Shown: piece after piece, positions 1 through 23,913 of the stretch
How positions within the stretch are numbered: position 1 is the stretch's first letter
Layout of the letters: each line of letters opens with the position of its first letter
DNA from: a bacterium
GTDB lineage: Bacteria > Krumholzibacteriota > Krumholzibacteriia > G020349025
Assembly: GCA_031362565.1 (NCBI GenBank)
Contig: JANLSU010000086.1
Coordinates: 1-23,913, forward strand
DNA length: 23,913 bases
Direction of reading: 5' to 3'
The notes under the pieces: generated by a model
Databases searched by the model: none
Told to the model about the DNA's origin: nothing
Seen by the model: the letters and a program-made list of their open reading frames with translations, nothing else
Made by a program: the position numbers and the translations under genes

Positions 1-3
1 CTT

Positions 4-27
4 GCGGCCCCGTCAGGACGGGGTCGC
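4..27. terminator. GC-rich stem-loop just 3' of the micro-ORF (terminator or mRNA-stabilising hairpin)
   Basis: GCGGCCCCGTC-AG-GACGGGGTCGC inverted repeat 11 nt after the TAA at 39-41. No U-tract is visible on the minus strand (followed by AAG, then the window edge). Confidence 0.5.
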
Positions 28-38
28 GGTGCGCCGGA

Positions 39-107
39 TTAGCGTCCGAACGGCACGTAGCGGGGCGCGATGCGCTTCTCCAGCTTGATGATCGACAGGT
101 TCTTCAT
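39..107 (-). CDS. 22-aa small peptide MKNLSIIKLEKRIAPRYVPFGR; putative precursor or signalling peptide
   Basis: Shine-Dalgarno GGAGGTGA (119-112) just upstream of ATG at 107, GC3-rich codons, a sigma54 promoter upstream and a hairpin downstream. An in-frame ATG at 149 sits next to the predicted TSS, so a leaderless 36-aa variant is possible. Confidence 0.75.
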   Translation of the reverse strand: MKNLSIIKLEKRIAPRYVPFGR

Positions 108-160
108 CTCGTCACCTCCGGCGGCCTTTAAAAGGTTCATCGTTTCCATGGATTCCCTAT

Positions 161-177
161 TGCACCCAACATGCCAG
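161..177 (-). promoter_or_regulatory. sigma54 (RpoN) -24/-12 promoter for the micro-ORF
   Basis: Minus strand reads CTGGCATGTTGGGTGCA: GG(175-174)-N10-GC(163-162), matching TGGCAC-N5-TTGCW spacing. Predicted +1 is near 150. It lies next to a GAFTGA-containing activator gene. Confidence 0.75.
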
Positions 178-222
178 CAGGAGGACCCGTGGTTCCGAGT
201 TGGGGCGTGCGCTGTAATCAAT

Positions 223-231
223 TGTGGATAA
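223..231 (-). promoter_or_regulatory. Perfect DnaA-box sequence (single copy; function unproven)
   Basis: TGTGGATAA on + equals TTATCCACA on -, inside an AT-rich patch upstream of the sigma54 promoter. Confidence 0.25.
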
Positions 232-374
232 ATACGTTAACAAACTAGATCGAGGTCCGACGGGAGTCGGCGGGATGACCGACCGAAGCAGCTTCCGTCA
301 ACTAGAGGCGACACAACATCGCAAATTACTTGAGATGATCGGTCTTATTATTTGGGATATGTGAGTATACCAGG

Positions 375-404
375 CGTCAATCGGTTTGTCGTCAATCCGA
401 GACA
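375..404. promoter_or_regulatory. Candidate enhancer (UAS) for a Fis-family activator
   Basis: Direct repeat CGTCAATC at 375-382 and 390-397, plus palindrome TGTC-N10-GACA (387-404), about 200-230 bp upstream of the -24 element and separated from it by AT-rich DNA. It overlaps the activator stop codon. Confidence 0.35.
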
Positions 405-2065
405 GATTGCTCTTTTGATGACGTCTTTCGAGGACTGCGTCGCGGCTCCACGACGATGCCGTGGTTTTTCTTCAGAGTGTGGAGGTACTGGCGAGAAACT
501 CCCAGGCGCTGGGCGGCTGCGAGCACGTTCCCGTCGCATTCCTCCAGCGCATTTTGGATGGCCTGGCGTTCGACTTCCGCCAAGATTTCGCGGAGGGAGC
601 CTTTCCCGAGATCTCGGCGACCGCCTTCCGGGGGCTCTTCGGAGGTCAGGAACTCGCCGGTCAGCGTCGCGTCCGGGTCGGCGAGCGCCACCGCCTGATG
701 GATGCAGTTTTCGAGTTGGCGCACGTTGCCGGTCCAGTCTCGGGCGAGCAGCCAACGCAGGGCGCTGGGCGCCAGTTCAAGGTTTCCCTTGTCGTACTGC
801 GCCGCGAATCGCCGCGTGAACGCCTCGGCAAGGAGCAGCAGGTCATTGCCGCGTTCGCGTAACGGCGGGACACGAATATTCACCACCCGGAGGCGGAAAT
901 AGAGATCGTCGCGGAATTCTCCGAGTCGAATCTTCTCTTGAAGGTCCTTGTTCGTCGCGGCGATCACCCGTACATCGATCTTGCGATCCTGGGATTCGCC
1001 GAGACGCCGAATCTCGCGCTCCTGCAGCACGCGCAACAGTTGCGGTTGCAAGGTTAGCGGCAATTCGGCGATCTCGTCAATAAACAGCGTGCCGCCGTTC
1101 GCCGTTTCGAACAATCCAAGCCGGTCCTCGATCGCACCCGTGAACGCGCCCCTCTTGTGGCCGAACAGTTCGCTCCCGAACAACTCAGCGTGCAAGGAGC
1201 CCGCATTCACCGCGACGAACGGCCCGGTCCGCCGCGGGCTGTTCAAGTGCAGCGCCCGTGCGACGAGTTCCTTGCCTGTACCGGTTTCACCAAGCACGAG
1301 CACGCTGACAGCCGACCTCGCAGCTCGGTCGATAATTTCGAACAAACGCTCCATGGCCGGACTCGCCCCGACCATGGAATCGAAAACCGGTTTGCCGGCA
1401 ATTTGGCGCCGCAGACTCTCGTTCTCGGCTTCGAGCCGAGTCTTGTTGGCAAGCAGCTCGCTGTGGCGGCGGGCATTTTCGATGGCGAGTGCGGCTTGTG
1501 CTGCAAAGGACTCGAGCAGCACCCGGTCGCTCGCGTCCAGTGCGCGCCCCGGCTTGCGGCTATCGGTGTAACAAACGCCGAGCACGCGTCCACTCGCAAC
1601 AAGCGGCAGGCACGCATAGCTGCGCAATTGGAGCAGGTGGATGCTGTCGCGAATGCCAACCGAACCTTGCGTCAACACGTCTTCCACATACAACGCGTTC
1701 GCCGAATCGGCAACACTGCGGATCGTGCTGTGCGGAATCGCGAATGTTCCGCTGTCGACCTGTCCGGCCGCAGTCCCGTGGGACGCGCTCAATTCGAGTT
1801 CGCCTTGCGCATCGAACAGCAGCAGTGAGCCGCGTTCGGCTGCGGTGATTTCAACGAAGGCTTCGATGACGGTTTGCAAGAGCGGCTGCAGGTCGAGAAT
1901 CGAGGTGACTTCGCGCGCCAAGCGCATGACGTCGCGAAGTGCCGCGTTCAGGTCCTCGGCGGGCCGCGACGCCGCGGCGTGTTCGACGCTTGCCGCCGCG
2001 CCAGTCACGCGTCTCACATGGTCGCTGAGGATCTCCGCGGACCGGGTCGGCTTGCCGTCTGGCAT
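392..2065 (-). CDS. sigma54-dependent enhancer-binding protein (GAF + AAA+ + Fis-type HTH), 557 aa
   Basis: RBS GAGGAGG before ATG 2065. N-terminal GAF domain (ERGSLLL...YACLPL...GVCYTD...FAAQAALAIENAR). Walker A GETGTGKE, ELFGHKRGAFTGA, FIDEI, RVIAATN, FRDDLYFRL, WTGNVRQLEN. C-terminal HTH AAQRLGVSRQYL. Confidence 0.95.
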   Translation of the reverse strand: MPDGKPTRSAEILSDHVRRVTGAAASVEHAAASRPAEDLNAALRDVMRLAREVTSILDLQPLLQTVIEAFVEITAAERGSLLLFDAQGELELSASHGTAAGQVDSGTFAIPHSTIRSVADSANALYVEDVLTQGSVGIRDSIHLLQLRSYACLPLVASGRVLGVCYTDSRKPGRALDASDRVLLESFAAQAALAIENARRHSELLANKTRLEAENESLRRQIAGKPVFDSMVGASPAMERLFEIIDRAARSAVSVLVLGETGTGKELVARALHLNSPRRTGPFVAVNAGSLHAELFGSELFGHKRGAFTGAIEDRLGLFETANGGTLFIDEIAELPLTLQPQLLRVLQEREIRRLGESQDRKIDVRVIAATNKDLQEKIRLGEFRDDLYFRLRVVNIRVPPLRERGNDLLLLAEAFTRRFAAQYDKGNLELAPSALRWLLARDWTGNVRQLENCIHQAVALADPDATLTGEFLTSEEPPEGGRRDLGKGSLREILAEVERQAIQNALEECDGNVLAAAQRLGVSRQYLHTLKKNHGIVVEPRRSPRKTSSKEQSVSD

Positions 2066-2137
2066 CGGACCTCCTCGAAACGGCGGCTCGCGCCACCCAT
2101 TGGGGCAATGGTGGCAATCAAGCGCATGGACACCTTC

Positions 2138-2166
2138 AGTATAGCGCACCCGGCACGAACCGTCGC
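2138..2166 (-). promoter_or_regulatory. Possible sigma70-type promoter for the activator gene
   Basis: -10 TATACT (2143-2138) with a weak -35 GCGACG at 17-nt spacing. Confidence 0.3.
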
Positions 2167-2310
2167 GCCGATGGCCGATGCCGGATGGTTGCGTACCGTT
2201 CGGAACCCAGGCGGCAGCGCCAAGAGCCGAAACCCACCGCGCGGCGCCGCGCCGGACCACGCCCAGCGTGCGTCCAGGCACTGCGTTGCCGGCCCCCCGC
2301 CGGCGCCCCC

Positions 2311-2327
2311 CTGGCACGGATGTTGTT
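2311..2327 (+). promoter_or_regulatory. Candidate sigma54 promoter for the kinase operon
   Basis: CTGGCACGGATGTTGTT: consensus -24 TGGCACG with correct spacing, but -12 reads TTGT rather than TTGC. It lies about 80 bp upstream of ATG 2407. Confidence 0.5.
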
Positions 2328-2406
2328 GGTGTGTTTGAGGATCGCCAGGTGCGCGGCCTGCGCACCGCGAGCCGGAACGGCGCTTTCCCGCGGGCTTGGA
2401 GCCAGC

Positions 2407-5400
2407 ATGTTGTTCGACGCTACGAACCGTTACCGCCCGGAGCGCGAAATTGGCCGCGGCCGGCGCGCCGTGGTGACGGCAGCGGAAGACACCTGGCTCG
2501 GGCGGCGGGTAGCGCTCAAGCGCGCCCTCGACCCGCAGGATGATGCGCTCCTCATCGAGGAAGCCCAACGCTTGGCGCGCGTCGCCAACCCCTGTGTCGT
2601 CCAACTCCTCGACCTCGTTCCCGGGCCACCCGTGACCCTCGTCCTCGAGCTCCTGCAAGGCGAGACGCTGCGCGCCCGCGTCGTGCAAATCGGACGCCTG
2701 CCGCTCGAAACGGTGGACGGCTTGTTGTTGCGGATGTTCGACGCGTTCGAAGCGCTGGACAGTGCGGGGATCGTACATGGCGACGTGAAACCCGAGAACA
2801 TCTGGATGACGGCCGACGGTGGCCTGAAGCTGTTGGACGTCGGTGCCGCCGGCGATGCGACGGCCCTGTACGCGGCGCCCGAAATCGCCCTCGGCGGCAC
2901 CGCGACCTCGACCACCGATCTCTACGCGGCGGCGACGGTGGCCTGGGAGCTACTGGCCGGGCGGCTGCCGTTCGATGCAACCGATGCAACCGAACTCGCG
3001 CTCCGCAAGCGCACGCGTGCAGCGCCCAGTCTGGATCAGGCCGGCGCGCCCGTTCCGGCCGGCGTCGAGGCATGGTTCACGCGCGCCCTCGCCATCGATC
3101 CGGCGCAGCGATTCGGCAGCGCGCGCGACGCGCGCCAGGCGTGGCGCACGGCAATCGGCGTCCGATTCGCAGCGGTCTCGCCGGCCGTGCGTTCGAGCGT
3201 CGATCTCTATCCCGAGGCACGCCGCCGGGTGTTGGACGCCGACCAACTGACGCGTCCTGGTTCCGGCGGCACGATCGTCGTGCAGGCGCTGCCGGGAGCC
3301 GGCGCGAGCACGTTCCTGCTCGACGTGGCCCAAGCTTGCCAACGTGCCGGGTCGGACGTCGTGTTCCTGCGCCGCGCAGTCGCGCGGCGGCACGCGGCCT
3401 GGGGCGACTTTCGAGCTGCCGCCCGCCGGGCGCGCCGCATCGGTATTGCCCTTCCGGCGCCGCGGCCGCACGCCGCGGAAGAGATGCAGCAGGACCGCGT
3501 GGCGGCTGCACTTCGCAAGCGGGCTCGCACCCGGCATGTCGTCGTGTGTGCCGACGATCCCGCCACCTGCGACGGGCCAACGCGCCGGCTGTTCCTGCGC
3601 CTCGCGGCGGACGCGGCCCCGGGGGGCTGGACTTGCGTGGCGACCGTCCCCAGTGTCAGCGCGGGCCGCATCGCCGCACGGACTCGGGACGCGCTCACCG
3701 CAAGCGCCCAGACCGTGACAGGCCTGGAATCACCGGATCCGGCTGCCTGGCGCGCCTTCCTCGCCCTGCGTCTCAAAACCAGTGATGTCAGTGACGCGCT
3801 GGCGGCGCACGTGCGCGGCCGCACGCATGCAAACCCGAGCCTGGCGGTTGCGGTTCTACACGAGCTTTGTGAGAGCGACGCGCTGCGCCCGGCCGACGGT
3901 GGATGGATGTTCCGGCCCGAGCGCGCCGGCGACGGCCTGCCGGCAGCCGCAGTACGAATCCTCGGCCGGGTTCTTGCCGGACTGACGCCCGAGCGCCGCG
4001 GACTGTTGCGCGTCGCCGCGTTGCACGGTGGCAGTTTCGCAGCGTCGACGGTCGCGCCAGCCGCCGGCTGGCCGGCGGCGGATGTCGAGGCCGCGTTGCA
4101 CGAGATCGGGCTCGAGCGCCGGTGCCTCGAATCCGATGGCCCGCGATGGCGCTTCGCTCCACCGCTCCTCGCGACGCTCTTGGCGGCCGAGTTGCCGGCC
4201 GCGTCACGCCGCGAGTTGCACCACCGGTGCGCCGAGATCCTAAGCGGCGTGGGTGCCGACGATGATGCGATCGGCATGCATTGGTTCCTCGCCGGTGAGT
4301 TGGAACAGGCGCTCCCCGCCTTGCAGCGGGCCGGACACGCGGCATTGACCACTGGCAACGCGGAATTGGCGGCGCGCTGTTTCGGCTGGGCGTGCGAAGC
4401 GGCCGAGGCGCAGATCGAGGATGAAACCGGTGCGGCGCGACGCGTCGAGCTCGGACTGGCGCACGCCCAGGCGTTGCACGCCCTCGCGGCATGGGATGCA
4501 GCCGGCGTCCAGTTGGACACCAGTCTGACCTTGGCGCGGGCGTGGGGACTCGACGCGGCCGAAATACGCGGCTTGCGCGCCGGCGGTCAAATGGAATATG
4601 CGCGTAGCCGGTTCGACGAGGCCGTGGCGCGCTACGCCGCCGCACAGGAGTGTGCGTCGCGCCTCGGGGACGAGCACGAACTGCACGAACTCGCCCTCCA
4701 AATCGGCAATATCCATTTCGAACGCGGTGATCTAGACGCTGCCGCCGCCGAGTACCAGCGCACGCTGGACTACGCGACGGCACACGCCGATCTCGACCTG
4801 GAGGCACGCGCCGCCAACAACGTTGGGCTCGTGGAGAGCATCCAAGGGCGCAAGGAACAAGCCGTTCAATTCTTCAACCGCAGCCTGCAGGGATTCACCG
4901 CGCTCGGGCGCGGTGCGGCCGTGGCCCGCCTCTACCAGAATATCGGCATGATCTACCTCGAACTCGCCAACTGGGCCGAGGCGCGTAATTTCTTTCGCCG
5001 CTGCATGGAAGAGAGCGAGCGCCACGGTGAACCGGCGCTGCTCGCGGTGTCGTGCCTCGACTTTGCGGAAGCGACATTTCAACTCGGCGCCCATGCAGAA
5101 GCAGCACCGGCACTGACGCGCGCGCTGACGATTTGCCGTGAGCGCGGCGACGAGATAGGCGTGGCGAATGCAATGCGCTTGCAGGCGCAACTCGCCGCCC
5201 ATGCCGGCGACATGGCCGGTGCGGAACAACTTTTGATCGATGCCATCGGCAAGCTGGAGGTATTGGGCCAGGCGCTGCACCTTGGGCAGTGCTGGAAAGA
5301 TCTCGGCGCGCTGCGCCTGCGCGCCGGGCAGCGCGTCGCGGCCTTGCAGGCGCTCGACGAGGCCCAGCGGCGTTTCGGACCGCTCGACGCCGCCCAGCAC

Positions 5401-5460
5401 ACTGCAGAAGTCGAGGCATTACGCGCGCGCTGCCGAGAGGAGTCTGTGTGCCACCCGTGA
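2407..5460 (+). CDS. Hanks-type Ser/Thr protein kinase fused to a degenerate P-loop (STAND/AAA_16-like) domain and MalT-like TPR repeats, 1017 aa
   Basis: GGAG RBS before ATG 2407. Kinase motifs IGRGRRAVV, VALK, HGDVKPENI, DVG, YAAPE, DLYA, GRLPF. Central ALPGAGASTF, VVVCADD and RTHANP. C-terminal TPR-like helices (LQIGNIHFERG, ANNVGLV, YQNIGMIY). No transmembrane segment seen. Confidence 0.9.
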   Translation: MLFDATNRYRPEREIGRGRRAVVTAAEDTWLGRRVALKRALDPQDDALLIEEAQRLARVANPCVVQLLDLVPGPPVTLVLELLQGETLRARVVQIGRLPLETVDGLLLRMFDAFEALDSAGIVHGDVKPENIWMTADGGLKLLDVGAAGDATALYAAPEIALGGTATSTTDLYAAATVAWELLAGRLPFDATDATELALRKRTRAAPSLDQAGAPVPAGVEAWFTRALAIDPAQRFGSARDARQAWRTAIGVRFAAVSPAVRSSVDLYPEARRRVLDADQLTRPGSGGTIVVQALPGAGASTFLLDVAQACQRAGSDVVFLRRAVARRHAAWGDFRAAARRARRIGIALPAPRPHAAEEMQQDRVAAALRKRARTRHVVVCADDPATCDGPTRRLFLRLAADAAPGGWTCVATVPSVSAGRIAARTRDALTASAQTVTGLESPDPAAWRAFLALRLKTSDVSDALAAHVRGRTHANPSLAVAVLHELCESDALRPADGGWMFRPERAGDGLPAAAVRILGRVLAGLTPERRGLLRVAALHGGSFAASTVAPAAGWPAADVEAALHEIGLERRCLESDGPRWRFAPPLLATLLAAELPAASRRELHHRCAEILSGVGADDDAIGMHWFLAGELEQALPALQRAGHAALTTGNAELAARCFGWACEAAEAQIEDETGAARRVELGLAHAQALHALAAWDAAGVQLDTSLTLARAWGLDAAEIRGLRAGGQMEYARSRFDEAVARYAAAQECASRLGDEHELHELALQIGNIHFERGDLDAAAAEYQRTLDYATAHADLDLEARAANNVGLVESIQGRKEQAVQFFNRSLQGFTALGRGAAVARLYQNIGMIYLELANWAEARNFFRRCMEESERHGEPALLAVSCLDFAEATFQLGAHAEAAPALTRALTICRERGDEIGVANAMRLQAQLAAHAGDMAGAEQLLIDAIGKLEVLGQALHLGQCWKDLGALRLRAGQRVAALQALDEAQRRFGPLDAAQHTAEVEALRARCREESVCHP

Positions 5461-6320
5461 ACGACACGTCCCTATCGCCGGGAAACGGCGAAGTCGAAGC
5501 GTTGCAGCGCGAAAACGAGGCGCTGCTGCGCGAGCTGGAGAATACCTACGCGCAGCTCGCAGCCGTGCTGCAGGTTTCGCAGGACGAGACCCGGATTGCG
5601 TACGCCGAACTGGAAGAAAAACTGGTCATTCAGGAGAAAAAGCTGGTCGAACTGGCGTTCTTGGGCGGCGCGGTTGAAGCGTTGCTCGAGGAACGCGACC
5701 TCGACCATCTGCGCCGCCTGGTGCTCGACAAGATCTGCCTGCTGGTGCCGGTCGACCTCGCGGTTCTGGTGTTGCTGCCCGGTTCGGACTCGAGCCTGCA
5801 ACGTGAACGCGATGTGGTGCGCGCCGTGACCAACGACCGCGCCCGCCAAGAGGCCTTCGAGTCCGTCGAGCGGCGGGTCGAGCAAGGCGGCCGGGCTGTG
5901 TGGCTCGTGCCCGACCTCGAGGCGGATGCGAGCGCCGCTCCCTTGCGGTTGCGGCCGGACGCGAACTCAGCGGCTTGTCTGGCGCTCAGGGCCGGCGGGC
6001 ACCTGCTGGGGCTGCTCGTGCTGAATGGCCGGCTGCGAGCCAGTTTTCGCGACGATCAGGAGCCGTTGTTCGGCACCTTCGCACACCATGCGGCGGCGGC
6101 GCTGGCGAACGGCCTCGAAATCCGGCGCCATCGCTTGGTGATCGCCGAACTTTTGCAGCGCCACAGCTTGCCGGCGAGTGATCTGCAAGTCGCGGCGCGC
6201 GCCGCCCTGGCGCCCGTCGGCAACCGCGCGCTGGACACCGTCAACCGCGTCCTTGGGACGCTGGACTCCACCTGGGAACCACCGTCGGTGGCCATTCCCG
6301 CTCCCCGGGAGAAGGCATGA
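5448..6320 (+). CDS. Coiled-coil + GAF-domain protein without a recognisable output domain, about 290 aa
   Basis: GAGGAG RBS then GTG 5448 (alternative GTG 5457 overlaps the kinase stop). Heptad-rich N-terminus. GAF signature WLVPDL...SAACLAL...LLGLLVLN...FRDDQEPLFGTFAHHAAAALAN. Confidence 0.8.
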   Translation: MPPVNDTSLSPGNGEVEALQRENEALLRELENTYAQLAAVLQVSQDETRIAYAELEEKLVIQEKKLVELAFLGGAVEALLEERDLDHLRRLVLDKICLLVPVDLAVLVLLPGSDSSLQRERDVVRAVTNDRARQEAFESVERRVEQGGRAVWLVPDLEADASAAPLRLRPDANSAACLALRAGGHLLGLLVLNGRLRASFRDDQEPLFGTFAHHAAAALANGLEIRRHRLVIAELLQRHSLPASDLQVAARAALAPVGNRALDTVNRVLGTLDSTWEPPSVAIPAPREKA

Positions 6321-6604
6321 GCTGCTCGCGTTGCCGTTTCGAGGCGGTTCTCGAGACCGACAAGTTCTGTATCCGCTGTGGTTCGCGATTGCTGGCCATG
6401 GACGATCAGGCCGACGCCCTGTTGATGACCCAACGCGTCATGCACGCCGCCGAAGTCCATTACCGGCTCGGCAATGTCTACTTCCGCAAGGGTGACATCG
6501 ACCAAGCCATCTCGTCGTGGAAGCAGGCGTTGAGCATCGATCCGGGATTCGAAGCCGCGCGCCAGATGATCGACAAGGTGCGCGGCATCAAGCCGCTTTC
6601 GTGA
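6317..6604 (+). CDS. Zn-ribbon + single TPR protein, 95 aa
   Basis: ATGA overlap with the upstream gene. CSRC...FCIRCG zinc ribbon. TPR AEVHYRLGNVYFRKGDIDQAISSWKQALSIDPGF. Confidence 0.85.
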   Translation: MSCSRCRFEAVLETDKFCIRCGSRLLAMDDQADALLMTQRVMHAAEVHYRLGNVYFRKGDIDQAISSWKQALSIDPGFEAARQMIDKVRGIKPLS

Positions 6605-6614
6605 GGAGGAAACC

Positions 6615-6998
6615 ATGCTCGCACTCTGCCCCGCATGCGCCCACGAGAACCGTAACGGTGCCTTCTTTTGCGCTCAATGCGGCAGCAAATTGCATTTCGC
6701 GGCGGGGCCTTGCGGCCGCCTCGTGCGGATGAACGGTCCGCAACAGGATCGCCGCATCGAACTCGCGGGTCCGGTGTGTGTGATCGGGCGCGACCCGAGT
6801 ACCAGCGTCCGCCTCGAGGAAGAGTCGATTTCGAAACAACACGCGCGGCTGACGCAGAACGGCGACTCGTTCCAAATCGAAGATCTCGAGAGCTCCAACG
6901 GCACGTTCGTGAACGGCCGGCGGATTCGCGACCGGGTCGAAATCAAACCCGGCGATCTGTTGCGGGTCGGATCGGTGATCTTGAAGCTCGAGGTCTAG
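6615..6998 (+). CDS. Zn-ribbon + FHA (phosphothreonine-binding) protein, 127 aa
   Basis: RBS GAGGAGG. CPAC...FCAQCG zinc ribbon. FHA motifs IGRD, ISKQHA, DLESSNGTFVNG, GDLLRVG. Confidence 0.92.
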   Translation: MLALCPACAHENRNGAFFCAQCGSKLHFAAGPCGRLVRMNGPQQDRRIELAGPVCVIGRDPSTSVRLEEESISKQHARLTQNGDSFQIEDLESSNGTFVNGRRIRDRVEIKPGDLLRVGSVILKLEV

Positions 6999-7004
6999 CC
7001 GAGC

Positions 7005-8054
7005 CTACCGATAACGCGACTTGATCATGCTCCAGGTGGCTGATTCGACGTTGACCAGGCACGACGCGCCGCCCGCCACGCAGGGATCGTTGAACGCCCC
7101 GAGAACGCCGCACGAATCCGGCTGCCGCAGGCTGCAAAGCGGCGAATTCCGCTGCAAATGGAAGTTGCCGGCCGCAACGTTCTGGAAACACGGATCGATC
7201 GAGACATCGCCACTGCCACGGCCCGGGAAGCACGCATCCCCCGGATTGGCACCCAAGTAGTTGCCAAGCGTATTCGCGTAGACATCGTTGCAGCCGAGCG
7301 TGAAACACACGGTGTTGTCCGTGCGGACGATGCCGGCGCCATTATTGTTGGTGATGATGTTGTTGTACATCCGCACCCGCGCCAACTGGTTGGCACTCAA
7401 GCCGTCGCCGGTGTTGTTGGTAATGGTGCAGTTCCGGAACGTTACCCGCGCGCCCTTCAGCACGTAGGCGCCGGAGCCCGAGTTGTTGACGATGACGGTG
7501 TTCTGGACGTCGGCGTAGCTGTGGCCGTTGTCACCATCGCCGAGCTCGAACACGACGGCACTGCCCTCGTTGTTGGCAATCAAACAGTCCTTCACCAGCG
7601 GCTCACAGAACACGTAGGCATTGATGCCGCCGCCGGCGCGCGCCTGGTTGCCGATGAGCCGGCAGCGCTGAATCGTCGGGCTGGCGGAGGAGTTCAGGTA
7701 GATCGCGGCGCCGACACTGTCCGGACCGGACTGCGCACCGCCGGTGATCGTCAGGTCCTCGATGATGCAGTTGCGGCCCACGCCGTTCACCGTGATGACA
7801 TTGCCGAGCATCTGGCCGTCGATCGTCGTGGCCTCGGCGCCGCTGCGGCCGCGGAGCACCACGGCCTTGAGCTGAATCGACAAGCGCTCGTTGTAGGTTC
7901 CCGGCGCGATCAGAATCGTGTCCACCTGGGATACCGAGGCGAGATTGATCGCGGACTGAATGCGCCCTTCCTGCTCCGGAACGTGAAAGGTAAAGGCCGG
8001 GCTCACAGCCGGCCACGCAAGCAGCAGGCAGAGCACGACGATCCGTCGCGACAT
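7005..8054 (-). CDS. Secreted right-handed parallel beta-helix (pectin-lyase fold) protein, 349 aa
   Basis: RBS GAGGAGG before ATG 8054. Signal peptide MSRRIVVLCLLLAWPAVSPA. Motifs IQSAI...APGTYNE...TTIDG, Asn-ladder repeats (NCTITNN, NNIITNN), DPCF...NFHLQRNSPL. Ends ESATWSMIKSRYR. Confidence 0.88.
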   Translation of the reverse strand: MSRRIVVLCLLLAWPAVSPAFTFHVPEQEGRIQSAINLASVSQVDTILIAPGTYNERLSIQLKAVVLRGRSGAEATTIDGQMLGNVITVNGVGRNCIIEDLTITGGAQSGPDSVGAAIYLNSSASPTIQRCRLIGNQARAGGGINAYVFCEPLVKDCLIANNEGSAVVFELGDGDNGHSYADVQNTVIVNNSGSGAYVLKGARVTFRNCTITNNTGDGLSANQLARVRMYNNIITNNNGAGIVRTDNTVCFTLGCNDVYANTLGNYLGANPGDACFPGRGSGDVSIDPCFQNVAAGNFHLQRNSPLCSLRQPDSCGVLGAFNDPCVAGGASCLVNVESATWSMIKSRYR

Positions 8055-8124
8055 GGGATGGCCTCCTCGAGAGCGGCTATGGCGAGGTGCCAGCGGCGCT
8101 GGTCCGGTGAATATAGAAGGCGGA

Positions 8125-8150
8125 GCGGCGGCCCGCAACCCAGCCGCCGC
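8125..8150 (-). terminator. Possible stem-loop after moeA
   Basis: 8-bp stem GCGGCGGC/GCCGCCGC immediately after the moeA stop, followed on the minus strand by TCCGCCTTCTATATT (no clean U-tract). Confidence 0.3.
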
Positions 8151-8154
8151 CCGG

Positions 8155-9369
8155 TCACGGGACGAGGGGCCAGACCGGCACGAAGTCGCCGGGCGCCAGA
8201 TGATCGATTTCGGGCCGCAGGACGATCTGGCAATTGGCGCCGGCGTACGCCAAGAGATCGCCCGACCCCGCGTACTGCACGCGGTCGACGCCGCTCGGAG
8301 ATTGGCGCCCTGGGAGCAAGAGCCACTTGGAATGGCGGCGCTGCCACGCGAAGCCGGCGCGCGCCGACTGGAATTCCGGAACCGCTGCCGTCTCGCCCTC
8401 GAGAAGGCGCATGGCGAGCGCCGCGAACAACCGGAAGGTCGTCAGCGCTGAAACCGGGTTCCCCGGCAGTCCGAAGACGATGCCGCGTTCGTGCACGCCG
8501 CACACCGTCGGCTGCCCGGGCTGCAACAGCACGCGTTGAAAGAGAAAGCGCACCCCGGCCGCGGCGAGCGCCTGGGTGACGAAATCATACGCCCCCATCG
8601 ACACGCCGCCCGTCACCAGCAACACGTCGTGTTCGAGACCGCGCTCGAGGGGCGCCTGCAACGCCGCCGGCGTATCGCGCGCCGCGCCGAGCTGGGTCAC
8701 GCTCGCGCCCCATGCCGCCGCGAGCGCTTCGAGCATCGGGCCGTTGGAATTGCGGATGTGAGCCGGTCCCGGCGCGGATTCGTGCGGCACGAGTTCGTTG
8801 CCCGTCGACAGCACCGCGACCCGGGCCCGGCGTCCGACCCGCACCGTCGAGGCACCCAGCATGGCCAGCCCGCCGAGATCCGGGGGCCGCAAGCGAGTGC
8901 CGGCCGTGAAGGCACGGTCACCGGCGCGTGCCTCAGAGCCGCGCGGTGCGATATTGGCGCCGGCTGCGACCGGCGCATACAGATCGACGCGATCAGCGGC
9001 GAAGCCCGACGAGTCCTCGACCCGGAGCACGGCGTCGGCGCCCGGTGGCACCGGAGCACCGGTCATGATCCGCACGACCTCGCCCGCCGCCAGCGTGCCG
9101 CGGAACGGGTCGCCGGGAGTCGACTCCCCTACCACCCGGCGCGTGCACGGCGTGTCGCGACGTGCCGACTCGATTTCGGCGGCCCGCACCGCGAACCCAT
9201 CCATGGCGGCGCGATCGAATGCCGGCATGTCGCGGTCGACCGCCCAGTCTTGACGGAGAACGCGCCCGCTCGCGGCTCGCAGCGCGACGCTTTCGTCGCC
9301 GAGCGGCTGGACGGCGTCGGCAATGCGGCGCCAGGCCTCGCGTACATCGATGGGTTCGATCACGTTCAC
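8155..9369 (-). CDS. moeA: Molybdopterin molybdotransferase (gephyrin-like)
   Basis: DMPAFDRAAMDGFAV, RIMTGAPVPPGADAV, STGNEL, IRNSNG, TGGVSMG, FGLPGNPVSA. GTG start overlaps the upstream stop. Confidence 0.95.
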   Translation of the reverse strand: MNVIEPIDVREAWRRIADAVQPLGDESVALRAASGRVLRQDWAVDRDMPAFDRAAMDGFAVRAAEIESARRDTPCTRRVVGESTPGDPFRGTLAAGEVVRIMTGAPVPPGADAVLRVEDSSGFAADRVDLYAPVAAGANIAPRGSEARAGDRAFTAGTRLRPPDLGGLAMLGASTVRVGRRARVAVLSTGNELVPHESAPGPAHIRNSNGPMLEALAAAWGASVTQLGAARDTPAALQAPLERGLEHDVLLVTGGVSMGAYDFVTQALAAAGVRFLFQRVLLQPGQPTVCGVHERGIVFGLPGNPVSALTTFRLFAALAMRLLEGETAAVPEFQSARAGFAWQRRHSKWLLLPGRQSPSGVDRVQYAGSGDLLAYAGANCQIVLRPEIDHLAPGDFVPVWPLVP

Positions 9370-10862
9370 TCCTCGGACAACGCCACGAAACGCAGCCGGG
9401 CGCGGGCCCGGTACAAGTCGAGCAGAGCCTCCGCGCTCCCGAGCCGCGCCGTCGCCGCATCCACCTGCCCCGCCAGATAGCGCTGCGTATCGATGAGCCC
9501 GCGTTCGTAGCGTTCGCCATCGATGCGCTGCAATTCATCCGCCAGGCGGCTCGCCGCGGCCAGAACCGCATGGCGGCGCGCCGCATCCTGCATTTGCCGC
9601 ACTGCATCCCGCACCTCGAGCTCGAGGCGCGAACTCGCGTCCGCCGCATCGAGCCGGCGCAGCGCAATTTCGGTGGCGTCGGCACCGTCGGTGCGCGACG
9701 CCCGCCCGCCGTCCCACAACGGCACATGGAGCGTGACGAGAGCCGACATGGCGTTGGCCGACAAGCCGTCGAGCGCGCGGTCGAGCTCAGATTCGTTGGC
9801 GCCGCCGCCGTAGCGCAACGCCAGATCGACGGTCGGCACGCGCGGCCGGTGGGCCAATCGATCGCGTTCTAGTAGCGCGACCTCCGCCTCCACGAGTCCG
9901 ACGTCATCGCGTTCGCGCCGCGCCCGTTCGAGCCACGGTGCGGCGGAATCCGGCGCCGCGAACGGTTCCAAGATTTCCACGAGACGCAAAGAGTCGGCCA
10001 GCGGCAACCCGAGAAACACCTTGAATTCATCTTCCGAGCGCGCCAACTGGGACTGCTGTTCGGCAAGACGTGCGTCACGTTCGGCGCGATACACCTCGGT
10101 CTTGAGCCGCTCGACGTCGGGCAAAAGCCCAGCCGTGACCTTGCGCCGCGTCACCTCGTAGGACTGCGCGGCCGCCGTGGCGGCCGCTTGGACGATTTCG
10201 AGCGCCATGCGTGCATGCAGCAGATCCAGATAGCGCGCCACCGCGTCGAATTCGAGTTGGGCGTTCGACGTACGTTCGACGCTGCGATTCCGCACCTGTT
10301 CGACGGCGGCGCGATGCAGGCTGCGGCGTTCGGGATCGTCCCCCAAGAGCGGCACGTCCAGCCCGATGGATGTCGCGACTTGGTAGTCGCGGCGTGCGGC
10401 ACGCACCCCGGTCGGCGTCGTGGTCTCGTCCCGATAGACAACCGCCCCGAGCGCCGAGACACTGCCGTGCCAAGGCAACAACTGCCGCGCGCGCACGCTG
10501 CCGGACGCGTTGCGGCTGGTCGTGGTCGTCTTGACGTAGACACTCTGGAGCACCGGTTGACCGGTCGCCGTGTCCGGCTGGGTGCTGGTCTGTAGGCCGA
10601 CACTGAACTCCCGCGAGAGGTCGGGAGCCGCGAGATCGAGCCCGAGGTTCGGCCACACCGCACGGCGTGCCGCGTCATAGCGCAGCGCATCGCGCCGCGC
10701 TTGCAAGCCGATCCGGCGCGCCGCCGGGCTCTGGGCCCGCGTCAAGCGCACGGCATCCTCGAGCGTCAGAACATGGGTCGCCCCGGTGGCTGAATGAGCC
10801 GCGAGTGCGACCAGGCACCCGATGATGCAACGCGACCGCACGCCTCGCCGCCGATCACTCAT
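9366..10862 (-). CDS. TolC-family outer membrane efflux protein
   Basis: Signal peptide, LTLEDAVRL, WPNLGL, RYLDLL, LHVPLWDGG, RYERGLI, DLYRARARL. Start overlaps the permease stop (ATGAGTGA). Confidence 0.85.
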   Translation of the reverse strand: MSDRRRGVRSRCIIGCLVALAAHSATGATHVLTLEDAVRLTRAQSPAARRIGLQARRDALRYDAARRAVWPNLGLDLAAPDLSREFSVGLQTSTQPDTATGQPVLQSVYVKTTTTSRNASGSVRARQLLPWHGSVSALGAVVYRDETTTPTGVRAARRDYQVATSIGLDVPLLGDDPERRSLHRAAVEQVRNRSVERTSNAQLEFDAVARYLDLLHARMALEIVQAAATAAAQSYEVTRRKVTAGLLPDVERLKTEVYRAERDARLAEQQSQLARSEDEFKVFLGLPLADSLRLVEILEPFAAPDSAAPWLERARRERDDVGLVEAEVALLERDRLAHRPRVPTVDLALRYGGGANESELDRALDGLSANAMSALVTLHVPLWDGGRASRTDGADATEIALRRLDAADASSRLELEVRDAVRQMQDAARRHAVLAAASRLADELQRIDGERYERGLIDTQRYLAGQVDAATARLGSAEALLDLYRARARLRFVALSEE

Positions 10863-12060
10863 GGCGCAGCGCCACGATGGCATCGACGGTCGCGGCCCGG
10901 CGCGCCGGTGCGGAACCCGAGACGAGGCCGGTCGCGAGCGCCGTGCCGGCGGCCAACAGGATGCCGCCGGGCGTCACCAACACGGGCCAGTGTGCGGCAC
11001 GCGCCACGATGAAAGTGCCGGCGACGCCCAGCATGATGCCGGCGATACCGCCGGCAATGCCGATGGCAGCGGCCTCGAAGACGAATTGCGCCACGATATC
11101 CGCCCGGCGTGCCCCCACAGCACGCCGCAAGCCGATTTCACTCGTGCGCTCGACGACGCTCGCAAACAGGATGTTGGCGATGCCGATGCCGCCGACCAGC
11201 AAGCTGATCCCGGCGATGCTGCCCATGACGATTTGGAAGATGCGCTGGGTGCGCTGCGCTTTGCGGATGAGTTCCGACGGGACGATCACGGCGAAATCGT
11301 CTGCACCCGCATGCCGGCGCAGGAGCGCCCGCTCGACGACCGCACCGAAGAGCACGGGATCCGCTCCGGGCGCGAGCTGCAACACGAGGCGCTGCACCGC
11401 GCCGGGATCGTGGCCGCCGGGCGGGAGACTCGCGGCCGTTGCCAGCGGCACGAAGAGCGGCGGCTTGCCGTTCGCAAGCGCCGCGGTGCGCACCACACCC
11501 ACGACTCGCAGCGCCCGGCCGGCGACGCGCACGAATTCGCCGACCGCCGGACGGGCCGGAAACAACGCCAAAGCGATCGGCGTCGACAACACGCAGACCG
11601 CCGCACCGGTGGCAGCATCGAGATCCGACACGAAGCGCCCCGCGGTCATTTCGGTGGCGAGGATTGCGGCGTACGCGGGAGTGACGCCGGTGACGGTCGC
11701 ATCAGCACTCTGGGCGCGCGCCCAAACCTTGTGGTCTGCGACCCGCGCCACGGTCGCCGCTTCGATGTGCGGCGCGAGTTCGATGACGAGGGCCGCCGCA
11801 TCCGCGGCGATCAGCCCGGAAACGGCCGCTCTGCCAACCGCCGGCCGGGCTTCGACGTGCAGATTGTGAATTCCGAGGCGGCGGTATTCGCCAAGCGCCC
11901 GCGTCTCGGCGCCCTTGCCGATGGCGAGCATGCAGATGACGGCACCGACGCCGAAGACGACACCGGAGGTCGTCAGCGCGCTGCGCAAGGGGTGGGCGCG
12001 TAGTGCTTCGGCGCCGATCGCGATGTTGCGTCCGAGTAGCGCGCGGTTCACAGTGGTCAT
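10855..12060 (-). CDS. MacB/FtsX-family ABC transporter permease (no nucleotide-binding domain)
   Basis: LRSALTTSGVVFGVGAVI, periplasmic core, IAGISLLVGGIGIANI, SVVERTSEIGLRRAVGA, PARRAA..D..VALRHE. Confidence 0.93.
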   Translation of the reverse strand: MTTVNRALLGRNIAIGAEALRAHPLRSALTTSGVVFGVGAVICMLAIGKGAETRALGEYRRLGIHNLHVEARPAVGRAAVSGLIAADAAALVIELAPHIEAATVARVADHKVWARAQSADATVTGVTPAYAAILATEMTAGRFVSDLDAATGAAVCVLSTPIALALFPARPAVGEFVRVAGRALRVVGVVRTAALANGKPPLFVPLATAASLPPGGHDPGAVQRLVLQLAPGADPVLFGAVVERALLRRHAGADDFAVIVPSELIRKAQRTQRIFQIVMGSIAGISLLVGGIGIANILFASVVERTSEIGLRRAVGARRADIVAQFVFEAAAIGIAGGIAGIMLGVAGTFIVARAAHWPVLVTPGGILLAAGTALATGLVSGSAPARRAATVDAIVALRHE

Positions 12061-13292
12061 TCCTCGGTCCGGGCAGCGACCGGTTCACGGAGCGCCAACA
12101 GGTCTCCGGGCTGGACACCGGTCTTGAGCACGACGTGAAAATCGTTCGAGCGCCCGGTTGTGACCGCGACCCGTTGCACCCCGCGGGGCCCGCGGCGCCA
12201 AACGTACGCGCCGTTGTTGTCGGTATGCACGGCTTCGATGGGCGCGAACAGGACGTCGTGCAGTTCCTCTGCGTGCACCGTCACGGTCGCCGTCATGCCC
12301 GGGCGCAGTCTCGCATCCGCCCCCTCCAGCAAGACCTCGTAGTCGAAGACCTTGACGCCCTCGGTGTCGGGCATCTCGCGGCCGAGAACATTGACCCGGC
12401 TCACGGTGCCGTGCAGGAGAGTGTCGGGCAGCGCATCGATCCGCACGTCACACGCCAAACCGGCATGCAATTGATTGACTCGTGATTCGTTGACGAAACT
12501 CGCGACCCGCATTTGCGCCAGATCGGGAAGCTCGATGACGACCCCGCCGTAGTACAACTGGTCACCGATCTTGACCTTGGTGTTGCGGTTCCCCGACCAG
12601 TTCGTCCCGTACACCACCAGCCCGCGCGTCGGCGCCACGAGCGTATGATTGTCCAGAGCTTCGTCTTCTGACGTGAGCTGGCTCTGCAACGTCGAGATCG
12701 CGACTTCCTGCTCGGTGATCTCGGCACTGTCGATACTTTTCTGTGCCGTCAGCTTCGATTCGGATTGTTTGAGATCAAGCTGGGCACGCTGCAATGCAAG
12801 TTGGACTTTCTCCTGCTCGACGCGCGCTTCGTACTGCATGTTGGCGACGCCGATTTCGGCCAGCCGCAAACCGGCGCGGCGATCCTCGATCGCCGCTTCC
12901 ATTTCCGAAAAACGCGCCGTCTGGGTGGCGTGGAGTTTTTGCAGATTGGCGCGGGCGCTGGTGAGACGGCTCCGCAGGTCCTCGACCCGCCGGGTCGCTT
13001 CGCTGGCATCGAAGCGCGCCAGCGTGTCACCGGGTGCGACCGTACTTCCCTCGCCAATCAACCACACAAGTTTGGCAGCGCTCGAGCGCAGCCGCGGCAC
13101 CCCGAATGTCAGCGAGCGAACCGCCTGCAGTTCCCCGGCGGTCGTGAGTTCGATTCGCAAGTCGCCGCGCTGCACCGCCGAAAAAGGCCCGCCGCGATCC
13201 GCTCCCCCCCGCCGGCTGGCGCACAACGCCCCAACCACAATCACCAGCCCACCCGCCACCAGCCCGATCGTGCGCATTCTGGGAACTTGCAT
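12057..13292 (-). CDS. MacA/HlyD-type periplasmic adaptor (membrane fusion protein)
   Basis: N-terminal TM segment, EGSTVAPGDTL lipoyl-like motif, long coiled coil, LVAPTRGLV, LRPGMTA, APIEAV. Start at 13292 (GGAG RBS) or 13277. Confidence 0.9.
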   Translation of the reverse strand: MQVPRMRTIGLVAGGLVIVVGALCASRRGGADRGGPFSAVQRGDLRIELTTAGELQAVRSLTFGVPRLRSSAAKLVWLIGEGSTVAPGDTLARFDASEATRRVEDLRSRLTSARANLQKLHATQTARFSEMEAAIEDRRAGLRLAEIGVANMQYEARVEQEKVQLALQRAQLDLKQSESKLTAQKSIDSAEITEQEVAISTLQSQLTSEDEALDNHTLVAPTRGLVVYGTNWSGNRNTKVKIGDQLYYGGVVIELPDLAQMRVASFVNESRVNQLHAGLACDVRIDALPDTLLHGTVSRVNVLGREMPDTEGVKVFDYEVLLEGADARLRPGMTATVTVHAEELHDVLFAPIEAVHTDNNGAYVWRRGPRGVQRVAVTTGRSNDFHVVLKTGVQPGDLLALREPVAARTEE

Positions 13293-13508
13293 GACACTCC
13301 AACCCAAGACGCCCAAAGCCCATGATACGCGGATTCCCCCCGAGGGTCCGCCCAGAAGGCTCGGGGTGCCCGGGGCAAAGCCGTTGGCGCACAGCGGGTT
13401 GGCGCAAGCTCCAGACGCACGTCACGAGCACCCAGCTTGCAAAATCACGGGGGCGGGAGTGCGTGTCACGGCAACGCGCCCGAGTCATGCCGGGCCCGAA
13501 TGCACCGC

Positions 13509-13666
13509 GGGTTTTCCGGCGTGCGCGCGACGCGTGTGGGAGGGCGAGTCGAGAGGAGCCGAAGGCCCGGAGGGCCGAGAGGCGACGAGCGAGGGAGTGA
13601 GCCGACAGGAGGTCGGCGAACGACCGCGAGCCCACCCACATGCGGCGCGCGCGCGCCGGAAAACCC
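13509..13666. repeat. 158-bp structured element: 37-bp imperfect terminal inverted repeats enclosing two hairpins (MITE/REP-like element or ncRNA)
   Basis: 13509-13545 versus 13630-13666 match at 33/37 positions. Internal GGCCC-GGA-GGGCC (13564-13576) and GCCGAC-AGGAG-GTCGGC (13601-13617). Confidence 0.7.
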
Positions 13667-13681
13667 ACGCAGCAAGACTTC

Positions 13682-16600
13682 TCAGCGCACCAAAATCATC
13701 TTCCGTTGCATCGACGCATCCCCCGTCGTCAGCCGGTAGAAGTACACACCGCTCGCCACCGAACGCCCCGCCTCGTTGTGCCCGTCCCAAGTGGCATCGT
13801 AGTGCCCCGGCAAGAGCCGGCGCGCAACCAACGTTCGCACCCGGGCGCCGCGCACATCGAACACTTGTAATGCAACGAACTGCGCCGCCGTTCCACCGAC
13901 ATCGAAGCGGATGAGCGTCGTGGGATTGAACGGATTCGGAATGTTGGGCTGCAACCCGGTGCGGAACGCCGGCGCCGTGCCGCCGTCACCGACATCGGTC
14001 GGAAGACGGTAGTCCGTCAGGCCATTGCGCAGCAAGTTGCCCTTCAACGTTCCCCACGGGACGCGATGGCGAACGTACAGTCCTGGGAAGTGCCACGCGT
14101 AGACTTGCTGATCCCAGCCGGAGACAATCAGATCGACACGGCCATCGCCATCGGCATCGGTGAGCAACGGCGTCGCACGCACTTCGGCTCCGAGACGCAC
14201 CGGGAAGCCGGGGAAGATGGTGCCGTTCGGATTGAAGGCGTTGAGGATGCCCGACTCGCCACCATAGACGATCTCCATCACGCCGTCGCCGTTCAGGTCC
14301 CCGACCACCGGCGACGACTCCGACGCGCTGTGCACATCCACCGGCCAACCGGGACGGACGTTGCCGTTGGAGTCGAACATGTACAGGCTGCCGGTGCTCA
14401 CATCGCTGCCGGTGCTCGCCGCAACGAGTTCCAGCTTGCCATCGCCGTCGAAATCCGCGAGCGCCACCGACGGGGTGAGCGCCGCCCAGAGATTCGGCAG
14501 CGGCCGCGGCCAACCCGGAGCGTCGGTGCCATCGGGACGGAAGACATAGAGCTGCCCGTTGACGCAGGGCACCACGATCTCGAACGTGCCGTCGTGATCG
14601 ATGTCGCCGATGCTCGGCGAGGCGTCGACCTTGTCGCTCAAGGTCCGCGGCCAACCCGGTGCGACGGTGCCATTGGCCCGCAGCACATAGACTTTGCCGT
14701 TCTCGGTTCCGAAAATGATCTCCGGCGTGGGGTCGGACGGCAAAACGTTGGCGACCGCCGGACCGCCGCGGCTCCAAGTCGGCAAACCGGGGATCGCATA
14801 GAAAACGCCGTTCGTCGCCGGATCCGCATCCCCGTCTCGCACCTCGGTGCCATCCGCGTGCCAGGCGTAAACGCGCCCATCGAGCGCCAGCAGGACGATT
14901 TCGAGACGGCCATCGAGATCCAGGTCGGCAAGAGCGGGCGTCGCCCAAATGCTGTGCGTGGTCGACACGATCGAGTGCGGCCAGCCGGGCCGGACGGTGC
15001 CGTCGGGACCGAAGACATAAACGGTTTTCGTATCGAACGTGCACGCCACGACCTCGTCGCGGCCGTCGCCGTCCAGGTCGCCGACCGCAAGGCCCGGCAT
15101 GAAGTTGGCGGTCGTCGGTGTGTACACACCCTGGGTGGCGGCGTTGCTGTCGCCGTCCCGCACTTCGGTGCCGTTCACATGCCAAGCGTAGAAATGGTCC
15201 GCGGCGCCGGCGACCACTTCCACGTGTCCGTCGCCATCCAGATCGGCGACGGCCGGACTACAGTTGCTCTGCAGTCCCAGAGTTTGCGGCCAGCCGGCGA
15301 GCGCGCCGGGATTCGTCGTCACGCCAAGCGACATCGTGCGGAGGCTCTCGTTGCCGGCCGAGTCGACCGCCGCAACCGAATAGAAATACTGCGTCCCGGG
15401 TTGCAAACCCTCGTCGCGGAAGTAGGTGGAGTTGCGCACCAGGTCGGTGCTCGCCCGCAACCACGGACCATAGTTGTGCGGAGCGCGATATACGACATAG
15501 CCCGCGACGTCGGACGAGACGCTCTTGCCCCAGGTCAGGGTCGTGACTCCGGATCCGTCGCTCGGATCGCCCACCAGTCCCGTCAACGGCTGCGGCCGCC
15601 GTGTTTCGACCGGCAAGCTCCAGGTTCGTGCCTGGGCATCGAGAACCACGAGCAACATGCGGTTGTTCTGCGTGACGTTACTCTCGCGGATACGGAAGGC
15701 CCCAGTGCCGACACCAAGGTGACCGATGCTGCCGAAGGTCGTAGACCCGTTGACGATGGTGACATCCGGGTCGAGTGACAGCAGTTGGCCGGTCGCACCC
15801 GCCAGTTGCGCGAACCCGTAGTTCTTCAACTCGACGCGCAGATCGTACGTTTCATTGGCCTGGGCGACGGCGTCCCCATTGCCGGTTACCGAATCGTCGA
15901 CCCAAATGCGTTGCACCCGTGGGGAAACCTGCAACAGATCGAGGCTGACCCGGTCATTCCACTGGGTCGATTGCACCGTCTTCAGAACGAGATCGATGCC
16001 GACCCGTTGCTGGTCGAAGGCCCCGGCCGCGACATTCACCACGACGGGTCCGGACCAGATGCGCTGGCCCGCCGCCATGGTGCCGACGTTGGCGATGCTG
16101 GTCGAGAGCAGGAGCGCGGGCTCGGTGCAGAACGCTTGCAACGTGACGCCTTCCGCCGGCAATGTCCCGGCGTTCTCGATTTCAAAGCGCACCTGCGCGG
16201 CCTCACCGGCTTCCAGCACGGCGTTGCCGTTGCCCGCCGTACCAACGCCCGAATCGACGACCTGAATCGCGCCGGTCGAATGCAGCACCGCGCCGCCGTA
16301 GGGCGTCACCGTCACCTCGGCGCGGTACGGCCGCACGCCGGCGCCGGTCACCGCAAGGTGCGCGGTACCGGCCACTTCGGCGGTCAGATTGAGCGCCGCG
16401 ACACCGGTCAGTCCGGTGCGCCCGACGACGTAGAAGTCACCCGGTTTCCACAAGCAGACGGTGGCGCCTTGCACCGGGTTCCCGGCCTCGGTGACGGTCA
16501 CCGTGAACGTCCGAACGCCCTGAAAGATGTTCGGCGCGTGCGTCACGGCAATCGTGCGCGGCGTGTTCGTCCACAGCGTCAGTTCCGGGTCGCCCAGGTA

Positions 16601-18307
16601 CGCGGTGATGAAGTACGACCACCGAAACGCGTTGTCATCGAAAGTCTGTGCGACGTATTTGAGGCGCGCCTGATGCAGGCACTCCGCCGCACCCGGGTAC
16701 CCTTGGCTGTACAGGGCGTTGAACCAGGCTTCCTGAAACACTTGGATGTTGTCCGGATACGCCTCGCGCGCCGAACCGATGACGCCGATCGCCCCACCGG
16801 TCGGACACAGCAGGAATTTCTCCGCCAAACAGGGGAAATCGAAAGCCGCCGCCGAGCAATTCAGCATGTGCAGGAAAAACGGCCGGGTCGCGTTCTGGAG
16901 TCCGAGAGCGTCGGCGATGCTCGCCGATGCGTCGCCGAGCGACATGGAGTACCGGAACCCGTGTCCAATGTGGGTGACGATCGACTGGCCGGCATTCATG
17001 GCCGCCAGTCCCACGGCACGCGTCAATTTGATCGCACCCGGGTAGAACTGGGGGGTTTCATCGAGGCGGCTCAACACCCGGCCGGCGGTGTCGAGGTGGT
17101 TCAGAATGATCAGACGTTCGGCGTTGTCGGCGCCGTTCTTGAGGATCGGATCGCCCGCCTTGTAGCTCGCCGGCCAAATGACCTCGGCCAAGAATCCCAT
17201 CTTGTTCTGGTAATCGAGCACCGTGGGTTCGCAATAGGCTTGCAACTTGGCGAGGAGCATCTGCACTTGGGTGGAATTGACGACCGGCAGGCGCCCGACC
17301 CACAGTTCCGGCAACAGGTCGGCATTGTCGGTGGTGTTGTCGACATAGACGAACCCTTCGCCCCAGCGAGCGTCGCGGTCGCCGTTCCAATTGCCATCGA
17401 GACAACCGTAGTACAGGTCGGTCGGAACGCTCTCGCCTTCCAGCGAGTACACCGACGACGCATAGCGCGCCGGGACGAGGTCGGTGTCGCCACCGATGAG
17501 TACCGAGCGGATCCCCCAGAGCTGGTAGGCCTGGCGGAAGAAGTCGCGCAACGTCTCGGCGACGTCGGCGCCATGCGGATAGTTCTGCAGCACCCACTCG
17601 ACGCTTCGAACCACGGTCGGCACGCCGGTTCCGGTCTTGTAGTCGGCGTAGGCCTGGAACGACGGCACCAACGCGTCGCGGGTCAGAATCAGCATTTGCA
17701 CCGCGCTGCCCTCGAGGCTTGGAGCCTCCGTGGGCTTGAAGCCGGCGGCGGCCGGCGGTGTCGCGGTAAGGAGCGGCGCGGAATAATTCGCCAATTCGTC
17801 GGGATTGACGACGCAGTCGGTCAACTCGCGGCGGACGTCCAGTTCGCGCAGGGCATCGGCGCGCCGCGGATGGACGACGGCCGTCACCGCGCCGGTCTCC
17901 AGTTCGAGCGTCGCACCCTCCGACGCGTGCGCCACAAGATCCGCGCGCCGCACCGCGACCGCCGCAATGCCGTAGCCGTGGTAGAAGCTGGTACCGAGCA
18001 CCGTCGCCGGCCACGGCGCGTGGACCGCGTGGAGTTCTTGTTCGGGTGCGAGCAGAATGCAGAGCACAACGCGCTCACTCGGAGCGCCGGCCTGTGGTGC
18101 CACCTTGTCAGCGACCCCGGGCGCTGTCGCACGCGCGGCGGCCGCGGCACTTTGCAGGCGCGCCGCAGTGACGCGCACGCGCAGGGTCGCCGCGAGCGCC
18201 GTGGACGGCGCCACACCCATGCTCATCAAGACGGCAACGAGGAAAAAACGTGCAATCGGCATTGCACGGGCCGTGGTAGGAACGGCGCGCGACGCAACCG
18301 CAGGCAT
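13682..18307 (-). CDS. Secreted C25 (gingipain-family) cysteine peptidase with Ig-like, FN3, FG-GAP repeats and a FlgD-Ig/T9SS-like C-terminal domain, about 1541 aa
   Basis: AAGGAG RBS before ATG 18307 (alternative 18262) and a signal peptide. VLIGGD..LVP, PTDLYY, VGRLP, catalytic-type HIGHG and LNCS, YLGDPEL. FN3 motif LQPGTQYFYSVAAVDSAGNES. Multiple DLDGDG..E repeats. C-terminal PNPFNP...WDG...SGVYFYRL...RKMILVR. Confidence 0.92.
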   Translation of the reverse strand: MPAVASRAVPTTARAMPIARFFLVAVLMSMGVAPSTALAATLRVRVTAARLQSAAAAARATAPGVADKVAPQAGAPSERVVLCILLAPEQELHAVHAPWPATVLGTSFYHGYGIAAVAVRRADLVAHASEGATLELETGAVTAVVHPRRADALRELDVRRELTDCVVNPDELANYSAPLLTATPPAAAGFKPTEAPSLEGSAVQMLILTRDALVPSFQAYADYKTGTGVPTVVRSVEWVLQNYPHGADVAETLRDFFRQAYQLWGIRSVLIGGDTDLVPARYASSVYSLEGESVPTDLYYGCLDGNWNGDRDARWGEGFVYVDNTTDNADLLPELWVGRLPVVNSTQVQMLLAKLQAYCEPTVLDYQNKMGFLAEVIWPASYKAGDPILKNGADNAERLIILNHLDTAGRVLSRLDETPQFYPGAIKLTRAVGLAAMNAGQSIVTHIGHGFRYSMSLGDASASIADALGLQNATRPFFLHMLNCSAAAFDFPCLAEKFLLCPTGGAIGVIGSAREAYPDNIQVFQEAWFNALYSQGYPGAAECLHQARLKYVAQTFDDNAFRWSYFITAYLGDPELTLWTNTPRTIAVTHAPNIFQGVRTFTVTVTEAGNPVQGATVCLWKPGDFYVVGRTGLTGVAALNLTAEVAGTAHLAVTGAGVRPYRAEVTVTPYGGAVLHSTGAIQVVDSGVGTAGNGNAVLEAGEAAQVRFEIENAGTLPAEGVTLQAFCTEPALLLSTSIANVGTMAAGQRIWSGPVVVNVAAGAFDQQRVGIDLVLKTVQSTQWNDRVSLDLLQVSPRVQRIWVDDSVTGNGDAVAQANETYDLRVELKNYGFAQLAGATGQLLSLDPDVTIVNGSTTFGSIGHLGVGTGAFRIRESNVTQNNRMLLVVLDAQARTWSLPVETRRPQPLTGLVGDPSDGSGVTTLTWGKSVSSDVAGYVVYRAPHNYGPWLRASTDLVRNSTYFRDEGLQPGTQYFYSVAAVDSAGNESLRTMSLGVTTNPGALAGWPQTLGLQSNCSPAVADLDGDGHVEVVAGAADHFYAWHVNGTEVRDGDSNAATQGVYTPTTANFMPGLAVGDLDGDGRDEVVACTFDTKTVYVFGPDGTVRPGWPHSIVSTTHSIWATPALADLDLDGRLEIVLLALDGRVYAWHADGTEVRDGDADPATNGVFYAIPGLPTWSRGGPAVANVLPSDPTPEIIFGTENGKVYVLRANGTVAPGWPRTLSDKVDASPSIGDIDHDGTFEIVVPCVNGQLYVFRPDGTDAPGWPRPLPNLWAALTPSVALADFDGDGKLELVAASTGSDVSTGSLYMFDSNGNVRPGWPVDVHSASESSPVVGDLNGDGVMEIVYGGESGILNAFNPNGTIFPGFPVRLGAEVRATPLLTDADGDGRVDLIVSGWDQQVYAWHFPGLYVRHRVPWGTLKGNLLRNGLTDYRLPTDVGDGGTAPAFRTGLQPNIPNPFNPTTLIRFDVGGTAAQFVALQVFDVRGARVRTLVARRLLPGHYDATWDGHNEAGRSVASGVYFYRLTTGDASMQRKMILVR

Positions 18308-18434
18308 ACAGCGAGGCTCCTTCGGTGTCCGACGAATCACGGGACCATCAAGCGGTCCCGACACACGGGAGCAGTGGTTCGCGAGTCTGCGCCTCCGGAT
18401 TGGAAGAAACGAGCCAGCCAGAACGAACCTCCAG

Positions 18435-18463
18435 ACTGTACCATTCCAGGCGTTCTCGTGCAA
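18435..18463 (-). promoter_or_regulatory. sigma70-type promoter for the C25 peptidase gene
   Basis: TTGCAC-17nt-TACAGT with an extended -10 TGn. Confidence 0.5.
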
Positions 18464-18595
18464 TGGGCTACGAGCTAACCACCATTTTCACAACTCATTG
18501 CAGCAATCGGCTCGGGAAGGACTCTGGAAGGGTCCAGGGTGGCGTGTCAGGTCGGAATGTTGCACGTTGCCGCCGGTCGTGCCGGGGGGTTCGGT

Positions 18596-18913
18596 TCAGA
18601 CCGCGGCCGCGCGCCGCGTCGCCTCGAACCCATGCTGGCGCAGCAGCGCGTCGAGTGCTTCGCACGCGGTTGCAGCGGACCGCACCCGGTATTCGACCGC
18701 CTGCTCGCGTCCGAGCCGGACGAGGAACAGGGCGCCAAAAACGGAGATCTCGCACACCACACCCAACGCGTCGCGGAACCGCAAGCCGAAAGCCCCGACC
18801 TCCGGTTCGAGCCCTGGGGTGATCGCGAGGACACGGCGCACGAACCGTGCAAGCAGCGGCGCACACTCCAGATCCTGGATTTCATCCAAGTACAGGGCGA
18901 CCGCTTCAGACAT
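18596..18913 (-). CDS. Hypothetical protein, 105 aa (MSEAVALYLDEIQD...)
   Basis: GGAGGT RBS, ATG 18913 overlaps the upstream stop, globular alpha/beta-like composition. The longer ORF-track version overlaps the upstream gene. Confidence 0.7.
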   Translation of the reverse strand: MSEAVALYLDEIQDLECAPLLARFVRRVLAITPGLEPEVGAFGLRFRDALGVVCEISVFGALFLVRLGREQAVEYRVRSAATACEALDALLRQHGFEATRRAAAV

Positions 18914-19844
18914 GCGCCGCACCTCCGCGTCCAAGCCCGGCGAGTAGCGCTTGGGCAAGACTTTCGAAAACGCGCGCCGCGGGGTGATCCGGTTCGATCG
19001 CCGCGAGAGCGAGTTGCGGATGCAACGCATACGCCGGAACACGCGCCCAGGCGGGACGTGGGGTGGCGGAGGACGGCCCCCATTCGAGCCCGTGCACCGG
19101 CACCGAGTCGAGCCCCCCGGACAGCGCCGCGGCCGGCTGTGCATCACCCTTGAAGACTCGAATCGCGACATCCACGGCCGGCACTTGCGGCGCCAGCTCA
19201 GGCGTTGTGGCGACTCGCGCCGCGGGCCGGAGCCGGTCGCCGCGGCGGGCCGTTTTCATCCAGGCCTCGAACATCGGACTTTGCGTTGCGGCGCGCTCCA
19301 TGGTCGTCACCGCCGGCGGCAGCGCGAGTGCCGGCGCGAGCCGCTGCAACTCGGATTGCGCCTCCTGCATCGGCAGGCGCACCAAAACCGCGTCGGCGGC
19401 GCGCACGACCGCGTCCAGTTCGGCAAGCGCCCATGCGGTGCCATTCACGACGCCGATCCCCAAGACGCCGCGTTCGACACGCAGGCCCGGTGCGTCGCCA
19501 AGACCGTTCAAGTATGCGAGCGGGTGCAGGCCGAGCCGAAAACCAGGATTCGGCAATGCCGGGTCCGCGTCGAGCACGATCGTCTTTCGACCCAGACGCG
19601 TCATCTGAATCGCCAGATTCGCGCAGACCTCGGAATCGACGAGCGCGTCACCGCTCGCCAACACCGCAATGCGCAGACAACGCCGCGCCGCGGCGGTCGG
19701 CGGTGCCGGTGCCGGCCGGTTCGACAGGTACAGATGAGAGATATCGCGCAGGCGCCGCGTGCCACTGCGCGGCGACCGCGGCTCGGGCTGTCCGTCATAC
19801 GCCACTTCGCCCCGCCCCGCCCCCTCGATCACTGCGCGCCCCAC
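18906..19844 (-). CDS. Degenerate MinD/FlhG/ParA-like protein lacking Walker A
   Basis: LRIAVLASGDALVDSEVCANLAIQMTRLGRKTIVLDADPALPN aligns with the MinD/FlhG N-terminus but has no KGGxGK. C-terminal PDHPAARVFESLAQALL. Start uncertain (GTG 19844 or 19805). Confidence 0.7.
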   Translation of the reverse strand: MGRAVIEGAGRGEVAYDGQPEPRSPRSGTRRLRDISHLYLSNRPAPAPPTAAARRCLRIAVLASGDALVDSEVCANLAIQMTRLGRKTIVLDADPALPNPGFRLGLHPLAYLNGLGDAPGLRVERGVLGIGVVNGTAWALAELDAVVRAADAVLVRLPMQEAQSELQRLAPALALPPAVTTMERAATQSPMFEAWMKTARRGDRLRPAARVATTPELAPQVPAVDVAIRVFKGDAQPAAALSGGLDSVPVHGLEWGPSSATPRPAWARVPAYALHPQLALAAIEPDHPAARVFESLAQALLAGLGRGGAAHV

Positions 19845-19853
19845 GCACTCTTG

Positions 19854-20924
19854 TCAGATGACGACGACGGAATTCTCCTGGCCGTATTCGTTCGTGATGC
19901 TCTCGGGGTTGTTCGGGTCCTTGACCCAGACGCCATCGAGGATGAAGCGATACTCGTGTACACCAGGCCCGATATCGAGGACGCCGCTCCAGGTGCCGGC
20001 GTCGTCGCGCTCGAGCGGCGTGCCCTCGTACGACCAGCCGGTGAATTCGCCGGTGATCCGCACATCCTGCGCCTGACGCGCGTCAATGCTGAAGCGCACC
20101 CCACCGGCAACGGCGCGCGGGCCCTCGAATACCGCATCCTGATTCCGATTCCCTGCCACCTGAAAGAAGGGCTCCTGGGCCAAAAGTTCCTCGGCCAGTG
20201 CCAGGAATTCCTTGGCGGCGCGGTTGTGCGAGTCGAACCGGACGATCGGTTGGCCGCGACTCGCGGCCTCCTTCAGCTTCACGGTGTGGCTGATGCAGGT
20301 CTTCAGCATCGAGTCGCCGTGGAAGTTCTCGATCTCGTACAGGATGTCGCGCGAGAAATTCGTCCGGCTGTTGTAGTTGTTCGCCAACACCCGAATGACC
20401 ACATCGTGGCCGATTTCGTCGCGCAAGAGCTCGATCGTTTCGCGGACCTTGTGCAACCCGTGCAACGAGAAGAAACTCGGGTCGACCGGAATGACAGTCT
20501 CGCCCGACGCTGCAAGGGCGTTGAACGTCAGGAGCCCGATGCTCGGCGGACAATCGATCACCACGTAGTCATAGGCTTTTCGCAGTCGCGATAGTTTCGC
20601 GGCCAGGCGCTGCTCACGCCCCGGTTTGTCGGCCAGCTCCTGTTCGACACCCGCCAGCACGACCGTCGACGGCGCGAGATCCAGGTTCTCGAGAACCGGA
20701 ATGACGATGTCGTCAATTTCGACGCCGGGCTGCATCAGCACGTCGTGCATGCTGCGATCGAAGTCATCGGAATCGATGTTCAACCCGAGACCCGCATGAC
20801 CCTGCGGATCCAAATCGATCAGTAGAACCAGTTTGCCTTTCTTGGCGAGCGCCGCAGCCAAATTGATGGATACGGTCGTCTTGCCGCAGCCACCCTTCTG
20901 GTTCACCACCGAGAGAATACGCAT
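19854..20924 (-). CDS. ParA/Soj-family ATPase fused to a C-terminal CBM48/AMPK-beta-type glycogen-binding domain, 356 aa
   Basis: AAGGAG RBS before ATG 20924. NQKGGCGKTT, IDLDPQG, IDCPPS, VKLKEAASRG. C-terminal VRITGEFTGW...GTWS...GVHEYRFILDGVW..DPNNP...YGQENSVV. Confidence 0.92.
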   Translation of the reverse strand: MRILSVVNQKGGCGKTTVSINLAAALAKKGKLVLLIDLDPQGHAGLGLNIDSDDFDRSMHDVLMQPGVEIDDIVIPVLENLDLAPSTVVLAGVEQELADKPGREQRLAAKLSRLRKAYDYVVIDCPPSIGLLTFNALAASGETVIPVDPSFFSLHGLHKVRETIELLRDEIGHDVVIRVLANNYNSRTNFSRDILYEIENFHGDSMLKTCISHTVKLKEAASRGQPIVRFDSHNRAAKEFLALAEELLAQEPFFQVAGNRNQDAVFEGPRAVAGGVRFSIDARQAQDVRITGEFTGWSYEGTPLERDDAGTWSGVLDIGPGVHEYRFILDGVWVKDPNNPESITNEYGQENSVVVI

Positions 20925-21184
20925 CGGTGCTCCTTTTTCGACTTCCGCCCCCTGCACCCCCGCCTCACCACACACCCACCCTGACTCGACTCGACCGGTA
21001 GGACCCGCTCGGTGGCTGAGGCTGCGGTATTTCTCTCCCGACGCTCGCAGAGTGTCAAGAGTTTTCCGTCTGGAGCCTCCGGGCGCAGGCGCATTCCTGA
21101 CAACGGTTGGCGAGGCGCCTCCGGCCGGCGCATGAATGAGGTAGGGATTTCGGGGGCGATATGCAGTCGAGCGGCCAAGCGCAA

Positions 21185-21613
21185 TCAGAGCAGCGCGAAG
21201 AGGGCTCCAACCACGACACCAAGCGCGAGCCCGCCACCGACTTCGGTCCAGGTGTGGCCGACGAGTTCCTTGAGACGCTGCTGGCTGACCGCATTGTGGG
21301 TCCGCAATTCGTCGAGCAGCGCATTCAAGACCCGGGCTTGGCGGCCGACGTCCTGCCGCAGACCGCCCGCTTCGGCAATGAAATACACGCTGAACATCAA
21401 GCAAATGCTGAAGAGGTCGCTGCGAATCCCGGACTCGAAGCCAACGGTTGTGGTGAGCCCCACCACGACCGCCGTATGGGAGCTTGGCATGCCGCCGGTG
21501 TCGAAGAAACGCGTCCACGCAAAGCGCGATTCCCGGATGCTCGTGGCCACGACTTTGATGAGCTGAGCGAGCGATCCCGCGACGACCGCTGCCCACCCGG
21601 CCGGATGAATCAC
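21185..21613 (-). CDS. Divergent PAP2 family membrane protein (DUF212/YuiD-like)
   Basis: AQLIK, TGGMPSSH, EAGGLRQDVGRQARVLN, LKELVGHT..EV.GG. GGAGG RBS with GTG start. Confidence 0.92.
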   Translation of the reverse strand: MIHPAGWAAVVAGSLAQLIKVVATSIRESRFAWTRFFDTGGMPSSHTAVVVGLTTTVGFESGIRSDLFSICLMFSVYFIAEAGGLRQDVGRQARVLNALLDELRTHNAVSQQRLKELVGHTWTEVGGGLALGVVVGALFALL

Positions 21614-21640
21614 TGGAGAGCCTCCGCACGCGCCGCTGGA

Positions 21641-22189
21641 TCAGGTCCGTGGTGCCGAAACGCCCGCCGGCACGACGCGGCGCCCGGCGGCCCATGCCGA
21701 CACGAAGGGCGCGGCTCCCAACGGCGCGAGCTGGACGCGGCGCGCCGCCGTCGAGACATGCACGACGCGCCCACGACCGGCGTAGATCCCGACGTGGTCC
21801 GCCGGCCGATGCGCGAAGGCAAAGAACACGAGGTCACCGGGTTGCAGCGCGTCCAACTCGACCGGCACCCCGCGCCGCAACTGTTCACGCACGGTTCGCG
21901 GCAGATCGACACCAGCGGTCGCGAACACTTGGACGACGAAGCTCGAACAGTCGAGCTGCGGTCCCGTGGCATCCAGCGCGCCAAGCGCCGCCTCGACCAC
22001 CCGGCGTTCGGGTCCCGGCAGCGCTCTCGCATCCGCCGCGAGTTCGGAAACCGAAACCTCCGGAATCGCGACCTGCGTGCCTGGAGCCGCCGCGCCCTCC
22101 TCGTAGGCCCGCGCCTGGCGTCCGGTCACCGCCGTACAGCCGGCAAGGCACACGATCGACAGCCCCATGATGGCCCACACCGCCCGCAT
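21641..22189 (-). CDS. NlpC/P60 (C40) cell-wall peptidase lipoprotein, 182 aa
   Basis: GGAGGT RBS and ATG 22189. Lipobox LAGC. DCSSFV, LPRT..EQ, LQPGDLVFF, HVGIY, VVHVS. Confidence 0.92.
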   Translation of the reverse strand: MRAVWAIMGLSIVCLAGCTAVTGRQARAYEEGAAAPGTQVAIPEVSVSELAADARALPGPERRVVEAALGALDATGPQLDCSSFVVQVFATAGVDLPRTVREQLRRGVPVELDALQPGDLVFFAFAHRPADHVGIYAGRGRVVHVSTAARRVQLAPLGAAPFVSAWAAGRRVVPAGVSAPRT

Positions 22190-22246
22190 CCCGACCTCCG
22201 CCGCCACAGTAAGGGCGGCCGAGGCCGGGGTGCAAGCGCGCGAAGG

Positions 22247-23662
22247 TCAATCGTCTTGGTATTCGAACGCCGGGTTGTTGTCGGACGGGTACACGATGTT
22301 GTTGACGACGGCGGACCGTAGGCGCGCGTTGGCACGCCGCGGCGCGAAGACCCCTTGGGTCCGGATGACCGGGCCGAGCCCCTTCTGGAACCACATTCCC
22401 AACTCCTGCACCGGCGTCAGCGTCGCTCCCGAGAAAACGCTCATGGTGACGCGGAACTTGACGACGGCATTGGGAGCGGCCGTACGTGGGTACTTGCCGA
22501 TCGTGCGGACGTTGGCGTCCACCAATGTGATCTGATTGACGATTCGCTCCACCTCGACGTCGAACCGGGACAGGATCTTGAAGGTGCGCGTCGGGAACAT
22601 CCGCAGCGTGTCGGGGCCGACCGCGAATTCGAAGCCGCACCGCCCATTGGGTACCTGGGCTTCGGAGTTCAGGCGCTGCCGCAGCACGGCGGTATCGACG
22701 GTGAGATAGCTCCAGGTCGTGAACGTCTCGCCCTCGACAAGCTCGTTCTGGGAGAACTTCAGGGCGACGCCTTCCAGGTGGGACGGCAAATCGTCGAGAC
22801 ATTGGTCGCTGGCGACCGGCACCGCAACCGCCGGGTTCTGCGTCCCCGAGATGGACAACCACAGGAAGCGCGGATTGCGCTGGCGGTCCGGGTTGCCCGA
22901 AGGCCGCGGCGGATCACGATCTTCGAACGCCACGACACGTTCGGAGATCAGGCGCCACGCATGGAACTGAATGCCATTCGCGTCGACCGTGAGATCGCTG
23001 GCATACGAGTAGCGATTCGGTTTGAACTGACTGAGCAGTGTGATGTTCAACGGGTTGACCTGGCAGTGCGTGACGAGGCTCGTCGTCGGTCCCGTCGCGG
23101 TCGGCGGCTGTACGGCGCTCGGCCCGGCGATACTGTCGACCACAATCCAGTCGCGCTGGTTGTAGTTGTATTCCCACGTATTGCCCGTCTGGGTTGGAAA
23201 ATAATCCGACGCATTCGTCGCTCGCCGTCCGTCATGGAAGCCGACGTTGGCGGGAAGATCGGCCTCGAAGCCGAAGAGCAGCGGGTTCGAATACATCACT
23301 GCGAGTTCCGGATCCGCCTCATCGGGACGCAATCGCAGCGCGAGTGGTGCACCCGCATTGCCGGCGCGTGCGACGGTCAGCACCGAGTCGCGACGGACGA
23401 ACCGGGGATCGGTGCCCGACAACGGCGGGAAGAGGCGGAATCGCGCCGGATCGAAATGGTAAATGCTGCCCACGGTCCGTGCGACGCCGGGGTGAATTCC
23501 CGTCGGGGGCAGGAATGTTTCCGGGCTCCCGTCAGGCGGGATGACATCGTACGGCGGCTTCCCCTCTTTGCACCCGGAGCCGGCGAGTGCGACCACGAGT
23601 CCAAAGGCCGAGGCCACCCCGATGAAAACTCGAATGGCCTCCGGACGGCCGCCGCCGATCAT
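22247..23662 (-). CDS. Hypothetical exported or lipoprotein, 471 aa, beta-rich
   Basis: AAGGAG RBS. Hydrophobic N-terminus ending LAGSGC. DYFPTQTGNTWEY and C-terminal WFQKGLGPVI motifs typical of beta-sheet-rich exported proteins. Confidence 0.75.
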   Translation of the reverse strand: MIGGGRPEAIRVFIGVASAFGLVVALAGSGCKEGKPPYDVIPPDGSPETFLPPTGIHPGVARTVGSIYHFDPARFRLFPPLSGTDPRFVRRDSVLTVARAGNAGAPLALRLRPDEADPELAVMYSNPLLFGFEADLPANVGFHDGRRATNASDYFPTQTGNTWEYNYNQRDWIVVDSIAGPSAVQPPTATGPTTSLVTHCQVNPLNITLLSQFKPNRYSYASDLTVDANGIQFHAWRLISERVVAFEDRDPPRPSGNPDRQRNPRFLWLSISGTQNPAVAVPVASDQCLDDLPSHLEGVALKFSQNELVEGETFTTWSYLTVDTAVLRQRLNSEAQVPNGRCGFEFAVGPDTLRMFPTRTFKILSRFDVEVERIVNQITLVDANVRTIGKYPRTAAPNAVVKFRVTMSVFSGATLTPVQELGMWFQKGLGPVIRTQGVFAPRRANARLRSAVVNNIVYPSDNNPAFEYQDD

Positions 23663-23752
23663 GGGATCTCCTTCGCTGGCACAGCGTTGCCACGTTCGAT
23701 TCGGGCCCTGGTGGGGCCCCCGGCATCACCCTGCAACGCCCGGTGACGCATT

Positions 23753-23781
23753 AAATTAGAAGAGCAATCCGGCCCCGTCAA
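23753..23781 (-). promoter_or_regulatory. sigma70-type promoter for the lipoprotein-NlpC-PAP2 genes
   Basis: TTGACG-17nt-TAATTT about 90 bp upstream of ATG 23662. Confidence 0.55.
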
Positions 23782-23841
23782 CCGGCTCGGCCCAGAAGAC
23801 GTGGAAAAGATCGCCAGGCGCCCTTCCAAAGGCCGTCCAGC

Positions 23842-23902
23842 CCCGCCGCCGGGGCCCGGCGGCGGGCGCCCCCGGGCGCCCCGCGGGCCGCCGAGGGGGC
23901 GC
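23842..23902. repeat. Two adjacent GC-rich inverted repeats
   Basis: CCCGCCGCCGGG-G-CCCGGCGGCGGG (perfect 12 bp, 23842-23866) and GCGCCCCC...GGGGGCGC (23866-23902). Confidence 0.5.
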
Positions 23903-23913
23903 GTTTGGCAGCG

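Follow-up and report, generated by a model that had tools for sequence, protein, structure and literature searches.

The locus considered here raises the question of whether an open reading frame of only 22 codons, lying at the very edge of a bacterial contig, is a gene at all and, if so, what becomes of its product. The window, meaning the whole stretch of DNA analysed, spans bases 1 to 23,913 of contig C79, which belongs to a 5.4 Mb genome (133 contigs, 65% G+C). Since it starts at the contig edge, only 38 bases remain 3′ of the peptide stop codon. An initial annotation, made from the letters of the window, had proposed a complete micro-peptide transcription unit with a leader and a short core. 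The answer considered probable here, with moderate confidence and by analogy with characterised systems, is that the frame encodes a sigma-54-controlled precursor, the leader of which would be cut by a neighbouring M50 protease with release and export of a pentapeptide.

Table 1. Positions of the features discussed, numbered from the first base of the window
Feature	Sequence	Position	Strand	Remarks
GC-rich hairpin after the stop codon (weak candidate)		4..27	-	-16.2 kcal/mol, z -1.33
Peptide ORF, 22 codons	MKNLSIIKLEKRIAPRYVPFGR	42..107	-	TAA stop at 41..39
Predicted core, RYVPF plus window-specific GR		42..62	-	RY[VLM]PF then TGA in 20/21 copies
Predicted leader, residues 1-15	MKNLSIIKLEKRIAP	63..107	-	ends in xLExxxAP; assigned by alignment with daptide ELExMEAP
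RBS	GGAGGTGA	112..119	-	4 nt 5′ of the ATG; identity 0.95 over 10 loci
Sigma-54 promoter	TGGCATGTTGGGTGCA	161..176	-	GG at 175-174, GC at 163-162, correct -24/-12 spacing
Palindrome GTC-N10-GAC, candidate activator-binding site	GTCGCCTCTAGTTGAC	297..312	-	136 nt 5′ of the promoter
Enhancer-binding protein, GAF + sigma-54 AAA+ (GAFTGA) + HTH_8		392..2365	-	longest ORF
Ser/Thr kinase with C-terminal TPR region		2185..5460	+	divergent from the activator; Pkinase 9.3e-23, TPR_12 8.5e-16

The peptide gene of the window, with its ATG at 107..105 of the minus strand, is a real and unannotated gene with a product of 20–22 residues. It is accepted as such because it is conserved; the promoter match and the hairpin alone are not significant. 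In all, 21 copies of the ORF with its RBS and ATG are distributed over 13 stretches of DNA. Three of the copies belong to this genome and the others to one related MAG and to ten metagenome contigs, which bears out the claim of a micro-peptide unit skipped by gene callers. Both further copies in this genome stand in tandem on contig C33, where MKKLTVTKLEKRLAPRYVPF occurs twice, 3′ of a second TGGCAT-N6-TGC motif. A degenerate DNA pattern for LE[KE]RxAPRYxPF gave 14 matches on 10 metagenome contigs, all of them true copies, and the exact pattern had no match in 40 relatives. With a peptide HMM, the family was detected in two of the 208 species genomes of the phylum, a count that leaves out weak matches at E > 0.02. 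These are the present genome (G000) and G002, a MAG of another genus within the same family.

Copies other than that of the window have 19–20 residues and read M[KQLN]KL[STA][ILV][ITVL]KLE[KR]R[IL]APRY[VLM]PF followed by TGA. Among the 14 distinct peptides, 12 residues are invariant, including L9, E10, A14 and P15, and the start codon, RBS, length and stop are kept across the copies (22 residues in the window). As L042 and L045 are near-duplicates, and L039 and L043 largely so, about eleven independent lineages are represented. Mean pairwise identity over 10 aligned loci is 0.33 in the spacer, 0.41 in the 5′UTR, 0.73 in the promoter and 0.95 in the RBS. For the peptides of the same 10 loci it is 0.79 over codons 1–8 and 0.94 over codons 9–20, the latter conservation being partly circular in copies found by the DNA pattern because the pattern demanded those residues. 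The ATG position, RBS, stop position, promoter and codons 1–8 lie outside the search pattern and are conserved nonetheless, and the copies in G002 came from the HMM, not from the DNA pattern. The islands of conservation coincide with the palindrome, the promoter, the RBS and the ORF.

By itself the promoter match lacks significance, with one in the window against 0.19 expected and at least one in 18 of 100 shuffles. The motif TGGCA[CT]-N6-TGC, with its GG and GC elements at canonical spacing, is located 60–77 nt 5′ of the first ATG in 11 of the 13 loci. In one of the two loci without it the upstream sequence is limited to 51 nt; the second is L040, which has 152 nt to the contig start and no promoter motif in the 120 nt examined. 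The genome contains rpoN (440 bits, above cut-off) as well as an activator gene, and the sigma-54 promoter of the initial annotation is upheld, together with its expectation that ORF, RBS and promoter would recur in relatives.

The activator is given in Table 1 as its longest ORF; its true start is probably near position 2065. Its Pfam matches are Sigma54_activat (2.6e-67), GAF (1.1e-14) and HTH_8 (1.7e-09), and the GAFTGA motif is visible in the sequence. The palindrome is found 114–137 nt 5′ of the promoter in nine of the 10 loci tested, in both of the locus types described below, against a background of 0.26 per kb; in the tenth locus the upstream sequence is too short. C33 and L046 carry the perfect form GTCGTC-N4-GACGAC. 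A palindrome at such a distance accompanies only four of the 48 sigma-54-like sites of the genome, and both peptide loci are among the four. The palindrome is presumably the binding site of the activator. By binding it, the GAF enhancer-binding protein would switch on the sigma-54 promoter, and one activator would act both at the window locus and at the second locus on C33 with its two tandem peptide genes.

Two types of locus are distinguished by their gene order. Type A (the window, L038, L039, L041, L043 and L044) consists of the activator gene, one peptide gene and the protease gene, with the activator gene 5′ of the peptide in all five relatives as in the window. Type B (C33, L037, L040, L042/L045, L046 and probably L047) has a single promoter followed by peptide genes in tandem, two or three in number and with an RBS each. 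The tandem arrays on C33, L045 and L046 are preceded by a PMT_2/TPR membrane glycosyltransferase-like gene. Unrelated genes follow the type B arrays, such as a malate/lactate dehydrogenase on L040 (by Pfam); a malate/lactate dehydrogenase, as read from the protein N-terminus, also lies 3′ of the C33 array. Divergent from the activator of the window runs the gene of a Ser/Thr kinase. An equivalent divergent neighbour with Pkinase, AAA_16 and TPR domains is encoded in L043, where the order of kinase, activator, peptide and protease is the mirror image of that around the window.

Past the left edge of the window, the initial annotation had anticipated maturation or export genes. A peptidase and putative exporter with an RRE-like domain is encoded at the start of contig C102 and directly downstream in four syntenic contigs (L038, L041, L043 and L044), where the protease is the next gene on the same strand as the peptide. 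The C102 gene, at C102:108-2330, is the sole homologue in this genome, and the first 100 bases of that contig align with the conserved peptide–protease spacer of the relatives. As the gene order also mirrors that of L043, base 1 of C79 should adjoin base 1 of C102, and from synteny the two contigs appear to be neighbours across a short G-rich gap, with some tens of bases, including the first of the two hairpins described below, predicted to be missing. An independent assembly from the probable source sample contains a contig that reaches 89 nt past base 1 of the window, with no bridge to C102. In this genome and in L044 the protease gene is followed by a convergent HU/IHF-like gene, so that the operon ends there. 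On the plus strand, a conserved ORF (52% identity) that follows the protease gene proved to be the antisense shadow of this HU/IHF-like gene.

The C102 protein has 740 residues and is composed of an N-terminal soluble domain, an M50-type membrane core and a C-terminal HlyD-type adaptor. By a crude hydropathy count, the core has six clear hydrophobic segments and one weaker one. The protein matches NF041824, the model of the daptide intramembrane metalloprotease, over model positions 10–370 of 379 with E 1.6e-58, at a score of 198.6 bits, under the cut-off of 300. The proteases of L038, L041, L043 and L044 match the same model with E 1e-59 to 1e-61, and the YydH/LiaK epipeptide protease model more weakly. 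The adaptor is recognised as HlyD_D23 (1.2e-19) and HlyD_3 (2.1e-17), while the Peptidase_M50 match is weak and under cut-off (E 0.0023, 17.7 bits), with the HExxH motif present.

Among 65 aligned homologues, the HExxH and NxxPxxxxDG motifs are invariant, and Pfam reports HlyD in 65, Peptidase_M50 in 59 and PqqD in 27 (best E 6.9e-9). The N-terminal domain of this genome's own protein falls short of Pfam PqqD by itself. The profile of the protease family matches the lasso RRE TfuB1 (E 0.011, positions 20–87) and PqqD (E 0.079), the two together covering positions 17–88, and by this similarity the N-terminal domain is PqqD/RRE-like. The protease of the L038/L044 lineage has about 407 residues and is devoid of the adaptor. 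The ORF after the short L044 protease was considered as a split-off HlyD domain and this was ruled out. The absence of the HlyD domain from three type A protease genes indicates that the system can do without the adaptor.

The fusion family is widespread, with 287 proteins at E <=0.001 among 8000 candidates scored. These come from many phyla, with Latescibacteria, Verrucomicrobia, Nitrospiraceae, Gemmatimonadales, Vicinamibacterales and Zixibacteria among the names of the sources. Within the phylum, protease homologues, mostly 33–37% identical, occur in ten further genomes; G002 (71% complete, with tandem peptides) yielded none with the same query. A regular expression for the leader, [LIVM][EDQ]-x2-4-[AGS]P, run on the upstream flanks of all ten distant homologues retrieved no ORF. 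Eight of these flanks were scanned more broadly, two having less than 40 nt upstream, and the flanks scanned contained no sigma-54-like motif. One distant homologue follows the C-terminus of a SPASM-like radical SAM protein.

The initial annotation had divided the peptide into a leader of 15 residues and a core of seven. The split after RIAP fits the daptide precedent and is retained; the core is usually of five residues, RY[VLM]PF. The window copy ends TTC GGA CGC TAA and the remaining copies TTC TGA, the Gly-Arg extension being private to the window. It is due to either an altered stop codon or a 6-nt insertion, and with this tail the product of the window copy would differ from that of the other copies. 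In the part of the daptide report drawn on here (bioRxiv 10.1101/2023.03.08.531785), daptide precursors are described as encoded beside RRE-fused site-2 proteases, their leader motif ELExMEAP ends at P(-1), and the leader is removed by MpaP, an RRE-dependent intramembrane peptidase. KLEKRIAP shares L, E, A and P with this motif in register, at four of eight positions. A leader followed by a short core is thus supported by analogy, since the motif with which KLEKRIAP aligns ends at a cleavage site.

In the favoured scheme, the leader, of the form M-K-x-L-x-x-x-KLEKR[IL]AP, would be bound by the cytoplasmic PqqD/RRE-like domain of the neighbouring protease. The intramembrane HExxH (M50/site-2-type) protease would then cut after Ala-Pro (Pro15) in the manner of its analogues MpaP and EpeP. 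EpeP is an M50 protease which, according to the portion of PMC10885120 consulted, is thought to cleave and export its epipeptide. The core RY[VLM]PF would pass out of the cell through the protease, and the adaptor domain, where present, may link the protease to an outer-membrane channel. As there is no tailoring enzyme in the operon, the product is most likely unmodified or modified elsewhere. It would be a pentapeptide with an extracellular action, for which signalling is the most plausible role.

The core had also been expected to vary behind a conserved leader, and this pattern is absent from the copies. Residues 8–20 are nearly invariant and form the most conserved part of the peptide, the core being as conserved as the leader. 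Such uniformity would suit a 20-mer that acts whole, whether exported or intracellular, as an uncleaved small cationic effector or as a ligand or regulator of the protease, the activator or the kinase; the protease would then have another substrate or only usher the peptide. The 20-mer is described as basic with an N-terminal alternating hydrophobic stretch, and a lack of tailoring genes agrees with this view too. Against it, xLExxxAP sits at the position where the daptide leader ends, and the intact HExxH and NxxPxxxxDG motifs of the neighbour, together with its RRE-like domain, imply recognition followed by cleavage. Action as a whole peptide is accordingly rated as rather unlikely, and as the best of the alternatives to leader cleavage.

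Next in standing is a modified RiPP precursor, the tailoring enzymes of which would be encoded elsewhere or be of an unrecognised type, such as the GT-C/PMT_2-like glycosyltransferases near both loci. RRE-fused M50 proteases are known so far from RiPP pathways and tandem precursor genes are typical of RiPP clusters, as far as the portions of the literature drawn on here describe them. The PMT_2/TPR genes are placed just 5′ of three tandem arrays, and a GT-C-like gene is located 0.5 kb past the protease on C102. These two GT-C proteins are, however, not close paralogues (BLASTP E 0.027), and the operon stops at the convergent HU-like gene. Pfam scans of the neighbours at all 13 loci revealed no radical SAM, YcaO, LanB-like, methyltransferase or aminotransferase gene. 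None of the radical SAM, YcaO or LanB-like genes suggested by the initial annotation is in the operon, which leaves a modified product unproven; it is judged improbable.

The hairpin that was read as the end of the transcription unit has fared unevenly. That of the window folds no better than chance (25 of 200 shuffles fold as well), with no T run before the contig end. The relatives do have a conserved terminator-like hairpin some 90–120 nt after the stop codon, a position that would fall past the contig break here. Common to four type A loci is an element of two hairpins between peptide and protease, with compensatory changes at nine of 33 pairs. The second of these is GC-rich, and after it comes CTTTCGGGG or, in L043, a T run; the same terminator-like hairpin is found 3′ of the tandem type B arrays. 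No match to Rfam was obtained in the window or in the 10 loci. With a terminator-like hairpin between the genes, co-transcription of peptide and protease is not assured. Most of the peptide probably comes from a short separate transcript, and the protease would be supplied by read-through or from a separate promoter. A cis-acting leader ORF, the translation of which (for example by stalling at ...PRYVPF-stop) would control the two hairpins and expression of the protease, finds some favour in this conserved element with its compensatory pairs and in the invariant C-terminal residues beside the stop, but arrays of two or three copies with an RBS each, a second locus without a protease gene and the same terminator-like hairpin after the arrays are a misfit for an attenuator and make it highly improbable.

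An extension of the favoured reading, leader cleavage with export of the pentapeptide, is a self-contained pheromone circuit operating in a diderm of the FCB group. The GAF activator and the TPR kinase would control an exported, unmodified RY[VLM]PF, which a leader-reading protease would release and export. The same activator would drive the tandem-gene locus as an amplifier, a positive feedback typical of quorum sensing. This fuller scheme is advanced tentatively and is, as a whole, unlikely. If it were true, the RRE-M50(-HlyD) machines widespread among phyla of soil and sediment would export peptides under the guidance of a leader and without an ABC transporter.

To our knowledge, RRE-fused intramembrane proteases have been characterised so far only in Gram-positive RiPP pathways, those of the daptides and epipeptides. 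The combination of a leader-cutting membrane protease with a sigma-54 micro-peptide is a type of system not described in the literature searched, where no paper was found on an M50-HlyD fusion with a PqqD/RRE domain or with a precursor peptide. M50-HlyD fusions are common in Acidobacteriota, Verrucomicrobiota, Gemmatimonadota and related phyla, and the same search of the literature returned no substrate for them. The locus is about the smallest possible test case, with one activator, one 20-residue precursor, one protease and no tailoring genes, and the mass of the predicted five-residue product is directly searchable (calculated [M+H]+ of about 681.37 for RYVPF). Should cleavage and export prove true, a large and so far unstudied protein family would gain a defined function. 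The leader motif would also become available to mine micro-ORFs skipped by gene callers, and tests of peptide signalling in diderms would become possible.

Two of the resemblances suggested by the initial annotation do not extend to membership of the systems concerned. The peptide has an L-E-x-R-hydrophobic core motif in common with the N-terminal LEPR-XLL tag found on giant surface proteins, whereas the cargo here is a 20-residue peptide and not a giant protein. NF012209 (LEPR-8K, 24 positions, threshold of at least 17 bits) has no match on the peptides, and its search of the genome gave one unrelated match of 13.4 bits. Pearlins likewise combine a small peptide with a membrane-bound M50 protease. 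In the part of PMC10885120 drawn on, the M50 enzymes of pearlins take off a single C-terminal residue rather than a leader. No PEARL (small LanB-like) gene is present among the neighbours of any locus, and a pearlin identity is ruled out on this ground. A whole-genome search with PF04738 had no match, the controls being equally silent.

Epipeptides (YydF/EpeX with YydH/EpeP) are also similar in the pairing of a small peptide with an intramembrane M50 protease, as far as the source portions used here describe them. Unlike the epipeptide loci, those described here have no radical SAM epimerase or ABC transporter gene adjoining, and the protease scores 40 bits with NF058609, where 225 are required. 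The lack of a nearby radical SAM gene and this score rule out an epipeptide identity.

The closest parallels are with the daptides (MpaA/DapA with MpaP/DapP), the precursors of which, in the part of their description used here, are likewise short and often multi-copy, with L, E, A and P at the same spacing. The daptide protease, like that of C102, carries an N-terminal RRE and an M50-type core, and the two are homologous over nearly the whole of NF041824. Several differences separate the two systems. The C-terminal Thr of daptides is lacking, as 20 of the 21 copies end in Phe and that of the window in Arg, and genes for DapB (DUF-RRE), DapC (alcohol-dehydrogenase-like), an aminotransferase or a methyltransferase are absent from the 13 loci. 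The host is a diderm, the protease is fused to a HlyD adaptor, control is by sigma-54 and an activator, and the core is of five residues. NCBIfam precursor models gave no match to the peptide at E up to 10. A daptide identity is excluded by the absent Thr, the absent tailoring genes and the protease score under the equivalog cut-off.

The architecture of the C102 protein is otherwise met in a type I secretion-related module with an M50-HlyD fusion (PMC4452313), the only paper on such fusions found in the literature searched. The portion of that paper drawn on proposes that M50-HlyD forms the inner-membrane component of an exporter that lacks an ABC transporter, and names no substrate. The module described there contains GAF-HlyD, HlyD/biotin-lipoyl and SecA_DEAD genes, none of which adjoins the protease here. 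Unlike that module, as far as the same portion describes it, the present system has both a candidate substrate gene and a regulator identified beside the protease.

The intergenic region between the peptide gene and the protease gene contains a conserved RNA element of two hairpins. The loop GAGCGCGAAACGAGGGGCGATC of this element is nearly invariant, and compensatory changes were recorded at nine of its 33 pairs. A search of the element against Rfam returned no family match.

The surroundings of these loci show further shared genes. In the genome under study, as in the related locus L044, a gene for an HU/IHF-like DNA-binding protein is convergent with the protease gene. The looping of sigma-54 promoters is often aided by IHF-type proteins; the position of this gene beside the protease may be plain synteny. 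Genes of the PMT_2/GT-C type adjoin peptide loci of both kinds, the tandem arrays (C33, L045 and L046) and the activator-peptide-protease arrangement (C102). Close paralogy of the C102 and L046 proteins was rejected on comparing the two.

Within the window, the genes for an HlyD-type adaptor, a MacB-like FtsX permease and a TolC-like protein are consecutive (9366-13316, minus strand), 9-13 kb from the peptide gene. These form a possible candidate for the outer-membrane exit of the protease-adaptor fusion.

A third palindrome with a sigma-54 promoter, on contig C123, is followed by approximately 100 nt without an ATG. Next comes a hairpin that is strong and has a T run. This site (~107785, minus strand) is a candidate for a small RNA dependent on sigma-54, which may belong to one regulon with the peptide loci.

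Features at the peptide loci and elsewhere (C, contigs of genome G000; L, related loci)
Feature	Location	Strand
Two-hairpin RNA element, peptide-protease intergene	L038 1959-2095
	L041 735-861
	L043 6037-6165
	L044 1287-1415
	C102 1-75
HU/IHF-like protein, 92 residues	C102 2417-2695	-
	L044 2801-3079	-
PMT_2/GT-C-type membrane glycosyltransferase-like, with TPR	C33 22133-23869	-
	L045 1445-3505	-
	L046 1814-4081	+
PMT_2/GT-C-type membrane glycosyltransferase-like	C102 2795-4795	+
HlyD-type adaptor	window 12057-13316	-
MacB-like FtsX permease	window 10855-12060	-
TolC-like outer-membrane protein	window 9366-10883	-
1593-residue protein: Peptidase_C25 (gingipain-like), FG-GAP repeats, fn3, FlgD_ig-type C-terminal domain	window 13682-18463	-
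Palindrome + sigma-54 promoter, TGGCATCACGCGTGCAATAGGAAG, layout as at peptide loci	C123 ~107785	-

At L052 (G058:C599, 50-214), in a further genome of the phylum, a distant protease homologue directly follows the Cys-rich, SPASM-like C-terminal end of a radical SAM gene, and is probably part of another peptide-maturation system.

One peptide copy of the related genome G002 (L037 3572-3631) has the predicted core RYLPF. Four of its five residues match those of proctolin, an insect neuropeptide of sequence RYLPT, a likeness that is probably coincidental.

Follow-up and report, generated by a model that had tools for sequence, protein, structure and literature searches.

The combination of a ParA ATPase with a carbohydrate-binding module (CBM) has been catalogued by Li, Burroughs and Aravind as the "CBM-containing system" (clade ConB5) and was predicted to be an immune sensor (bioRxiv 10.64898/2026.10.19.760177). 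According to the passage of that preprint on this system, ParA-CBM is accompanied either by a TM-CBM protein (first variant) or by an inactive ParA and a REase (second variant). In chromosomal ParABS (Soj/Spo0J; PDB 8RAY), ParB residues L11, R13, L15, L18 and I19 dock in a pocket of M. xanthus ParA (PMC12462528). In McdAB and other ParA/MinD cargo systems (PMC10241942, PMC11407121), an orphan ATPase is paired with a partner that carries a basic N-terminal peptide and binds the cargo. The words glycogen, granule, carbohydrate and storage were not returned by a term search of the main text of one ParA/MinD review (PMC11407121), in which a storage polymer is not named as cargo; for ParA-CBM proteins, granule positioning and phage sensing are competing predictions.

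In the window, the whole stretch of 23,913 nucleotides analysed here, we identified an operon that begins with a ParA-CBM48 fusion gene (Table 1). Judged from sequence, its system is a variant of the one already catalogued, a widespread ParA with a dedicated partner that lies outside ParABS. Like the CBM-containing system, it has a ParA with a C-terminal AMPK1_CBM, and the inactive second ParA of the second variant is also present, while the first variant, with its TM protein and second CBM, matches 15 of the best 80 cross-phylum loci. The second variant has an optional inactive REase gene, whereas the third gene of the window is predicted to be YdhG/frataxin-like, and the preprint's passage on the system makes no mention of the ParB-like helix that we describe for the partner. 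The first-pass annotation knew of no experimental description of such a system; this holds in the literature searched, a search that missed the preprint and so shows it weakly, and the architecture itself does appear in the 2026 preprint, as immune.

Compared with ParABS, the fusion is alike in fold, catalytic motifs and the R238-equivalent residue, and in both systems the activator pocket is for the most part hydrophobic and the activator, putative here, follows an R-x-L-x-x-hydrophobic pattern. The window system differs in the extra CBM, in a helix that is one turn longer, and in having no ParB domain or parS nearby. The orphan ATPase and the putatively activating basic N-terminal peptide of its partner recall the McdAB-type systems; unlike in those, the putative cargo binder is located on the ATPase rather than on the partner.

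The operon is probably a housekeeping ParA/partner module, and its sequence features make it likely that it acts like a ParA cargo-positioning system. With less assurance, and at somewhat under even chances, we take the main cargo to be an alpha-glucan granule, glucan tethering being the best single reading. A slightly more tentative proposal is that this may be the first active positioning system for a bacterial polysaccharide store, with an inverted logic in which the ATPase would grip glycogen and a portable ParB-like helix on a pseudo-ATPase would mark release, found in many mostly uncultured phyla and misread as immune.

Table 1. Features of the operon and its surroundings in the window, and carriers of the fusion classed as glucan-negative
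Feature	Position	Strand	Basis or remark
ParA-CBM48 fusion gene, 356 aa (P0001)	19854..20924	-	ORF, Pfam, AlphaFold model
Soj/ParA ATPase domain, residues 1-250	20175..20924	-	Walker A and B intact; R187, K216, K218 basic; hydrophobic at 5/6 ParB-pocket positions
Short linker, 0-357 aa in relatives	20121..20174	-	AlphaFold model, comparison with relatives
AMPK-beta-type CBM48, residues 269-356 (W297, R326, W333, Y347, N351)	19857..20120	-	Pfam, alignment
Partner gene, 299 aa, degenerate MinD/FlhG-like domain without Walker A	18906..19805	-	Profiles of relatives, Atlas
ParB-like N-terminal helix of partner (R-x-L-x-x-I-S-H-L-Y-L-S), predicted ParA-activating peptide	19719..19769	-	Peptide matrix, synteny
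Third gene, 105 aa, start overlaps partner stop, predicted YdhG/YjbR/frataxin-like fold	18596..18913	-	Fold comparison
DUF212 gene, fixed upstream neighbour across the phylum	21185..21613	-	Pfam, synteny; context marker
Glucan-negative carriers: G022, G028, G035, G060, G078, G111, G115, G129, G139, G167, G180, G191			G191 partly assembled

The ATPase domain and its genomic setting

The fusion ORF runs on the minus strand from an ATG at 20924 to a stop at 19854, and an AAGGAG ribosome site is located upstream of the start. Its residues 1-173 match the Pfam family AAA_31 (E 1e-52, above the cut-off). The first-pass annotation had claimed an intact deviant Walker A and basic residues near the Soj DNA-binding positions (SRTN, VKLKEA), and both claims were borne out. 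The Walker A motif (NQKGGCGKT), the D37/D39/Q41 set and the Walker B residue D124 are all preserved, and when the query was aligned with 132 fused relatives (133 sequences), N8, K10, K15, D37, D39, Q41 and D124 proved invariant. R187 of the SRTN stretch is R in 101 of these 133. At K216 of VKLK, which corresponds to the DNA-binding residue R238 in M. xanthus ParA, 100 of them have R or K. The sequence and fold features of the ParA/Soj (PriB1) branch are present: the Walker A is of the deviant type, beginning with Asn and containing the signature Lys, and it is joined by DxDxQ, the Walker B Asp and the ParA fold. In the AlphaFold model of the fusion, two confident domains (pLDDT 94) are connected by a loose linker at 260-265, and the modelled ATPase domain superposes on M. 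xanthus ParA 8RAY with a TM of 0.94. By analogy with ParABS, the fusion would dimerise in an ATP-dependent manner and bind DNA non-specifically.

A domain-architecture search, as suggested in the first pass, found AAA_31 and AMPK1_CBM together in 136 of the 150 best homologue clusters (50% identity), and these two-domain relatives rule out an assembly artefact as the source of the fusion. Among 12 matches without the CBM, Pfam detected no domain in its place; several of them appear by eye to be frameshifted or cut. Four relatives are unusual (P0124, P0220, P0191, P0045), comprising repeat proteins with 18 and 7 tandem CBM48-like repeats, one protein with HTH_17 inside the fusion linker, and one likely chimeric record.

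The absence of parB and parS from the window, also asserted in the first pass, agrees with a profile search for parB and with a scan for a parS consensus, allowing at most three mismatches. The canonical parAB pair of this genome is located on a separate contig (C43) and is 37% identical to the fusion's ATPase. The fusion was rejected as the main chromosomal ParA of this genome because this separate parAB exists, and the fusion lacks the marks of chromosomal ParABS, an adjacent parB with CTPase and HTH, and parS. The location of parAB on another contig and the dedicated helix-bearing partner downstream support the earlier suggestion of an orphan ParA-type positioning ATPase.

A third, more diverged orphan ParA-like gene is present within a SpoIIE/STAS anti-sigma operon (L015:9517-10257). 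Elsewhere in the window, a sigma-54 GAF activator and a signalling cluster made up of Ser/Thr kinase-TPR, GAF, TPR and FHA proteins are divergently arranged (392-6998). Immediately after the operon comes a large peptidase C25 protein (13682-18262), which has FG-GAP repeats, fn3 and a tail of FlgD-Ig/T9SS-like type.

A partner with a ParB-like helix

Directly downstream of the fusion lies a partner gene that the first-pass annotation had overlooked. Its start was placed at a GTG by comparison with relatives, and in-frame GTGs also occur at 19832 and 19844. The window's own copy has no Pfam match; its relatives match ParA/CbiA profiles, and Atlas places the window copy among MinD/ParA-like proteins at 0.95. 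Among 86 partner sequences, a set that includes six duplicate loci, just 8 show GK[ST] as a loose pattern, and three of the eight have it at the extreme N-terminus. The partner is an inactive, fast-diverging second ParA (14-47% identity among relatives), whose N-terminal helix is its best-conserved part.

A peptide matrix for this helix was trained on 34 peptides, all from the 80 cross-phylum loci. When all six frames of the complete genome were scanned with this matrix, the window's peptide was the top match (26.7 vs 21.4 for the runner-up), and the true ParB peptide of this genome scored -8.4, so the partner helix is only partly ParB-like. Many copies of the helix read LGRGL, the same as in this genome's ParB. 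Of the 73 CBM-bearing loci, which span many phyla, 37 have the helix immediately downstream, as do 4 of the 7 loci without a CBM; the helix is therefore likely aimed at the ATPase. It rides on varied bodies, including pseudo-MinD, HTH, HTH+TM+RodZ_C, ExeA-like AAA and a nuclease-like fold. The last of these is presumably nuclease-like, having been assigned by eye with no Pfam match, and the label is also used by the preprint.

On the ATPase side, the M. xanthus pocket residues L150, L152, L155, L187 and L192 correspond to I129, L131, F134, L166 and I171 of the fusion, and the site for the ParB arginine is only partly kept (H60, D61, V89, E96). Motif, synteny and pocket residues agree with a basic N-terminal peptide of the activating type. 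By analogy with ParABS, the partner helix would dock in the dimer-edge pocket and stimulate hydrolysis.

The best fold match of the third gene is the YdhG-like 9t2w (Z 9.7, rmsd 3.8 over 101 residues); the gene matched nothing in Pfam or Atlas, and Foldseek gave no match at E 0.001 or better. Its identity as a REase was rejected on account of the YdhG-like fold and an HHalign probability of 0.3% against the nuclease-like partners of other phyla. A different upstream gene, of Omnitrophota type (L082:1948-2517 and 14 similar loci), encodes a protein whose N-terminal helix resembles the partner motif and which also has a basic stretch, a single TM segment and another CBM-like domain; GH57 often adjoins the gene. 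The helix of this TM protein scored below the matrix threshold and was left out of the helix counts.

According to the mechanism that we propose, the ATP-bound ParA dimer is predicted to bridge the nucleoid and alpha-glucan stores, and the ParB-like helix of the partner would trigger release from this bridge. The cargo adaptor would reside on the ATPase itself and the activator helix would be carried by interchangeable bodies, so that the activator would mark the site of glucan release.

The CBM48 module and its probable link to glycogen

The C-terminal module matches AMPK1_CBM at residues 284-355 (E 3.7e-11, 43.5 bits vs a cut-off of 26.8) and CBM_48 at residues 274-332 (E 5e-7), and its nearest solved structure is AMPK-beta (E 4.5e-9). 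Residues W297, R326, W333 and Y347 align with W100, K126, W133 and L146 of AMPK-beta, which are needed for glycogen binding (PMC2642990). This sugar site is kept across the 133 aligned sequences (W297 in 133, W333 in 129, R/K326 in 129, F/Y/L347 in 105). The fused AMPK-beta-like CBM with conserved aromatics noted in the first pass is thus confirmed, with a match above the Pfam cut-off and both Trp and the basic residue present. The fusion differs from AMPK-beta in that the module sits on a P-loop ATPase and the T148 equivalent is not kept (Q349); binding of alpha-1,4/1,6-glucan is putative here, by analogy with AMPK-beta.

Four further AMPK-type CBM proteins are encoded in G000 (L014:9402-12172, L016:8282-9784 and L017:9155-11557, on contigs C123, C97 and C75): a 759-aa protein, a small probable lipoprotein, a CBM with an Omp85-like barrel, and an 800-aa protein. 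Three of the four have signal-peptide-like starts by eye, and a G029 relative of the 800-aa protein weakly matches a glycoside hydrolase profile.

A homologue 71% identical to the fusion bears the name Ca. Krumholzibacteria, so the window probably comes from that phylum. Its genome (100% complete) has glgA, three GH57, a phosphorylase, two GH13 matches and two glgC-like genes just below the cut-off; MalQ and GlgE were not found. Among the 201 genomes of the phylum, 118 have both the fusion and glgA, 28 the fusion only, 28 glgA only, and 27 neither. When alternative pathways besides glgA are also counted as glucan-positive, the fusion is carried by 86 of 104 glucan-positive and 7 of 21 glucan-negative genomes among 125 good ones, related genomes not being independent and kinship inflating any test on these counts; 18 good genomes have glgA without the fusion. 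Among cross-phylum genomes, 68 of the 73 that bear the CBM have GT5 synthase, GlgP or GlgE (GT5 in 38, GlgP or GlgE in 30 more, none in 5), a count with no control group and with completeness unknown. A GH57 gene is present in 11 of the best 80 cross-phylum loci.

No glycogen gene adjoins the fusion in this window or in most of the phylum, and in at least two lineages the fusion does lie beside glycogen genes. In G029, it no longer sits at the usual site; a partner is not recognisable there, and the fusion stands at the head of a CBM48-GT4-GT4-GH57-GlgP-GH57-MalQ-GH13 cluster. In genus g13, 2 of 17 genomes are carriers, both with the GT4/GH57/GlgP glycogen cluster; a third genome (68% complete) has glucan genes but no fusion. 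This type of cluster, with GT4 in place of GlgA, is patchy in families f5 and f8 (L165:6000-17993 in G029, L166:2373-11555 in G011); two GT4 genes are found in G029 and at least one was called in G011, and the other genes of the cluster are those for phosphorylase, MalQ, a GH57 branching enzyme and a stand-alone CBM48. In two related genomes without glgA, the phosphorylase match contains a single in-frame TGA (G001:C12:91778-93430, G004:C24:38745-39509).

In twelve carriers from f5 and f8, searches for GlgA/GT5, GT3, GlgE, phosphorylase and the GH57 branching enzyme were all negative (Table 1). Seven of them, at 90-96% completeness, also lack GH13, and one is a single contig with two fusion copies; a pathway to alpha-glucan was not detected in 7 of the 93 carriers that are at least 90% complete. 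No glgC-level match was found in the four glucan-negative carriers checked, nor MalQ in the two checked, and G111 and G180 have marginal GH57 matches only (E 7e-5 and 9e-4). GT3 was found in 0 of 45 genomes and GlgE in 1 of 18 f5/f8 carriers, 6 of which are accounted for by the GT4/GH57/GlgP cluster. The CBMs of the glucan-negative carriers keep W, R, W, F and N, with Q and L in one G078 paralogue, and their dN/dS is 0.06-0.21 or their synonymous sites are saturated (three of six pairs). Because the sugar sites are intact and synonymous sites are saturated, selection has outlasted the apparent loss of glycogen synthesis. Since the glucan-negative carriers form one clade and are metagenome bins, an undetected glucan pathway is possible.

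Glycogen is thus a likely ligand of the fusion's CBM, as far as sequence can tell, and not an obligate one, because seven good carriers show no glycogen pathway yet keep the sugar site. As for glycogen being the cargo, which the first-pass annotation had put forward, the intact sugar site, the enrichment in glucan-makers and the glycogen-gene neighbours of some lineages speak for it. Against it stand the 12 phylum carriers without detectable synthesis (7 at least 90% complete) in which the module is intact, in part the very finding that the annotation had named as counting against its proposal.

These carriers bear on an alternative in which the same housekeeping ParA/partner module positions or anchors another essential ligand of the CBM, be it some other glucan, a protein or lipid that carries sugars, or a polymer that escaped detection. 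We regard this as unlikely, at perhaps a one-in-four level of belief. It draws on the module being intact and under purifying selection in 11 genomes (12 genes) without detectable glycogen genes, on AMPK-type CBMs that sit on other proteins too, several of them signal-peptide-like by eye, and remain in genomes without glycogen genes such as G078 and G028, and on the ParA-partner pair existing also without any CBM. However, the exceptions are a single clade (f5 and f8), all metagenome bins, and six members of that clade hold the alternative GT4/GH57/GlgP cluster, so recent losses, or a pathway yet to be recognised, may account for them; the lineages with the fusion beside glycogen genes also argue against this alternative. 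The glycogen-less carriers are a natural experiment on the ligand of the module, and if the ligand were something other than glycogen, either a hitherto unrecognised glycan of the cytoplasm or a novel role for CBM48 would be indicated.

The glucan could also be a signal or landmark rather than cargo, with the CBM holding the ATPase on polar glycogen or sensing maltodextrins and so tuning the ParA switch on DNA or the cell cycle, a possibility that we consider improbable. AMPK-beta employs the module as a glycogen sensor (PMC2642990), and E. coli glycogen collects at the old pole, where it displaces the nucleoid and skews both it and division (PMC12706056). HTH or nuclease-like folds frequently carry the activator helix, and a sensor of small glucans could survive the loss of glycogen synthesis. 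However, no output protein was found, and the seven good exceptions are also without GH13 and phosphorylase, and therefore have no obvious cytoplasmic maltodextrin route. Tethering of an alpha-glucan granule is kept here as the preferred, tentative reading.

Inheritance, selection and the immune prediction

The fusion is present in 146 of the 201 genomes of the phylum (E below 1e-60; a few partial at contig ends) and absent from 55. DUF212 is directly upstream in 63 of 74 phylum loci, which were picked by score and so as to represent all nine families. In the fusion tree, 6 of 8 families are monophyletic, with f5 placed inside f8 and f7 inside f3. Within the phylum, identity is 54.6% for the CBM, 50.5% for the ATPase and 54.6% for DUF212, with tree lengths of 17.4, 16.3 and 19.9, respectively. 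The dN/dS of the CBM is 0.025-0.37 in 11 of 15 pairs, and synonymous sites are saturated in the rest. The best 80 cross-phylum loci, 73 of which have the CBM, come from Planctomycetota, Omnitrophota, Myxococcota, Desulfobacterota, Eisenbacteria, Zixibacteria, Acidobacteriota and others, and across phyla identity is 35% for the CBM vs 41% for the ATPase.

These data bear on the anti-phage prediction of the preprint (bioRxiv 10.64898/2026.10.19.760177), in which the lectin would detect an infection-linked carbohydrate or glucan depletion and ParA would multimerise to limit infection; for this operon we judge it improbable, the least probable of the readings weighed here. The preprint invokes sporadic spread and rapid CBM divergence. 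The somewhat greater divergence of the CBM than of the ATPase across phyla and the fast divergence of the partner are in line with it, and independence from glycogen synthesis and the 55 genomes without the fusion would also fit. Within this phylum, however, which the figures or supplements of the preprint may list, neither hallmark was found: the CBM evolves no faster than the ATPase, its dN/dS is below 0.4 in all measurable pairs, and the locus is fixed and largely vertically inherited. In addition, 3 of the 144 nearest neighbours (of 705 called genes, with no control set) match PADLOC, each through a generic domain (HTH, ABC-ATPase or regulator), and active effector domains were not found. 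A search of 50,697 phages and 72,556 plasmids for the whole fusion gave no match at 80% cover or more. The housekeeping ParA/partner module is favoured over this prediction.

Two fusion copies in G078 are located off the usual locus (L167:5186-8201; L168:7937-9034), with no glucan enzymes, and one of them is followed by the partner, the third gene and a stand-alone CBM48.
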